A stretch of DNA of 64,000 bases from Candidatus Micrarchaeota archaeon (lineage in GTDB: Archaea; Micrarchaeota; Micrarchaeia; Micrarchaeales; CABMGC01). The position numbers were made by a program, and so were the translations under genes. The stretch spans positions 40,831-104,830 of the forward strand of contig JAWDMB010000002.1 of the NCBI GenBank assembly GCA_046536795.1, read 5' to 3'. Position 1 is the stretch's first letter. Every line of letters starts with the position of its first letter. The notes under the pieces are model-generated. The model ran no database searches, was not told where the DNA came from, and saw only the letters and a program-made list of their open reading frames with translations. This document shows, piece after piece, positions 1-64,000 of this stretch.

Positions 1-1221
1 TATCTTCAATATACCGTTTGCTATGTTTGTATTGTTTGCAAGAACTATTTGGCTTGTTATGCTGCTATTCTGCTTGCTATAAGCATAGAACTGCATATAC
101 TCTGTAATGCTTCTTGTCTTGTTCTTTATGCTCGCACTTATGTTTATTGGTATAGTATAAACACCGGGCTTTAATGTTGAATTCGCTATGAAGGCTAACT
201 GCACAGCTATGTTTTCATTCGGCTTGATGAAAAAAGAGCTTGCAGAAATCTGCACAAGACTAGAGTATGGCTTTGCTACTGTAATGTTTACAAGCTCTGT
301 CGTGTTTGCTGTGTTTATAAGGCTCAGCTGCGAAAGTGTGCTTGTGCCAACGGAAGATGAAACAATGAGTGGTGCACTTACTAGGTTTATTCCAGGTATT
401 GGTGTTACCGGCTTTGGAACAGGTATTGGTGAAGGCTTAGGCGATGGTGTTGGGGTAGGCGAAGGCGGAGGTGGTACTGGCGTTGAAACTGTGAAAGATG
501 TTGACGCATGCGATGTGCTGTTTAATACTTCATGCCCAAGAATAGTATTATAGCTTGAGTAAACATTCACAGTATATAAGCCAGCAGAGGTTAGGTTTGT
601 TATTGTATAGCTTATATTCTCAGCCCCGCCTGGTGCAAGTGGGCTTGCTGTGTATATTAATTTAATTTGCTGCGGGCCAGAAATGCTTGTGTTAATTATT
701 ATATTGCTAGATGCAAGAGAACCTTTGTTGTAAAGGTCTATTTTAATCAATACGGGCGTGCTTGGGCTTGCTGTGCTTGGAAATGCTGATACGTTAGTTG
801 TTATAATTGCTGGACTTACTAGCTCAAACGCGCTTGAAGTACCTTGTATCTTGTAGCTCAGCTCTGTAAGGTTTAGCACAGCATAATATGTAGTATTAGC
901 AAGAGCGTTGGAGCTTATGCTAAGGCTCTGCTTTTCTATGCTTGATACATTGTAAAAAGCAACACGCTTTGAAAAGACAGATGTTGAATTCAGCTTGTTT
1001 ATAATGCTAAACGTACCTGTGGCATTTGGTATTATGCAATTTGCTGTTTGCTCTAATGAATAGTTAAGGCTTATATTAAGAAATTTCATATAGGCTGGCA
1101 GAACATTTATGCTTGCCTTGCCTGGGCAAACAACAGTAACAGTAGCTGTTACGCTGCTTGTTGCAGCAAAGGCTAAGCCAAAAAGAGTAAAAAAGGTAAG
1201 TATTATAGCGAGGGGCTTCAT
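1..1221 (-). CDS. Secreted surface (glyco)protein, partial; the 3' end runs off the window (at least 407 aa)
   Basis: I checked the minus-strand frame codon by codon: it is open from the ATG at 1221 down to base 1. It is missing from the ORF track, probably because the ORF has no stop codon inside the window. The N-terminus MKPLAIILTFFTLFGLAFAATSS looks like a signal peptide. There are many N-x-S/T sequons, and a Pro/Thr/Ser linker PVPPPPSPTPTPSPKPSPIPVPKPVTP is encoded around 390-480. Confidence 0.7.
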   Translation of the reverse strand, partial: MKPLAIILTFFTLFGLAFAATSSVTATVTVVCPGKASINVLPAYMKFLNISLNYSLEQTANCIIPNATGTFSIINKLNSTSVFSKRVAFYNVSSIEKQSLSISSNALANTTYYAVLNLTELSYKIQGTSSAFELVSPAIITTNVSAFPSTASPSTPVLIKIDLYNKGSLASSNIIINTSISGPQQIKLIYTASPLAPGGAENISYTITNLTSAGLYTVNVYSSYNTILGHEVLNSTSHASTSFTVSTPVPPPPSPTPTPSPKPSPIPVPKPVTPIPGINLVSAPLIVSSSVGTSTLSQLSLINTANTTELVNITVAKPYSSLVQISASSFFIKPNENIAVQLAFIANSTLKPGVYTIPINISASIKNKTRSITEYMQFYAYSKQNSSITSQIVLANNTNIANGILKI

Positions 1222-1374
1222 GCCATCAGTAATATTTAAAAATAAAAGGTTAAAAGATTTGCCATGTGCCTAAAAGTTTATCGCTTAGAATTTTATGCTA
1301 CATCTTTTTGCTTTTTGCAAATGTAATATGTCTTATAAAGTTTATTATTGCAATTATATTGTAATTGGATTTTT

Positions 1375-1692
1375 ATGCCAGATTCCATAGATGAAGTGCA
1401 GAGAGCAGAAAAGGAAGCAAAAGAGATTATAGCAAAGGCTGAAGAGAAGAAGAAAAAAATAATCGCAGATGCTAATACAGAGGCTAATTCTATAATAGCA
1501 AAAGCTGAAGAAGAAGCAAAGGTGCTTATAAGCAATGCGCGTAGCAATGCAGAAAATGAGATAGGGCAGAGAAAGAGCAGGGATAAGAAAGAAATAGAGC
1601 AGGAGGTTAAGAAGGTAATGAAAAAGAAGCTAAGCAAAAGCGATGCAAAGAAAATAGCAAAAGAGATTATGGAACATTTGCTGAGTGATTGA
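1375..1692 (+). CDS. atpH: A-type ATP synthase subunit H
   Basis: 105 aa from the ATG at 1375 (the ORF track uses TTG at 1348). It is a Glu/Lys/Ala-rich coiled-coil protein and the first gene of an operon in atpHIKECFABD order. Confidence 0.6.
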   Translation: MPDSIDEVQRAEKEAKEIIAKAEEKKKKIIADANTEANSIIAKAEEEAKVLISNARSNAENEIGQRKSRDKKEIEQEVKKVMKKKLSKSDAKKIAKEIMEHLLSD

Positions 1693-3570
1693 TTGCTAAG
1701 TACAGAACCGATGGAAAAGGTGCGCATGCTCTTCAGCAATAGAATAAAGGATAAGGTAATAGCGTATCTTCACGATAACGGCTTTATAGAAATTAGAAAA
1801 AGCAAGCTCAGCCTAAATGATGATGCACCTTCAACAGAGCTAAACGAATTATCTGAGCTTCTTCTTAGAGTTAACGGCTCAATAGAAATTATAAATGAGC
1901 ATATTGAAAAAAGAAGAGCAAAGCAGAAAATGCACATGCTAAAGAGGCTAGAGCGCAATAAACTTATAAGAAAGCTAACGCATTTCAAGCCCATAGAAAG
2001 GCTTTTTGAGCTTGACAACATTATAAAAGAAAGCGAAAAAGAGATAGAAAGTTTGGAGCATGCAAAGTATATAGCATCTAATTTTATAGGCATAGCGATT
2101 GACTTTTCAAAGCTTAAAAGCGATTATATAAGCTACAAGGCCTATATAGTTGCAAAGAAAAATGCAGATGCGCTTGAAGCAAGCCTTAACAAAATAAATA
2201 ATTTATATCTCATAAAGAATGATGTTGGAAAGGATAAGAACTTATTTTTCATAGCTTATGAAAAGGGCTTAAACATAGATGAGGCAATAAAAGGAATTGC
2301 TCTTGAAGAATTAGACCTAAGCGATAGGTATTTGGACTCCAAGCCAGAGCATGTTGTTGAAAAATGCAATAAAGAGATAGACAGGTTAAAAGAACAGATA
2401 AGCAAAGCTGCAAATGAAATAAGAGAAATGAATAGATATATGAACGAGCTCCTAGCATATAGGGAGATGCTAGAGATAGAGATAGAAAGAGAAAGCATTA
2501 AATCAAACTTTAAGAAGACAGATTATACATTTTTAATAGAGGGCTGGATTCCAAAGAAAAAGCTTAGCGATATAAGGAATGGGCTATCAAGGCTCACAGA
2601 TGAATTTGAGTTAGAGGTTATAGAAAAAGAAGAAGATGAGTTACCACCAACGCTTACAAATAGACCAAAGTTCCTGAAGCCGTTTGATTATATGATGGAA
2701 TTCTACTCAATACCAAGGAGTGATGAAGTTGATCCCACATGGATCTTTATATTATCATTTCCAATATTCTACGGTATGATGGTTAGTGATGTTGGCTATG
2801 GGATTGCATCGCTTCTGTTTGTAACGTGGATTACAACATTTACAGATCCGGATGGTCTTGTGTATAATGCGGCGAAGATCTGGCAGCTTGCTGCATTCTC
2901 AGCTATCTTCTTCGGCTTCTTATCTAATCAATACTTCGGCTATCAGCTCAACCAATATTTTGGCATAAACTTTGGAATTGATTGGATAAAGAATGTAACC
3001 ACAGTTCTTCTCGTTACTATTCTTTTTGGAATCGCCCAAGTAAGCCTTGGCTTGCTCCTTGGCTTTGTAAACAAATGGAGGCACGGCGAGAAGAAAGTGG
3101 CGATAAGCAAGCTAACCGGTATATTGACAATAATAACAGGGGTATTTGCTGTTGGTGGCGCTTTCTTTAACCTGGTAGGAGCAGGCGCTACGCTCTATTT
3201 TGGCATAGCTTCTATTGTATCACTTATAGCTACGGGTGCTCTAAGCGGCATAGAAGCAACAGAGATAACAAGCCTTATAGCACACCCACTGAGCTATGCA
3301 AGAATTCTAGGATTTGGCATGAGCAGTATAATTATTGCCATGTTAATAGATCAAGCTTTTACTCCAAGCTTGAGCCATGGTATATTACTGTTTATTTTAT
3401 TCCTTATAATCTTTGTAACACTTCACTTCTTGAATATGACCCTTGGAATATTCGAAGGACTTGTACAAGGAATAAGGCTTAACTTTGTTGAATTTTTCTC
3501 TAAATTTTATAATGGCGGAGGAATAAAGTTTAAACCGTTCTATTACAAAAGGAAATATGTTAAAGATTGA
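1693..3570 (+). CDS. atpI: A-type ATP synthase subunit I (membrane stator, a-subunit)
   Basis: 625 aa. The N-terminal half is a soluble coiled coil and the C-terminal half is polytopic membrane. It sits between atpH and atpK. The start is TTG at 1693 or ATG at 1711. Confidence 0.85.
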   Translation: MLSTEPMEKVRMLFSNRIKDKVIAYLHDNGFIEIRKSKLSLNDDAPSTELNELSELLLRVNGSIEIINEHIEKRRAKQKMHMLKRLERNKLIRKLTHFKPIERLFELDNIIKESEKEIESLEHAKYIASNFIGIAIDFSKLKSDYISYKAYIVAKKNADALEASLNKINNLYLIKNDVGKDKNLFFIAYEKGLNIDEAIKGIALEELDLSDRYLDSKPEHVVEKCNKEIDRLKEQISKAANEIREMNRYMNELLAYREMLEIEIERESIKSNFKKTDYTFLIEGWIPKKKLSDIRNGLSRLTDEFELEVIEKEEDELPPTLTNRPKFLKPFDYMMEFYSIPRSDEVDPTWIFILSFPIFYGMMVSDVGYGIASLLFVTWITTFTDPDGLVYNAAKIWQLAAFSAIFFGFLSNQYFGYQLNQYFGINFGIDWIKNVTTVLLVTILFGIAQVSLGLLLGFVNKWRHGEKKVAISKLTGILTIITGVFAVGGAFFNLVGAGATLYFGIASIVSLIATGALSGIEATEITSLIAHPLSYARILGFGMSSIIIAMLIDQAFTPSLSHGILLFILFLIIFVTLHFLNMTLGIFEGLVQGIRLNFVEFFSKFYNGGGIKFKPFYYKRKYVKD

Positions 3571-3588
3571 AAAATTAGTGGTGGAAAA

Positions 3589-3825
3589 ATGGTAATAGGA
3601 ATGGAAGCTGCAATCGCGGCAATCGGAGCTGGAATAGCAATAACTGGCGGAGCAATAGGAACAGGCGTTGCACAAGCAACAATAGGAGCTGCAGGTCTTG
3701 GCTTGATAGCTGAGAAGTCAAACCAGATGGGTATAGCACTTCTCTTCTTGGTATTACCAGAGACAATATTAATCTTCGGATTCGTTATAGCAATACTCAT
3801 AGTACTTGGTGCAGGCCTTATATAA
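3589..3825 (+). CDS. atpK: A-type ATP synthase subunit K (proteolipid, c-subunit)
   Basis: 78-aa two-helix hairpin. Helix 1 is Gly/Ala-rich (GAGIAITGGAIGTG) and helix 2 carries the conserved carboxylate in LPET. Confidence 0.85.
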   Translation: MVIGMEAAIAAIGAGIAITGGAIGTGVAQATIGAAGLGLIAEKSNQMGIALLFLVLPETILIFGFVIAILIVLGAGLI

Positions 3826-3834
3826 GGCGAGCTC

Positions 3835-4461
3835 ATGCCACTTGAAGCTATCGCAGATAGGATTCTAGAAGAGGCTAGAAAGAAGAGAGATTCTCTGCTA
3901 AGCGAGGCTGAGCAAGAAAAAGCAAGAATAATTGGCGAAGCGAAAGAAAAGGCGAAGAAAATACAGGAAGAAGCAAAAAAGCAGGCAAGCAAGATTGTTG
4001 ATGAGATTAAAAAAGAGTACCTCGCTGAGTTAGAGATCGAGAGGCATAATGCTATATTGACAGCACACGAAAGGGTTGCAGAAAAAGAATTCAACAAGGT
4101 GAGCAGAGAGATGCTTAACGAGATAATAAAAAACTACAAAAAGATATTAGATAGCGCTCTAAACAGACTAAAAGAGGAGGGTGTTGATGCAAAGATCGTT
4201 GCTGAAAAGAACTTTGCACCTATTCTAAAAAATCTCGGCTACATATTTGATGAATGCAGCAAGGGAGTATTTGCATTAAGCAACGATGGTAAGATAAGTA
4301 TAGATGTTAGCCCTGAAAAAATTATAGAGAATGAGAAAGAGCATGCAAAAAGCATGATAATAAAAGAACTCTTCAAAAGCGTTGAAAAGAAGGCTGGCAA
4401 GGGAGAAAGTAGCAAAAAGAAAGTAAATATGAAGAAAATGAAGCGAGAAGGGAGAAAATGA
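3835..4461 (+). CDS. atpE: A-type ATP synthase subunit E
   Basis: 208 aa with an N-terminal long charged helix (EEARKKRDSLLSEAEQEKARIIGEAKEKAKK) and a globular C-terminus. The call also rests on its position in the operon. Confidence 0.7.
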   Translation: MPLEAIADRILEEARKKRDSLLSEAEQEKARIIGEAKEKAKKIQEEAKKQASKIVDEIKKEYLAELEIERHNAILTAHERVAEKEFNKVSREMLNEIIKNYKKILDSALNRLKEEGVDAKIVAEKNFAPILKNLGYIFDECSKGVFALSNDGKISIDVSPEKIIENEKEHAKSMIIKELFKSVEKKAGKGESSKKKVNMKKMKREGRK

Positions 4462-5519
4462 GCTATATTGGCCAGATATCAACCAGATATGCATACTCAG
4501 CCACTAGAGTAAAGGCTATGGAATCAGAGCTTATCGCACCCGCTGTGATGAAGAATATAATACAGGCAAAGGATGTTGGCTCTATACTTTCACTTCTTAG
4601 CCAAACAAGCTACAAAAAAGAGCTAGAGCAGTTTGGCGGTATTAAAATGAGCAGCGAGATGATAGATTTTGCGCTTAGCAAAAATCTGGCCTTGAATGTT
4701 AGCAAGCTTATAACAATAACACCAACAGAAGACAAAGAGATTACAAGAGCAATTGCTGGAAAATGGGATATATACAATATAGAACTGGCAATAGAAGCTA
4801 AGTATAGCAAAAAGAGCTTTGAAGAGATAGCAAAATACATTATCGACTACGGCCCATATAATGCAAATGTTATAAAAGAGGCTTTCAGAGAAGCAAGCGT
4901 TGAGGGCTTAATTTCAAAGCTCAGCATAAACAGCCCATATAAAGATATCCTTGCCGAAGCTTTGGATGAATTCAAAAAGAGTGGTGACGCATTAAAAGCC
5001 AATATGCTTATAGACAAACTCTACTATCAGAAGCTCGGCTCACTTATGCGAAAGATAGAAGAGCTTAGCCCAGAAGCCGCTAAAATAATAAAGCTAGAGA
5101 TAGACATGAAGAATATACTAAACCTTATAAGGGGAAAACACTATGCTCTTAAATTTAACGAGATAAGCGAAAGCCTTATTAAAAAAGGTTCGCTCAGTAT
5201 AGAAGAATTGCAGTCAATTTATGAACATGCGAAGAATGAAGAAGAGATTGCAAGGAATGCAAAGGTTTTCGATTTATCGAATGAGATAGAGATTTATAAA
5301 AAGGAGGGAAGGCTTTTTGCTTTTGAGATAGGTATGAAGAATCAAATATTAAGCAAAGGAATAAAGATGCTTAGCCATACTTTGCTCTCGTTTGGCACTA
5401 TATTGGCTTATGCTTATATAAAGGGTATTGAAGTTCTTACGCTTAGGATTATTATAAAGAGCAAGCAGTATGCACTGCCACAAGAAGAGGTTGCAAGAAT
5501 GATATTATGGAAGGAATAA
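4458..5519 (+). CDS. atpC: A-type ATP synthase subunit C (d-subunit)
   Basis: 353-aa helical protein. Its ATGA start overlaps the atpE stop, and it occupies the operon position between E and F. Confidence 0.7.
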   Translation: MSYIGQISTRYAYSATRVKAMESELIAPAVMKNIIQAKDVGSILSLLSQTSYKKELEQFGGIKMSSEMIDFALSKNLALNVSKLITITPTEDKEITRAIAGKWDIYNIELAIEAKYSKKSFEEIAKYIIDYGPYNANVIKEAFREASVEGLISKLSINSPYKDILAEALDEFKKSGDALKANMLIDKLYYQKLGSLMRKIEELSPEAAKIIKLEIDMKNILNLIRGKHYALKFNEISESLIKKGSLSIEELQSIYEHAKNEEEIARNAKVFDLSNEIEIYKKEGRLFAFEIGMKNQILSKGIKMLSHTLLSFGTILAYAYIKGIEVLTLRIIIKSKQYALPQEEVARMILWKE

Positions 5520-5860
5520 AGGAAAAAGAAGGAAAGCTCTATAAGATAGGCGTTATAGGTAGCGAGATTCTTGGAATGGGCTTTAAGCTTGCTGGAGTAA
5601 AGGCTGTACGCATAGCAAGGGACGGCGAAGAGGCTGAAAAAGCACTTGATGAATTGCTAAACATGCAGGATATAGGTATTATTATAATTGCAGAAGGTCT
5701 GGCAAAGAAAATAAAGAGCAAAAGATTAAAGCACATTATCGAAACAAGCTTAATGCCTTTGATCATAGCGGTTCCAGACTATCAGGAGAAAGAAGAGGAG
5801 GTTGACACGCTAAGAAGGCTTGTATTAAGGGCTATTGGCATTGATATTCTTGCAAGATAA
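5507..5860 (+). CDS. atpF: A-type ATP synthase subunit F
   Basis: 117 aa with the typical core [19 protein letters not shown]. It lies immediately upstream of atpA. Confidence 0.75.
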
Positions 5861-5871
5861 ATGGTGGTTCT

Positions 5872-7665
5872 TTGGGCAAAATAGAAAAAATTTCAGGGCC
5901 TCTCGTAATTGCTAGCGATATGCTAGGAGCTAATATGTATGATGTAGCAAGAGTTGGAGAAGCAAAGCTTATAGGTGAGGTAATACAGCTTCATGGAGAT
6001 AAAGCGGTTATACAAGTTTATGAAGATACATCAGGCCTTAAACCCGGAGAGCAGGTTGCTACTACAGGCAAGCCGCTCTCTGTTGAGCTCGGCCCGGGCC
6101 TTCTTACAAGCATATTTGATGGCGTACAAAGACCTTTGGATGCTATTGCAGCAAAAAGTGGCGACTTTGTAGCAAAAGGGGTAAGCGTAGAACCGCTAGA
6201 CAAAAAAAGAAAATGGAAATTTATACCGATGAAGAAGAAAGGTGAGTATGTAAAAGAGGGCGAGATTATAGGGTATGTGCAGGAAACACCTCTTATAAAA
6301 CATTATATAATGCTGCCTTATGGTGTTGAAGGTAAGATAGAAAGTATAAAGGAAGGTAACTACACATTAAAAGAAAGTATTGCAGAGATAAAAGGAAAAA
6401 GCGATTATAGTATAACAATGCTGCAAAGAAGATCTGTTAGGACACCAAGTAAATACAGGAGAAAGATAAGAAGCGATGAACCTCTTTTAACAGGCCAGCG
6501 AGTTATTGATACTTTCTTCCCTATTGCAAAAGGAGGCACCGCAGCAGTGCCAGGCCCTTTCGGTTCTGGAAAAACAGTTATACAGCACCAACTTTCAAAA
6601 TGGTCTGATGCACAGATTGTTATTTTCATAGGCTGCGGAGAGCGAGGAAACGAGATGGCAGAAGTGCTTACAGAATTTCCCAAGCTTGCTGATCCTCATA
6701 CAGGCAGGCCCTTGATGGAGAGGACTATTCTTATAGCGAATACAAGCAACATGCCTGTAGCTGCAAGAGAGGCTAGCATATACACAGGCATTACAATCGG
6801 GGAATACTTTAGAGACATGGGCTACAACGTAGCTCTTATGGCAGACAGTACATCAAGGTGGGCAGAGGCTATGCGAGAAATATCTGCAAGGCTAGAAGAG
6901 ATGCCCGGTGAAGAGGCTTATCCTGCTTATCTTCCAAAAAGGCTGGCTGAATTTTACGAAAGGGCTGGCAAGGTAGAGACGCTTAGCGGCAAGATAGGTT
7001 CTATAAGCATTATAGGCGCTGTCTCACCACCTGGTGGAGATATTTCAGAACCGGTGTCACAAAGCACGTTAAGAGTTACTAAAGTATTCTGGGCTCTTGA
7101 CAAAGCGCTTGCTGATTCAAGGCATTTCCCAGCGATAAACTGGCTAAACAGCTACTCACAATATATAGATCAACTTAGCGACTGGTATAAGAAGAATGTA
7201 AGCGAAGAGTTTCCAAGCAAAAGAGCAAGGGCTATGGCCATATTGCAGAGAGAATCTGAGCTAAAAGAGATAGTGCAGCTTGTCGGCGAAGACGCGCTTC
7301 CAGATAGCGAGAGGGCAATTTTGCTTATAGGAAGAATGCTTAGAGAATACTTCTTGAGGCAGAGTGCATTTGATCCTATAGATACTTATACAAGCATAAA
7401 AAAGCAGGAAGCTATGCTGAGCTCTCTTCTTTACTTTGAAGAAAAGATGAGGCAAGCAATAAGCAATGGAGTAAGCACAGAGAAGATAGCGGCAATGAAT
7501 GTAATAAATGAATTAGCTAGAATGAAGGAGTGGAATGAGAGTGATGTTGAAAAGGAAAAAGAGAATATTGAGAAAAATATCGAGAGCGAGTTTGATAAGC
7601 TTATAAAAGAAGAGCTTGAGGCAGAAAAAGAGAATGAGGCAAATGCGGTTAAGCGGGATGAATAA
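5872..7665 (+). CDS. atpA: A-type ATP synthase catalytic subunit A
   Basis: 597 aa with Walker A GPFGSGKT and the motifs [16 protein letters not shown] and [10 protein letters not shown]. The TTG start is preceded by GGTGG. Confidence 0.97.
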
Positions 7666-9048
7666 ATGAGGCATGAAATAAATTATAAAACTATTGAGAG
7701 CATTGCTGGACCGCTCGTTGTTGTAAAGAGCGTTAGGCATGCAGCGTATGGCGAGATAGTAAGAATAGAGCTCGGCAATGGTGAGTCAAGGCTTGGCCAG
7801 GTTCTTGAAACAACAAATGAATATGCTGTTGTGCAAGTATTTGGAAATACAGAAGGGATTAGCATAGATAAAAGCAGTGTTACATTCCTTGGAGATGTGT
7901 TTAGGATTGGCGTTTCAGAGGATATGCTTGGCAGAGTATTCAACGGCGAAGGAAAGCCCATAGATATAAAGGCGGGCGTAGCATACGATGAAAAATTTGA
8001 TATAAACGGCTTGCCTATAAATCCTAGCAGAAGAGCTATGCCTAATGATTTTATAGAAACAGGCGTATCAGCAATCGATGGCCTTATGACATTGGTTAGG
8101 GGCCAAAAATTACCCATATTCTCTGGTTCTGGTTTACCACACAATCAGCTTGCTGTTCAAATTGCAAAGCAAGCAAGTGTTAAAGGAAGCAAAGACTTTG
8201 CTGTTGTATTCGCTGGAATTGGCGTTACTTATGATGACGCAACATTCTTCATAAACGAATTCAGGAAAGCAGGCTCACTTGGAAGAACTGTGGCATTCAT
8301 TAATCTTGCAAATGATCCAAGTATAGAAAGAATTTTAACTCCAAGAATAGCACTTACAACAGCAGAATACTTGGCTTATGAAAAGGATATGCATGTGCTT
8401 GTAATACTAAACGACATGACCAATTATGCAGAAGCTCTTAGGGAGCTTTCCAGCGCAAGAGAAGAAGTACCGGGAAGAAGGGGATACCCTGGCTACATGT
8501 ATACAGACCTAGCGAGCATTTATGAAAGGGCTGGCGTTATTATTGGAAAGAAAGGTAGTATAACACAGCTTAATGTTGTTACAATGCCTGGCGATGATGT
8601 AACGCACCCAATACCAGACTTAACAGGTTACATTACAGAAGGCCAGATTTATCTTGATAGAAGCTTGTATAATCGTGGTATATATCCGCCAATAAATCCG
8701 CAGGGCTCGCTTTCAAGACTTATGAACAATGGAATAGGTGAAGGTAAGACAAGAGAAGACCACAGAGGTGTTGCAGACCAGCTTTATGGTGCTTATTCGC
8801 GTGCTGTAGAAGCAAGAAGCCTAAGCTCAATCGTTGGCGAAGAAGCTTTGAGCGAAATGGATAAGCTATACCTTAAGTTCGGCGAGAGCTTTGAAAACAG
8901 CTTTATAAAACAAGGACCCGATGAGAGGAGAGATATAGAAACTACATTAAATATAGGCTGGGATTTGCTCTCAATGCTTCCAGAAAGCGAGCTTACAAGA
9001 ATAAAGAAAGAATATATTCAGAAATATTATAGACAAAGCCGAAAGTAA
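7666..9048 (+). CDS. atpB: A-type ATP synthase subunit B
   Basis: 460 aa with typical B-subunit blocks ([54 protein letters not shown]). The start directly abuts the atpA stop. Confidence 0.97.
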
Positions 9049-9057
9049 GGTGTTTAA

Positions 9058-9702
9058 GTGAAGATGCCTAATCCAACAAGAATGAATCTAATAAATCTCA
9101 GAAGAAGCATAGCGCTTGCTAAGAAAGGGCATAGCATACTAAAGAAGAAGAGGGAAGTTCTCGTAATGGAGTTTCTAAGGCTTCTACAATATTCAAAAGC
9201 GGATAGGGCTTATTTGTATAACATGCTGCAGAATGCCTATAAAAGTGTTGCAATAGCCTCTACTTATATTGGAAATTTTGAGCTTGAAACAATAGCATCA
9301 CACATAACAGAAGCTTATCCAATAAAGATAAGCCTTAAGAACATAATGGGCGTGAATGTACCAGAGATAAGCAAAGCCGGCAAAGAGAGCATTAATCTTT
9401 TAGAAAGAGGCTACAGCCTTATAACAACAAGCACAGCAGTAGATGATGTAAGCGATGAATTCCAAAAGGTTGAAGATGCAATTATAGAAATAGCAAAAAG
9501 GGAGCAGAGCCTAAAAAGGATTGTTGTAGAAATAGATAAAACAAAAAGAAGGGTAAATGCGCTAGAGTATGTGCGCATACCTGAACTAAATGCACAAGCC
9601 AAATATATATCGATGAGGCTAGAGGAAATGGATAGAGATATGTTCTCGGCGCTTAAGCATATAAAGAAAAAGCTTGCAAAAGGGCAAAGGCGCTTAGCAT
9701 GA
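9058..9702 (+). CDS. atpD: A-type ATP synthase subunit D (central stalk)
   Basis: 214 aa with the N-terminal PTRMNLINLRRSIALAKKGHSILKKKREVL pattern typical of V/A-type D subunits. The start is GTG at 9058 or ATG at 9064. Confidence 0.85.
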   Translation: MKMPNPTRMNLINLRRSIALAKKGHSILKKKREVLVMEFLRLLQYSKADRAYLYNMLQNAYKSVAIASTYIGNFELETIASHITEAYPIKISLKNIMGVNVPEISKAGKESINLLERGYSLITTSTAVDDVSDEFQKVEDAIIEIAKREQSLKRIVVEIDKTKRRVNALEYVRIPELNAQAKYISMRLEEMDRDMFSALKHIKKKLAKGQRRLA

Positions 9703-10364
9703 TAGCGTGCCTTTTCAGTGGCGGCAAAGATTCAACACTTGCATTGCACAAAGCATATGAGCTAGGCATAAAGGCAGAGCTTCTTATTACCTTCAAAAGT
9801 GAAAATCCGAATAGCTATATGTTTCATTATCCGAATGTAGAACAAACAAAGCTTCAAGCAGAGGCGCTTGGAATAAGACAGGTTTTTGTAGATACAAAAG
9901 GTGTAAAAGAGGAAGAGCTAAAAGACCTAGAGAAGGCGCTTAAGGAAAATAATGTTACTACAATAATTACTGGTGCAACATATAGTAGGTATCAGGCTGA
10001 TAGGATAAACAAGATAGCTAATGAGCTTGGCATAGAGCATGTTGCACCGCTTTGGCATATTGATCCATTAGCTGAACTTAATGAAATAGCAGAGAGGTAC
10101 AATGCAATAATAACATCTGTTTCTGCAGAAGGCTTAAGCACTGATCTGCTAGGTAAAAGAATAGATAAAGATGTTATAAAAGAGCTGGAATTAGCAAATA
10201 AAAAATATGGAGTTAACATGCTCTTTGAAGGCGGTGAAGCAGAGAGCTTTGTTTTAGACGCTCCACTCTTCAAGAAAAAAATAAACATCAGAAATGCAGA
10301 AAAGAAGATAGAAGGAATGAACGGCGTATATATTATAAAAGAAGCGGAGCTTATCGAAAAGTAA
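9699..10364 (+). CDS. dph6: Diphthine-ammonia ligase (Dph6, MJ0570-type PP-loop ATPase)
   Basis: 221 aa with the PP-loop SGGKDS at residues 7-12. Its ATGA start overlaps the atpD stop. Confidence 0.75.
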   Translation: MIACLFSGGKDSTLALHKAYELGIKAELLITFKSENPNSYMFHYPNVEQTKLQAEALGIRQVFVDTKGVKEEELKDLEKALKENNVTTIITGATYSRYQADRINKIANELGIEHVAPLWHIDPLAELNEIAERYNAIITSVSAEGLSTDLLGKRIDKDVIKELELANKKYGVNMLFEGGEAESFVLDAPLFKKKINIRNAEKKIEGMNGVYIIKEAELIEK

Positions 10365-10425
10365 ATCACAAAAAGAATTAATAAAGCAAAAATATAAATA
10401 ATACTTTACCATAAGAATTTGATGC

Positions 10426-10496
10426 GGAGGCATAGTCTAATGGTAGGACGTCACCCTTACACGGTGAAGATCTGGGTTCGATTCCCTGTGCCTCCA
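10426..10496 (+). tRNA. tRNA-Val (anticodon UAC)
   Basis: Cloverleaf folded by hand. The acceptor stem is GGAGGCA/TGCCTCC and the D arm is GTCT..GGAC. The anticodon stem is TCACC/GGTGA with loop CTTACAC. The T arm is CTGGG-TTCGATT-CCCTG with one U-U mismatch. CCA is not encoded. Confidence 0.8.
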
Positions 10497-10636
10497 TGAT
10501 TGCAGTAAACTACCCTACCCTTACAGCATGTACTTATATAAACATTATCTACGAGCGCTTCAGCACCCCTATCTTGCGAAAATGGACTTCTCGTAAGCAT
10601 TAAATATCTTTTTATATAACTATGTTATAGAAAAAC

Positions 10637-10957
10637 ATGATTATTTACGAAGAGGCTGCTAATGAGATAATACCAGCGATAAGGTCTAGACTTGCAAACA
10701 CCCTTATCAAAAAGTATAATCTTAAAGAAGAGAAAGTTGCAGAGCTATTGGGTGTTGCACAGGCTGCAATAAGCAAATATAAAACAGGAAAATATTCTGA
10801 AAAAATAAAGAGGATAGAAGGCAAGCTTAGCGACGAACTTGTTGATAAATATGCAAAAATCCTTTCAGAATCAGGAAAGGACCGCGCTGGAGAGGCATTA
10901 TGCTCTTTGTGTCAAGCATACTTTTCATTTAAGTGCAAGCTCGCTGCGCGCACTTAA
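10637..10957 (+). CDS. Small HTH transcriptional regulator
   Basis: 106 aa with a helix-turn-helix segment EKVAELLGVAQAAISKYKTG and a C-terminal Cys trio (CSLC...C). A TTTTTATATA box lies about 25 nt upstream. Confidence 0.6.
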   Translation: MIIYEEAANEIIPAIRSRLANTLIKKYNLKEEKVAELLGVAQAAISKYKTGKYSEKIKRIEGKLSDELVDKYAKILSESGKDRAGEALCSLCQAYFSFKCKLAART

Positions 10958-10990
10958 CCAAATTAAAGCTATTTTCTTAAATGTGAGGAT

Positions 10991-11995
10991 TTAGCTTGAG
11001 AGCCTAACTATTGCTGGGCCACAATCGCCACCGCCCCGGCCTGTAGAAAGAACCAAAGTATATTTCTGCGCTGGTGCATAGAAAGAGCCAAAGCTTGTAA
11101 GGCATCTTGCTGTTGTTCCTTGCGAGAAATATGTTTTGTTATTGCTCCCTATAAAAGTTACAGAAGCAAATCCAGAATCGCCACCAGCAATAGATATGTT
11201 TAAGTTGCCACCATTCCATGTGCAAATACCTGCTACTGTGGTTGAAGAACTATTATCTAAAAGTGTAAAGTTGCCACATGAAGTATAGTTGGCTGATGAA
11301 TGTGCAACTACTAATGGAATTGTAGATCCATTCAAAGAATTGGACGAAAAAAGATTAAACAAACCAATACCAAACGACAGCGCAAACGATAGTGCAAGTC
11401 CAATAAGTTGCTCGGTAAGCTCGATAATCATAATTGCAATAACACCCACAATTAAACTAAATATTATGACGATCAACAGAATTGTGCCTAATACCTTAAG
11501 CTTGCTAATAGAAAGTAGGTTTGATAGTGCTATTATTAATACTATAAAAGACCAAAGGAAGCTAACCACTATAAGCACAAATGCTAGCATATGTATTGGA
11601 AAAACCCAGAGAAAGAACACAACAGGAACTAGAGAATAAATGTAAGCTAAAAAAGCCGCACTATATTCTTGCTTATACAAGTTAAGTATGTTGTTTATTA
11701 TGATGTGGTATATGCCACTGTTTATAAATGCACCAATAGGAAAGAACACAAGATAAAGAGCAACGATGATTAATGGAAGAAGCACAGAATGAGGGTTTAC
11801 GGCAAGACTTAACAATACACCAAGAATTGTTGGAATTAAGGCAATAGTATAATAAAATTTGAGTACATCTGCAATACCCATTTGATTTTTTGTGGCAAAG
11901 CCGGGGTGAATCATTACCTCTATCGCACTTTTGTATGTTTTTGTGAATGTAGACAAAGCACTATCCATAGATGACGCATCAGGCTTTTTCTCCAA
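10991..11995 (-). CDS. Polytopic membrane protein with an extracytoplasmic Cys- and sequon-containing C-terminal domain (possibly Yip1-like)
   Basis: 334 aa with about 5-6 hydrophobic helices, followed by an approximately 120-aa Ser/Asn/Gly-rich tail carrying N-x-S/T sequons and 4 Cys. The family assignment is weak. Confidence 0.45.
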   Translation of the reverse strand: MEKKPDASSMDSALSTFTKTYKSAIEVMIHPGFATKNQMGIADVLKFYYTIALIPTILGVLLSLAVNPHSVLLPLIIVALYLVFFPIGAFINSGIYHIIINNILNLYKQEYSAAFLAYIYSLVPVVFFLWVFPIHMLAFVLIVVSFLWSFIVLIIALSNLLSISKLKVLGTILLIVIIFSLIVGVIAIMIIELTEQLIGLALSFALSFGIGLFNLFSSNSLNGSTIPLVVAHSSANYTSCGNFTLLDNSSSTTVAGICTWNGGNLNISIAGGDSGFASVTFIGSNNKTYFSQGTTARCLTSFGSFYAPAQKYTLVLSTGRGGGDCGPAIVRLSS

Positions 11996-12338
11996 GCTTC
12001 TCTTTGATATATTCCATCAGCACAACCGCATTGTTATGCTCTGTGTCGCGTGAAGCATAAACTAGCGTCACATCCTCGTTTTTTACAAGGTCTAAAAGCT
12101 TTTTAACATGCTCGTTTGCATCAAGCTCCTTCTTGTATCTAGCTTTAAACTCTTCCCACTTGCTTGGATCATGTGCAAACCACTTTCTAAGTTCGTCGCT
12201 TGGCGCCACTTCCTTCATCCAAAGATCTATATTGGCGGTGCCCTTCTTAACACCTCTTGGCCACAGTGCATCGACAAGTATTCTTTTGCCGTCGGTTATC
12301 TCGGCTTTATCATAAATTCTCTTTATACCTACAAGCAC
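11979..12338 (-). CDS. DUF488 (YeaO-like) family protein
   Basis: 119 aa. The pattern RILVDALWPRGVKK...WMKEVAPSDELRKWFAHDPSKWEEF is characteristic of DUF488. Confidence 0.7.
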   Translation of the reverse strand: MLVGIKRIYDKAEITDGKRILVDALWPRGVKKGTANIDLWMKEVAPSDELRKWFAHDPSKWEEFKARYKKELDANEHVKKLLDLVKNEDVTLVYASRDTEHNNAVVLMEYIKEKLGEKA

Positions 12339-12459
12339 AAAACCACACTAAGTAAATAGATATTTATGTTTATAAACCTTTTTGGATAATTTAAGCTTAG
12401 AAAATAACAAGGTTTAAAAATTCAGAAAATGATATTTTATAGCTCGATAGGGTGTTTGA

Positions 12460-13914
12460 TTGAAAGAAAATGATGAAGAAAAGAAATCACTAGGTTTAAC
12501 ACATAAAAAGGAAGAATTTGAGGAATGGTACCCAGAGGTATTGACTAAGTCTGGCTTTGTAGACTATAGCTTTGTGTCTGGCATGCTCGTTTTTAGACCT
12601 GCAGCATATGCTGCATGGCAGATAATAGTAAATGCTGTTGATGCTGAGTTCAAAAAGAACGGTATAGAAGATGTTTATTTTCCTCTATTTATACCAGAAA
12701 AATTCCTTGAAAAAGAGAAAGAGCATTTTGTAGGCTTCGAGCCAGAGGTAGCGTGGGTAACACATGCAGGCAAGAGCAAACTTGAAGAAAGATTGGCTGT
12801 AAGGCCAACCTCAGAAACAATAATGTATCCTAGCTATTCAAAGTGGATAAGGTCTTGGCGCGACCTGCCACTTAGATATAACCAGTGGAATAATGCTGTA
12901 AGATGGGAGTTCAAGCATCCAACGCCGCTTCTTAGGACAAGAGAATTCCTGTGGTGCGAAGGCCATAGCGTATTTGCAAGCAAAGAAGAAGCGGATAAGG
13001 AAAGAGAGTTTATTATGGGCTTATGGGAAAGAGTGCTAAGGGATTATCTCGCTCTTCCTGGAATAGCTGGAAGAAAAACCGAGAACGAGAAGTTTGCAGG
13101 CGCTGTTGCAAGCTATAGTATAGAGCACATAATGCCAGATGGCTATGTGGTGCAAGGGCCCGATTTCCACAACGATGGTGAAAACTTTGCAAAGGCTTTT
13201 GATATAAAATTCCTTGACAAAGATGGAAAGGAGAAGTATGCATGGCAAAATACATATGCAATTTCTACAAGAGAACTTGGAGTTATGGTTGCAACACATA
13301 GCGATGACAAAGGCTTAATACTACCTCCAAGAGTTGCGTATATACAGGTTGTTATAGTTCCTATAATAGCAAAAGGAAATGAAGAAAAGATACTTAGCTA
13401 TGCTAGGAAGGTTGCAGATATACTAAAGGAGAAATATAGGATAAAGCTTGATGATAGGGAAGGCTACACCCCAGGCTATAAATACAATGAATGGGAGCTC
13501 AAGGGCGTGCCACTTAGAATAGAGATAGGTCCAAAAGAGGTCGAAAAAGAGCAGGTAATGTTCGTGAGAAGAGATACTGGAGCGAGGGCAGAGGCAAGTC
13601 TGAGGGACCTTGTAGAAAAGGTAGAAGTAATACTTGATGACATACATAAAAATCTATATGAAAGAGCAAAGAAGTTCATGCAAGAGCACATACATAATGT
13701 TGAAACCTACGATGAATTTAAGCACGTGCTTAAGACAAAGAAGGGCATTATACACGCCCCATGGTGTGGCAGTGCGGAGTGTGAAGAAAAGATAAAAGAA
13801 GAGACGGGTGCAAAAACATCTAACATTCCTTTTGACCAGTCAGATCTGCACGGCAAATGTATCTATTGTGGTAAAGAAGCCAAATATATGGTTAACTTTG
13901 CAAAGAGCTATTGA
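12460..13914 (+). CDS. proS: Prolyl-tRNA synthetase (archaeal/eukaryotic type)
   Basis: 484 aa with class II motifs (LAVRPTSETIMY, WNNAVRWE), a C-terminal zinc-binding domain and a terminal Tyr. TTG start. Confidence 0.95.
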   Translation: MKENDEEKKSLGLTHKKEEFEEWYPEVLTKSGFVDYSFVSGMLVFRPAAYAAWQIIVNAVDAEFKKNGIEDVYFPLFIPEKFLEKEKEHFVGFEPEVAWVTHAGKSKLEERLAVRPTSETIMYPSYSKWIRSWRDLPLRYNQWNNAVRWEFKHPTPLLRTREFLWCEGHSVFASKEEADKEREFIMGLWERVLRDYLALPGIAGRKTENEKFAGAVASYSIEHIMPDGYVVQGPDFHNDGENFAKAFDIKFLDKDGKEKYAWQNTYAISTRELGVMVATHSDDKGLILPPRVAYIQVVIVPIIAKGNEEKILSYARKVADILKEKYRIKLDDREGYTPGYKYNEWELKGVPLRIEIGPKEVEKEQVMFVRRDTGARAEASLRDLVEKVEVILDDIHKNLYERAKKFMQEHIHNVETYDEFKHVLKTKKGIIHAPWCGSAECEEKIKEETGAKTSNIPFDQSDLHGKCIYCGKEAKYMVNFAKSY

Positions 13915-13996
13915 TCAGACGACTCTCTTTTCATCACAGATCAGAAATACCTCGTCTCATCACAATTCTTTTTTGGCAAAATAAAGATAAAAAGAT

Positions 13997-14069
13997 TAGT
14001 CCCGGCCGGATTCGAACCGACGTAGCAGGGTCCAAAGCCCTGCGTCCTTGGCCGCTAGACGACGGGACT
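13997..14069 (-). tRNA. tRNA-Gln (anticodon UUG)
   Basis: The reverse complement is AGTCCCG TC GTCT AGCGGCCAA GGAC G CAGGG CTTTGGA CCCTG CTAC GTCGG TTCGAAT CCGGC CGGGACT A. All stems pair, and the A1:U72 pair is typical of archaeal tRNA-Gln. Confidence 0.92.
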
Positions 14070-14132
14070 ATAAATCATAGATATATATAAATAAACAAAT
14101 ATAAAAATAAAGCATAGCAAGCAAGTGGTTCT

Positions 14133-14870
14133 ATGACGGAAAAGCTTTATTGGAATGATGCATACGCAAAGGAGTTTAGTGCAAAAATCACAAAGATAAA
14201 TGGCAATGAGGTAGTGCTAGACAAAACTTTATTCTATCCAACAGGCGGTGGCCAGCCAAATGATACTGGAAAAATCATTTGCAATGGAAGCGAATACAGG
14301 GTAGTTGACGTTAAGTCGAACGATGATGAGATAATACATGTATTAGATAAGAACTTAGATGCACATGTAGGAGATACTGTAAGTGGTATTATAGACTGGG
14401 ATAGAAGATACAAGCTCATGCGCCTTCATTCAGCTATACACTTGATTGACGGTATTTTAGAAAATAAATACAAATCAAGCATGATCACAGGCGGACAGAT
14501 ATACGAGGATAGAGCAAGAATAGATATTGATATGCAAGAGCTAAATAAAGAAAAAGCAGAGGAGCTTATAAGCGAGGCAAACAAAGTTGCAAAAGAAGGG
14601 CACGAGATTCAGGCAAGATTTATACCAAGAGATGAAGCACTTAAAATTGAAGGATTAGCTAGAACAGAAACAGGCAAGGAGCTTATAAAAAAGCTTGATG
14701 TTGTAAGAGTTGTAGAGATAAAGGGCTTAGATATGCAGTCAGATGGCGGAACACATGTTAAAAATACTAATGAGATAGGTACAATAAAGCTAAGCAAGTT
14801 TGAAAATAAGGGAAAGCACAGCAAAAGAATCGAGATAGTACTTGAGGATCAAAGTTTGCCTTCTAATTGA
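14133..14870 (+). CDS. alaX: Alanyl-tRNA editing protein AlaX (AlaX-M type)
   Basis: 245 aa. The N-terminus LYWNDAYAKEF...LFYPTGGGQPNDTG and the HxxxH motif (HSAIH) match AlaX. The second metal motif reads DGGTH rather than the usual CxxxH. Confidence 0.8.
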   Translation: MTEKLYWNDAYAKEFSAKITKINGNEVVLDKTLFYPTGGGQPNDTGKIICNGSEYRVVDVKSNDDEIIHVLDKNLDAHVGDTVSGIIDWDRRYKLMRLHSAIHLIDGILENKYKSSMITGGQIYEDRARIDIDMQELNKEKAEELISEANKVAKEGHEIQARFIPRDEALKIEGLARTETGKELIKKLDVVRVVEIKGLDMQSDGGTHVKNTNEIGTIKLSKFENKGKHSKRIEIVLEDQSLPSN

Positions 14871-15277
14871 AACTTGTAATGCATCTTCATCATGCATCTG
14901 TTCTGAACAAAGAGCAGTCCATGTTCAATAGCATATTTTCCCGCTTCTTCATTAAATATCCCTTCTTGAAGCCATAGCACCTTTGCTTTTATCTCTACGG
15001 CCTGCTTTGCTATATCTAATGCCTCTCTTGCAGGCCTGAATACATCAACAATATCTACCCGCTCTTTAATATCGGTAAGCGATTTGTATGCCTTCTCGCC
15101 AAGTATTGTATCAGCAAAAGGGTTTACCGGAATTATCCTATAACCAACGCTTTGCAAATAAGCTGGCACATCATGGCTTGGCTTGCCTTCTTCCCTTGAA
15201 CAGCCAACAACAGCTATCACATGATAGTTTTTAAGTATACTTAGCATTACTGCTTCTTTCTCTTCTTTATCATTCAT
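14849..15277 (-). CDS. CoA-binding domain protein (YccU/YneT family)
   Basis: Core sequence VIAVVGCSREEGKPSHDVPAYLQSVGYRIIPVNP. The ATG at 15277 is preceded by GGAGTGG and overlaps the PAP2 stop (ATGAATGA). The ORF track extends this ORF to 15340. Confidence 0.75.
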   Translation of the reverse strand: MNDKEEKEAVMLSILKNYHVIAVVGCSREEGKPSHDVPAYLQSVGYRIIPVNPFADTILGEKAYKSLTDIKERVDIVDVFRPAREALDIAKQAVEIKAKVLWLQEGIFNEEAGKYAIEHGLLFVQNRCMMKMHYKFQLEGKL

Positions 15278-15845
15278 TCTTCCACTCCTTGGGGCAAAGC
15301 TTTCCAAACAGCTTGCAGAATATTCTTGCGAGCGGGTCATTTATTTTATTTGAATAGTATTTGTATATAGGCCAAACAACCACTATACTTATTATTATTC
15401 CAGCAATGACATCGCTTAGGTAATGTAAGCCAAGGTATACTCTGCCAAATAAAACAACTATAAGCCAGGCGAGGTAAAGATATCTTAAGTATTTATATGG
15501 TAATGTAAAGAAGGTAAGGCCCGTAAGAACGGTTGCGTGATTGCTGGGAAATGAGAAACTAGATTCACAGCCCATATGGTTTATCCAGGAAAGAGCAGGC
15601 ATGCTACATGGCCTGGGTTCCTTTACTATATACTTTATTACTTCGCCAATTATATAAAGCGCAAAAAATAAAACTACAAATGAGAAAACATTTTTGTCCT
15701 TTCTAAGATACATGTAGATGACAACAAGCGGAATAACGATTAGAAAACTTTCGGCAAAGTAGTGCATTGCAAGGTTTAGCGCTGGGCTAGCTATATCTTT
15801 TGCTATTTGGAAAGCCCATATGTTCATGCTGTTTATTAAGCCCAT
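15270..15845 (-). CDS. PAP2-family lipid phosphatase
   Basis: 191-aa membrane protein with the three PAP2 motifs KYIVKEPRP, PSNH and RVYLGLHYLSD. Confidence 0.85.
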   Translation of the reverse strand: MGLINSMNIWAFQIAKDIASPALNLAMHYFAESFLIVIPLVVIYMYLRKDKNVFSFVVLFFALYIIGEVIKYIVKEPRPCSMPALSWINHMGCESSFSFPSNHATVLTGLTFFTLPYKYLRYLYLAWLIVVLFGRVYLGLHYLSDVIAGIIISIVVVWPIYKYYSNKINDPLARIFCKLFGKLCPKEWKNE

Positions 15846-15897
15846 GAGTGGAATTAGCGCTTTTATTTATTTAAGCTTTATTATCTCATAATCTAGC

Positions 15898-16242
15898 ATG
15901 GAAATCGCTTTAGATACCAGCTCAATACTTTTTGGCTTTGAAAAGAAGATAGATGCATTTGATATTGCAAAGGAGCATGGCTACACCCCCATTGTCTCGA
16001 AAGGTGTTATTAAAGAGCTTGAGAAACTTGCCAGCTCTAAGTCGAAAAAGAGCATTTATGCTAAGCTAGCGCTTAATGCGATAAAGGCAAAAAAGGTGAA
16101 GATTGTTGATTCAAGCGAGTATGTTGATTCATGGCTTGCAAAAAACAAGGTTGTATGCACAAATGACCTTAAGCTTAGGAGAAAGCTAAAAGAAAAAGGA
16201 ATAAAGGCTTTTGCGCTTGCTGTTGGTGGTAGGCTTGTGTGA
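15898..16242 (+). CDS. PIN-domain nuclease (Fcf1/Utp24-like)
   Basis: 114 aa. There is an N-terminal acidic residue in IALDTSS and a C-terminal VVCTNDLKLRRKLKEKGIKAF block typical of Fcf1-like PIN proteins. Confidence 0.6.
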   Translation: MEIALDTSSILFGFEKKIDAFDIAKEHGYTPIVSKGVIKELEKLASSKSKKSIYAKLALNAIKAKKVKIVDSSEYVDSWLAKNKVVCTNDLKLRRKLKEKGIKAFALAVGGRLV

Positions 16243-16308
16243 CAAGCATATAATATTTATTTATTTCCTTTCTAATAGATTATGTTCTAATGCTTTAGCG
16301 GTGAGTAT

Positions 16309-16890
16309 TTGTATTACAAATATACCATAAAAGATACAATAAGTATACCTCCATCTTATTTTGGAGAGGATTTAAACAAGGTTGCAACAGAGTTGCTAAG
16401 GCAAAAATACGAGAGAACATTAGATAAAGATATGGGCATAGTACTTGCGGTATATAATGTAAGAGACATTAGCGATGGCTATCTTCTACCTGGCGACCCT
16501 TCAACGCACCATAACTTAACATTTGATGCACTGACCTTTAAGCTTGAGGTAGAAGAGGTTGTTGTTGGCGAGGTAAGCGAACTGGTTGAGTTTGGCTGCT
16601 TTGTGAGAGTAGGCCCACTTGAAGGACTTGTCCATTTATCGCAGATAACAAGTGATTTCATAAGCTTCGACAGAAAGAGTGGTGTATTAAGCTCAAAAAA
16701 CACGGGCAAAGTACTGAAGAAGGGGGATGTTGTATATGCAAAAGTTTCTACAATAAGCTGGAAATCAAATATAAAAGATACTAAAATAGCGCTTACTATG
16801 AGGCCAGAGGGCTTGGGCAAAGAGGAGTGGCTTTTAGAAGAAGAAAAACCTGCAAAAGAGAAAAAAGAGAAAAAGGTTAAGAAGAAATAA
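16309..16890 (+). CDS. rpoE: DNA-directed RNA polymerase subunit E' (Rpo7)
   Basis: 193 aa with an N-terminal Rpb7-like domain and an S1 domain (GEVSELVEFGCFVRVGPLEGLVHLSQI). TTG start after GGTGAG. It is followed by spt4. Confidence 0.9.
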   Translation: MYYKYTIKDTISIPPSYFGEDLNKVATELLRQKYERTLDKDMGIVLAVYNVRDISDGYLLPGDPSTHHNLTFDALTFKLEVEEVVVGEVSELVEFGCFVRVGPLEGLVHLSQITSDFISFDRKSGVLSSKNTGKVLKKGDVVYAKVSTISWKSNIKDTKIALTMRPEGLGKEEWLLEEEKPAKEKKEKKVKKK

Positions 16891-16901
16891 TTAGTGGTTT
16901 T

Positions 16902-17093
16902 ATGGTTGAGAAAGCTTGCAAAAACTGCAGACTAATAATAGCTCAGGGCGATGTATGCCCATTGTGCGGCTCTACAGAACTTACAACAAAATGGAGCGGC
17001 TATGTTGTTATTCTAGATGTAGAAAACTCAGATATAGCCAAAAAGCTAAATATTAAGGTAAATGGAAGGTATGCACTAAACATAAACGAATAG
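16902..17093 (+). CDS. spt4: Transcription elongation factor Spt4 (RpoE'')
   Basis: 63 aa with a zinc ribbon CKNC...CPLCG. It sits in the conserved position downstream of rpoE. Confidence 0.85.
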   Translation: MVEKACKNCRLIIAQGDVCPLCGSTELTTKWSGYVVILDVENSDIAKKLNIKVNGRYALNINE

Positions 17094-17111
17094 CTTTAGC
17101 TTACTCTTTTT

Positions 17112-17837
17112 TCACTGCAGTACCTTCTGGTCCTTTTCTTCTTTTGTTTCTCTCTCATACTCCTCTTCTATTACTACCTTGTTTATACTGCTAATGTAAT
17201 CTAGTACACTCCTTACAAAAAGTGTCTTATTTACAAAGTAGTCGCTATCTTTTTTCACATCATTTCCGATTATTACCTTTGCCACACCATTGCTAATCTC
17301 TATAGACTTTGGTTCAATATTGTATGATCTTGCAAGTGCATCTACCTTTTCTTTGTCGCCCTCTATAAGCCTGTCTACCTTAACCTCGTATAGAAGCCTT
17401 TCCCCAGCAAGTGGATGATTCAGGTCTACAAGCACCCTTCCTGAGTTTACACTCTTTACCGTTGCGATGTAGCCATCGATTTCAAGCTGCATACCAGGAT
17501 ATGGATTAATATCCCTGCTCCTAAAATCTGAAAGCGACATTACCCTTACTAAGTCAGGATTTCTTTCTCCAAAAGCCTCCTCTGGGCTAAGCTCAATCTT
17601 CTTTACCTCATTAACATTCATTTCCTTTATCGCTTTTTCTAAGCCACTTATTACATTCCCTTTGCCTATAACAACAAGCTGCGGCCCGTACTTAGTATTC
17701 TTATTATATATGCCACTTTCTTCTGCTTTCTTTTTATCAGTAGTAAATGCTATGCTATTGTCTGCCACACGCCACGCTGTATACTCTATTTCCACAAAAT
17801 CTCCGTCCTTGAAAGCCATAAAATCACTCGATATCAT
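17112..17837 (-). CDS. FKBP-type peptidyl-prolyl cis-trans isomerase (long archaeal form)
   Basis: 241 aa with an FKBP core (DGDFVEIEYTAW, LNHPLAGERLLYEVKV), an insert-in-flap and a C-terminal domain. Confidence 0.85.
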   Translation of the reverse strand: MISSDFMAFKDGDFVEIEYTAWRVADNSIAFTTDKKKAEESGIYNKNTKYGPQLVVIGKGNVISGLEKAIKEMNVNEVKKIELSPEEAFGERNPDLVRVMSLSDFRSRDINPYPGMQLEIDGYIATVKSVNSGRVLVDLNHPLAGERLLYEVKVDRLIEGDKEKVDALARSYNIEPKSIEISNGVAKVIIGNDVKKDSDYFVNKTLFVRSVLDYISSINKVVIEEEYERETKEEKDQKVLQ

Positions 17838-17879
17838 TAGATTGATAAGTTATTTAAATTATAAATAACTAAAAAACTT

Positions 17880-18476
17880 GTGATTTTCATGGAGAGAAAG
17901 GAGCTTACAAAATTATTACTCGCACTTTTCACAGTTATAATATTTATAACATCCTACTTTACATTTAGTAATTATAATCCTGTGAAGAATACAGTAACCA
18001 CAACAATACCACAAACCATTCCCGCATTTGGAAATGCAAATGCAACAATTATAGGCTACGGAAACACAGCTTCTATTTCTATAAAATGCAATCTAAGCGA
18101 GATCAATAATGAGCTTCCATCAATTCTTACAAATCTAGAAGGAAACAGCAGCATAAATAACTTTTACACACCTTCCTCTAACTTGACGCTTGTTTATCTT
18201 GGTAATATGAACCCTAAAGAGCTTCTACAATACCTTAAAAGATCGCTTAGCAATTACTCAAGTTGTATAGAAGTGGGTGCTGATACAAAGCTACTCTTGC
18301 CAGAAACTATAAACTTCAAAATAAACACACAGCTTTATCCCATACCTATACCAAATTCAAGCAGAAAGGTAACAATAAATATGCTTGTAAGCAATAAAAC
18401 GTATACAAGCCTTAGAATACTTGCACTTCTTACGATGAATGGAAGTATATATAATATGAGCATTGAACCAACATGA
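17880..18476 (+). CDS. Membrane-anchored extracytoplasmic protein, sequon-rich
   Basis: 198 aa with an N-terminal TM helix (LLLALFTVIIFITSYF) and many N-x-S/T sites. I see no recognisable family. The start is GTG at 17880 or ATG at 17889. Confidence 0.45.
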   Translation: MIFMERKELTKLLLALFTVIIFITSYFTFSNYNPVKNTVTTTIPQTIPAFGNANATIIGYGNTASISIKCNLSEINNELPSILTNLEGNSSINNFYTPSSNLTLVYLGNMNPKELLQYLKRSLSNYSSCIEVGADTKLLLPETINFKINTQLYPIPIPNSSRKVTINMLVSNKTYTSLRILALLTMNGSIYNMSIEPT

Positions 18477-20184
18477 TACCATGGATGCGAAAGAAATTAT
18501 AAGAAAGCTTGCAATAAAGAACGCTATGGATTATGGCAAAGCAGATTATAAGGCAGTACTTAGCAAGGCAATTGCAAAAGTTCCAGGAGCAAAAGAAAAT
18601 ATACAAGAGCTTTCAAAGCTTGTTAATGAAATTGTCTCAGAGATAAATGCCTTACCAAAAGAAAAGATAGAAGAAGAATATAGCAAGTATAGCGAAGAAT
18701 TTGAACAAGAAGAGAAAAAGAAGATAGAAGAGTCGAAGCCAAAGCTAGTTCTGCCTGGTGCAACTCCAGGCAACTTTGCAACACGATTTCCGCCCGAGCC
18801 AAGTGGCTATATGCATATCGGACACGCTAAGGTTGCATTTCTAGAACGCGAGTTTGCAAATATATACAATGGCAAGCTCTTCCTTTATTTTGATGATACA
18901 AACCCAGAAAAAGAAAAGCAGGAGTATGTTGATGCATTTAAAAAGGATTTGGAGTGGCTTGGTATAAAATTTGATGATGAATATTATGCAAGCGACAATC
19001 TAGAAAAGATCTATGAATTTGCAAGAAAGCTTATTAAAAAAGGAAAAGCTTATGTTTGCACATGCGATCCTGAAACAATAAGGAGAAATAGATTTAATGG
19101 CGTAGAGTGCGTGCATAGAAAACAGAGCATAGAAGAGAACCTTGCACTCTTTGAAGATATGCTAAAAGGTAAATTTGAGGAGGGAGAGGCTGTCTTAAGA
19201 TTCCTTGGTGACATGCAAAGCAAGAATACAACAATGAGAGACCCAACGCTTATAAGAATAAAGAAAACACCGCATTATAGACAAGGCAGCAAGTATATAC
19301 TTTGGCCCACATACGATTTTAACACTCCAATAATGGATTCGATACATGGAGTAACAGATGTTATAAGAAGCAAAGAATATGAGCTAAGAACAGAGCTTGA
19401 TCTTGCAATATTGGATGCACTCGAATTAAGAAAACCTAGGATACATCATGAGGCCAGATTGGTTATAAAAGATGTTCCAACACAAAAACGTGTTATAAAC
19501 AAGCTAATAAAAGATGGAATTGTGAGTGGTTTTGACGACCCAAGGCTTGTAACAATTGCAGCCCTAAGAAGGCGTGGCATAACACCAGAAGCGATAAAGA
19601 AGTTTGTGCTTAGGTTTGGAATGTCTAGAGTAGAAAGTACAATGGATATAAACATGCTTTTGGATGAAAATAGAAAGATTATAGACAAAACAGCAAAGAG
19701 GCTTTTTGGTGTTATAGATCCTGTGGAGCTTGAGGTAAGAGGAATAGGGAAAGTGCATGTAAAGCTTAGATTACACCCAAATGTTGATATGGGTTATAGA
19801 GAATATGATGTTGGCAATATTCTATACATTGGAAAAAGTGATGCACTCAACTTGAAGAAAGGCGAACAAATAAGGTTAAAAGACTTATATAATGTAGAGA
19901 TAGAAGAAGTTGGAGATAGAATAATAGGCAAATACATAGGTAACGATGCTATAGATGCACAGAAGATACAGTGGGTTGATAAGGCTAATTGTGTTAGTGC
20001 AAATTTCATAACGCCAAAGCCTTTGCTAGTAAATAATGAGATAAACAAAGATAGCTTAGTAGTTGAGAAAGGCTTATCTGAAAAGTATATAGAAATGATT
20101 AAAAAAGATGAGGTAGTACAATTTGAAAGAATAGGCTTCTTTAAGCTAGATAATGAAGAGAAAAAAGAGCTTATAAGACTATAA
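18463..20184 (+). CDS. gltX: Glutamyl-tRNA synthetase (archaeal type)
   Basis: 573 aa with the class I HIGH motif (YMHIGHAK), a catalytic core (RFDDTNP-like FDDTNPEKE) and an archaeal-type N-terminal helical extension. Confidence 0.92.
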   Translation: MNQHDTMDAKEIIRKLAIKNAMDYGKADYKAVLSKAIAKVPGAKENIQELSKLVNEIVSEINALPKEKIEEEYSKYSEEFEQEEKKKIEESKPKLVLPGATPGNFATRFPPEPSGYMHIGHAKVAFLEREFANIYNGKLFLYFDDTNPEKEKQEYVDAFKKDLEWLGIKFDDEYYASDNLEKIYEFARKLIKKGKAYVCTCDPETIRRNRFNGVECVHRKQSIEENLALFEDMLKGKFEEGEAVLRFLGDMQSKNTTMRDPTLIRIKKTPHYRQGSKYILWPTYDFNTPIMDSIHGVTDVIRSKEYELRTELDLAILDALELRKPRIHHEARLVIKDVPTQKRVINKLIKDGIVSGFDDPRLVTIAALRRRGITPEAIKKFVLRFGMSRVESTMDINMLLDENRKIIDKTAKRLFGVIDPVELEVRGIGKVHVKLRLHPNVDMGYREYDVGNILYIGKSDALNLKKGEQIRLKDLYNVEIEEVGDRIIGKYIGNDAIDAQKIQWVDKANCVSANFITPKPLLVNNEINKDSLVVEKGLSEKYIEMIKKDEVVQFERIGFFKLDNEEKKELIRL

Positions 20185-20200
20185 CCAAGCGAGTGAGATC

Positions 20201-20848
20201 ATGGAGTTTAAGATGAATGAGGATTTACTTGATATGCCAAAAGAAGCTTATAGAAATATAGCCTCGCAGGCTGTAGAGAATATTATAGATAAGAATAGAG
20301 CAGAGAAACTTAAAGAAAGCACACCTAACAGAGAACTTCTTGAAAATCATTTAGAGACTATGAGAAACATATTAAATAGCTACGAGTACGAATTAATTAA
20401 TATACAGAAGATTCTAAGCAATACAAAAAGAATGAAGATATGGGAGGTGCAGAAATACCTTAATATAGTTGAGGCGCTCGCATTCGGATACAAGAAAATT
20501 TTGGGAAGTGAAATAGCAATACCGCTTGTTACTGGCATAGTAACAAAATCAAATGATTTATACACACTTGATAAATACTATAATATGCTTGTTGGTGAGA
20601 TTGCAAAGAAGATACATATTGCTAGTTCAAAAGCAAAGATTGAAGAGAGAAAGATTGAAGAGCTTATGCTAGAGTTGAAATATAAACAAGCAAGCATACT
20701 TAGAATATTCAAACGTGGGGAAATAGAAAGAATTAAAAGAAGGATTCAAAGCAAAAGGAGAAAGATCGACAAATATAGTGCAATCGCTGAAAACTATAAG
20801 AAGCTGTTAGATGATACTAAGGCATTTGCAGAAAGAGCAGCAAAATAA
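20201..20848 (+). CDS. Hypothetical coiled-coil protein
   Basis: 215 aa, helical and charged. I do not recognise a family. Confidence 0.4.
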   Translation: MEFKMNEDLLDMPKEAYRNIASQAVENIIDKNRAEKLKESTPNRELLENHLETMRNILNSYEYELINIQKILSNTKRMKIWEVQKYLNIVEALAFGYKKILGSEIAIPLVTGIVTKSNDLYTLDKYYNMLVGEIAKKIHIASSKAKIEERKIEELMLELKYKQASILRIFKRGEIERIKRRIQSKRRKIDKYSAIAENYKKLLDDTKAFAERAAK

Positions 20849-20889
20849 TAAAAGGTGGCACAACGAAACTTCTAGAAGGAATCTACAAA

Positions 20890-21522
20890 GTGGATGGTGT
20901 CCTGGCAAATTCTTATATAGTATTGTATGGCGATCCAACCCTAATAGATGCTGGCATGCCGAATAATGGTAGAAGGATTATTGAATACGCGAATAACCTG
21001 CATGCACAACTCAAATATATTTTGCTTACGCATGCCCATATAGACCATGCTGGAAGCGTCAGCTATCTCAAAGAAAAAACAAATGCAAAGATTGCAATAC
21101 ATGAGGCTGATGCACCATATCTAAACGGATCAAAAAAGTTTACAATGCCAAAGGGCTTCAAAGGTTTTTTGTATAGGGTGCTTTATCCATTCATTTCGCC
21201 AAAGCCTCTAGAACCAGATATAAAGCTTAAGGATGGTGATTTAATCAATGGCTTTGAAGTTATCAATATTAAAGGTCACACAGAAGGAAGTTGCGCTTTT
21301 TATCACAGAGCAACGAAATCGCTATTTATAGGAGATTCTATTAGCATGGAGACAGGCAAGCCATCACTGCCTCCAGATAGATATAATTATAATACAGAAC
21401 TGCTTAAAGAGTCTCTGAAAAAGATCCTCGATTTGGATTTTGAAAATTTTTTCCCAGGACATGGCGATCCAATAGTTGGAGAGGCGGGAAGAATTGTAAA
21501 AGAATTTGTGCATTCTTTTTAA
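20890..21522 (+). CDS. MBL-fold metallo-hydrolase
   Basis: 210 aa with the HxHxDH motif (HAHIDHAG) plus downstream His/Asp ligands. GTG start. Confidence 0.85.
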   Translation: MDGVLANSYIVLYGDPTLIDAGMPNNGRRIIEYANNLHAQLKYILLTHAHIDHAGSVSYLKEKTNAKIAIHEADAPYLNGSKKFTMPKGFKGFLYRVLYPFISPKPLEPDIKLKDGDLINGFEVINIKGHTEGSCAFYHRATKSLFIGDSISMETGKPSLPPDRYNYNTELLKESLKKILDLDFENFFPGHGDPIVGEAGRIVKEFVHSF

Positions 21523-21558
21523 AAATTTACTTAATATTTTACTAAAAGGGTATAAAAA

Positions 21559-22110
21559 ATGGATTTGGTTGCAAAAGAGCTTTTTTTCACGGAAGGTGTT
21601 GGGAGAGATACGACACCATTAGGTGCATTCGAGCAAGCATTAAGAGATGCAGGAATACAGCGATTCAACCTCGTCAGGGTATCAAGTATAATACCGCCCC
21701 ACTGCAAGATAGTAAGCAGAGAGAAGGGCTTAAAGGAGCTACACAGCGGTGCAGTCACGTTTGTAGTACTTAGCAGACTCGAATCAAATGAACCGAATAG
21801 ATTAATTGCAGCAAGCGTTGGTGCAGCAATACCAAAGGATAGGAACATGTATGGTTACTTAAGTGAATATGAGGCATTCGGAGAGAGCGATGAAGTGGCA
21901 GGAACAAAGGCGGAGGAGCTTGCCGCAAATATGCTCGCATCAGCTCTTGGCATAAATTTCAAAGCTGAGGAGAAGTGGGAAAGGAAGAAAGAGATAATTA
22001 AGATGAGCAACAAAATAGTCAAAACTACAAATATAACTCAGTCTGCGATTGTTGGAAAGGATGGCAAGTGGACATGTGTAATCGCTGCCGCGGTGTTAAT
22101 ATTAAAGTGA
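21559..22110 (+). CDS. pdaD: Pyruvoyl-dependent arginine decarboxylase
   Basis: 183 aa with the self-cleavage region NLVRVSSIIPP typical of PdaD. Confidence 0.8.
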   Translation: MDLVAKELFFTEGVGRDTTPLGAFEQALRDAGIQRFNLVRVSSIIPPHCKIVSREKGLKELHSGAVTFVVLSRLESNEPNRLIAASVGAAIPKDRNMYGYLSEYEAFGESDEVAGTKAEELAANMLASALGINFKAEEKWERKKEIIKMSNKIVKTTNITQSAIVGKDGKWTCVIAAAVLILK

Positions 22111-22210
22111 AAATTATACAACGCAATGCACCATACTAATAAAGTTCTGGCACCCTTCCCGAATAATTTGCGGCTTTCTGCCATACGTTTTGTACTTTCT
22201 TATTAGATTC

Positions 22211-22282
22211 GGGGAGCCCGAGATTTGAACTCGGGTCGCCAGGTCCCGAACCTGGAAGCCTACCAAGCTAGCAGAGCTCCCC
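22211..22282 (-). tRNA. tRNA-Pro (anticodon CGG)
   Basis: In the reverse complement the acceptor stem is GGGGAGC...GCTCCCC. The anticodon arm is CCAGG-TTCGGGA-CCTGG and the T arm is CCGAG-TTCAAAT-CTCGG. The D stem has 3 base pairs plus one mismatch. Confidence 0.85.
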
Positions 22283-23343
22283 TATAACACGATTGCACCA
22301 TTCTTATCTATAAGAACATCATCTTCTACTCTTACACCACCGAATCCAACGAGATAGATGCCGGGTTCAACAGCAAGGGTCATTCCTTTCTTTATTTTTC
22401 TATAAGGTGTATTTCCAAAAACCGATGCATCGTGCACCTCTAACCCTATACCATGGCCAAGAGCGTGTATAAACTTTCCTTTGTATACACCACCCTTATA
22501 TGAATCAATATATTTTCTAATCTCCTTTTCAACAGCATAAGCATCGACGCCTGGCTTCAGCATGTGTATAGCCATAAGTTGAACCTTTTTTACAAACTTG
22601 ATCATTTCCTCTGCGCGCTTATTAGCTCTTCCATATACAAAGGTTCTTGTTATATCTGCACAATAGTTGTTATATTTTGCACCCGTATCGATGAGCACCA
22701 GATCACCGTTATTTAGCTTTGTTTGATCTGGCATGTGATGTGGGAGTGCTGTATTTTTGCCAAATGCTACTATTGTATCAAAAGAATTTCCACTAGCACC
22801 CAAAGATTTCATTACAAAATCGACTTGCGCTGCAACCTCTAGCTCTGTCATGCCTGCCTTAATAGATTTCTGAACTTCCATTATTGCAAACTTTGTTATC
22901 GATACGGCTTTTCTTATGTTTGCTATTTCTTCTGCGCTTTTAACAAGTCTTGCTTTAATAAGGTTTTCGCTAACATCGATTATTTTACTTGGCTTGAATT
23001 TTTTTATTTTATTATAATCATTGAACGAAAGAAAGTCACCATTAACTCCTATAGATTTGCCTTTTATTACTGAAATAGCCTTTTTAAAATCTTTCTTACT
23101 TCCCAAAGCATTAATCACCTCTACCCCTTCCTTAGCTTGGGATAAAGCGGTTTCATATTCAAGTTCTGACGTAAGCACGCTTACCTTCTTTCTTGATGCG
23201 ATAAGGAAGTTGTCTTCAAATGTGCCACTAGTGAATCCTGTTAAGTACTTAAAGTTAGGGTCTTGCTCATCGCTGTTCTTAATTAGCAAAAGATTTATCT
23301 TTGCTCCAGAAAATATTTTCCTAAGCTTTGCTTCTATTTCCAT
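22282..23343 (-). CDS. Xaa-Pro aminopeptidase / M24-family peptidase
   Basis: 353 aa with M24 metal-ligand blocks (DTGAKYNNYCADITRT, HALGHGIGLEVHD, VEPGIY, RVEDDVLI). Confidence 0.9.
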   Translation of the reverse strand: MEIEAKLRKIFSGAKINLLLIKNSDEQDPNFKYLTGFTSGTFEDNFLIASRKKVSVLTSELEYETALSQAKEGVEVINALGSKKDFKKAISVIKGKSIGVNGDFLSFNDYNKIKKFKPSKIIDVSENLIKARLVKSAEEIANIRKAVSITKFAIMEVQKSIKAGMTELEVAAQVDFVMKSLGASGNSFDTIVAFGKNTALPHHMPDQTKLNNGDLVLIDTGAKYNNYCADITRTFVYGRANKRAEEMIKFVKKVQLMAIHMLKPGVDAYAVEKEIRKYIDSYKGGVYKGKFIHALGHGIGLEVHDASVFGNTPYRKIKKGMTLAVEPGIYLVGFGGVRVEDDVLIDKNGAIVL

Positions 23344-23800
23344 TCAAAAACCTCTCTATCTTATTGATTACAAATCTTTTATTTATAAGTATTTTAGAAA
23401 AATCTGTTTCTTTCTTTAGATCTTTTATGCCAACCCACTTATATGCAGAATTCTCGATATTTAACTTAACCTTCCTTGACTTTGAATAAAATATGAAACA
23501 CCTGTTTTCCCATATCCACTTTTTGGCACCATCATATAGCTTAACTTTGCACTCATATAACTTCCTTAGCATCTGCTTCTCTATCCCTACTTCTTCCCTT
23601 ATCTCACGATAAGCTGTTTCTATATATTTTTCTCCTTTTTTTCTTCCACCCGTTATAAAGAACCATATCCCCGGATTTGTCAAAAAAGGTATATTTCTTC
23701 TCTTTAGAAGTAGCACCCTCCTATTGTTTATGATTATAGCAGCAATTCCGTCCCTTTTTACGCGCTTAAGCTTGCTTTCATCTATTTTCATACAAACCAT
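23321..23800 (-). CDS. NUDIX hydrolase
   Basis: 159 aa with a complete Nudix box GGRKKGEKYIETAYREIREEVGI. Confidence 0.85.
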   Translation of the reverse strand: MVCMKIDESKLKRVKRDGIAAIIINNRRVLLLKRRNIPFLTNPGIWFFITGGRKKGEKYIETAYREIREEVGIEKQMLRKLYECKVKLYDGAKKWIWENRCFIFYSKSRKVKLNIENSAYKWVGIKDLKKETDFSKILINKRFVINKIERFLNGNRSKA

Positions 23801-23841
23801 GCAACTAAATAAATTTAATAATTAAATTATAAATTGATAGC

Positions 23842-25059
23842 ATGCAGGGGGCTGAAGAACTAAACATAATAAGGAGCCCAATAGTCTACCTTAATATGCA
23901 TGATCCCAAATTTCTCAAATATTATTATAAGATGAAGACTGTTGAGCTTATAAAAGGCGATGAGCTTAGTGGATCATCACCGCCAGATATCTTTATAGGA
24001 AGCTATGGATATCCAAATGTTTTTATATCGCCTATGGTTCCTCCTTTGCATGGCTCTACAGAGGTTCTCTCTACGCCAGAGATGTGGCGGGGAATCGATA
24101 TTCCAAAAATTGTTGAATATAGAACTCTTCTTGTGCGAGGCATGTATAGATCAAATGTGCATAATGTTGAAAAGGGAAAAGTAGAGGAACTTATAAGGGA
24201 TTTCGCCCTTGCTGAGAAAAATGTAGATGCAAATATAGAGTTTGCAAGAAAGCCAGAGTTAAGAGTAGTCTTCGACGAGAATTCACAACCTTTTGGCCCC
24301 ACTGCACCACTAAAAAATATAGAAACAGGCAACATAAGCTCTGATAAAAGGTTAGAAAAAGCTTATTCTGATACAGACATGAATGCCACAACAGCTATGC
24401 TAGAGCTTTATGAAAAAGGTGTTCCTGTTTCGAAAATACAAAAGGCTCTTTCAGCAGGTCTGCTAGGGTTAGGCAAAAATAGGAAGTTCGTACCTACAAG
24501 GTGGAGTATAACAGCGGTTGATGATACAATTTCAAAAAATAAGATAAACAATGCAAAAGAGTATGAAAGCATTGACTCGATACTAGTATATGAGAATGTT
24601 GCACTTGACAATAGATGGATAATTCTCATGGTCCCTGGAAGCTGGAGCTATGAGCTTATCGAAGCGTGGTATCCAAATACAACCTGGAATATGGGTAGCA
24701 ACGAAATAGCAATATATTCTTCTTACGAATATTTCGAAGGTAGAAGAACTTATGCTGAGATAGGCGGCTGCTACTATGCAGCTAGGCTTGCTGTTTCCGA
24801 GCTTTTTGAAAGAATAAAGAAACAAGCTATAACTATTATTCTTAGAGAAACGCACCCTGGCTATACCCTCCCAGTAGGTGTTTGGAATGTAAGAGAGCAT
24901 GTAAGGGAAGCGCTTGAAAAGGAGCCGAAAAGATTTGATACACTTACTGATGCATTCTCTTATATACATACAAAACTTGATATACCAATTGCAGACTGGA
25001 TAAAAAATAGTAGAATATTAAAAGATATATTAAACCAGCGTAGGCTCTTTGGCAGGTAA
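23842..25059 (+). CDS. nreA: Archaeal Nre-family DNA repair protein (DUF650/DUF651)
   Basis: 405 aa with the blocks SGSSPPDIFIGSYGYPNVFISP and RKFVPTRWSITAVDD, characteristic of the Nre family. The C-terminus QRRLFGR could be a degenerate PIP-like tail. Confidence 0.7.
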   Translation: MQGAEELNIIRSPIVYLNMHDPKFLKYYYKMKTVELIKGDELSGSSPPDIFIGSYGYPNVFISPMVPPLHGSTEVLSTPEMWRGIDIPKIVEYRTLLVRGMYRSNVHNVEKGKVEELIRDFALAEKNVDANIEFARKPELRVVFDENSQPFGPTAPLKNIETGNISSDKRLEKAYSDTDMNATTAMLELYEKGVPVSKIQKALSAGLLGLGKNRKFVPTRWSITAVDDTISKNKINNAKEYESIDSILVYENVALDNRWIILMVPGSWSYELIEAWYPNTTWNMGSNEIAIYSSYEYFEGRRTYAEIGGCYYAARLAVSELFERIKKQAITIILRETHPGYTLPVGVWNVREHVREALEKEPKRFDTLTDAFSYIHTKLDIPIADWIKNSRILKDILNQRRLFGR

Positions 25060-27060
25060 TGCTTCTGCTTTTATTACCATACTCTTTGTATCCCTCTTAT
25101 GCTCTGCTGGTATTAGCAGCTTGTACCTTTTACCAATTATAAGATTATCAAACGTAACTTCACCGTTTACCACAACAGCAGATGAGATCTTTTCGCCAAG
25201 ATAATAGAGCTCCACCAACTTATCGTTGTATTTGCTCCCGAGATTTAGCTTTACATTTGTATAAAAGCGCCTTGTAAAATGATCTTTAATCCTGTACTCT
25301 GGTAGATTAAATTCATTGACTTTGACAAATACAGGCCCTTCAAGAAGCCTTTCTTTACCGTTTGCATATACATAGCTCATTGCACAAACACCCCTCTCAA
25401 GATATCTTAATCTATTTGAAGCCTCTTCACCAAAGCCCAAATCAGATAAAGCAAGCTTTACAATATCTGAACTCTGCCTGAAATAGAATTTATTCTGGCA
25501 AAGTCTTCTTATTGCTGGGCTTATATCAGTAATATTATGCGTTATCAAAATTAAGCCTATGCCCTTCTTTCTAAAGTCCTGAATCCTTTCTCTAAGATCT
25601 AGCGTTGGGGCGGAAAGCTCATCACCAAAAGCAAGTTGTGCTTCCTCTAGCACTAGGAGAAGTCTTAGCTTATCGTCACCATCTTCTGCAAAGGTATCGA
25701 CTATATTGTAAACTTGATTTAGTATAAGTGCATAGAAGAAGGCTTTCATATTATTGCTTACTTCTGACAAATCAAATACAACACCGCTTTTGAAAAGTTT
25801 ATTAAAATCTATGCCGTTTCTTTGGGCAAATTCTGGTCTTGAAAGCATGAGCCTTAAATTTTCGAGAGCAGCCATTGTATTCTCACCATGCTTAGTATAC
25901 TTAACCCCAACATTTGTCCTTTTTCCATGCTGTTCGATGATTGCTTCTTCTATTGCTTCATATACATCTTGTGGGTCTGGATCTTTTGCCAGCTTATAGA
26001 CTTTATGGAATGCTGCGAGTAGAACCTTTTCAAGCGAGTTTTTATAAGGACCAGCATTAGATGCACTTGCAATCAGCATGGCAAGATTCTCATAAAATTT
26101 TTCTATAGGCAATTTAGTATCAGACTTAAAGAAATTAATACAGAAATTATTGCTAGAATAAAGCCTTATTAACTTAAGGTTGTTTTTAACAGCAAACGAA
26201 GCCCATTCTTTTGTAGGGGAGATTATAACTACACTGCTACCCGATTTAAAAGCCTGCTCTGCAATACTCATTGCAGCATAAGTTTTTCCAGTCCCGGGCA
26301 TGCCAGTTATAATGCTACCCAAATTCAATGCACTCTTATTTATACTAATATTTATGCTACTGCTTTTTATCGAATCTTCAAGAAACGCGCCTATGATTAT
26401 GTCACTACCAGTGCGTGGAAAATCGGTTTGAATTTTATCTAACCTTTTGATAAAACTTGGAAAAGAAACAAGACCAGAAGCATATTCACTGCTAATAGGT
26501 ATTGAATCTATTCCTGAGAGTTTCCCAAAAGCTTCGCCAATCGAAGAAAAGTTTATGGAGCCGAGCTCTATTGTAAAAAGGTTGGGCTCAATCAACTTGT
26601 ATAACTTATCAAAATCTTTGCTGCTTATAAGAATAAAAAACTTGTAAGAACGCCCGTTTTCAAAGATTATTTTGTTAAGCATATCCAGTATAAATTCGAG
26701 CATCTTTCTTTCATCATATTTATAAAATAGTTCCATTTGCATGCTTCCTGAATGAAGACCCAGGGTTCTTGTAAACCTAACACCATATCTGCTTAGCTTA
26801 TGTTCTACTTTCCTCTTAATATTTTCTACGTATTTTATATCTGCTGGCACGAATGCAAAGATAAGTTTGCCAGCAAAATTATATGCTAAGTTTATTACCT
26901 TCTCAACCTTGTTTATCTGCTGTGTTATAACAAATTTGAAATCACCACTTATATCATATGAAATCTTATTAAAACCGGGTTGCTGTATATTAGCATTGCA
27001 TGAAACGAGCATTCTCTTATTATCAAGTTCGTATATTAATGAAAAGGCTTCCCCTAGCAT
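25030..27060 (-). CDS. HerA/FtsK-clade P-loop ATPase (DUF87-like), last gene of the T4SS-like operon
   Basis: 676 aa with Walker A GMPGTGKT, Walker B LLLVLEEAQ and a downstream KKGIGLILITHN block. There is no TM helix. The N-terminal ~230 aa and C-terminal ~110 aa are unassigned. Confidence 0.7.
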   Translation of the reverse strand: MLGEAFSLIYELDNKRMLVSCNANIQQPGFNKISYDISGDFKFVITQQINKVEKVINLAYNFAGKLIFAFVPADIKYVENIKRKVEHKLSRYGVRFTRTLGLHSGSMQMELFYKYDERKMLEFILDMLNKIIFENGRSYKFFILISSKDFDKLYKLIEPNLFTIELGSINFSSIGEAFGKLSGIDSIPISSEYASGLVSFPSFIKRLDKIQTDFPRTGSDIIIGAFLEDSIKSSSINISINKSALNLGSIITGMPGTGKTYAAMSIAEQAFKSGSSVVIISPTKEWASFAVKNNLKLIRLYSSNNFCINFFKSDTKLPIEKFYENLAMLIASASNAGPYKNSLEKVLLAAFHKVYKLAKDPDPQDVYEAIEEAIIEQHGKRTNVGVKYTKHGENTMAALENLRLMLSRPEFAQRNGIDFNKLFKSGVVFDLSEVSNNMKAFFYALILNQVYNIVDTFAEDGDDKLRLLLVLEEAQLAFGDELSAPTLDLRERIQDFRKKGIGLILITHNITDISPAIRRLCQNKFYFRQSSDIVKLALSDLGFGEEASNRLRYLERGVCAMSYVYANGKERLLEGPVFVKVNEFNLPEYRIKDHFTRRFYTNVKLNLGSKYNDKLVELYYLGEKISSAVVVNGEVTFDNLIIGKRYKLLIPAEHKRDTKSMVIKAEALPAKEPTLV

Positions 27061-27119
27061 AAGATCAACAAACCCTTTTGCATCAAACCCTTCTTGAATA
27101 GATTCGATATTATAGAAGT

Positions 27120-27365
27120 TCAGAAAACCACCAGAAGCAATATCAAAATATTTAGCAAGGATAGCATCACAACATGCAAATCAAAATTACCGTTTAGCCT
27201 ATTTATGTAGATAAAAGCAAACAAAACCACAGGTATTACAAAGACAAGAGAGAGGTTGCCAATAAATAAGTAAACTATAGCTATTATTGGAGAGACTATA
27301 CCAAAAGCCGCAAGAAGCTTTGCATAAATGGAATTGCTATGTTTATATAATCCTCTTAGATCCAT
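27120..27365 (-). CDS. Small membrane protein (3 predicted TM helices)
   Basis: 81 aa and almost entirely hydrophobic. Its ATG overlaps the stop of the upstream 59-aa ORF. Confidence 0.55.
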   Translation of the reverse strand: MDLRGLYKHSNSIYAKLLAAFGIVSPIIAIVYLFIGNLSLVFVIPVVLFAFIYINRLNGNFDLHVVMLSLLNILILLLVVF

Positions 27366-27535
27366 AGTATCACGAGCAAAAAAACAAAAATAAGAAAGAT
27401 TATAGAAATGTGCTTTGCGCTATCACCAGTCTCACCATTTACAATATATCTTATCATATAGTAGCTTATAATGCTCAAAAGCATAAGCCCGATAATCTTT
27501 GACCCTACAACAATAATCTCACGAAGATCAAGCAT
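27356..27535 (-). CDS. Small membrane protein (59 aa, 2 predicted TM helices), not in the ORF track
   Basis: Translated by hand: MLDLREIIVVGSKIIGLMLLSIISYYMIRYIVNGETGDSAKHISIIFLIFVFLLVILWI. Its ATG at 27535 overlaps the upstream stop (ATGCTTGA), and its stop overlaps the next ATG. It exactly fills the gap in a tightly coupled operon. Confidence 0.55.
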   Translation of the reverse strand: MLDLREIIVVGSKIIGLMLLSIISYYMIRYIVNGETGDSAKHISIIFLIFVFLLVILWI

Positions 27536-27974
27536 AGCTTATCACCCGAATAGTATTGTTCAGTATATGAGCAAGAATGATACCAGAAGGTGGGGAATAT
27601 GCACATATTGTTTTGTTCAGATCCTCAATAGTAGTAAACAATGAAAGCTCTTTAATACCCCTTTTAGACATAACTTCTTTAATGTTCCAAAATGGTACTA
27701 TTGAAAGTTTTTCAAAAGCTGTCCTTACTATATCCTTTTGATTAGGAGAAATGCCATTTAATATAAGCTCATCCTTTCCAAAATCGATAAACAGATCGTA
27801 AAGTTGTTCGCTGCGCAAAACTTTATTGTCTAAGCCAGTAACTTCTTTTTCTGGCTCTAGAATCATTATCTTCTTGTTTGAATAGCTAAAACTTTTCAAA
27901 AGAACTAGTATTAATATGCCGATTCCTATCGGCATTAAACTCAAAATAAAATTTAAATAAGACTGATTTATCAT
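27528..27974 (-). CDS. Membrane-anchored protein of unknown family
   Basis: 148 aa with an N-terminal TM helix (FILSLMPIGIGILILVLL) followed by an approximately 110-aa globular domain. The ATGA start overlaps the upstream gene. Confidence 0.55.
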   Translation of the reverse strand: MINQSYLNFILSLMPIGIGILILVLLKSFSYSNKKIMILEPEKEVTGLDNKVLRSEQLYDLFIDFGKDELILNGISPNQKDIVRTAFEKLSIVPFWNIKEVMSKRGIKELSLFTTIEDLNKTICAYSPPSGIILAHILNNTIRVISYA

Positions 27975-28618
27975 TTGATCAACCTTCTACTAAGCTTAGC
28001 TTCGTTTGCTTTCTGAAATGCCTTCTCTATAATTTGCATATCTAGATTATAGCGCTTGGCTAGCTCTTCTTTATCTGCATTACCGCTAAAAAGAATTATT
28101 TCTGAAAGAAAGTCAGAAACCTTCTCCTTATATAGTGATAACTCTTTACTAAGCGTATCAACTTCATTAGCTAGAGCAATTACTTTCTTGGAAAGCAAAA
28201 CGGCAACACCACGCTCCTTATCCCATGGGCCTATTCTCTCCACCTTGATCGCATGCTGTTCGGTGTTGTATAAGAAGTGCAATAAGTTTGGGAATATTGA
28301 GCTTATATCAAAAACATATAAATCACTAAGGAGCTGCGCTAGGCTAAAAAGCCTTAAGAGGGATTCTCTTTCGAAATATTCTGTTGAGAGATTAGAATAA
28401 ATATAAAGGGTTATTCCACTCCGTGAGAGCTTTATGGTATAGACTTTTTTATTAGCATCTTCAGCAGGTTCAGCTAACATATATTCAAGCTCTGTGCCTT
28501 CACTTATAAGCTTCAAGTGGGGGTAAAAAGACATCCTTTCCTTAACCTTAGCCATACTGCACTTGACTTCTCCACTTAGAGTTATTGCACCTTTGATTAA
28601 AAATTTATTTTCGAGCAT
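27971..28618 (-). CDS. Soluble protein of unknown family in the T4SS-like operon
   Basis: 215 aa from the ATG at 28618, which is preceded by AGGTGGTG (the ORF track uses GTG at 28627). It has no TM helix and no motif I recognise. Confidence 0.5.
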   Translation of the reverse strand: MLENKFLIKGAITLSGEVKCSMAKVKERMSFYPHLKLISEGTELEYMLAEPAEDANKKVYTIKLSRSGITLYIYSNLSTEYFERESLLRLFSLAQLLSDLYVFDISSIFPNLLHFLYNTEQHAIKVERIGPWDKERGVAVLLSKKVIALANEVDTLSKELSLYKEKVSDFLSEIILFSGNADKEELAKRYNLDMQIIEKAFQKANEAKLSRRLIK

Positions 28619-29612
28619 GCGCACCACCTAACTTGATTGCAAAAGCTTCTGCTATTTTGTCATCATCTATTCCCAATTCCCTAAGAAAGAAAAGAATCTC
28701 CTTATCGCTAAGCCCATTTTCAGCCAAAAGTTGCATAAGTTCATCAATCTTTAATTCATTGCTTAGATTGCCTATGAACTTTGTATAATCAAGACCCGCC
28801 TTGCTGAATGCTCTCTTAATTTGGGTTTCACTTACCTCTATCAAATCCTCACCCAAAAGAAGGTTAAACATCTTGGCTATTCCAACACCGCTTACCTTAT
28901 CAATGAAAAAAGAAGAGATGCTTTTGTCTTTATAGATTTGAATGACCATGCAGCTGCCTTGCCTTAGCTCTTGAATCTTTGCTATATCTGCTTCTCCTAA
29001 ATGGTAGTTCTTGGCAAGAAGCTCAAGACTCTTCTTATTCTGTGTCCTAAATACAAAGATAGATGCTATATTTGATAGTACACTACCTTCTATATCTTCA
29101 ATAAGCTGAGAAGCTATAACAACCCCAACCTTATACTTTCTACCTTCCCTAACTAACACATCGAGCATATCATTTTTGAGAAGGAGCTTCCAAGCTTCAT
29201 CAAAAAAGATTAATACATTATCATTTGATGCTGTGCTACGCCTGCGTGTACCTTCAATTATTCTTGAAAGAATAAATTCAGCGCGTTCTATTTTAGAAGC
29301 TTCACTTAGAGATGAAAGGTTATAATAAGCAATTTTTTCTTTGCCGAGCATGAAATCTGCAGGATCTGGTGAGCTTGCTGAGAAAAAGAGTATCTCTGAG
29401 TATTCACCTGTAAAATCTATTATCAGCACTCTTGTGCTTGAAAGAGCTATGCTCTTAAGTATCAGAGACTTCATCATATAGCTTTTACCAGAGCCCGTAA
29501 CACCGACTATGAATATGTGCGGATTAAGGAGCAAGTCTTGTCTAAACATGAAAGGGATACCAAATCTTTCGCTTCTGCCTATAAAGATTCCGCCATCTTG
29601 ATTTCTAAGCAT
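28605..29612 (-). CDS. VirB4/HerA-clade P-loop ATPase (AAA_10/DUF87-like)
   Basis: Walker A GVTGSGKS, Walker B VLIFFDEAW, then REGRKYKVGVVIASQ. An approximately 100-aa helical C-terminal tail follows. I use the ATG at 29612 (Met73 of the 407-aa ORF), because the longer ORF to 29828 overlaps the upstream gene by 142 nt. Confidence 0.75.
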   Translation of the reverse strand: MLRNQDGGIFIGRSERFGIPFMFRQDLLLNPHIFIVGVTGSGKSYMMKSLILKSIALSSTRVLIIDFTGEYSEILFFSASSPDPADFMLGKEKIAYYNLSSLSEASKIERAEFILSRIIEGTRRRSTASNDNVLIFFDEAWKLLLKNDMLDVLVREGRKYKVGVVIASQLIEDIEGSVLSNIASIFVFRTQNKKSLELLAKNYHLGEADIAKIQELRQGSCMVIQIYKDKSISSFFIDKVSGVGIAKMFNLLLGEDLIEVSETQIKRAFSKAGLDYTKFIGNLSNELKIDELMQLLAENGLSDKEILFFLRELGIDDDKIAEAFAIKLGGAHARK

Positions 29613-29686
29613 ATGTTCTTCGCTTGAATAAAATAAAGGAATATGCTTTGCAATCGTGCATGAGCTAAACCTGGCCAAACTAACAC

Positions 29687-30397
29687 CTATATTGCATTTA
29701 GCAATTCTTCGCCCCTTAGCAAACGATATCCTACATTTAGAGATGTAGCAAAAAGGTTTGCTACAAACTCTGCATTTCTTTGAGAAATCGAAGTAGCCTC
29801 GATTATCGAATTTGATGCCGCACGGCACTTGACCTTAAATTCTACATTGAAAGAATTTCCGCCAGAGTTTATTGCGTTTATCTCTGATTCTATTATGCTA
29901 ATCTCGCGCTTAAGCTTGCTAAGTTCTTTGCTATTTGGTTTTTCGCTTGCAAGCTGTATTTCCTTCATGTGAAGCTTTGTCTCAAGCTCATCTAATATGT
30001 GTTTCTTATTAAGTTCCTTTAACTCGATTGAATATTCAAAAGGAACCTTTATCCTATCTAGTAATTGCTCAAAAGTCAGGCTGTTGTTTGAAAGTTGCGA
30101 ATTTACTAGCAAAATGGCTACAGAAATGCTCTCATAAAAACCATTGCCCTTCTTAACAGCCGCGTATAAATTGTTGCTTAGCTCATAGCCATTTGAAAGT
30201 ACAACTACTCTGTTGTTTTTTATCAACAAATTGTTTATAAGCTTGCCAGCATGTAGATAGATTACAGATAAAAACGCTATTAAAAGTGCTAAAACGGCAA
30301 GCAAAGCACTTCCAAATAATAGTGAGAATAACAAAGAGATTATCGAAATTGCATAAAACGAGTATGCAAAGAGCTTATCACCAAGAGTTTCCATCAT
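29687..30397 (-). CDS. Membrane protein: N-terminal 2-TM hairpin plus a ~170-aa coiled-coil-containing domain
   Basis: 236 aa. Residues 8-50 form two hydrophobic helices and the rest is soluble. The ATGA start overlaps the upstream polytopic protein, and the gene lies directly upstream of the VirB4-like ATPase. Confidence 0.55.
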   Translation of the reverse strand: MMETLGDKLFAYSFYAISIISLLFSLLFGSALLAVLALLIAFLSVIYLHAGKLINNLLIKNNRVVVLSNGYELSNNLYAAVKKGNGFYESISVAILLVNSQLSNNSLTFEQLLDRIKVPFEYSIELKELNKKHILDELETKLHMKEIQLASEKPNSKELSKLKREISIIESEINAINSGGNSFNVEFKVKCRAASNSIIEATSISQRNAEFVANLFATSLNVGYRLLRGEELLNAI

Positions 30398-31431
30398 AGC
30401 ACCTTTAACTTGCCGAAGAACGCTTCAGAGCCAAGTAGTTCAGCTATCTCTCTTATTGAGATAGCAGTTATCACAAGATCAAATACAGGCAGTATAAAAA
30501 CTTGCATAACAAGAGATGAAGCATAAGAAATAAGCCCATTTAATATACTGCTTATCGATGAGAAAAGCTTTACGGCGCTGCTTTCTAATTTTATAACATC
30601 TGTAGAAGTTGCATTAGTGCCTATAGAAGATATTGTCTGATTTTCAAATGAAGAGGCATTAGAAGTAACTACAGTTATGCTGCTTGCATTATAACTTGAA
30701 TTGAATGAATTTAGCAGAATCGCGTTAAAAAGATAGGATAAAGGAAAAACAACATAAAGACCTATTGCAAGAGCTATGAAAAAACCACCAAGCTTCCTTG
30801 TAGGATAAAAGCTCCTTAGTATTATACCTAGCGGAAGTATTATTGAGACCGCTGTTAGAGCTATAAACACAAGCATCAATGCTTGCATAGAGGTGCTTAC
30901 AGCTGTTGCTGTAAGTATATTTATTATATACTGTATCTCATTAAGGAATGGCTTTATTATGAATGAAAAATTGAGCGAAACGATGATTAGATTTATGTCT
31001 AAAGATGCGAGCGCACCAAGTATTGTGCTAAGCAAAAACAGTGCAGATAGAAGCAAAGTAATCTTCTCCAAGAGCGAAATATGCACACTTCCCATAAATG
31101 TATAGGGCAGAGAACCAGCTAAGTAAGAGTAGGCAAAGCAAATAGCTAAATTGCTGCTCATATAGCTTGGACATGAAAACTGTGAATGTGTTGGAACTAA
31201 AGAATTGATCAGGCTATCTATAGGTCCATTATGGGCAAACAAAACAAGCAAGCCTCCAACAAGTATGCCATTTATTATTGATTGATAGATCTCGCTTTTT
31301 CCAAAATCCTTCAGCTTTCTATCGTCAAGTGCATAACCAAGGCCCAGTATAATACCACTTATTGCAAGCATTATGCTTATTAGCAATACTGCTATATCAA
31401 AGCCATAAAGGCCAAATGGCAATGCACTCAT
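30394..31431 (-). CDS. Polytopic membrane protein (about 7-8 TM helices), VirB6/CedA-like candidate
   Basis: 345 aa with multiple hydrophobic helices and a Ser/Asn/Thr-rich loop carrying several N-x-S/T sequons (NSS, NAS, NQT, NAT). It starts 4 nt downstream of the pilin-like gene. Confidence 0.55.
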   Translation of the reverse strand: MSALPFGLYGFDIAVLLISIMLAISGIILGLGYALDDRKLKDFGKSEIYQSIINGILVGGLLVLFAHNGPIDSLINSLVPTHSQFSCPSYMSSNLAICFAYSYLAGSLPYTFMGSVHISLLEKITLLLSALFLLSTILGALASLDINLIIVSLNFSFIIKPFLNEIQYIINILTATAVSTSMQALMLVFIALTAVSIILPLGIILRSFYPTRKLGGFFIALAIGLYVVFPLSYLFNAILLNSFNSSYNASSITVVTSNASSFENQTISSIGTNATSTDVIKLESSAVKLFSSISSILNGLISYASSLVMQVFILPVFDLVITAISIREIAELLGSEAFFGKLKVL

Positions 31432-31435
31432 AAAT

Positions 31436-31819
31436 CTACCTTATTGAATTTGCTATTGAATTTACAGAAATGTTGCTCAGCAATTGGGTAGATGCTAAGG
31501 CCAAACTATTAGAAGCCACTGCTAGAACGGCAACAACTATTGCACCTATTATTATGTTTATAGAAGCAGTATGGAAGCTTGCTCTTTTATCTGGCGGAAG
31601 AAGCTGGCCTAAAGCATAGAATATGCCTGCAATAACAAATAGAAGTGCGCTAAGCATAGGACCGATGTGCATGAGCAGTTGCTGGGTATAGCTTAGCGTA
31701 CCTATAATATCAAATGCAAATGCAGAACTCTTCGCAACGCCAGGTATCAGTGCTATTATAAAGAAAGGTATTTTTGCAATGATCTTGCGGAGCACTTCGT
31801 GCTTATATTTGCTTTGCAT
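31436..31819 (-). CDS. VirB2/TrbC-like pilin candidate (long signal peptide plus a two-helix hairpin)
   Basis: 127 aa. The charged N-terminus and h-region IPFFIIALIPGVAKSSAFA end in an AFA cleavage-like site. Two hydrophobic helices follow (MLSALLFVIAGIFYALGQLL and INIIIGAIVVAVLAVASNSL), joined by the basic loop PPDKRASFH. GTGAT lies 5 nt upstream of the ATG. Confidence 0.55.
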   Translation of the reverse strand: MQSKYKHEVLRKIIAKIPFFIIALIPGVAKSSAFAFDIIGTLSYTQQLLMHIGPMLSALLFVIAGIFYALGQLLPPDKRASFHTASINIIIGAIVVAVLAVASNSLALASTQLLSNISVNSIANSIR

Positions 31820-31946
31820 GCTATCACTTTTACCTTATTATCAATTTATTTATTTAAGTAAACATATAAATACTTTTCTATAATCTAAAGCAGGTAGCAA
31901 AATAAGCCAAGAAAGAGTTAAATAACTTAATAAGGTAGGGGATATT

Positions 31947-32177
31947 GTGGAAGTAGAATTTGTAAGAAAAACCAAATCTTTAGAGATATACGGAAAAGAT
32001 CTTGCAATGACTCTCAGAAAGAGAAAAAGGCTAAATTTGTTGGATAATCTCAGGTATATCGACTTATATGTTGAATATATTAAAAAGACCCCAAACAAAG
32101 AGTGGAGCCGCAGACAGAACAAATTTATAAACAGTATATATAGGTCTATTCCAAAGAGGATAAAAATAAGATCTTAG
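31947..32177 (+). CDS. Small basic protein, hypothetical
   Basis: 76 aa and Lys/Arg-rich. The GTG start is preceded by AGGTAGGGG. It is divergent from the T4SS-like operon. The competing antisense ORF 31850-32122 looks like a shadow ORF. Confidence 0.35.
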   Translation: MEVEFVRKTKSLEIYGKDLAMTLRKRKRLNLLDNLRYIDLYVEYIKKTPNKEWSRRQNKFINSIYRSIPKRIKIRS

Positions 32178-32253
32178 ATGCACAACGCCGGTTTGCTTAG
32201 GAAAGAAAGGTATTAAAATATAAACCTTCCTAATAAATTACTCAGGTGTTATT

Positions 32254-32799
32254 ATGAGAATAAGGCCAGCTAGGACTACAAGAAAGCTTAACAGCCAGGC
32301 ATGGGCTAGATATTCTATAAAAAAGCCTAAAAAGAACTATATAAAGGCTTTGCCGCACACAAGCTTACTTATATTCAGAATGGGCGTTGACAAACCAGAT
32401 TATGACACAAGGTTCCTTCTTAAGTCAGAACAGGATATTCAGCTCAGATCAAATGCACTAGAAGCCGCAAGACAAGCTGCAAACAAGTATCTTGAAAAAG
32501 AAATACCAGGCAATTACTTCTTCAGAGTTATAAAGTACCCGCACAATGTATTAAGAGAGAAGCGTATGGCGACGGGAGCAGGTGCTGACAGAATTTCGCA
32601 GGGTATGACCCTTGCATTTGGTAAACCTTCAGCTGTTGCAGCGCGAGTATACGAAGGTGATCCTGTATTTGAGCTTAAGGTGGATTCAAACAATAGGAAG
32701 GTAGCTTATACTGCACTAAAAAGAGCGGCATCAAAGCTCTCTGGAACATATAAGATAGTTGCTGAGAAGATAGAGAGAGAACACGGAGAGGCTGCATAA
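32254..32799 (+). CDS. rpl10e: 50S ribosomal protein L10e (uL16)
   Basis: 181 aa with N-terminus MRIRPARTTRK...YIKALP and the later block REKRMATGAGADRISQGM. Confidence 0.92.
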   Translation: MRIRPARTTRKLNSQAWARYSIKKPKKNYIKALPHTSLLIFRMGVDKPDYDTRFLLKSEQDIQLRSNALEAARQAANKYLEKEIPGNYFFRVIKYPHNVLREKRMATGAGADRISQGMTLAFGKPSAVAARVYEGDPVFELKVDSNNRKVAYTALKRAASKLSGTYKIVAEKIEREHGEAA

Positions 32800-32845
32800 T
32801 TTTATTTTTATACTTTTTCTAATTTTATGACAAAAGGTAAAGTAT

Positions 32846-33760
32846 ATGAAGATCTTGCTTCAGTTTCCAGAAGGACTTAAACAGCATGCCTTAGAATATG
32901 CTAGAAAGCTAGAGAAAGAAGGCAACGAGGTATATATATCAGCATCGCCAAGCTTTGGTGCCTGTGATGTAGCTATAGATGAAGCAAAACAGATAGGAGC
33001 AGATAAAATTGTTCATTTCGGGCATGCTGAATTTATGCATGTAGACTTTAATGTAGAGTATGTAGAACATCATATTGATGCTGATCTCTCTATACTTGAG
33101 AAAAGCCTAAGCTTGATTGCTAACTACAAAAAGGTAGGCATCGTAACTACAGTTCAGCATGTGCATCAACTACAAAGCATAAAAGAGTTTTATGAAAAAA
33201 ATGGAAAGACTGTTTTTATAGGTAAACCATATGGTTTTGCAAAATACAATGGCCAGATCCTTGGCTGCGATGTAGGAAGCGCTGCAAGCATAGATAAAGA
33301 GGTTGATGTGCACATATATTTTGGCGGTGGTTTATTCCACCCGCTTGGTGCTGTTTATGCGACAACAAAACCTTTCCTCTCAATAGATCCTTTTGCCAAT
33401 AAGATGATTTGGCTTGATGAATACAGAGAAAAGAGGAAGAAGCTTGAAAAGGGCTTAATACTAAGCAGCTTGAACGCAAAAAACTTTGGTATATTGGTCA
33501 GCTCGAAGATAGGCCAGTATAATATAGAGCTTGCAAAAATATTAAAAAACAGGCTAGAAAAAGAAGGGCTAAACGCTTATATTCTTATATCAAACACATT
33601 CGACTTCGATTCCTTAAACAACATGCTTGAGATTGATGCTTTTGTTAATACAGCATGCCCCAGGATAGCAACAGAAGATTACGACAGGCTTAGAAAACCT
33701 CTTTTAAGTCCAGCTATGCTAGAAGAACTATTAAAAATGAAAAAAGATATTAAAAAATAA
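32846..33760 (+). CDS. dph2: Diphthamide synthesis protein Dph2 (2-(3-amino-3-carboxypropyl)histidine synthase)
   Basis: 304 aa. The N-terminus is LLQFPEGLK, and three spaced Cys residues (GACDVA, LGCDVGS, TACPRI) match the 4Fe-4S ligands of the archaeal Dph2 family. Confidence 0.8.
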   Translation: MKILLQFPEGLKQHALEYARKLEKEGNEVYISASPSFGACDVAIDEAKQIGADKIVHFGHAEFMHVDFNVEYVEHHIDADLSILEKSLSLIANYKKVGIVTTVQHVHQLQSIKEFYEKNGKTVFIGKPYGFAKYNGQILGCDVGSAASIDKEVDVHIYFGGGLFHPLGAVYATTKPFLSIDPFANKMIWLDEYREKRKKLEKGLILSSLNAKNFGILVSSKIGQYNIELAKILKNRLEKEGLNAYILISNTFDFDSLNNMLEIDAFVNTACPRIATEDYDRLRKPLLSPAMLEELLKMKKDIKK

Positions 33761-33762
33761 AA

Positions 33763-34260
33763 TCAGGAAACTTTTACTATTACTGTTGCAATTTTCTGTG
33801 AGATTGTTGCTGGGCCGCCACTTGTTGAACTGTAGTTAAGCCATATGTAGCCAGAGAATGATGTACCTATTGGCGCTGGACTTGAAAGTCCAGTAGAGCA
33901 TGAAAGAGTTACAGTCTGTCCTGAGGATAGGGTTGAAACAGTAGGCGTGCATGAATACACAGTAGTTGGAAATCCTGTAGTGCCTACACTAGAGGTCTGA
34001 GGAGAAACATAGAAGATCGCGTTATAGTCTGTTGCTCCTGTACTCTGACCAACAAGTACTGTAAGCGTGCCGCTTGTTGAAAGAACAGGATTCTGGCAAA
34101 GGTAACCTGGACTTGCTACGCAAGATGTGCCTAGCAGCGATGAACCGCTGAAAACGCCAAGTGAGAAAAGTGCTCCGAGGACTACGGCAATTATTAATAT
34201 TGCCCAACCATATGTCATTAGGTATTCCATTGCGCTTTGCGCTTTGAATCTCTTTCCCAT
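33763..34260 (-). CDS. Archaeal type IV pilin-like protein (class III signal peptide), paralog 1
   Basis: The N-terminus MGKRFKAQSAMEYLMTYGWAILIIAVVLGALF has a basic tip, a Q/S cleavage region and a hydrophobic helix. The C-terminal domain is Ser/Thr-rich. I use the ATG at 34260 (the ORF track uses GTG at 34269). Confidence 0.8.
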   Translation of the reverse strand: MGKRFKAQSAMEYLMTYGWAILIIAVVLGALFSLGVFSGSSLLGTSCVASPGYLCQNPVLSTSGTLTVLVGQSTGATDYNAIFYVSPQTSSVGTTGFPTTVYSCTPTVSTLSSGQTVTLSCSTGLSSPAPIGTSFSGYIWLNYSSTSGGPATISQKIATVIVKVS

Positions 34261-34302
34261 AGTCACCACACCCTAAGGATGATGGTGAGTAAAAGCTTTT
34301 AA
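34064..34302. repeat. Direct repeat copy 1 (pilin 5' coding block plus upstream region)
   Basis: 34064-34260 is 100% identical to 34672-34868 (197 nt, offset 608 nt). Similarity continues with a few mismatches through the upstream region to 34302. Confidence 0.9.
34290..34301 (-). promoter_or_regulatory. Palindromic A/T box TAAAAGCTTTTA upstream of pilin paralog 1 (putative TATA/BRE region)
   Basis: A 12-nt perfect palindrome lies 30-41 nt upstream of the ATG and is conserved at the same offset in paralog 2. A GGTGTGGTGAC SD-like tract lies between it and the ATG. Confidence 0.4.
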
Positions 34303-34373
34303 CTAACCAAAATTACAAAAAACAGTTAAACTCATGAAAAATAAGAATAGAATAAAAAGAAAAAAGTTAAAGG

Positions 34374-34868
34374 TTACGAAACTTTTACAATTATTGTTGC
34401 TACTTTTGCTACAAGGTTTGATGTACCTGTAGAGCTAGAGCTATTGTATGACAGCCACACGTAACCTGTAAACGGTGTGCCTACTGGCTTGCCAGAGAAT
34501 CCTGAGAGTGTAATAGAGGGAGATACTGTTTGCCCTGAAGCAAGAGTGCCTACGTTAGTATAATTACTGCTGAAGAAGGGTGCTGATGAACCTGGTGATG
34601 CCGCCTGAGGCTCTACATATACTATTGCGTTGTATACGGTTGCTCCTGTGTTCTGACCAAAACTAAATGTTAGCGTGCCGCTTGTTGAAAGAACAGGATT
34701 CTGGCAAAGGTAACCTGGACTTGCTACGCAAGATGTGCCTAGCAGCGATGAACCGCTGAAAACGCCAAGTGAGAAAAGTGCTCCGAGGACTACGGCAATT
34801 ATTAATATTGCCCAACCATATGTCATTAGGTATTCCATTGCGCTTTGCGCTTTGAATCTCTTTCCCAT
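34374..34868 (-). CDS. Archaeal type IV pilin-like protein (class III signal peptide), paralog 2
   Basis: The first ~66 aa counted from the ATG (70 aa in the ORF-track numbering) are identical to paralog 1. The middle region diverges, and the last residues are conserved (ATIIVKVS versus ATVIVKVS). Confidence 0.8.
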   Translation of the reverse strand: MGKRFKAQSAMEYLMTYGWAILIIAVVLGALFSLGVFSGSSLLGTSCVASPGYLCQNPVLSTSGTLTFSFGQNTGATVYNAIVYVEPQAASPGSSAPFFSSNYTNVGTLASGQTVSPSITLSGFSGKPVGTPFTGYVWLSYNSSSSTGTSNLVAKVATIIVKVS

Positions 34869-34910
34869 GGTCACCACACTCTAAGAATAATAGCGAGTAA
34901 AAGCTTTTAA
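34672..34910. repeat. Direct repeat copy 2 (pilin 5' coding block plus upstream region)
   Basis: Partner of 34064-34302. I aligned the two copies by eye, base by base. Confidence 0.9.
34898..34909 (-). promoter_or_regulatory. Palindromic A/T box TAAAAGCTTTTA upstream of pilin paralog 2
   Basis: Same 12-mer at the same spacing as for paralog 1. Confidence 0.4.
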
Positions 34911-34939
34911 ATATTATGCCTTATTACTTTACTTCCTCT

Positions 34940-35497
34940 CTATTGCTTTGCATGCAAAAGCTCAGAGGCTAAGCTCTCTAGCTGTATTCTTGCTACATCC
35001 TGCTTCTTCCTGAAGCCAGGCAGTATAGAGTTTGCAAACCTTATATGTAAAGTTGAATCATATATATCTTTCATGAGCTCATAATACCTGCTTGCGAGCT
35101 TCTTGTTGCCTTTTCTAAGCTCGTCTATCGCTTCTCTCTTAAGTTCACCAACCAAATCCATCAAGCCAAGTATATAAGGTGCTGTTCCTTCGTTAAGCTC
35201 CTTTTTGCTCGGAATAGAGTGCTTGCTTAGAATATTATATAAAGCAATAGCCTCGACATATTCTTGATGGGCTTGCGTAGAATAGTATTCAAAGCCTTTC
35301 TCTACCTTCTTTAGCGCTTTTAGCTCTTTCTCGAGCTCCTTCTTTATGCTCTTTGCCCGTTTTTCGTTTTTTGCATGCAAAGAGGTTATAAGCTGTGCGG
35401 CAAGCTTTATTACCTTGCTAGATCTAAGCATAACTTCATCAAACCTTTTCTGCTCAGCCTCAAGCTCTTTTGTAATATCGTTTATCTCCTTAAGCAT
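34940..35497 (-). CDS. Translin-family protein
   Basis: 185-aa helical protein with the block APYILGLMDLVGELKREAIDELRKG, typical of archaeal translin-like proteins. Confidence 0.6.
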   Translation of the reverse strand: MLKEINDITKELEAEQKRFDEVMLRSSKVIKLAAQLITSLHAKNEKRAKSIKKELEKELKALKKVEKGFEYYSTQAHQEYVEAIALYNILSKHSIPSKKELNEGTAPYILGLMDLVGELKREAIDELRKGNKKLASRYYELMKDIYDSTLHIRFANSILPGFRKKQDVARIQLESLASELLHAKQ

Positions 35498-35501
35498 GCT
35501 C

Positions 35502-36143
35502 TCACAGTTGTATTGAGTATGTATTTCTATAAAGCTTCTTGCCGTTCTTAACCGAATGAAGGGTAAAGGATTTCTTTGCTTTTATCCTAAATCCACTTAA
35601 ATAGCGCTCTGCAAGCTTCTTGCTGCTAAGATACATATTAACACCATTGTTTACCTCTTCTTCTTTTGTAACAAACTCGTTGTTTGCGATAAAGTAATTC
35701 TTAACGCTTTCCTTAAACTTCTCAACCTGCTCAGGTTCACCACGTATCTGAAATATTGCTTCGTAGTAGCCGCCAAGCCTTCTTGCACACTGCTTGCATA
35801 TTGTCTTGTTATATTTTATGCTTATCCTTTTCTCTAAAGTAAGCTCTTCTCCAGCTATGGTTGTTGTTATACTAACATTTGCCAAGCCAAATTCTTCATT
35901 ATAGGAGATAAGCTTAACAGTATATTTGCTAAGTGCGTGCTTAAGCTCTTCCTCTATGCTTGCACTATTTTCTTCAACAAAATCATTTCCAAGCCTTATC
36001 CTTTTGCACACCCTGCATCTATCTATGTGTATCTCATTAGGTAGCTTCTTGCTAAACATATCCCTTGTGCAGACCTCACAAAACTCACCATAGAATTTGA
36101 ATTCATCGCTAGACCTATTACATATAGGGCAGTACTTAGTCAT
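35502..36143 (-). CDS. NMD3-family protein (archaeal homolog)
   Basis: It begins with the ATG at 36143 (MTKYCPICNR...). Paired CxxC motifs (CPICNR, CEVCTR, CRVCKR, CKQCAR) match the NMD3 N-terminal zinc domain. The ORF-track extension overlaps secD. Confidence 0.6.
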   Translation of the reverse strand: MTKYCPICNRSSDEFKFYGEFCEVCTRDMFSKKLPNEIHIDRCRVCKRIRLGNDFVEENSASIEEELKHALSKYTVKLISYNEEFGLANVSITTTIAGEELTLEKRISIKYNKTICKQCARRLGGYYEAIFQIRGEPEQVEKFKESVKNYFIANNEFVTKEEEVNNGVNMYLSSKKLAERYLSGFRIKAKKSFTLHSVKNGKKLYRNTYSIQL

Positions 36144-36144
36144 T

Positions 36145-37794
36145 TCAAGCAACCCCTTCCTTCTTCTCCTCCTTCTTTTCCTCACTTTTTTCGCCGTAGT
36201 GAATGCTTACTATAGCACCATATGCTGGCCTTGTTACCAAAACGCCGAGAAGAGCGCCAAGTATTGCAGATTCAGCAAAGCCTACTATATCTACAAGAGA
36301 GGTTGAGAAAAGAAGAGGAAGCATTGCTATAATGAGCAAGATAGCGTCTGCCCAAACAATGTAGAAAGCGTTTCCAAGCTTGAACTTCATCGCCTCGCTC
36401 TTGCCCGTTATAAGCTCGTCTGTAATAATAATTTGGGCATCAACACCTGTGCCAACAACAGCAATCATTCCGGCAACAGCCGCCAAGTCTATTGTACCAA
36501 TAAGACCTATGACTGATACTATTATGAAAAGTTCTGTAAAGGTTGTAAGCATTATTGGCAATACAAGGAATGCACGCCTATATCTTATTACAATTATAAG
36601 CGTTACTACAGCTACAGCAAGAATAGCTGCAATCCCGCTTATGTACAAGAAGTGCTTGCCGAGAGTAGGCGGTATTACCTTGGGCGTTCCAACTATAATG
36701 TGAACAGGCAAAGCGCCACCGCTTAATATACTTGCTATCATCTGCGATTGCTGCTGAGCATATGAAAGCTTGCTCTCCAAAGGCAGGCTTGGCGGTGCAT
36801 AACCACTTATCTGATAGCTCTGGCTAATTGAGCCGTTTGTAACTTCCGGGCTAAGAAGAGGCGCTGATAGCAAACCTATAGCAGGCCATGAATTTACTAT
36901 ATAGCTTGGAGATGTTGGGCTCGCACTATATACAGGCTCAAACTCAGGAGTCATGTTCTGTACACTTACATATACTATAGTATAGTTTAGCCCTGTAAGA
37001 TTCTGTACCATATACCTTGGTGTGTTCTTTGCAAGTATAACGTTCTTATAGTTTGACTTATGCGCTACAAAGAATGAATATAGAGAATTCCAATTGCTTC
37101 CACTAGGATCATATACCTCTATAGGTATGGTCTCGCTGCCAAAAGAGGCCGCACTTTGAAGGGCGCTTAATGCTTGCTGAAAGCTTAGTTGCAAGCTAGC
37201 ATTTTTAAGCAATGTTGCATTGATTAATACAATTGCGCTTGTCGGCCTGTCAAGGAACATATACAATGGCTTATTGGCTTGCCCAAATACAACCTTTGCA
37301 AACCTCTCCGCTGCGCTCTGCGTTATGAAAAAGTCAACAGCCCACGACACATTGCCATTGAATGTTGTGGGAGGCACAGCAGCTATACTGCCACTAAGTA
37401 TATCTGAACCGTTAAGCGCTTCTACACCATTCACTATGCCTTCAAACACACCCTGGCTCTGTATAATGTTGATTGTTGCATTTATCTCTTTGCCAGAAAC
37501 GCTTGGTATTATTACATAGATGTTTGAATTACCTATACCTTCTACTGTTACCTGCTTCAATCCATATGTGCTAACTCTCTGCTGCAATATACTTATTATC
37601 CTGCTCATTGTATCTGGATTGACAGGCTGTTCAAGCGTTATTGGTATTTGAGTTCCATTGGTGAATTCAATACCAAAATGAAGATAATAAGGTGGACCCG
37701 CACCATAGAAAATGTCAAGCACGAGGAGCAGTAGAACTATTATTATAAGCGAGAGAATTCTTCTATCTTTAATATAATCGATTAGCTTAGCCAT
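36145..37794 (-). CDS. secD: Protein-export membrane protein SecD
   Basis: 549 aa with an N-terminal TM helix, a large sequon-rich extracytoplasmic domain and a C-terminal TM bundle containing VGTGVDAQIIITDE, which is SecD-like. Confidence 0.8.
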   Translation of the reverse strand: MAKLIDYIKDRRILSLIIIVLLLLVLDIFYGAGPPYYLHFGIEFTNGTQIPITLEQPVNPDTMSRIISILQQRVSTYGLKQVTVEGIGNSNIYVIIPSVSGKEINATINIIQSQGVFEGIVNGVEALNGSDILSGSIAAVPPTTFNGNVSWAVDFFITQSAAERFAKVVFGQANKPLYMFLDRPTSAIVLINATLLKNASLQLSFQQALSALQSAASFGSETIPIEVYDPSGSNWNSLYSFFVAHKSNYKNVILAKNTPRYMVQNLTGLNYTIVYVSVQNMTPEFEPVYSASPTSPSYIVNSWPAIGLLSAPLLSPEVTNGSISQSYQISGYAPPSLPLESKLSYAQQQSQMIASILSGGALPVHIIVGTPKVIPPTLGKHFLYISGIAAILAVAVVTLIIVIRYRRAFLVLPIMLTTFTELFIIVSVIGLIGTIDLAAVAGMIAVVGTGVDAQIIITDELITGKSEAMKFKLGNAFYIVWADAILLIIAMLPLLFSTSLVDIVGFAESAILGALLGVLVTRPAYGAIVSIHYGEKSEEKKEEKKEGVA

Positions 37795-38942
37795 TATCTC
37801 CTCTCTTTTCTCTTTTTATAAAGAAGGATCATGGGTGCATTTCCAAGCCATGTGGTAAATAGATCACCTATAAGGCCGAACAAAACAACTCCAGCAATCT
37901 CATAATATGTTGGAACATAAGCTATTATAGATACCGCAAATAATGTTGCGAATGTTGCTATTGCTGTTGTTGTCATGGTAAGACCTGTTTTCATAGCATG
38001 ATAAGCCCTTTCCTCTGGTGTGCCTTCATGCCTCTTTAGTATTCTTATTGAGGTAAGAATTTCTGTATCGATTGAATAACCTATGAGCATTAGCAAGCCA
38101 CCAACGCTTGCTATGCCAAGTGGTATTTTGAATAAGCCCATAGCACCAAGTGCAATTATCAGATCATTTCCAGCACCAAAGATAATTGCAAGCGAAGGAA
38201 CTGGTGACCTGAAAATGAAGAATACCGCGATAGAGATAAGTATAAATGTTGCTATTATTATTGTTCTAAGCTGAGAAAGAAAGAAGCTACTCATTGTTGG
38301 AGTAACCTCTTCATATGAATAAGATGAGAACTTTACAAAAGGTTTAATCGCATTTATTATCTTTTGCTCGTAAATGTTTCCAGCTTGCGTATATGCGCTT
38401 TGGGCAACGCTGCTCATGTTATCTATATTGCTTGCATTATAACTAACACTTCCTACAAAAGGCTCTAGCGCTTTGAGCTCATTTGAAAGAGCGTTTTGCA
38501 TGCCAAGCAAGGATTCATTTAAGCCTTTTTTTGAGAATGCAAGCTCTGCAAGCAAAGTAGAATTAGTTGAGTTATGCTGAAGTGCAATGCCTATGCTTGT
38601 AACATTGAAGCTATAGCTTGTATAGTTTGATTTATATGCATAAAACGCTATAAGATCTTTTTCAGCTTCAGCAAGGCTACTGTTCATTGGTATTATTATA
38701 CTTATTCCGCCAGGGCTTTTGAGAACTTCAGGATTTGCCACATGAAGAATTGAGCTAAGGTTAGAAGCAAGTGCAGCAGTGTTGACACTTTGATTTGTCA
38801 ATAGCGATACGCTAAATCCACCAGCAAGCGAAGTATCAAAGGGTATATGATATGAAAAATATATGCCAAAGAACATCAAGGCTATTGGTATAAGTATTAG
38901 CATCTTGAGGTTCTTATATGTATAAATATTCGGAAGATTCAT
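37794..38942 (-). CDS. secF: Protein-export membrane protein SecF
   Basis: 382 aa with FDTSLAGGFSVSL near the N-terminus and IGYSIDTEILTSIRI in the TM bundle, both SecF-like. The extracytoplasmic domain is unusually long. Confidence 0.8.
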   Translation of the reverse strand: MNLPNIYTYKNLKMLILIPIALMFFGIYFSYHIPFDTSLAGGFSVSLLTNQSVNTAALASNLSSILHVANPEVLKSPGGISIIIPMNSSLAEAEKDLIAFYAYKSNYTSYSFNVTSIGIALQHNSTNSTLLAELAFSKKGLNESLLGMQNALSNELKALEPFVGSVSYNASNIDNMSSVAQSAYTQAGNIYEQKIINAIKPFVKFSSYSYEEVTPTMSSFFLSQLRTIIIATFILISIAVFFIFRSPVPSLAIIFGAGNDLIIALGAMGLFKIPLGIASVGGLLMLIGYSIDTEILTSIRILKRHEGTPEERAYHAMKTGLTMTTTAIATFATLFAVSIIAYVPTYYEIAGVVLFGLIGDLFTTWLGNAPMILLYKKRKERR

Positions 38943-39021
38943 TATACCAACTTAAAGCTTCTCTTAATAAGGAGAATAGTAAAAGAAATAGGAAAGAAAA
39001 AATATAAAAAGGTTAAAAGGG

Positions 39022-39306
39022 TCAGCCGTATCTCTTCATGAGCTTAAAGTGTAGAGAGGCTGTAAAGCCGTATATTATTAGCATTAGTGAAAGTAGGAAT
39101 ATCGAAACTCCCAAGAAGTAAGTAAGTGAGAGTCCTAGCGAATTATAGAATATTAGTAAAGCACCTACGAAGAGTAGATATATGCTCCAGTATATTGATA
39201 GAAAGATTTTCCAACCTGATTGCCTTTCTTGATAGTGGAGATTCCTATTCATCCACAACTCAGGATCAACCACAACAACCTGCTTCTCCTTCGCCATTTG
39301 AAACAC
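39022..39306 (-). CDS. Small membrane protein, hypothetical
   Basis: 94 aa with two or three hydrophobic helices. I do not recognise a family. Confidence 0.4.
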   Translation of the reverse strand: MFQMAKEKQVVVVDPELWMNRNLHYQERQSGWKIFLSIYWSIYLLFVGALLIFYNSLGLSLTYFLGVSIFLLSLMLIIYGFTASLHFKLMKRYG

Positions 39307-39330
39307 CCATTTATATTACTACCATTAAAT

Positions 39331-40176
39331 TTAAATATGTTCTTTTAAATCCTTGCGAAAGTCGTTTCTTCCATGCCAAAATATATATTGCTGTGCATAT
39401 CCTGCAAAGCCATCCCAGCGATGCATTGCAAATTCATGCATCTTCTTTATGCTCTTGCCACGCAATCCATATTCCATAGTAAGAGCCTTCTTAACCCAGG
39501 TATCTATAGGAAAAGCTTCAAGCTTCTTATAACCCATGAGCAAAATGCAGTCTGCAACTTTGTCGCCTATACCTTTATACTGCATGAGCTCCTTCTTCGC
39601 TTCTTCATATGGTAGCAAAGCATATGAATCAAAAAGCTCTTTATCGTAGAGCCTTGCAATCTCTAATATATATTTGCTCCTGAAACCTGCTCCGCAAACT
39701 GTAATTTCTTTGCCCGCAATTGCATCAGGCCCAGGAAAAGAGTCTTTGCCAAACCTCTCAACAAAACATAGCATTATTTTTCTAATGCGCTTTATGTTGT
39801 TGAACTGGCTTACAATAAATGAGAGTGTAGTTTCCCATATGCCGTTTTTTGTGACACGCATGCCATAGAAGTTTTTTATCGCCTCTTCCATGAACTTGTC
39901 TGTGGCTATTTTTTTGTATATGTATTTAATATCATCTTTAAGTCCGAATCTTTCTTCTATCTCCTTTTTTAGCTCTGATTTTGAATAATTTTCACTTTCT
40001 ATGCTCAGAATGCACTCTTTTCCCTTCTGCTCACCAAAAACATTTATCTTACCATGTTCTGCAGGATAACTAAGAAACGTCTCGTTATTTGAAAAAGAGT
40101 AATCGCCAAAAAATGTTAAAGGCTGCCCACTTTCGATAGTATACCTCAAATTGAAATCCTTTGCTACAATCTGCAT
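39331..40176 (-). CDS. ogg: HhH-GPD DNA glycosylase (8-oxoguanine glycosylase/lyase, OGG type)
   Basis: 281 aa with the helix-hairpin-helix motif YKGIGDKVADCILLMGY followed by FPIDTWVKK. Confidence 0.75.
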   Translation of the reverse strand: MQIVAKDFNLRYTIESGQPLTFFGDYSFSNNETFLSYPAEHGKINVFGEQKGKECILSIESENYSKSELKKEIEERFGLKDDIKYIYKKIATDKFMEEAIKNFYGMRVTKNGIWETTLSFIVSQFNNIKRIRKIMLCFVERFGKDSFPGPDAIAGKEITVCGAGFRSKYILEIARLYDKELFDSYALLPYEEAKKELMQYKGIGDKVADCILLMGYKKLEAFPIDTWVKKALTMEYGLRGKSIKKMHEFAMHRWDGFAGYAQQYIFWHGRNDFRKDLKEHI

Positions 40177-40184
40177 AAAACCAG

Positions 40185-41657
40185 CTAAGCCAAAAGCTCA
40201 GCGATCAGCTTTCTTATCTGTTTTGCGTCATCCCTATTTCTTATTGTAACTGTATCGTCCTCTAGTGTTTGATAATCTATGGTTATGCAATAAGGTATAC
40301 CCACCTCATCAGCCTTTGCATATCTTTTTCCTATGCTGCCGCTCTCAGAATAAAATATGTTCAAACCTTTTTCAGTCATGAGGCGTGCAAGCTCTCTTGC
40401 TTTATCTATAAGCTTCTCGTCCTTTTGCAGAGGAAATATTGCATATCTATAAGGCGCAACAGCCTCTCTTAGCTTGAGCCAGTCCCAATCTCTATCACCG
40501 CTAACAAGACTATTTTCCAATAAGGCAAACAGTATTCTATCCAAACCTATACTCGCTTCTACAACATGCGGCACAAACTTCCTGCCGTTGTTAACAACCG
40601 TTATCTCAATGCCAGATACCTTTGAATGCGATGAAAGATCGTAATCTGTTCTGTAAGCATTGCCTGCCACTTCAATAAAACCGTATTCAGTATTTGCTTC
40701 TAAATCAACATTACCTTTTGAATAATGTGGCAGCTCCTCTTTTTCGAGCTCCCTAAACCTGTAGCTCTTCTTATCAAAACCAAGCTCCTGCATAAACTTT
40801 TCCTCGAGATAAAGAAGGAGCGCGAAATACTTGTTAGGTATTCTCTTTGATTCTAGGAGCTCTCTAAGGCTTGCCTCAACAGCTTGATCCTCACCAGCAT
40901 TCACAAAGCTTAAACGTGTATCCAAAACATTATCTATATTTATAAACCCAACCTCGCTTAGCTCTTCGCTTGGATCAAAGAAGAGCTCAAGCTCCATCTG
41001 GGTAAACTCTCGCATCCTTACAAGCTGCTGCCTTGGAGAGATTTCATTTCTATAGCTCTTACCTATCTGACCAATTAGGGCAGGCATCTTAAGCCCTTGT
41101 GTCTTGAAAAGTTCTCTAAAATCTACAAAAATGCCCTGAGCAGTCTCTGGCCTTAGATAGCCTGTTTCTGTTCCGGTTGGGCCAATCTTAAGCTGGAACA
41201 TAAGATTAAACTTTTCAACATTGCCGAGTTCTCCGCCACATCTCTCGCACCTTATGCCGTGTTCTTTTATCCTTTTGCCAAGCTCCTCCAAGCTTAGCCT
41301 CTTAACCTCTTCCATCGCTTTTGTATCATGCCTTTTCTCATAGAATTCTTCGAGAAGCTTGTCTGCCCTGTAAGGTGTGTTGCAAACCTTGCATTTTACC
41401 ATAGGGTCTGTAAAAGTGCTTAGATGACCGCTAGCTTTAAAAACAACTTCAGGCATTATGTCTGTGCTCTCTATCTCTATAGCTTGTGTTAAGTCTATGA
41501 AAAGCTTACGCCATATCTCTTTTATGTTGTTCCTTATTTTAACACCTATAGGGCCGTAGTCATAAAAACCCCCAAGCTCTTTATATATATTAAAAGATTG
41601 GAAGAATACGTCTCGCCTGCTAACTATATTTAGAACCTTTGATTCTTTGCTAGCCAT
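40185..41657 (-). CDS. glyS: Glycyl-tRNA synthetase (alpha2, archaeal/eukaryotic type)
   Basis: 490 aa with the blocks GGFYDYGPIG, YLRPETAQGIFVDF and RNEISPR, plus a C-terminal anticodon-binding domain. Confidence 0.93.
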   Translation of the reverse strand: MASKESKVLNIVSRRDVFFQSFNIYKELGGFYDYGPIGVKIRNNIKEIWRKLFIDLTQAIEIESTDIMPEVVFKASGHLSTFTDPMVKCKVCNTPYRADKLLEEFYEKRHDTKAMEEVKRLSLEELGKRIKEHGIRCERCGGELGNVEKFNLMFQLKIGPTGTETGYLRPETAQGIFVDFRELFKTQGLKMPALIGQIGKSYRNEISPRQQLVRMREFTQMELELFFDPSEELSEVGFINIDNVLDTRLSFVNAGEDQAVEASLRELLESKRIPNKYFALLLYLEEKFMQELGFDKKSYRFRELEKEELPHYSKGNVDLEANTEYGFIEVAGNAYRTDYDLSSHSKVSGIEITVVNNGRKFVPHVVEASIGLDRILFALLENSLVSGDRDWDWLKLREAVAPYRYAIFPLQKDEKLIDKARELARLMTEKGLNIFYSESGSIGKRYAKADEVGIPYCITIDYQTLEDDTVTIRNRDDAKQIRKLIAELLA

Positions 41658-41810
41658 ACAACCACAACAATAAGATTAGCAAGGATATAATTTTATTTGT
41701 TTAGTTTGTTTAACTGAAGGGATTTTTTATTCTTCTATAACCAAGTTATATTAAAGGTTTTTATATTTTATTTTGTTAATTCAACTTAACACTTTATATT
41801 AGTTGATAGC

Positions 41811-43655
41811 ATGAATAAAACAGAAGAGGTTAAAGAACAAACCGCACATGATAATGGGGAAGGTATTGTATCGAATATAAACAGCAAGAGGCCGGAATAT
41901 AAAGAAGATAAAAATGCTTCTCAAAACCCTATACTCGCACCTTATCACAGGAGTATGGAAGAGATAGAAAAGATGCCAGTAATAGATAAGACAATGACAG
42001 TATGCCCAGAGTGCAAGCTGATAATACCAGGTATAATCTACAAGGACGGCGACAATGTAATGATAAGAAAGCACTGTCCAGAACACGGATGGTTCATAGA
42101 AAAGTATTGGGAAGATTATGATATGTATATGCAGATGCGTGGCTACAACTACTATGGCAGAGGCTTTGACAATCCAAATGTCGTCTCAGAAAATAAGGGA
42201 GTAAACTGCCCATTTGATTGTGGCATATGTGAAAGGCACAAATCGCACACAGGCCTTGCAAATGTTGTTGTAACAAATAGGTGCCACTTAAGCTGCTGGT
42301 ACTGCTTCTTCTATGCAAAAGAGGGCGAGCCAATTTATGAGCCAAGTGTAGAGGAGCTTAGAAGGATTTTCAGAAGCCTTAGAAATCAGAAACCAATACC
42401 TGCAAATGCTATACAGCTAACTGGCGGCGAGCCAACATTGCATCCTCAAATTGTAGAGATAGTAAAAGCAGCAAAAGAAGAAGGCTTCGACCAGATACAG
42501 CTCAACACAACAGGAATTAACCTTGGTCTGCATCCAGAGCTTGCTGTAAAACTAAGATATGCTGGACTTAGCACACTTTACATGAGCTTTGATGGAGTTA
42601 GTGCAAAGGCAAATCCAAAGAACCACTGGGAAATACCACTTATTCTTGATGCGGCGAGAAAGGCCGGTATAGGCGTAGTGCTTGTGCCTACTGTTATAAG
42701 AGGTGTAAACGACGGCGAACTTGGCAACATGATAAACTTTGCATTAAATAATTTAGATATAGTAAGAGCTGTAAACTTCCAGCCGGTATCGCTTGTTGGA
42801 AGGATGCCAACAAGGCTTAGAGAAGCCCAAAGAATAACCATACCTGGAGCTATAAAGCTTATTGAAGAACAGACAAATGGTGTTATAAGAAAGGAGCACT
42901 GGTTCTCAGTGCCTTATATAGGCGGCATAAATAAGTTTATAGAAGCTTTAACAGGAAAATACGGCTACGACATGTCTATACATTTTGCATGCGGCGCTGG
43001 AACTTACATATTCTTAGATAGTGATAATAGAATAATACCCATAACAGAGTTTGTAGATGCAAAAGGACTTATGGAGCACCTGCAAAATGGTATAAATGAG
43101 ATGGAAGGCAAAGGCTATTTAGCAAGAAAAGCCATAGCGTTAAAAACGCTTGCGGGAATGAGCAAATATATAGACAAAGCTAAGCAGCCAAAGTCTGTAA
43201 ACTTCCTAAAGCTGCTTGCATCAATAATACTAAAACATGACTTTTCAACACTTGGAAAGTTCCACATGAAAACATTATTCCTTGGCATGATGCACTTCCA
43301 AGATGAATATACATATGATATAGCAAGGGTTGAGAAGTGCGATATACACTATGCAATGCCTGATGGCGAAGTATTACCGTTCTGCACCTTCAACGTATTC
43401 CCAGAAATTTATAGGGATAAGATACAGAGACAGTATAGTATACCAGCGAAGGTGTGGGAGAAGACACATCCAGGATGGACCTACAACAGCGATAAATATG
43501 TTAGAAACATAAAAGAGCTTACAGCAAACCCATTGTATAAGAAGACCTATGGACAGATGATAGATTATTTTGCGCTTGATGTAAATGGCGGCAAGCATGT
43601 AGCCGGCTTCTTCAACGAGCAGTTTGCAGAAGAAGCTGTAGAGCTTAACAAGTAA
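41811..43655 (+). CDS. tes: Radical SAM enzyme, tetraether lipid synthase-like (Tes / GDGT-MAS, MJ0619 family)
   Basis: 614 aa. It has an N-terminal rubredoxin-like pair (CPECK...HCPEHG), an auxiliary cluster motif CPFDCGIC, the radical SAM motif CHLSCWYC and a GGEPTL SAM-binding block. Confidence 0.6.
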   Translation: MNKTEEVKEQTAHDNGEGIVSNINSKRPEYKEDKNASQNPILAPYHRSMEEIEKMPVIDKTMTVCPECKLIIPGIIYKDGDNVMIRKHCPEHGWFIEKYWEDYDMYMQMRGYNYYGRGFDNPNVVSENKGVNCPFDCGICERHKSHTGLANVVVTNRCHLSCWYCFFYAKEGEPIYEPSVEELRRIFRSLRNQKPIPANAIQLTGGEPTLHPQIVEIVKAAKEEGFDQIQLNTTGINLGLHPELAVKLRYAGLSTLYMSFDGVSAKANPKNHWEIPLILDAARKAGIGVVLVPTVIRGVNDGELGNMINFALNNLDIVRAVNFQPVSLVGRMPTRLREAQRITIPGAIKLIEEQTNGVIRKEHWFSVPYIGGINKFIEALTGKYGYDMSIHFACGAGTYIFLDSDNRIIPITEFVDAKGLMEHLQNGINEMEGKGYLARKAIALKTLAGMSKYIDKAKQPKSVNFLKLLASIILKHDFSTLGKFHMKTLFLGMMHFQDEYTYDIARVEKCDIHYAMPDGEVLPFCTFNVFPEIYRDKIQRQYSIPAKVWEKTHPGWTYNSDKYVRNIKELTANPLYKKTYGQMIDYFALDVNGGKHVAGFFNEQFAEEAVELNK

Positions 43656-43667
43656 AGGTGTTTCAAA

Positions 43668-44273
43668 ATGGATAGAAGAAATGTACATAACAAACCTGGC
43701 TACGCTGAAGAGTTAGCCAAAGAAAGCGGCAAAGAAGCAGACCTATCAAAAGAATATATAAAGATTGGTGACGCGCTTGTTAGAATGCCTTACAGAAAGA
43801 TAAAGATGGTGACGTTTACAAACATAAAGAAGGAAGAACTCAAAGATGTTTCGCATGCCGCTAGACTCCAATATAGGCTTATGCTACTTGACGCGGTAAT
43901 AAAAGCATGGGTAAATTATGCGAAAGGGCAGATATCGATAATATATAATCCAGTTGGAGCAGATAATATAAGGGAAAAGATAAGCTTAGAAGATCTTATC
44001 TCTTTCCTTGAGCACGAGGGTGTGCATATTGATAGAAGCAACATGAAAGAAAGAGATTTTGATTATGTTGAAGAATTTTACTCCTATGCGTTTAATCCAA
44101 AAGTGATAAGGGAGCATCCGCCATACGGAATGAGCAACGAAGAGTGGAAGGCAAGGAAAGCAAAGCTAGAAGAAGAAGCAAAGGAGGCGAGAGAAAAGAA
44201 ATTGAAAGAGTTCAGAGAATGGCAAAAGAAATATAAAGAGGAACACAAAGATATCCTTGCAGACATGCAATAA
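43668..44273 (+). CDS. Hypothetical protein with a ferredoxin-like (HMA-like, no CxxC) core and a Lys/Glu-rich tail
   Basis: 201 aa starting 13 nt after the tes stop, with an AAGGTG Shine-Dalgarno motif. The segment KMVTFTNI...AVIKAWVNYAKGQISIIYNP...LEDLISFLEHEGVHI has a beta-alpha-beta-beta-alpha-beta pattern. Confidence 0.4.
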   Translation: MDRRNVHNKPGYAEELAKESGKEADLSKEYIKIGDALVRMPYRKIKMVTFTNIKKEELKDVSHAARLQYRLMLLDAVIKAWVNYAKGQISIIYNPVGADNIREKISLEDLISFLEHEGVHIDRSNMKERDFDYVEEFYSYAFNPKVIREHPPYGMSNEEWKARKAKLEEEAKEAREKKLKEFREWQKKYKEEHKDILADMQ

Positions 44274-44345
44274 ACAACATATTTGCTATTAAGCTTCAGC
44301 TTTCTATTTAACAAAACCTTTCTTTAATACTGGATAGCAAAAATA

Positions 44346-45059
44346 GTGAATTTATTCAAGAATTTTAGTTTTGGTGATTACTTGCATAAAAAAACTCCGA
44401 AAATAACTATTACCACTATAAATTTAAAGTATAGGGGCCAGATATACCAAATGGATGGCCTTGAATCAGAAGATAATATATTTAGTGTAACAATACCGTT
44501 TACAAACAGACAATACTCAAATTACCTTACTGACTATTTAAGTGCGGAGCACATAACAAAGAGTGGCGATTTTGAGCCAGTAATAATGAAAAACATAGAA
44601 GCCACACAGCCATTTAAGGTTATCTCGGTAGAACCAGCACTGCCAACAAAGATAGCTCCAGAAGAGAGGGTTGAATTCAAGATAAAGATAGAGGGGCCAG
44701 ATATCAGCTATATGGGGCCCATGACATTAGAATTCATAGAAGAAAACAAAGAATTTGTGCATCTAGAGATAACCAACACATCGATAAATTTTAAGGGCAA
44801 AGAAGTTATAGTAGATGATTCTTTGAATATTATGAACTTGCTTAAAAATGGTATATTTGAAGAAGGTATACAATTACTTAGAGCCCTCGATTACGGTACA
44901 AAAATAGAATCGGTGGATGTAGCCGAGCCTTTCAAATTTGAAGGTTCATTTCCAAAACCACCTTTTGTTATAAATGATAGAAGCAGCTTCATTCTCACTA
45001 TTTATATTAAAGCACCACCATATAACTATTCAGGGCCCTTGATTGTTAAGTTATCTTAG
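44346..45059 (+). CDS. Hypothetical protein
   Basis: 237 aa with a GTG start. It appears beta-rich. I do not recognise a family. Confidence 0.4.
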   Translation: MNLFKNFSFGDYLHKKTPKITITTINLKYRGQIYQMDGLESEDNIFSVTIPFTNRQYSNYLTDYLSAEHITKSGDFEPVIMKNIEATQPFKVISVEPALPTKIAPEERVEFKIKIEGPDISYMGPMTLEFIEENKEFVHLEITNTSINFKGKEVIVDDSLNIMNLLKNGIFEEGIQLLRALDYGTKIESVDVAEPFKFEGSFPKPPFVINDRSSFILTIYIKAPPYNYSGPLIVKLS

Positions 45060-45146
45060 CACATATTTTTTAGCTTAATATTCTTTTTCTGCGCCACCCA
45101 GATAAGGGTTTTTATACTTTATTCAATTTATATTAGTGGTGCTTGC

Positions 45147-45950
45147 TTGAAGAATGAAAGCTTGGAAGAAAAGAGGAAAAGGCTACTTGCTAAGGCAAAG
45201 GAAAGCGTGAGTACAGCATATGCTGGAGAGGAGCACAGCTTAATAGAAGCTATTAATACTTATCTTCAGCTTGAAAAGATTGAAAACCTTGTTTTCGAAA
45301 GATTAGAGGAGTGGTATAGTATATATTTTCCTGAGCTAAGGCTAAACAATCATGAAAGCTATGCAAAATTTGTAAAACAGTTTGGCTCAAATAAGAAAAA
45401 GGTGAGCGAAGGAGAGCTTATAAACCTGCTTGGCGATAAGAACAAAGCAAAAGAAATAGTAGCTACGATAGCAAAGAGCATAGGAAGAGAACCTAGCGAA
45501 GAAGAATATAAAAATATAGAAGCATTAGCAGATATTGTTATTGAACTTTCAGAGTTAAGAAAAGAGATAAGCTTATTTATAGACAAGGTAGCAAAGAAGT
45601 TAATGCCAAACATAACATATCTTATAGATACGAAGATTGCTGCTGAGCTCTTGAGCAAGGCTGGTTCATTAAACAAGCTCGCAATGATGCCCGCTAGCAC
45701 AATACAGCTGCTTGGTGCTGAAAAAGCGTTATTTAAGCATATAAAATATGGAAGCAAGCCCCCAAAATATGGTATACTTTTCAAACTTCAAGACGTTTCT
45801 AGCGCAGGAAGGAAAAAAGGAGGAAGGATTGCAAGAATATACGCAACAAAAATAAGTATAGCAGCAAAGGCAGATGCCTTCAGCAAGAGGTTCATTGCTG
45901 ATACTTTGAAAAAGAGTTTAGTCGATGCACTCAAGAAAAACTCTAGCTAA
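45147..45950 (+). CDS. nop5: Nop5/Nop56/58-family protein (NOSIC plus Nop domain), N-terminally short
   Basis: 267 aa with LEEWYSIYFPEL (start of NOSIC) at about residue 53 and the block LLGAEKALFKHIKYGSKPPKYGILF. TTG start. An in-frame stop at 45057-45059 lies 29 codons upstream, with no start codon between it and the TTG. Confidence 0.75.
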   Translation: MKNESLEEKRKRLLAKAKESVSTAYAGEEHSLIEAINTYLQLEKIENLVFERLEEWYSIYFPELRLNNHESYAKFVKQFGSNKKKVSEGELINLLGDKNKAKEIVATIAKSIGREPSEEEYKNIEALADIVIELSELRKEISLFIDKVAKKLMPNITYLIDTKIAAELLSKAGSLNKLAMMPASTIQLLGAEKALFKHIKYGSKPPKYGILFKLQDVSSAGRKKGGRIARIYATKISIAAKADAFSKRFIADTLKKSLVDALKKNSS

Positions 45951-45976
45951 TTTTTTAAATGCAAAATGCTCAAAGT

Positions 45977-47377
45977 CTATGATTTGTAACCGAAGCCCAA
46001 TTCCTTAATAACAAATTCCATCACTTCCTTCTTCTGCTCCTCTTTTCTCAATTTTATACTAACAGCGTTTTTATGACCACCCGCAGATTCAACGACCGAA
46101 AAAGCTGCCTTAACTTTTTTAGTTAATGAAAGTAGATCTACTGTAAGGCCCTTACTTAGCCTTATAGAGATAAAAGAAGAGAAGTGGAGCATAACTATGC
46201 ATTGCTTGCCGTTTAAAGATTCAATCCTTGATAATAGCTTAGAAGCGAATCTGCCTGGAAGAGGATATCTAAGCTCTTCACTCCTTACGTTCTTGAAATC
46301 GAGGAGATATAAATTAAATTCATTCCCTTTATATACCTTAAGTGCATTAACAGCGAGATCGAGCGCTTCGCTAAGATGAAGCCTTGCATAGCTAAGGAGT
46401 TCTCTTTTTCTTTCCTCGCTTGAGAGAATTGATTCTATATCAGATGGTGTAAGGTTCTTTGAACCTATTATCTTTGTGTCACTTGTTATAAGCTCAAGAA
46501 GTTCAGAAAGCTCCTTTCCTTCTTCACTTGCAAATCTGCTATAATCACCTATAAGAGACGCACCACTAATTTCTTTTGCTTCATTAATATTTGAATATAA
46601 TCTTGAAAATGTACATGCAAGAAGGCCTGCGGTATAATCAGAGTCTCCACCAAAAAGCCATGGATTTATATAATGCTCTAGCTCGAGACCTTTGAACCCT
46701 TCAACAATTGGATGGTGGTCAAGCCATATAATATCAAATTTATCCTTAGATAGTTCTATGCCGGCGTTGCTCTCCAGAGAAGTGCCAAAATCTATCATCA
46801 AAAGCAGTGGCTTTGAAAGGCTCGAAAAATTGTTTGCAAATGAGATATCTGAGCTTGCATCCTCGCTTGAATAAGCGATGCTTCTCTGCATACGCCACGC
46901 TGTTCTGCTTTCAAATTCAAAGCCAAGATTCTTTATAGACTTGTATATGCAATAAGCCCCAGAAGAACCATCAGAATCATTATGAAATCTTATTATAATA
47001 GGAGAGCCGAGCAAAAGCTTAGATAAAAAAAGAACAACAGAGCTTTTTAGCTTATTTAGCATGCGCTTGTTTATCGCTTCGATATCACTTATCTCACTTT
47101 TTGGTTCATACTTTGCTAATGACTCTGAAACACTTAAAACCTTTTTATATAAATCACTTGTATTCCCCTTTTCTACTTTGCTCAGCATGTGCCCTGGCAG
47201 TATTCCGGCATTAAGCGCTTGCATCTGCTCATCATTATTCATCTCAAGTGCATCGCCAAGGTTTAGTAGGAAATCGCTTTTACACACTATGAGCTTAGAA
47301 GCATCTTCACTAAGCAAATAATATAGGCTATCCTTCATGCTTGCCGCATGCTTTATTGAAGAGACAATAAACTTCAT
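45977..47377 (-). CDS. DHH-family phosphoesterase (archaeal RecJ/Cdc45-like)
   Basis: 466 aa with the motifs IIRFHNDSDGSSGAY and IWLDHHPI (DHH), plus a C-terminal DHHA1-like GGHKNA. Confidence 0.7.
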   Translation of the reverse strand: MKFIVSSIKHAASMKDSLYYLLSEDASKLIVCKSDFLLNLGDALEMNNDEQMQALNAGILPGHMLSKVEKGNTSDLYKKVLSVSESLAKYEPKSEISDIEAINKRMLNKLKSSVVLFLSKLLLGSPIIIRFHNDSDGSSGAYCIYKSIKNLGFEFESRTAWRMQRSIAYSSEDASSDISFANNFSSLSKPLLLMIDFGTSLESNAGIELSKDKFDIIWLDHHPIVEGFKGLELEHYINPWLFGGDSDYTAGLLACTFSRLYSNINEAKEISGASLIGDYSRFASEEGKELSELLELITSDTKIIGSKNLTPSDIESILSSEERKRELLSYARLHLSEALDLAVNALKVYKGNEFNLYLLDFKNVRSEELRYPLPGRFASKLLSRIESLNGKQCIVMLHFSSFISIRLSKGLTVDLLSLTKKVKAAFSVVESAGGHKNAVSIKLRKEEQKKEVMEFVIKELGFGYKS

Positions 47378-47386
47378 AGAATCAGC

Positions 47387-48445
47387 TCAGCTTGTTAAGT
47401 TATATGTTGCGCTAAGAATACATGCATTGTTTACTGTGGCATTCGTTATGTAACCACAGTAAGATATATTTTTGTATGTGCGTGCAAGTGTGGTGAAGCA
47501 TTGCCAAGAGGCTGTCTGGTTAAGGGCTTTGCATATGCTTATGTTTTTATTTGAAACAGCTTCAGATATTAGGACAAGCGTTCTGCATGTGTCTGCAAAA
47601 TTTCCGGCACTAGAACAAGCCTGAAGAAGAGAGGTATAATTTACCTCGTTGCTTGACTGCACTGGCGAGACAAGCTCAGAGCATGTACCTTGCATAATAC
47701 TATTGTTAAACATAGAGCAGTAGCTCTTATTCCCAAGCTCCTGAGCTACAGAAAGTATGCACAGATCTCTTGCTGTTATATTGTAATTAAGCATAGATGA
47801 AAATATCCCCAGTACGGTGCTATTTGGCTTTTCCTTAGAATACAAGAGTATATTGCCGATAAATGTCTTGTTTGCGCTTGCAGATACATTATAGCAATAG
47901 GATATATCTTTGTAGTATATTGCTCTTGAAAGGCTTACCGATGAAAAACATAAGCTCATATTCGACCCTACAAGTTCACACCCGCTTAGATTCTGCGAAT
48001 TTAAGGCACCAAAGAATGCACAGGTTTGCTTATCTTCATAAGGCAGTAGATTGCACAAGGATATATTACCTGTTTTGTTTACAAAATATTCTATACATGA
48101 TGCGCCAATAGGCTCATATGCAGAAATTGCATACTTGCAAATACTTGCGTTACTAAGCTTATATGCAACTGATTGGTAGCATGAAGCGGCATAAGAGCCG
48201 TTTAGATAAGAGCATATAGAGGCATTGCCTGTAGAGTAAGCAAGGTTTGAAAAGCAAGAAACTCTATTACTGTATATTATAACGTTTTTGCATTGCTGTA
48301 TAGGATTAGTATATACATAAAACGTTGATATTATAGCAAGTATTATTATGAAAGCAACTATAGAAAGATAAATAAGAAATCTTTCCCTTCTCGATTGATC
48401 TTCATTTAATTCCTTTTTTACCTTACCTGCATCTTTCTTATACAT
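47387..48445 (-). CDS. Membrane-anchored extracytoplasmic Cys-rich repeat protein
   Basis: 352 aa with an N-terminal TM helix (LIYLSIVAFIIILAIISTFYV). After it come about 10 repeats of roughly 25 aa with the pattern C-x(9-13)-C-x(10-15)-N-x-S-x-C. Confidence 0.6.
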   Translation of the reverse strand: MYKKDAGKVKKELNEDQSRRERFLIYLSIVAFIIILAIISTFYVYTNPIQQCKNVIIYSNRVSCFSNLAYSTGNASICSYLNGSYAASCYQSVAYKLSNASICKYAISAYEPIGASCIEYFVNKTGNISLCNLLPYEDKQTCAFFGALNSQNLSGCELVGSNMSLCFSSVSLSRAIYYKDISYCYNVSASANKTFIGNILLYSKEKPNSTVLGIFSSMLNYNITARDLCILSVAQELGNKSYCSMFNNSIMQGTCSELVSPVQSSNEVNYTSLLQACSSAGNFADTCRTLVLISEAVSNKNISICKALNQTASWQCFTTLARTYKNISYCGYITNATVNNACILSATYNLTS

Positions 48446-48454
48446 TTCACTTCC

Positions 48455-49189
48455 TCAATATCTAAACGTCTGTTGCTCCTCAGCCGCATACACCTTAAAA
48501 CCTTTCGGGGTTATCTCATAAGGAGCTGTTACGAAACTGTGGTTATTGCCACGCATCTTTATTACTTCCATAGCAAGCTTTCTCTTTTCTTCTTCACCCA
48601 CCTGGTACATTATTATTATACCATCGAAAATAAAGAATTCAGACTTAAATTCTAGCTTTGCACGCTCAGGCGAGTTTAGTTCGGCTGTTAGTATAGAGGT
48701 AACACCCATTCGCCTCAAATTGCTAACAAGGGCAAGCATAGATCTTCTATAAGTTAAAGGATCACTTACTAGAAGGTCTAACAATGAGATAGAGTCAATA
48801 ACCACTCGCGTCGCTTTAGCAGATGAGATTATTGCCTCTATATCAGATATAATTCTACCAAACTCATAGTTTGTAGAGCCCTCTGCCTGCTGCAGATGCG
48901 ATGCGGGATCCTCGCTATTTATAGTTAGCAAGCCCTTATCGATCAGTTCATCTATATCATCAAACGTTGAAAATGCAGATTTAGCATTCTCTATAATCTT
49001 GTTTGCTGTTTCTTCGAGTGCAAAAAAAACGCCAGGATTGCCCATCTTTGCGTTCTTGTAAAGAAATTCAAAGGAAAGAAGCGTTTTGCCTGCACCAGGT
49101 CCGCCTGCTACAACAATCTGATTTAATTCAGGTATACCTCCATAGAGTAGTGCATCAAGCCCATCAATACCTGTCTTAACCAAGTTCAT
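48455..49189 (-). CDS. KaiC-like / RadA-paralog RecA-superfamily ATPase
   Basis: 244 aa with N-terminus TGIDGLDALLYGGIPELNQIVVAGGPGAGKT (Walker A) and a Walker B-type VVIDSIS. Confidence 0.8.
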   Translation of the reverse strand: MNLVKTGIDGLDALLYGGIPELNQIVVAGGPGAGKTLLSFEFLYKNAKMGNPGVFFALEETANKIIENAKSAFSTFDDIDELIDKGLLTINSEDPASHLQQAEGSTNYEFGRIISDIEAIISSAKATRVVIDSISLLDLLVSDPLTYRRSMLALVSNLRRMGVTSILTAELNSPERAKLEFKSEFFIFDGIIIMYQVGEEEKRKLAMEVIKMRGNNHSFVTAPYEITPKGFKVYAAEEQQTFRY

Positions 49190-49263
49190 GCGAGCACCGA
49201 TATAGCAATATGATTAAAAAATATTTAAACTTATTTAGTTATACTTATCAGATTGCTGATATC

Positions 49264-49890
49264 ATGAGAAAAAAGATTATTTACATTGGCATACTATTAA
49301 TCATTGCTAGCCTCGCTCTTGCTTATCAGGGCGCCTCTGCCCTTTTTCAGATACCGGCATATTATAGCACAAGAGCGGTAATCTCGCCTAATGTAACAGC
49401 TAGCTCGCCGTTTACATATAATGAAAGTGCTTACATTACGCTCGTCTTTAATTCAACATCGCCAATCAACTTTTATGTTGTAAATGAAAGTGCATACGCC
49501 CAAATTAAAAACCTTAGACTTAATATAAGCAACATAGAACAGATAAGGGGCATTAGCGAAATAAAGTTAAATACTTATAATGGAATTTTTAGCAACCTAA
49601 TAGCACTTAACGAGAATAGTGCCATTCTATACAATATTTCAAATCTTAAAAATGGTACATACTATGCGCTATTTGAAAACGCGGGCAATAAAACGGCCAA
49701 CCTAACAATCTTATATGTCTTCCAAAAGAAGAGCTCATCATTTAACGCTATTTTTGGCTATGGCGGCGTTTCGGCTGTTTTGCTTATATTGGGCACCATA
49801 CTTATAATTTATGGCTTTATCCTAAAAAGCGGGAGCAAGGGAAAAGAAGAAGTAAAAGGAGATAAAAGAAGGAAAAAGGGTAATAAATAA
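49264..49890 (+). CDS. Bitopic sequon-rich membrane protein, hypothetical
   Basis: 208 aa from the ATG at 49264, with N- and C-terminal TM helices, many N-x-S/T sites and a Lys-rich tail. Confidence 0.45.
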   Translation: MRKKIIYIGILLIIASLALAYQGASALFQIPAYYSTRAVISPNVTASSPFTYNESAYITLVFNSTSPINFYVVNESAYAQIKNLRLNISNIEQIRGISEIKLNTYNGIFSNLIALNENSAILYNISNLKNGTYYALFENAGNKTANLTILYVFQKKSSSFNAIFGYGGVSAVLLILGTILIIYGFILKSGSKGKEEVKGDKRRKKGNK

Positions 49891-49953
49891 TTGTCTAATT
49901 TGATTTCGACGAAAAGTTTATTAATTATAAATGCAAAAATAAAAACAAGTGAT

Positions 49954-50649
49954 ATGATGGACGAGCTTCAAGAGAGGATTGCAGGCGAGATTGCATTATC
50001 TGATAGTCCCGGAAGCACTATGAAGAAGTGGAGGGAGCTTTTTGGAATATCGCAAGTAGAGCTTGCAAAATATCTTAAGATTTCGACATCCACTATAAGC
50101 GATTATGAAGGCAACAGAAGGATGAGCCCAGGCGTTGGCGTAATAAAAAGATTTGTAAGCGCGATATTTGAAATAGACAGACAGCATGGCGGCGAGGTTA
50201 TAAGAAACCTTGCAAAGTTTGGCTCTAGTGATAACAAAGAAGTGCCTTATTATTTCCTAAAGGACTTTACCGCTCCAATAGATGGTGTTGATTTTGCAAG
50301 GCTTATAGAAGCTAAGATTATAGCAAATCCAAGCACGCTCGATACAGCAAAGCTCTTCGGCTATACGCTTCTTGACAGCCTTCGAGTTATACTAGAGATA
50401 TCACCAAGCGAGTATCCAAAGCTGTTTGGTACAACAACAGAGAGGGCTTTTATCTTTGACCAAGTGAGCACAGGAAGATCACCCATGGTTGTTGTAAGAG
50501 TAGCACCAATAAAGCCAAGGGTAGTCGTGATAAGGGGCTTAGAAGATATAGACAAGCTGGCTATAAAGATAGCACAGGTTGAAAAAATACCGCTACTTGC
50601 AACAAAGCTTAGCGTTGACGAGATAAAGACAAGGCTTGATAAAATATAA
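49954..50649 (+). CDS. XRE-type HTH regulator with a C-terminal domain (COG1395-like)
   Basis: 231 aa from the ATG at 49954, with the HTH segment WRELFGISQVELAKYLKISTSTISDYEGNRR. Confidence 0.65.
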   Translation: MMDELQERIAGEIALSDSPGSTMKKWRELFGISQVELAKYLKISTSTISDYEGNRRMSPGVGVIKRFVSAIFEIDRQHGGEVIRNLAKFGSSDNKEVPYYFLKDFTAPIDGVDFARLIEAKIIANPSTLDTAKLFGYTLLDSLRVILEISPSEYPKLFGTTTERAFIFDQVSTGRSPMVVVRVAPIKPRVVVIRGLEDIDKLAIKIAQVEKIPLLATKLSVDEIKTRLDKI

Positions 50650-50692
50650 AGCATGCAACACTATTTATAATTTGAATTTGAAAAAGAGTATT

Positions 50693-52804
50693 ATGCAGAT
50701 TTCTGACCTAAAGGGCATTGCCACAAACGAGTTTTTAGATTCATGCAAAGAGCGTGGAATCAACGAGCTTACGCCACCCCAGGAGCTTGCTGTAAAGGCA
50801 GGGGTTCTTGAAAATAAGAACGTAGTTGTTGCTAGTCCAACAGCTAGCGGAAAAACGCTTATAGCTGAGATGGCTATAATAAACAGTGTTATAAGGCATA
50901 GCAAAAAAGCTGTTTACGTTGCGCCGCTCAGAGCGCTTGTAAGCGAGAAATATGAAGAATTCAAAAGTGCTTATCCGTATCTTAAAATTGCAATCTCAAT
51001 AGGCGACCTCGACTCTCTAGATATGTGGCTTGAAAAATATGATATAATCTTTGTTTCAACAGAAAAGCTCGATAGCTTGATAAGGCATGGCGCGAGCTGG
51101 ATAAATGATGTGGGTTGCTTTGTATTCGATGAAATCCACATGATAGGTGATGCAAGCAGAGGGTCTGTACTAGAAATATTAATAACAAGGTTAAAACGCG
51201 CAGTTCCAAATGCACAAATAGTAGCTTTGAGCGCAACCATAGGCAACGCTAAGGAAATTGCAGAATGGCTTGGTGCAAGGCTTGTAGAAAGTAATTATAG
51301 ACCTGTAGAGCTCAAAAAAGGGATTGTGCTTGATGGCAAAATATATTATAGGGATGAGGAAGAGGAGCTTTTAGGCAATAGCAAAATTCCAGAGGTAAGG
51401 ATTGTAGAAGACACATTGGAAAGAGGAAAGCAGCTCATACTGTTTTATTCTACAAAGAGGAATGCAGAAGCTGGAGCAGAAAGGCTTGCAAGGATTGTAG
51501 AGAGATATATAAAGGAAAACGAGAAAAAGGAGCTAAGCGAAATAGCGAAAAAGGCTAAGAGTGTTCTTGGCAGGCCGACAAGCCAATGCGAGAAGCTTGC
51601 AAAAAGTATCGAAAGTGGCGTTGCTTTCCACCACAGCGGCCTTGTTAATGAGCAAAGAAAAATTGTTGAAGACTCCTTTAGAAATGGCTTGATAAAAGTG
51701 GTTTGCTCTACAACAACATTATCACTTGGTATAAACATGCCTGCACATACTGTAGTTGTCAGAGATACGAGCAGATATAGCGAAATAGAAGGTGGCGAAA
51801 AATTAAGTGTAAATGAGGTTACACAACTCTTTGGAAGAGCCGGAAGGCCGAAATATGACAAAGAGGGAAGGGCTCTGCTTATAGCTAAATCGAAGGCAGA
51901 AATATTAGATTTATATATGCGCTATATAGATGCTGAGCTTGAACCGGTCAATTCAACGCTTGGGATGCTTCCAATATTAAGAACGCATGTCCTTGCCTTT
52001 ATAGCAACAGAATTCTTAAGAAGCAAAGAGGCTATTACAGATTTCTTTGGCGACAGTTTCTACGGTTACCAATATGGAAGCATGAAGGAAATAAGCGATA
52101 TTATAGATGAAATTATAAACGAGCTTTCGGATTGGAAATTTATTGAAAAGAGGGGAAGCCTTTACAATGCTACAAAAATAGGCAAAAGAGTAAGCGAGCT
52201 TTATATAGATCCGCTCTCAGCCAAATGGATTGTTGATACACTTCCAAAGAAGAGAGACACTATTGGAAATCTCTTCATGATAACTAACAGTATAGAAATG
52301 AGACCATATGTCAAGGTTGTAGAGGATGCAGAAGAAGGTTTCTTTAGATATAGGGAATTTATAGATGAATGGCTTGAGGGTGAGATGAGCGAATTCATGC
52401 TTTATGATCCATTAAAGGCACTTAGCACAGCTTATATGTTAAATGATTGGATAAATGAAAAGAGCGAACAGGATATTATAGAAAAATATTCGACAACACC
52501 TGGCGCACTCTATACAAAACTGACTAATGCGGATTGGCTTATATATGCGGCATCTGAACTTGCAAAGATAATGCACATTCCAAACATAGACTTAATCACT
52601 CTCAGGCTCAGGCTAAAGTATGGCATAAAGGAGGAGCTGCTAGACCTTGTAAGGCTTGAACAGGTTGGAAGAGTAAGGGCAAGACTTATGTATAATAATG
52701 GCATAAAGAGCGTTGCTGACTTGAAGAAAGAAGGGGCTTCAAGAATTGTTGAAAAGCTCTTTGGAAAGGAGATAGCTGAAAAAATAATGTCGCAAGTGGT
52801 ATAG
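50693..52804 (+). CDS. hel308: Hel308 / Ski2-like DNA helicase
   Basis: 703 aa from the ATG at 50693, with the motifs ASPTASGKT (I), FDEIH (II), SAT (III) and QLFGRAGRP (VI), plus C-terminal winged-helix, ratchet and HhH domains. Confidence 0.92.
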   Translation: MQISDLKGIATNEFLDSCKERGINELTPPQELAVKAGVLENKNVVVASPTASGKTLIAEMAIINSVIRHSKKAVYVAPLRALVSEKYEEFKSAYPYLKIAISIGDLDSLDMWLEKYDIIFVSTEKLDSLIRHGASWINDVGCFVFDEIHMIGDASRGSVLEILITRLKRAVPNAQIVALSATIGNAKEIAEWLGARLVESNYRPVELKKGIVLDGKIYYRDEEEELLGNSKIPEVRIVEDTLERGKQLILFYSTKRNAEAGAERLARIVERYIKENEKKELSEIAKKAKSVLGRPTSQCEKLAKSIESGVAFHHSGLVNEQRKIVEDSFRNGLIKVVCSTTTLSLGINMPAHTVVVRDTSRYSEIEGGEKLSVNEVTQLFGRAGRPKYDKEGRALLIAKSKAEILDLYMRYIDAELEPVNSTLGMLPILRTHVLAFIATEFLRSKEAITDFFGDSFYGYQYGSMKEISDIIDEIINELSDWKFIEKRGSLYNATKIGKRVSELYIDPLSAKWIVDTLPKKRDTIGNLFMITNSIEMRPYVKVVEDAEEGFFRYREFIDEWLEGEMSEFMLYDPLKALSTAYMLNDWINEKSEQDIIEKYSTTPGALYTKLTNADWLIYAASELAKIMHIPNIDLITLRLRLKYGIKEELLDLVRLEQVGRVRARLMYNNGIKSVADLKKEGASRIVEKLFGKEIAEKIMSQVV

Positions 52805-52965
52805 CAGCGAGCAACTTCCATAAGCTTATATTATCCCCATAAGCTGATATCCCCACAATAAATTCATGAGCTTTCTGCTATGCATTCTGCAAAAATAAAG
52901 AAAAAGAATATAAAAGTTAACCTTCATATGTTATATGACCGTTTATACGGCGACCGGTGATATGA

Positions 52966-53337
52966 ATGGGAATTTTTGATAAACTTGGCCAAGCATTTGG
53001 AGCATCAAAGGAGATAAACATAGAAGAATACATGGGCTCAGCTGAGATGGAAGATGTCGATATTCTTAATGAGCCTGCTGACATGTACGTGAAGCCAGTA
53101 GCGATCACAGGAGAAGATGATGTGAAGCTCATAGAGGGTGAGCTTGATAAGAAGAATATAATCCTTCTAAACATGGAAGAGATAAACAAAAGACCAAATA
53201 CTAGAAACGCCATACTCGCTGAGCTTAAAAAGTATGTGGAGAAAATAAATGGGGATATTGCGGCAATCGATGCCACTAGGGTGCTTGTTACACCTGCCAA
53301 GGTAAAGATAATAAAGAGAAAGAAGGAGAATAAGTAA
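52966..53337 (+). CDS. sepF: Cell division protein SepF (DUF552)
   Basis: 123 aa. It has a short N-terminal amphipathic segment MGIFDKLGQAFG. The core is ADMYVKPVAITGEDDVKLIEGELDKKNIILLNMEE...GDIAAIDATRVLVTP. Confidence 0.75.
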   Translation: MGIFDKLGQAFGASKEINIEEYMGSAEMEDVDILNEPADMYVKPVAITGEDDVKLIEGELDKKNIILLNMEEINKRPNTRNAILAELKKYVEKINGDIAAIDATRVLVTPAKVKIIKRKKENK

Positions 53338-54012
53338 TTATTTAAGAGCAATTATCAGAGATCTAAGCTCATGCATAGTGGGTTCTGCTCTATTAATTAC
53401 TTTTTTGAATGTTTTTATTACTTCTTCTTTTTCTCTTATCTCTTTCTTGTTATATATTCTCTTTCTTATTATTTCAAAAAGGGCTTCCTTCTCCCTATAA
53501 TACTCTTTGTCATGTAAGATCTTTTCTTTGAAAAGATGGGAGCGGAAAGAGTAAAGCAGTATAGCAACTGCCGCAGATATATTTAGCACAGGATATTCTT
53601 TGTTTGTAGGTATATAAGCAATTGCATCACACATTTCAAGCTCCTCGCTCGTTAGTCCTATATCATCTCTACCTATAATAAGACAGATCTTTGAATTTTT
53701 GAAACGCTCTGCTAACTCGTCAACATAATACACTTTCCTAAGCCTAGGATTAGCTTTTTTGATAAGACCCGTTGTGCCTATAACTACATCGCAGCCATTT
53801 ATTGCACTCGTAAGGTCATTGTATATTGCCGCATTCTCAAGCAGATTATGCGCATGCTTCGAAAACATTATTGCCTTTTTTCCAACTATGTTCGCCCTCG
53901 GCTTCACTATATGCAATTTTTCTATCCCAAAATTCTTAGCTATTCTTGCAATATAGCCCACATTCATTTGGTATTTTGGGCTTACAATGACAAGCTTTAG
54001 CATCAAATACAC
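53338..54012 (-). CDS. SpoU/TrmH-class RNA 2'-O-methyltransferase (TrmJ-like)
   Basis: 224 aa with the blocks NVGYIARIAKNFG, IIGRDDIGLTSEEL and NISAAVAILLY, typical of SPOUT methyltransferases. Confidence 0.75.
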   Translation of the reverse strand: MYLMLKLVIVSPKYQMNVGYIARIAKNFGIEKLHIVKPRANIVGKKAIMFSKHAHNLLENAAIYNDLTSAINGCDVVIGTTGLIKKANPRLRKVYYVDELAERFKNSKICLIIGRDDIGLTSEELEMCDAIAYIPTNKEYPVLNISAAVAILLYSFRSHLFKEKILHDKEYYREKEALFEIIRKRIYNKKEIREKEEVIKTFKKVINRAEPTMHELRSLIIALK

Positions 54013-54674
54013 CCAAGCACAGCAATTAAATTAATCAGTACATGTGCAAGTAGTGTTGGATATATAGAATTTGTTTTCTTAAAGATATAGCCTGCAATCA
54101 GGCCGAAGATAAAAGCTGCGATAATATCTATTCCGAAAGTAGAGCCATAGCCCGCATGAAGTATTGCAAAAAGTAATGCACTTGATATTATGCCGATTCT
54201 CTTCACAAGAAAGCCCCTAAAGAATAGCTCCTCGTTTATGGGTCCAATAAGTACAACAAAAAGAATAAACCACAATGGCATGCCCGTTACTACGGTGCAT
54301 GCGTTTGTCTCTATGTTTAATTTAAAATTTACACTCATTACCGTTATAATAAGCTCCATAACAAAGATGGCTAGAAATAGCAAGATGCCTATACCCAAAA
54401 TACGCATCGTTTTTAGCCTTTGCGTAACTCCGAGATCAACAAAAGCTTCATTTAAACTCTTTCCAGAATGAGCTAGATATGCAAACGCAAGTGCTGGAAG
54501 AAGAAATGAGAACGCAACTGTTGTTGATATATCTGCTACATTTATTGTTATGTATGAGTAGAAGTAAAGTATAAGCAATAGTATAAAAGAAAATAGTAGT
54601 ATGTAGAAAAGAGAATAAGAGATTGCTTTGAACTTGCTGCTATTGCCTTTAATTTTTCTATTCTTCTTCGTCAT
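54003..54674 (-). CDS. CPBP-family intramembrane metalloprotease (CAAX protease/Abi)
   Basis: Contains the motifs EELFFRGF and FAILHA. The start is placed at the ATG at 54674, because the longer ORF overlaps the S27ae gene out of frame. Confidence 0.75.
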
Positions 54675-54840
54675 TCTTTCCAGTAGAATCAGCCTCTTTT
54701 TTTGCCCTCTTCCATTCCGTATAACCGCACTTGCCACATGTGTATCTGTCTTCATGCTCTGCCATCCTTGAACCGCATTTTGGGCATAGCTTAGGTGGCT
54801 TATAAGGCTTAAACTCTTTCTTCTTTTTTTCTTCGGCCAT
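54658..54840 (-). CDS. rps27ae: 30S ribosomal protein S27ae (eS31)
   Basis: 60 aa from the ATG at 54840, with the zinc ribbon CPKCGSRM...CGKCGYTE. It follows S24e as in other archaea. Confidence 0.88.
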
Positions 54841-54844
54841 AACA

Positions 54845-55189
54845 TCACTTTTTCTCTTCGCTTGCGGCTTCGGCTTTTGCCTGCTCCTGCTGCTCACCTG
54901 CTTTCTTCTTGTTTAATCGCTCCAGTCTAAACTTCGGCTCTATCTTCATCGCTTCCTCACTCTTGTAAGAATATACACTTACCTCGCTCTTTGTAATGCC
55001 ATAGAGCTGATTTATTTTTGCAACCACTGTAAGTTTTGGATCTAGATTTAACTTTTTAACTACCTCTTCTTTTATTCTCTCCCTCGAAGGTGTGCTTTCG
55101 CTATATACAGCATCGCACAGTATTTCACGCCTAGCAAGAAGCTTATTTTCAGTATCTTTCTTTACTATTATCTCTATCTTGTCCATCAA
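54845..55189 (-). CDS. rps24e: 30S ribosomal protein S24e (eS24)
   Basis: 114 aa with the N-terminal block [13 protein letters not shown] and a conserved S24e-S27ae gene pair. Confidence 0.88.
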
Positions 55190-55590
55190 ACACCACCCAA
55201 TACCCTTGAAATCGCCCTCTGGTCCATACTCTCTATCACTTCAACCTCAGCGCCAGGCTTTATGCTCTGCATTAGCTCTTGCGGTATTGGAAGCTCGTAC
55301 GTTTCATAGCTTTCAAGATCCATAAGCTGTGCTGTATTGCCAGTTATTGAAACAACCTGTGCACGTTTCTTTACAATTACAGGAGCTTCAACATCCGCAC
55401 TGCTAGGCTTAAGCAATGTTCTCTTCTGGCCGTCAAATATACCTATAGCTGTTATTCTTACCTTTGCCGATCCATGTTTGCCTGGAGCTGATGTTTCAAC
55501 CTCAACAACCTTACACGGCACGTTGTCTATAAGTATAAATCTACCCTCTTTTACATCTTTGACCGGTATATACATTATTTCGCTTGCCAT
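55186..55590 (-). CDS. eif5a: Translation initiation factor 5A (aIF5A)
   Basis: 134 aa with the hypusination loop SAPGKHGSAKVR and a C-terminal OB-like domain. Confidence 0.93.
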   Translation of the reverse strand: MASEIMYIPVKDVKEGRFILIDNVPCKVVEVETSAPGKHGSAKVRITAIGIFDGQKRTLLKPSSADVEAPVIVKKRAQVVSITGNTAQLMDLESYETYELPIPQELMQSIKPGAEVEVIESMDQRAISRVLGGV

Positions 55591-55699
55591 AAATTCACCA
55601 AAAAACGTACTAATCGTTTTTGTTTATAAAGTTATAAATACATTACTACTACAGATTCAGCAAAATAGAAAATTAAACTAACAAAATAAAAATAAGAAT

Positions 55700-56707
55700 T
55701 TAGTATATTTGCTCTATACCTTCCATTCTGAGAGGCGCTACCTCCTCCTTTGGCTTTGTTCCGAACTTAGCCTTTACGCCTGTTATTACAGACATTACCC
55801 TTATCTGGTCATTAAACTCAGGTAGCATTCTTGCTCCAAAGATTACGTTTGCATTTGGTGAAAGACCTTCGGTAACACCCTCTCCTATCCTTGTTGCCTC
55901 ACTTATTGTTAGGTTGCTTCCTCCAGCAATATGTATAAGTGCACCTTTTGCACCCTCTATATCAACATCAAGAAGAGGATGCTCTAATGTCGACTTTATC
56001 GCTCTTTCAACTCTGTCTGGGCCTGAGCCGTAGCCTATGTTTATAACGGCCATGCCTGTATTCATAACCACATTCCTTAGGTCTGCAAAGTCGAGGTTTA
56101 TAAGGCTAGGCAGTGTTATTGTATCTGCAATACCTTTCACAGCGTTGCCTGTAATATTGTCAACAAGTGCAAAAGCTTTTTCTATAGGCAGATTAGGCAC
56201 ATATGAAAGTAACCTGTCGTTTTCAATCACTATTGCTGTGTCAACCTCCTTTACTAATCTCTCGATTCCCCATTCTGCCTTTTGCTTCCTGCTTCTCTCA
56301 AGCGAGAATGGATATGTTACTGTAGCGATAACTGTAGCACCAAGCCCCTTCGCTATTTTTGCAACAACAGGAGCAGCTCCTGTTCCTGTGCCGCCACCCA
56401 TTCCTGCAGCTATAAACACTAGATCGTATCCTTCTAATGCTCTTTCTATTTCAACCCTGCTAGCATCAGCGCACTTTTCAGCTATCTCTGGAAAGCCTCC
56501 AGCACCAAGGCCATTTGTTATCTCTTTGCCTATAAGTATTTTCTTATGTGCATTTACTATATTGAGATGCGCAAGATCGGTGTTTATTGCAATTGTATCA
56601 GCACTTTTTATTCCGCTAGTATAAAGTCTGTTAACTAAGTTGCTTCCTTGGCCACCAATTCCTACAACAGCGATCCTCGGAGTAAACACATCATAGTCTT
56701 CGGCCAT
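55700..56707 (-). CDS. ftsZ: Cell division GTPase FtsZ, paralog
   Basis: 335 aa with the tubulin signature [14 protein letters not shown]-box GIGGQGSN and T7 loop NLDFADL. Confidence 0.95.
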   Translation of the reverse strand: MAEDYDVFTPRIAVVGIGGQGSNLVNRLYTSGIKSADTIAINTDLAHLNIVNAHKKILIGKEITNGLGAGGFPEIAEKCADASRVEIERALEGYDLVFIAAGMGGGTGTGAAPVVAKIAKGLGATVIATVTYPFSLERSRKQKAEWGIERLVKEVDTAIVIENDRLLSYVPNLPIEKAFALVDNITGNAVKGIADTITLPSLINLDFADLRNVVMNTGMAVINIGYGSGPDRVERAIKSTLEHPLLDVDIEGAKGALIHIAGGSNLTISEATRIGEGVTEGLSPNANVIFGARMLPEFNDQIRVMSVITGVKAKFGTKPKEEVAPLRMEGIEQIY

Positions 56708-56746
56708 TTTTCCACCTTATATCCAAAACATAAATAATAAAATAAA

Positions 56747-57796
56747 TTATATCATTTCAAGATCGCTGTAGCTCTCTTTCTTTTCCTCTGTAGCCTTTCC
56801 AAGTATACTAGCTCCTCTCACGCCTGTTACTATTGCTACAATTTCTATCTGGCCTTCATAGCCTGGTATTATTCTTGCGCCCCACTTTACGTTAGCCTTT
56901 GGATCCATGCGTTCTGTTATAAGCTCTCCGGCCTTTATAGCGTCGCCGAGCGTTAGGTCAGAAGCACCGGATATGTGTATTAGTGCACCTTTTGCATTCT
57001 CGAAGTCAACATCTAGCAGCTTGTTCTTTAATACTGCTTCAGCAGCAGCAGTTACTCTATCATTTCCCTTACCAGTTCCTACAGAAATGAAACCGACATC
57101 TCCGCTTCCCATTATCGCTCTGACATCAGCAAAATCGATATTTATTAGACTTGGCTGTGTAATGGTCCATACCAATCCACCGATGGCTTTTGCGAGTATA
57201 TCATCAGCCATTGCAAATGCCTCTGGCATTGGTAGGTTTGGAACAAGCTTCACAAGCCTGTTGTTATCAAGTATTATTACACTGTCTGCATACTTTCTCA
57301 ATTCCTGTATACCTTCTTCAGCCTTAAGCTTCCTTACCCTTTCAAGGTCGAAAGGATAGGTAACCATTGCAACAACAATAGCTCCCTGCTCCTTTGCTAT
57401 TTGTGCAACAACAGGTATAGCTCCTGTTCCTGTGCCGCCACCCATTCCTGCACACAAGAATACTAGCTGTGCACCAGCTACAACATCTTCTATTGCCTGT
57501 CTATCAACCTCGGCCGCCTTTGCACCGATTCGAGGATCGCCGCCGGCTCCAAGACCTCTTGTTATACTCCTTCCGATTAGTATCTTCTTTATCCTGTCGT
57601 CAATTATCTTGAAATGTTGTGCATCGGTGTTAATTGCAACAAGCTCTGTGCCCTTAACACCCACCTTAAGTAGTCTATTTACTGTGTTGTTTCCCGCCCC
57701 ACCCACACCGATTGTTACAATCTTTATCTGAGGGGTTGCTCCCAGATCCTGCTCACTGCCACTCTTACCCAAAAATTCGTTCGCAAAGTCTACCAT
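56747..57796 (-). CDS. ftsZ: Cell division GTPase FtsZ, paralog
   Basis: 349 aa from the ATG at 57796, with [26 protein letters not shown] and NIDFADV. The ORF-track N-terminal extension is unlikely to be real. Confidence 0.95.
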
Positions 57797-57965
57797 ACTG
57801 ATCGCCTGATAATAGATATTTAATATAAATTTAAAAATCTTTTGTGGAAAAAAAGAATAGTGGAAATACGTTTTCAACCGCATTTGAATTGTTTATTTAA
57901 GTAAAAAATTTTTTATTAGAAGCCATTTAAATTTATAGAGGTAAAAGTTTTTACTTCACTTTTAT

Positions 57966-59732
57966 TCATGGCTGCTCCTCAAGCTTTTCCTTTTTCTGCA
58001 TCTTGAACATCTCTATTATCTCTTTTGTTGTTGTTGCATCTTCCGGACTTTTATCGCTCCTTATTGTTCCAACAATTCTAGGGAACCTTAGCGCATAACC
58101 AGATTCTTCACCTTCCCTACCACAAGTGTGTGTTGGTGATCTCGTTATCTCATCAGCCTTAACTGTAACGACATATTTTGGTTCTACCCAGAAATCTGGC
58201 TCTATATCAGAGATTACTCTTGCGGGCTTTGATTTTACTCTTATCTTGTCAAGTATTTCCTTAAATTCCTTCATCTGCTCTTCGGTAAAGCCTGTACCTA
58301 TCTTTGTTATAGTTTCAAAAACATCTTTCTTATCATTATATACTCCACAAAGCAAACCACCAAACTTAAACTCAGCTCTTATGCCTTTTCCTAAATAATA
58401 ACCTAAAATTACGAGATCAACAGTATCAGATAGCTCTCCTCTATAGCTCCTTTTCATCTTTATCCAGCTAAACTTCCTAGCACCCGCTATATACTTTGAG
58501 TTTAGCTCCTTAGCTACTATACCCTCTAAACCTTTCTCTATAGCTTCTTCAAAGTATCTCTCAAGCTCCTTTGGTGAGGTAGCAATAATTCTATCAGCAA
58601 GGAGTATTGTGCCTTTATTCTTTACAACCTTTTCAAGCGCTGAGCGCCTCTCATGATAAGGCTTATCCAAATAACCTTCTCCATTAAGATACATGATATC
58701 GAATGCAAATAAATGAAGTGGCAATTCTTGGCTCATTTCCTCTACACCGTGCTTCCTCTTCCTTTGTATCGTTTCTTGGAATGGATGGAATTCGCCAGTA
58801 ACCTCATTATATGCTATCGCCTCACCTTCTATTATTGCACTCTCAGCATCAAGCTCCTCAAGCGCCGCCTTGGCTATTTCTGGAAACATGGGCGTTAGCC
58901 TCTCAAGCCTCCTAGAAAAGATCTCTACTCTTTTGCTCTTCTTGTCTACATGCACCTGCGCCCTCAAGCCATCGTACTTGCTTTCAACAGCACACTTGCC
59001 ATGCATCTTTTCAAGAATCTCTTCCGCAGTTGGTAGCCTTTCTGCAAGAGCAGGCCTTATTGGGCTGAAAAGCTGAACCTTGAAATTTTCTATTCCTTTT
59101 ATACCTTCTTTTGCAAGAACATCTGCAACCTTGCCAAGATCACTGCATATATTATAAGCATTCTCAAGTTGTTCCTTGAATGTTCTTTCGCCTGTAACAA
59201 GCTTTGAAAGAGCTTCTAGTATTGTCGCATCCCCTACGCCGAGCCTTAGCGTTCCTAGCGCAAAACGAACTATATACCTTGCTTCTAGCGGTGATGAGGC
59301 TGCAAGAAGCTCTGCGAGCATCTTTATCTTAGCTTCTTGACTGCCTTCTCCGCTTGTTGTTGCTATCTTATACATTGTATCAAAAACTTCACTAACCTCA
59401 AATTTCCTTGATGCAAGCTTCTTTAGCTTTGTTTTTGATATAAGATATTCTGCTGTTTCTCCAAGGTCGCCACGCTTCTTGAAATCCTGTTCAACCTCTT
59501 CTTTTGTAAAGCCGGTCGCTGTTGCAATAGCGGTTTCTACCAGCTTCTCAGCCATACCTGTTTCTACGCCTTCAAAAGGTGGGCTTAAAATACCTTGAGT
59601 CATATAAACTAGCTTTTTTAGCTCGTCTTTCTTTGCTTTTTTGAATAGCTCTGTAAGTATATCTATCATTTGAAGCCTTGAGGATACGGATTCAAGTTTT
59701 TCGTAATATTTAGCAACATCTTCGAATAGCAT
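57966..59732 (-). CDS. lig: ATP-dependent DNA ligase
   Basis: 588 aa from the ATG at 59732, with adenylation motif I ESKYDGLR, motif III FAFDIMY, motif IV EGIVAK and motif V LVILGYY. Confidence 0.95.
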   Translation of the reverse strand: MLFEDVAKYYEKLESVSSRLQMIDILTELFKKAKKDELKKLVYMTQGILSPPFEGVETGMAEKLVETAIATATGFTKEEVEQDFKKRGDLGETAEYLISKTKLKKLASRKFEVSEVFDTMYKIATTSGEGSQEAKIKMLAELLAASSPLEARYIVRFALGTLRLGVGDATILEALSKLVTGERTFKEQLENAYNICSDLGKVADVLAKEGIKGIENFKVQLFSPIRPALAERLPTAEEILEKMHGKCAVESKYDGLRAQVHVDKKSKRVEIFSRRLERLTPMFPEIAKAALEELDAESAIIEGEAIAYNEVTGEFHPFQETIQRKRKHGVEEMSQELPLHLFAFDIMYLNGEGYLDKPYHERRSALEKVVKNKGTILLADRIIATSPKELERYFEEAIEKGLEGIVAKELNSKYIAGARKFSWIKMKRSYRGELSDTVDLVILGYYLGKGIRAEFKFGGLLCGVYNDKKDVFETITKIGTGFTEEQMKEFKEILDKIRVKSKPARVISDIEPDFWVEPKYVVTVKADEITRSPTHTCGREGEESGYALRFPRIVGTIRSDKSPEDATTTKEIIEMFKMQKKEKLEEQP

Positions 59733-59861
59733 GCCACCACAATAATATAGCAAAGAAAGAATATTTATAGCCTTTTCCAAAAATGGGAAGGGCTTAAAAT
59801 CTTGCTAAAAATTTAGATTACTTTTTATATTTTAGCCAATCCAATTAGAAATGGTGGTTTT

Positions 59862-60035
59862 ATGAAAAGCTTTGCATGCAGGGACATAGGAATGGATTGT
59901 GACTTTGTAGCAAAGGCAAAAACCGAAGAGCAGCTTTTGAAGAAAATAGCCGAACATGCTAAGAAAGCTCACAATATGCAAACAATCGACGATGCAATGA
60001 TGGCAAAGATAAAGGCCGCAATAAAGGATGTATAA
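59862..60035 (+). CDS. DUF1059 small protein (57 aa), not in the ORF track
   Basis: Translated by hand: MKSFACRDIGMDCDFVAKAKTEEQLLKKIAEHAKKAHNMQTIDDAMMAKIKAAIKDV. It shows the C-x-D-x-G-x-D-C-x-F pattern typical of DUF1059, and GGTGG lies 7 nt upstream of the ATG. Confidence 0.65.
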   Translation: MKSFACRDIGMDCDFVAKAKTEEQLLKKIAEHAKKAHNMQTIDDAMMAKIKAAIKDV

Positions 60036-60115
60036 CCGCTTAAGACCTTTGTTTTCTTTGCCTTTTTTCTTTTTCTTTTTATTTACCGGATTTTATTTAC
60101 TGAGAAGTTATTATT

Positions 60116-60751
60116 ATGGAGCTTGAAGGGCTAGAGATAAAAGAAGAGGCGCTTGTTTACAGGCCTGCAGAGGATTCGCTCCTTGCGATAAAGGCAATAA
60201 ATGCATTAAATAACCTTAGTGAGCCAGATATTCTTGACATCGGCACAGGAAGTGGAATACTCGGCTTATATGCTGCTATGCACTTTCATGCAAAAAAGCT
60301 TGTTATGAGCGACATAAGTAAGAGGGCTTGCGCGCTTGCTGAAAGAAACTATATACTCAACAAGGATAAACTTAGCGGCACAAATGTTACAATATTAAAA
60401 AGTGATCTCTTTGAAAATATAAAAGGTAAATATGATCTCATAATATTCAACGCACCCTATCTAAGAGGAAGCATAGATGCTCATCTCCCAGTAATTGAAA
60501 GGGCTTGGAATGGTGGACCAACTGGCATAGAAATAGCCTTAAGATTTCTCAATGAAGCATCTTCTCACCTCAAGAAAAACGGTGCTATCATACTTTTGGC
60601 GAGCTCACTTAGCGATATTGATACGCTAAGGAAAAAGATAGATGAGCTTGGCTATAGAATAAAAAGTGAGTTAAAAGAGCACTACTTCTTTGAAGATATT
60701 ATTGCGATGACTATACTAAAGAATAAAAAGGTAAACATGCATGATGAATAG
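60116..60751 (+). CDS. HemK/PrmC-related N5-glutamine methyltransferase (Mtq2-like)
   Basis: 211 aa with the SAM motif DIGTGSGILGL and the catalytic tetrad NAPY (a variant of NPPY). Confidence 0.7.
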   Translation: MELEGLEIKEEALVYRPAEDSLLAIKAINALNNLSEPDILDIGTGSGILGLYAAMHFHAKKLVMSDISKRACALAERNYILNKDKLSGTNVTILKSDLFENIKGKYDLIIFNAPYLRGSIDAHLPVIERAWNGGPTGIEIALRFLNEASSHLKKNGAIILLASSLSDIDTLRKKIDELGYRIKSELKEHYFFEDIIAMTILKNKKVNMHDE

Positions 60752-60753
60752 GT

Positions 60754-61419
60754 ATGGAATCCGATTCGTTTGAGGAGAAAAGGAGGATGCTAATTAATTA
60801 TCTTATTTCTGAAGGTATACTTAAAACAGAAAAGGTAATAAATGCTTTTGAGATTGTGCCCAGGCATTTGTTTGTAACAGAAGAGCACTTAGATGAAGCA
60901 TATGATGATGTGCCTATTCCCATCATAGAAGGCACTACAGTATCACAACCATCAGTAGTAGCGGAGATGCTCGAGGAGCTTGAGCTCGAAGAAGGGAACA
61001 AAGTTTTAGAGGTTGGCACAGGAAGTGGCTGGTTAACAGGATTATTAAGCTATTGTGTAGGTGAAAACGGCCTTATTATATCTCTAGATGGCAATATGTT
61101 TGTTGTCGAATTTGCAAAAAGAAACCTAGATAAGATAAAGGCGAAAAACGTTGAAGTTATAATAGCAGATGGCACTTTAGGCTATGAAAGGAGGGCACCA
61201 TATGATAGGATTATATATAGTGCTGCTCTGCCCGAGTTTCCAAAAATTGTGCTGGGCCAATTAAAGGTAAATGGAATTGCTATCGCTCCAATAGGCTCAA
61301 AAGATGAGCAGCAACTTGTAAAGATAACAAGAGAAAGCGAGAAAAAGTATAAAACTGAGGAGCTTGGTGCTGTTGTTTTTGCACCTGCTTATGGCAAATT
61401 TGGTTTTCATGAAATTTAG
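60754..61419 (+). CDS. pcm: Protein-L-isoaspartate O-methyltransferase
   Basis: 221 aa with the blocks TVSQPSVVAEMLE, VLEVGTGSGW and APYDRIIYSAA. Confidence 0.88.
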   Translation: MESDSFEEKRRMLINYLISEGILKTEKVINAFEIVPRHLFVTEEHLDEAYDDVPIPIIEGTTVSQPSVVAEMLEELELEEGNKVLEVGTGSGWLTGLLSYCVGENGLIISLDGNMFVVEFAKRNLDKIKAKNVEVIIADGTLGYERRAPYDRIIYSAALPEFPKIVLGQLKVNGIAIAPIGSKDEQQLVKITRESEKKYKTEELGAVVFAPAYGKFGFHEI

Positions 61420-61453
61420 TTAAACTTATCTTTTTATTTGACTAGATAATATT

Positions 61454-62494
61454 GTGCACAGGCTAACATATTTACCATTGCATAATGGCAAAGCACCTAG
61501 ATGGCTATTTTCTAGAATGGTTAGGCTAGGCGAAAGGATAAGCTATGCGATAATAGATGAATATGGCGCTGATGAGCTACTTTCAAGGCTTACCGATACC
61601 AACTGGTTCCAGGCACTGGCATGTGCTCTTGGCTATGATTGGCACAGCAGTGGTACAACAACAGTGACTATGGCAGCGCTAAAGGAAGCACTAAAAGAAA
61701 GCAAAGATATAGCTATAGCTGGAGGCAAAGGGAAAGCAGGCACAAATACACCAAATGAGATACCAGAGCTTGCTGACAGGCTTTCGATAAATGGTGAGGA
61801 AAAATTTATAGAATATAGTAGGCTTTCAGCAAAGGTTGATGGAAGTATGACCTATGACAATATAGCAATTTATCATCACTCATTCATCTTCACAAAAAAC
61901 AAAAAGTGGGGTGTCGTGCAACAGGCTATGGAGAATAAAGGCAATATGGCTATAAGATTTCAATGGAATTCAGAACTTGTTAACGAAGAAGATTTTGCAA
62001 ATGAACCCCATTCAGGCATAGAGGCAAATAAAAATGTGGAGAGCCTTGACCTAACCTTTCACAAGAATGAGTGGGCAAGAAAAGGCCTTGTTGATGCACT
62101 GCATGAACTGGAAGAAAGCAATGTGATACGCTACCCAGAGAGACATGCATTAAAGCTTAAGCTAGATGTTGGTGAGCGTGGGATAGAGGCACTAAGAAGG
62201 GCAAGCGAGATAGATCCCAAAAATTATAAAGAACTTCTTCTCGTAAATGGACTTGGAAGAAAAGTAATAAAATCTCTTGCAATAACAGCAAGCCTTATCT
62301 ACAACAAAGAGCTAGCCACAAGGGATCCTGCAATGTATGCATACAACGTCGGCGGCAAAGACGGCATTCCATACAGGATAAGCAAGGCGCATTATGATTC
62401 TATAATAGAGAGCATGGATTTTATCTTAGACAAAGCAAACCTTCAATATGATGAAAAGAAGGAAGCACTAAAAAGGCTAAGTTCGCTTATATAA
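61454..62494 (+). CDS. DUF763 family protein
   Basis: 346 aa with N-terminus LPLHNGKAPRWLFSRMVRL...TNWFQALACALGYDWHSSGTTT, characteristic of DUF763. GTG start. Confidence 0.65.
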   Translation: MHRLTYLPLHNGKAPRWLFSRMVRLGERISYAIIDEYGADELLSRLTDTNWFQALACALGYDWHSSGTTTVTMAALKEALKESKDIAIAGGKGKAGTNTPNEIPELADRLSINGEEKFIEYSRLSAKVDGSMTYDNIAIYHHSFIFTKNKKWGVVQQAMENKGNMAIRFQWNSELVNEEDFANEPHSGIEANKNVESLDLTFHKNEWARKGLVDALHELEESNVIRYPERHALKLKLDVGERGIEALRRASEIDPKNYKELLLVNGLGRKVIKSLAITASLIYNKELATRDPAMYAYNVGGKDGIPYRISKAHYDSIIESMDFILDKANLQYDEKKEALKRLSSLI

Positions 62495-62527
62495 TTAAAA
62501 GTTTGCTTAAAAAATAATAATGATTGC

Positions 62528-63454
62528 ATGAAAAAGCCCAAGGTAAGTGTTGTAATACCGACGATAGAAGAGGAGGGGGTATTTGAAATTATAGATAAGC
62601 TTAGGAGCAGGTTAAAGGATGATGTAGAGATAATTATTGTAGATAAAAGTAGCGATGAATATGAGAAAAGGCTTCTTGCAAAGAAGGTAAAAGTGATAAG
62701 ACAAAAAGATAGGGGTGTTGAAAAGGCAGTTATGCTTGGCTTAAAATATGCAAAGGGTTCTATCTTGGCGAGTATCGATGGCGATGGAACACATGATATT
62801 AACGGAATATTCGAAGGAATTAAGCTCATTGAAGAAGGTAAAGCAGATCTTGTACTTGGCAACAGAATGAATAATATACAGGAAGGAGCAATGAGCCCAT
62901 ACATTCAATTTGGAAACAGATTAATATCCTGGATATTCAGAAAAATTTATAAAGCAGACGTTCACGATTTTCTTGTAGGACTCTTTGTAATGAGAAGAGA
63001 AGCGTATGAGGCGGTAAAGCATATAGAACCATACAGAGCGGGCCAAGCTGGAGTATTTGCAATAGAGCTTGCAAAAAGAGGTTATAAAATAGCTGAGGTT
63101 CCAATTAATTATTATCCGAGAAAGAGTGGTGAATCTAAGCTTACTAAATCAAAGTTTTTTTACGGTGTTAATGTGGTTGGCCAAATGATAAGATTTGTAA
63201 GAGACTACAGCCCACTTCTTATATTCGGAGGCATTGGGTTGGTATTCGTAATAGCAGGCGTGGCTCTTGGCTTATATGTATTATATAACTTCTTTACAAC
63301 AGGGGCATTTACCCTTATAGGGAGATCTCTTATAGCATTTATGCTCTTTATAACAGGCATTCTCTCAATAATAGCGGGCTTTATAATAGACCTCCTTATA
63401 GGCATAGAAAAGCAATTAGAAAGAATAGAAAAAGGAAAAGAGAATAAAAAGTAA
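62528..63454 (+). CDS. Family 2 glycosyltransferase (dolichyl-phosphate sugar synthase-like) with a C-terminal 2-TM anchor
   Basis: 308 aa with the blocks VSVVIPTIEEE and DGDGTHD, and two C-terminal hydrophobic helices. Confidence 0.8.
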   Translation: MKKPKVSVVIPTIEEEGVFEIIDKLRSRLKDDVEIIIVDKSSDEYEKRLLAKKVKVIRQKDRGVEKAVMLGLKYAKGSILASIDGDGTHDINGIFEGIKLIEEGKADLVLGNRMNNIQEGAMSPYIQFGNRLISWIFRKIYKADVHDFLVGLFVMRREAYEAVKHIEPYRAGQAGVFAIELAKRGYKIAEVPINYYPRKSGESKLTKSKFFYGVNVVGQMIRFVRDYSPLLIFGGIGLVFVIAGVALGLYVLYNFFTTGAFTLIGRSLIAFMLFITGILSIIAGFIIDLLIGIEKQLERIEKGKENKK

Positions 63455-63461
63455 AAAGAGA

Positions 63462-64000
63462 TTAAAGCTTGCCTATGTCTTTTGTTGTATCTACTACTAG
63501 CATAGGCTTTCCAGGCTCCCAGTTTGCTGGTATTGCACTCATCTTGCCCTCCTGCTTTGGAGCATCGTGTATGCTCTTTAGACCAAGGAATGCATTGTAT
63601 ATGTGCTTAACGTCTTTGCCTAATGCATCATTAAATACGGCATAGTACTGCAGATTCCCTTCTGGATCTATTATCACTACGCCCCTCCTTGCTGAAGCAC
63701 CATTGCTGCTTAGAAATCCATATGCTGAAGTTATTGCTTTGCTTGCATCCTCTACAAGAGGTATGTTTGTTTTGCTAACCCTAGGCGAGGTTTGGTGCCA
63801 AACTCTGTGGGCAAATATACTATCGGTGCTTACAGCAAGAACAACCGCGCCGTTCTTTTCAAACTGTTCCTGCATCGCACCAAATGCCTCTATATCTGTC
63901 GCACAAACGAAGGTAAAGTCTCCCGGATGGAAGGTTATTATATTCCACTTGCCTGCTACTGGTATTCGGAGACTCTCTATCTTATCCTCCTTCGGAAAAT
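63462..64000 (-). CDS. Peroxiredoxin (AhpC/TSA family), 5' end runs off the window
   Basis: I extended the frame by hand upstream of the ORF-track Met. It reads ...GKWNIITFHPGDFTFVCATDIEAFGAMQEQF, containing the peroxidatic Cys motif, and stays open to base 64000. Confidence 0.85.
   Translation of the reverse strand, partial: FPKEDKIESLRIPVAGKWNIITFHPGDFTFVCATDIEAFGAMQEQFEKNGAVVLAVSTDSIFAHRVWHQTSPRVSKTNIPLVEDASKAITSAYGFLSSNGASARRGVVIIDPEGNLQYYAVFNDALGKDVKHIYNAFLGLKSIHDAPKQEGKMSAIPANWEPGKPMLVVDTTKDIGKL

Follow-up and report, generated by a model that had tools for sequence, protein, structure and literature searches.

The gene product p676 is a soluble P-loop ATPase of the FtsK/HerA superfamily. 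In our reading it is the large distal ATPase of an operon of the Micrarchaeota, chromosomal and lineage-wide, which derives from a T4SS and is similar to Ced and Ted, and in which it would serve as a CedD-like motor tethered by small membrane partners. We put the probability of this reading at roughly 0.55. The window, i.e. the whole stretch of 64,000 nucleotides that was analyzed, had originally been predicted to encode a second, larger FtsK/HerA ATPase; this prediction holds, and the ATPase is encoded in a secretion-like gene set together with a VirB2/TrbC-like pilin, a 6-7-TM protein and a shorter ATPase with a DEAW motif. Of the coupling or translocase role proposed for p676 the place as second ATPase of a secretion-like set stands, while the conjugative element and the VirD4/TraG identity had to be given up.

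The operon and the p676 gene

p676 is encoded by the last gene of an operon of nine tightly coupled genes (31819 to 25030, Table 1). The most conserved gene of the operon is that of the pilin precursor p127, whose family matched PF18895 (T4SS_pilin) in 15 out of 31 members (best 3e-7) and PF04956 (TrbC/VirB2) in 10 out of 31 (best 5.4e-6). The polytopic protein p345 is conserved across all operon copies; it obtained no Pfam or PDB match, and homology to VirB6, CedA or TedA was not detectable. The short ATPase p407 possesses no N-domain and matched the Pfam models AAA_10 (57.5 bits), DUF87 (49.7 bits) and TrwB_AAD_bind (37.4 bits), and also P-loop_TraG above cut-off, with the coupling-protein models spanning the P-loop region only. 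The DEAW form of the Walker B motif is a signature of VirB4-type ATPases. By hhalign comparison with the p676 family (96.4%, E 1.3e-9) p407 is a remote paralogue of p676.

The small membrane proteins encoded upstream of p676 provide a hint towards its attachment. One of them, p59, falls under the threshold of 60 amino acids applied to ORFs and was hence missed at first; its counterparts are 61-aa genes in the related loci L002 and L003. Proteins of 81-95 amino acids with three TM segments precede the p676 homologues in L001-L003, in the three unlinked loci L068, L093 and L105, and in L109. Judged by the overlapping stop and start codons, p676 is translationally coupled to these small multi-TM proteins. 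Its membrane anchor is probably supplied by them in trans, and p81, in a VirB3-like position, is the candidate tether.

A search with p676 returned 219 homologues at E<=1e-3 with 39-99% identity over approximately the full length, and p676 is therefore regarded as a real gene. As originally stated, its 3' end lies 30 nt inside the convergent nreA gene (25030-25059). Translation probably does not begin at the annotated ATG. In the relatives L001, L005 and L008 translation starts at a TTG within “TTGA”, which overlaps with the stop codon of the gene before it, and the window carries a CTG at the equivalent site (27123-27121, 63 nt upstream of the ATG), as does L004. Between the CTG and the ATG lie 20 codons whose translation (peptide NFYNIESIQEGFDAKGFVDL) is conserved. 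Because of the TTG starts in relatives, the CTG at the equivalent site and these conserved codons, the true product probably is a protein of 697 amino acids (25030..27123, CTG start). The numbering used here is that of the ATG-defined ORF.

Table 1. Features of the p676 operon and its convergent neighbour; positions are those of the window.
Feature	Position	Strand	Remark
p127, VirB2/TrbC-like pilin precursor	31436..31819	-	signal peptide and two hydrophobic helices flanking a basic loop
p345, polytopic (6-7 TM) membrane protein	30394..31431	-	TM scan; VirB6/CedA/TedA position
p236, bitopic, N-terminal TM and coiled-coil-rich domain	29687..30397	-	no family match
p407, short ATPase, DEAW Walker B and EGRKY motif	28605..29612	-	true length ~336 aa, start ATG 29612
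p218, soluble	27971..28627	-	no family match; kept in most operon copies
p148, bitopic, N-terminal TM	27528..27974	-	no family match
p59, 59-aa 2-TM ORF	27356..27535	-	overlaps p148 stop and p81 start
p81, ~3 TM segments, directly upstream of p676	27120..27365	-	stop overlaps p676 start
p676, large soluble FtsK/HerA-superfamily ATPase	25030..27060	-	ATG-defined ORF, 676 aa
p676 N-terminal extension, probable (21 codons)	27061..27123	-	CTG start overlapping stop of upstream 81-aa gene
N-terminal alpha/beta domain, residues 1-222	26395..27060	-	model secondary structure
Walker A GMPGTGKT, residues 253-260	26281..26304	-	G252, P254, G255, G257, K258 invariant (n=50)
Helical insertion, ~residues 300-445, between Walker A and Walker B	25726..26163	-	hhalign gap versus p407
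Walker B LLLVLEEAQ (EEAQ type), residues 467-475	25636..25662	-	E472 invariant; E471/A473/Q474 at least 90% (n=50)
RERIQDFRKKGIGLILITHN block, residues 490-509	25534..25593	-	F495, R496, K497, H507 invariant (n=50)
C-terminal beta domain, ~residues 599-666, six strands	25063..25266	-	model strands 599-663
NreA, convergent neighbour	23842..25059	+	Pfam Nre_N 6.6e-90, Nre_C 3.2e-39

Motifs and domain organization of p676

Conservation was scored in an alignment of 50 family sequences, in which the catalytic motifs appear intact and conserved family-wide. The Walker A motif had been recognized correctly but placed at about residue 245, too close to the N-terminus. The Walker B motif with its Gln was found as predicted, as was the arginine-rich block behind it, and R517 and R518 are likewise invariant. 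The RERIQDFRKKGIGLILITHN block aligns with the REGRKYKVGVVIASQ block of p407 (hhalign). By analogy to the superfamily, R496 is a candidate arginine finger and H507 a candidate sensor-1 residue. A Kyte-Doolittle scan of the 676 amino acids gave no TM-like segment, in agreement with the original prediction.

The regions on both sides of the ATPase domain are covered by no Pfam or NCBIfam model and therefore stay unassigned at the sequence level, just as first described. The AlphaFold model (pLDDT 88.6) suggests what they could be. It depicts the N-domain as a soluble alpha/beta domain with long helices. Searched alone, the N-domain obtained no PDB fold match at E<=1e-3. The top four matches (7o42, 7o43) belong to TrwK/VirB4; of the six that follow, four are TrwK-sized chains in structures of R388 T4SS complexes. 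These matches (E 0.011-0.25, TMq 0.25-0.37) are not significant, and the N-domain is at most weakly VirB4-NTD-like.

The helical insertion of approximately 146 residues is the most conserved region of the family, with 57 out of 146 columns conserved to at least 90%. In the model it consists of helices (residues 318-424) and a small hairpin; a basic hairpin, HGKRTNVGVKYTKHGEN, lies within the insertion, which p407 does not possess. For the C-domain, eight out of ten family members yielded sub-threshold matches to CarboxypepD_reg, SpaA, SdrD_B, bMG3 or Big_1, and it is likely a beta-sandwich of the prealbumin/CarboxypepD_reg type.

Distribution and genomic setting

The operon is bordered by housekeeping genes. 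It turns up in dozens of genomes of the Micrarchaeota, which are tiny symbiotic archaea, and its flanks vary among them. In L001, L002, L003 and L107 the gene order is identical and the housekeeping flanks are different. Counted from the operon, p676 is found downstream in 22 out of 35 species-level loci; counted from p676, the operon is present in 23 out of 28 metagenome loci that extend far enough upstream. The ATPase gene is not adjacent in 13 of the 35 operon copies, but the single genome in which it could be traced (GCA_023476545.1) has the operon on JAMCYP010000001.1 (M1286_00085) and a p676 homologue on JAMCYP010000018.1 (M1286_03025), so that separation there does not mean absence of the gene. 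A sister family of 815-1052 amino acids is approximately 31% identical over the N-domain and the ATPase. As the operon is not found near it, a p676-type module can function, or can at any rate be encoded, in separation from the operon.

The conjugative setting first proposed did not withstand this comparison. With tblastn p676 found no match in 72,556 plasmids nor in 50,697 phage records, the operon neighbours gave no relaxase-like match in Pfam or NCBIfam, and the locus shows no integrase and no repeat boundary between flanks of housekeeping genes with normal G+C. A plasmid or an integrated conjugative element was therefore rejected, on account of the housekeeping flanks that vary by genome and the missing plasmid and phage matches.

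The same data bear on whether p676 might be part of a mobile element or of an anti-phage defence, be it a HerA-effector or MADS-like system or the A32-type packaging ATPase of an integrated virus. PADLOC indeed reports weak matches to mad8 (53.6 bits) and to several HerA defence models (at most 23 bits), and phage proteins occur among the viral fold-search matches. Yet the PADLOC similarity is limited to the core ATPase, the operon lacks genes for Sir2, DUF4297, a nuclease or any other effector, and its other proteins obtained no relevant PADLOC matches. In the viral fold search the A32-like packaging ATPases (E 1e-4 to 1e-6) score far worse than VirB4-/HerA-like phage proteins (1e-16 to 1e-19). 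With an operon that is vertically conserved across the phylum, we consider such an origin very improbable.

Relation to HerA and FtsK

p676 matched the Pfam models DUF87 (33.8 bits, cut-off 23.2) and HerA_C (22.9 bits, cut-off 22), i.e. the central and C-terminal domains of HerA, and the best PDB fold match of the model is HerA of S. solfataricus (4d2i, E 2e-16); DndH-C is matched as well (TMt 0.70). The Walker B motif is of the EEA[HQ] type, as in HerA, the convergent neighbour NreA is a repair protein, and both p676 and its sister family occur as stand-alone copies. This could be taken as an argument that p676 is a HerA-type translocase of DNA repair or recombination and that its linkage to a pilus operon is mere neighbourhood, like the adjacency of nreA. 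We regard this as improbable, because the HAS-barrel and a NurA neighbour are absent: the fold search with the N-domain, a domain with long helices, gave neither HerA nor F1-type barrel matches, and NurA, Mre11 and Rad50 occur neither among the neighbours in the window nor in nine related loci. The repair-HerA equivalog models NF040819 and NF040937 are not among the 16 families matched by the 50 p676 members (0 out of 50); an anti-phage HerA model is weakly matched by two of them. Furthermore, nreA is no longer adjacent in L002, L003 and L107, while the operon linkage persists there with its overlapping start and stop codons. As to FtsK/SpoIIIE, p676 has no PF01580 match and no TM segment, and no FtsK structure is among the top 50 fold matches. 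A strong match to a non-secretion family was not found for p676.

Relation to VirB4 and to coupling proteins

In common with VirB4/TrwK, p676 combines an N-terminal alpha/beta domain with a C-terminal FtsK/HerA-type ATPase that bears a helical bundle, and it is encoded together with a VirB2-like pilin, the polytopic p345 and small TM genes upstream, which it follows as virB4 follows virB3. The model matched VirB4 (4ag5, E 3.6e-15, TMt 0.62), a match that is non-discriminating, and the full-length model aligns to TrwK of R388 over 587-663 columns. VirB4-like NCBIfam models were matched across the whole ATPase domain (CD1110 by 26 and VirB4_plasma by 19 out of 50 family members).

These likenesses, the overlapping stop and start codons that mirror virB3-virB4 and the order of the N-domain matches could mean that the roles of the two ATPases are swapped: p676 would be the functional VirB4 of pilus biogenesis or assembly, docking via a VirB4-like N-domain onto a VirB3-like small membrane protein, and p407, with no N-domain and with coupling-protein models above cut-off, the substrate or coupling motor. 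We consider this arrangement conceivable but rather unlikely. The DEAW motif and the stronger AAA_10 match are found in p407 (57.5 bits versus 22.6 bits for p676, below the cut-off of 27.5), whereas p676 has EEAQ. p676 has no match to PF03135 (CagE_TrbE_VirB, the VirB4 N-domain), and unlike VirB4 it has an extra C-terminal beta domain. Moreover, its gene is separable from the operon, as seen in 13 out of 35 copies, and this one would not expect of the single universal T4SS ATPase, and the coupling-model matches of p407 do not extend beyond the P-loop region.

A coupling protein of the VirD4/TraG type, as originally suspected, was also rejected for p676 itself. p676 resembles these proteins as a further ATPase of their superfamily within a T4SS-like gene set, and perhaps by its helical insertion, which occupies the place of the all-alpha domain in the nucleotide-binding domain. 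One must keep in mind that VirB4 and HerA have helical bundles at this same position too. The coupling-protein models (TrwB_AAD_bind, T4SS-DNA_transf and the TraD/TraG TIGRFAMs) gave no match to p676 in Pfam or NCBIfam, only two out of 50 family members weakly matched SXT_TraD, and TrwB (TMt 0.60) comes at ranks 47-50 of the fold search, after HerA and VirB4. In contrast to VirD4, TrwB and TraG, p676 is found with no N-terminal TM anchor, relaxase or plasmid context.

Proposed mechanism

With p676 as the CedD-like second motor, the short ATPase p407 would be the core motor of the apparatus. p676 may form a ring-shaped oligomer, as HerA, VirB4 and TrwB do, on the cytoplasmic side of the membrane complex, where the ring could be held by p81 and p59 and possibly also via the VirB4-like N-domain. 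ATP hydrolysis might then drive a substrate, which would most likely be DNA, through the channel of p345 and the pilus apparatus, be it for import or for export. Candidate surfaces for the binding of substrate or partners are the C-terminal beta-sandwich and the conserved helical insertion, which carries the basic hairpin.

A more far-reaching idea, which we put forward as a speculation with low odds, is that the operon, in which p676 would be the substrate motor, is a conjugation-type apparatus that has become domesticated and by which the genome-reduced Micrarchaeota pull DNA from Thermoplasmatales-type hosts or neighbours, in order to gain nucleotides or to acquire genes. If this is true, the operon would be a DPANN counterpart of Ced and Ted, working between species, and p676 would represent a new type of DNA-handling ATPase with a family-specific helical insertion and a C-terminal beta-sandwich, tethered in trans by mini membrane proteins.

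Comparison with Ced and Ted

p676 most resembles CedD (NF053655; SiRe_1715 / Saci_0667), which is the second ATPase in Ced, a crenarchaeal system for DNA import. CedD is the nearest curated family and the most frequent one, matched by 45 out of 50 p676-family members. The score of p676 itself is 47.9 bits versus a cut-off of 600, covers the ATPase core only and is equalled by p407. Genetic evidence from Sulfolobales has established CedD as a second HerA-clade ATPase that is essential for DNA import, needed with CedB and acting in the same machinery, which is the precedent for a soluble second ATPase beside a VirB4-like one.PMC11823120,PMC11868833 The role proposed for p676 would match that of CedD as the partner of CedB.

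The likeness extends to the context. CedD as well as p676 is a soluble HerA-clade ATPase beside a HerA/VirB4-like ATPase (CedB, here p407), with a VirB2-like pilin and a polytopic membrane protein as partners. The cedD gene is unlinked from those of its partners, as is the p676 gene in some Micrarchaeota. The N-domain of CedD was reported to resemble part of the VirB4 NTD,PMC11868833 a similarity seen weakly for p676. There are differences as well: p676 is approximately 150 amino acids longer with an extra C-terminal beta domain, usually lies within the operon coupled to small TM proteins, and belongs to DPANN Micrarchaeota, whereas CedD belongs to Thermoproteota. In the Ted loci of Thermoproteales a VirB4-like ATPase is accompanied by one that is HerA-like,PMC9905601 a combination of two ATPases that resembles that of the operon described here.

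The p676 gene

The gene of p676, a large soluble ATPase of the FtsK/HerA superfamily (ORFs are named here by their size in aa), is clearly real. Its ORF, its motifs, the lack of a transmembrane (TM) segment in a hydropathy scan and the 30 nt shared with the ORF of the convergent nreA gene were borne out by ORF, motif and hydropathy checks, as stated in the original prediction. A search of 5.8 billion proteins yielded 219 homologues of 39-99% identity and almost full length, and those with a taxonomic name stem nearly all from Micrarchaeota MAGs, with contigs of up to 650 kb. Some family members are labelled Candidatus Marsarchaeota, Aquilonibacter or Acidoferrales bacterium, which may be binning or labelling errors because all other named homologues belong to Micrarchaeota. 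An alignment of 50 family sequences shows no variation at K258, E472, R496, H507, R517 and R518, and almost none at E471 and Q474. The family is thus under selection as an active ATPase.

The annotated ATG is probably not the true start of the gene. In close relatives the start codon is a TTG within 'TTGA' that overlaps the stop of the upstream gene, and the window has CTG at this position (27123-27121). The 20 codons that follow, NFYNIESIQEGFDAKGFVDL, are conserved at the protein level compared to a 94%-identical relative and show synonymous changes. The start is probably at 27123, giving a length of 697 aa; gene callers report 676 aa in the clade of the window and 697-698 aa in the next clade.

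Operon composition and chromosomal setting

The p676 gene is the last of nine minus-strand operon genes that overlap or nearly abut. Nine are counted since the small ORF p59, which escapes ORF calling at a threshold of 60 aa, fills an apparent intergenic gap of 162 nt; its position matches that of 61-aa genes in two related loci (L002 and L003). The uncorrected 407-aa ORF of the short ATPase p407 (28605-29828, minus strand) begins at GTG and overlaps p236 by 142 nt. An alignment with homologues indicates the ATG at 29612 (MLRNQ...) as the real start, which would leave about 336 aa. In two further loci (L107 6844-8241, L108 4865-6262) the short operon ATPase has 465 aa compared to 336-377 aa elsewhere, and the N-terminal extension of this subclade may bear on which of the two ATPases has a docking domain.

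Coordinates of the operon genes, of p676 features and of neighbouring or related genes (window positions unless a locus or residues are given)
Feature	Position	Strand	Description
p127	31436-31819	-	pilin precursor, first operon gene
p345	30394-31431	-	6-7 TM segments
p236	29687-30397	-	N-terminal TM
p407	28605-29612	-	corrected start; DEAW Walker B; AAA_10 57.5 bits
p218	27971-28627	-	soluble
p148	27528-27974	-	N-terminal TM
p59	27356-27535	-	59-aa ORF, two hydrophobic helices (2 TM); overlaps p148 stop and p81 start
p81	27120-27365	-	about 3 TM segments; directly upstream of p676
p676	25030-27060	-	ORF, 676 aa
p676 N-terminal extension (probable)	27061-27123	-	CTG replacing TTG of relatives; conserved codons
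p676 Walker A	residues 253-260		GMPGTGKT
p676 helical insertion	25726-26163	-	residues 300-445
p676 Walker B	residues 467-475		LLLVLEEAQ
p676 block	residues 490-509		RERIQDFRKKGIGLILITHN
NreA	23842-25059		convergent neighbour; Nre_N 6.6e-90, Nre_C 3.2e-39
Divergent DUF87 ATPase	L109 5601-7295; L110 5601-7322; L105 5314-7095	-	

No other operon protein is as conserved as the pilin p127. Its signal peptide is of the signal-peptidase-I-like type and is followed by two hydrophobic helices, which flank a basic loop; 15 out of 31 family members match Pfam T4SS_pilin (best 3e-7) and 10 out of 31 the TrbC/VirB2 pilin family (best 5.4e-6). A type IV pilus (PilB/PilC) system is rejected on account of this VirB2-like pilin, with its two helices, its signal and its matches to TrbC and T4SS_pilin, and of the ATPases, which belong to the HerA/VirB4 clade and not to T2SSE. 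For the polytopic membrane protein p345 no homologue was detected, either with Pfam on the family or in a profile search of the PDB, and a VirB6-/CedA-/TedA-like label therefore refers to topology and position only. Profile searches of PDB sequences with p345, p236 and p127 gave nothing useful.

The gene order is unchanged in relatives that are 60% and about 42% identical; their contigs measure 58, 490, 587 and 651 kb, and the flanks vary among relatives, comprising ribosomal proteins, tRNA synthetases, Lon, Alba and other housekeeping genes. The G+C content is unremarkable. A tblastn search of 72,556 plasmids and 50,697 phage records gave no match to p676, and among the window neighbours examined there was no relaxase-like or integrase-like family match. 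An origin from a conjugative plasmid or ICE is rejected in view of the housekeeping flanks, the phylum-wide synteny, the lack of plasmid or phage tblastn matches and the lack of an integrase among the neighbours examined. The conjugative-plasmid framing of the original prediction is thereby abandoned. The results show that the pilin and two-ATPase operon, of the conjugation/Ced/Ted type, is a conserved chromosomal feature of Micrarchaeota.

The only tRNA nearby is tRNA-Pro (CGG) at 22210-22282 (minus strand). It adjoins the stop-codon end of a pepQ-like M24 peptidase ORF (22282-23343, minus strand), base 22282 being common to both; nothing pointing to an integration site was observed.

Linkage of p676 to the operon

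We searched the GTDB species representatives with the p407 family and obtained 35 Micrarchaeota operon loci. A p676 homologue lies 2-2.5 kb downstream in 22 of them and none is found there in 13. The latter operons have two or three small genes at their end and then unrelated genes; p345 identity (58-76%) places nine of the 13 in a single clade, so that the p676-less operons reflect few evolutionary events. Large contigs of 771, 587 and 355 kb are among those with a p676-less operon. Approached from the p676 side, 28 metagenome loci provided sufficient upstream DNA, with the operon upstream of p676 in 23 and no operon in five, and an additional stand-alone p676 is located on a 490-kb contig. 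A small gene with three TM segments directly upstream, with overlapping stop and start, accompanies three of the five unlinked copies as well as the 490-kb example.

Assembly GCA_023476545.1 contains a p676-less operon on JAMCYP010000001.1 (p345 homologue M1286_00085) and a p676 homologue, M1286_03025, on JAMCYP010000018.1 (713 aa, 40% identity, 97% query coverage); the two loci were joined by their shared locus-tag prefix and assembly accession. In this one genome p676 has been relocated and not lost. The original prediction, which would fail if conserved operon copies lacked the gene, is not refuted on this ground: 13 out of 35 copies are without an adjacent p676, but the one such genome in which it was traced keeps it on another contig.

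Near a stand-alone pair of p676 and a 94-aa ORF we also observed a divergent DUF87 ATPase of 564-593 aa that has an additional domain at its C-terminus and precedes small membrane proteins (L109, L110, L105). A phage-type integrase is encoded some 7 kb downstream of the p676 homologue (L109 19528-21048). The locus of the divergent ATPase may represent a separate system.

Domain organization and classification of p676

In the AlphaFold2 model calculated from the 50-sequence alignment, which is confident (mean pLDDT 88.6, pTM 0.77), the N-terminal residues up to about 222 form an alpha/beta domain. A beta-hairpin leads into the P-loop core, a helical insertion of ~146 residues separates Walker A from Walker B, and a long beta-hairpin and then a variable linker connect to the six-stranded C-terminal beta domain (~599-666). 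The PDB entries matched by the whole model are FtsK/HerA-superfamily ATPases, namely S. solfataricus HerA (4d2i, E 2e-16), the VirB4 C-domain (4ag5, E 3.6e-15, TMt 0.62), TrwK/VirB4 of the R388 T4SS, DndH-C (TMt 0.70), SIR2- and DUF4297-associated HerA proteins and, lower ranked, TrwB (E 5e-10, TMt 0.60). FtsK structures are absent from the top 50 matches. Only the Pfam cut-offs of DUF87 (33.8 bits) and HerA_C (22.9 bits) are passed, and the family profile matches PDB sequences marginally (HerA 8wiv 4e-4, VirB4 4ag5 1.4e-3, YjgR 2.2e-3). Identities to VirD4, FtsK, HerA and VirB4 of 10-18% are too low for a robust tree.

Profile-profile alignment of the p676 and p407 families (probability 96.4%, E 1.3e-9) shows both ATPases to be remote paralogues. 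The helical insertion is specific to p676 in this alignment. Within the p676 family the insertion is conserved more strongly than any other part, the catalytic core included: 57 of its 146 columns reach at least 90% conservation. It includes a basic hairpin, HGKRTNVGVKYTKHGEN, and we recognised no known motif in it.

The N-domain folded alone (pLDDT 81.3) has no significant PDB neighbour in a fold search. TrwK/VirB4 structures (7o42, 7o43) take the first four places, and the six matches below them include four chains of R388 T4SS complexes, unnamed in the output and of TrwK-like lengths (E 0.011-0.25, probability up to 0.92, TMq 0.25-0.37). We regard a VirB4-like N-domain as a lead and not as a proof; it is certainly no HerA HAS-barrel. 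The C-domain has sub-threshold matches to CarboxypepD_reg, prealbumin-like (SpaA, SdrD_B), bMG3 and Big_1 domains in eight out of 10 members, and their recurrence fits a sandwich of the transthyretin or Ig type.

Among curated families CedD comes nearest, matched by 45 out of 50 members, followed by VirB4-like models (26/50 and 19/50). p676 itself scores 47.9 bits with CedD at a cut-off of 600, over the ATPase core only. A coupling protein of the VirD4/TraG type, as originally proposed, has to be discarded: p676 has no TM anchor, relaxase or plasmid context, and no coupling-protein model matched apart from weak SXT_TraD hits in two out of 50 members. A repair HerA is likewise rejected, given the missing HAS-barrel, the lack of NurA, Mre11 or Rad50 neighbours and the HerA equivalog models, which are matched by none of the 50 members. 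FtsK, defence HerA and viral packaging ATPases were all rejected in membership tests. The broader idea of a second ATPase in a secretion-like machine, without a membrane anchor of its own, is upheld.

At E<=1e-30, 107 matches were obtained in an all-against-all profile search that covered 1.84 billion representative proteins. Among the best 150 matches, full-length proteins with at least 586 bits are orthologue-like, a small sister group (815-1052 aa) reaches 206-373 bits, and proteins outside both groups reach at most 68 bits; most of these outgroup proteins have CedD as their own best match, below threshold. Owing to this drop in score the p676 family is sharply delimited. It is so far unannotated, the source names being 'DUF87 domain-containing', 'ATP-binding' or 'hypothetical'.

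The rare sister family (P0174, P0175, P0177, P0180, P0182, P0188 and P0190; loci L044-L048) shares the p676 N-domain and ATPase with about 31% identity over residues 55-582, and has a longer, different C-terminus. Its contexts are unrelated, with 44-51% G+C and an archaeal histone gene nearby, and no pilin operon was found within the flanks of its members.

Potential mechanism and relation to known systems

By homology with HerA, VirB4 and TrwB, p676 would be expected to form a ring oligomer. As p676 has no TM segment and is translationally coupled to p81 (and p59), these small membrane proteins would be its likely tether, by analogy with the VirB3/VirB4 pair. Candidate surfaces for substrate or partners are the conserved helical insertion, which carries the basic hairpin, and the sandwich at the C-terminus. 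ATP hydrolysis is predicted to involve K258, E471/E472, R496 as arginine finger and H507 as sensor-1, and would move a polymer, DNA being the most plausible one, through the p345/pilus apparatus, with p407 acting alongside as the core ATPase. The main rival swaps the roles, p676 being the VirB4 equivalent and p407 the substrate motor; we consider it rather unlikely. The evidence is divided: the N-domain of p676 and its VirB3-like neighbour favor this swap, and DEAW, AAA_10 and constant operon membership argue for p407 as the VirB4 equivalent.

The Micrarchaeota, a group of DPANN archaea, are ultra-small, have reduced genomes and rely on host cells. The operon may bear on how material moves between symbiont and host, and represents a concrete, testable candidate machine for the exchange of DNA or macromolecules in DPANN. 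It would carry the idea of a 'domesticated T4SS' past Thermoproteota and give a second example of the CedB/CedD-style two-ATPase design, and its interest would rise if the apparatus moved host DNA into genome-reduced symbionts. No description of the operon or the ATPase was found in the literature searched, most subscription journals lying outside the search.

Within Ced, CedD is the second HerA-clade ATPase, recently described and essential for DNA import; it acts in the machinery of CedB, and its N-domain resembles part of the VirB4 NTD (PMC11823120, PMC11868833). In the Ted loci of Thermoproteales a HerA-like ATPase occurs beside the VirB4-like TedB (PMC9905601). The Micrarchaeota operon likewise consists of a pilin, a polytopic membrane protein and two ATPases, and since its components are so diverged it constitutes a separate variant of the Ced/Ted design: it is a T4SS-derived system of the Ced/Ted type that occurs in a DPANN phylum and whose second ATPase is CedD-like.
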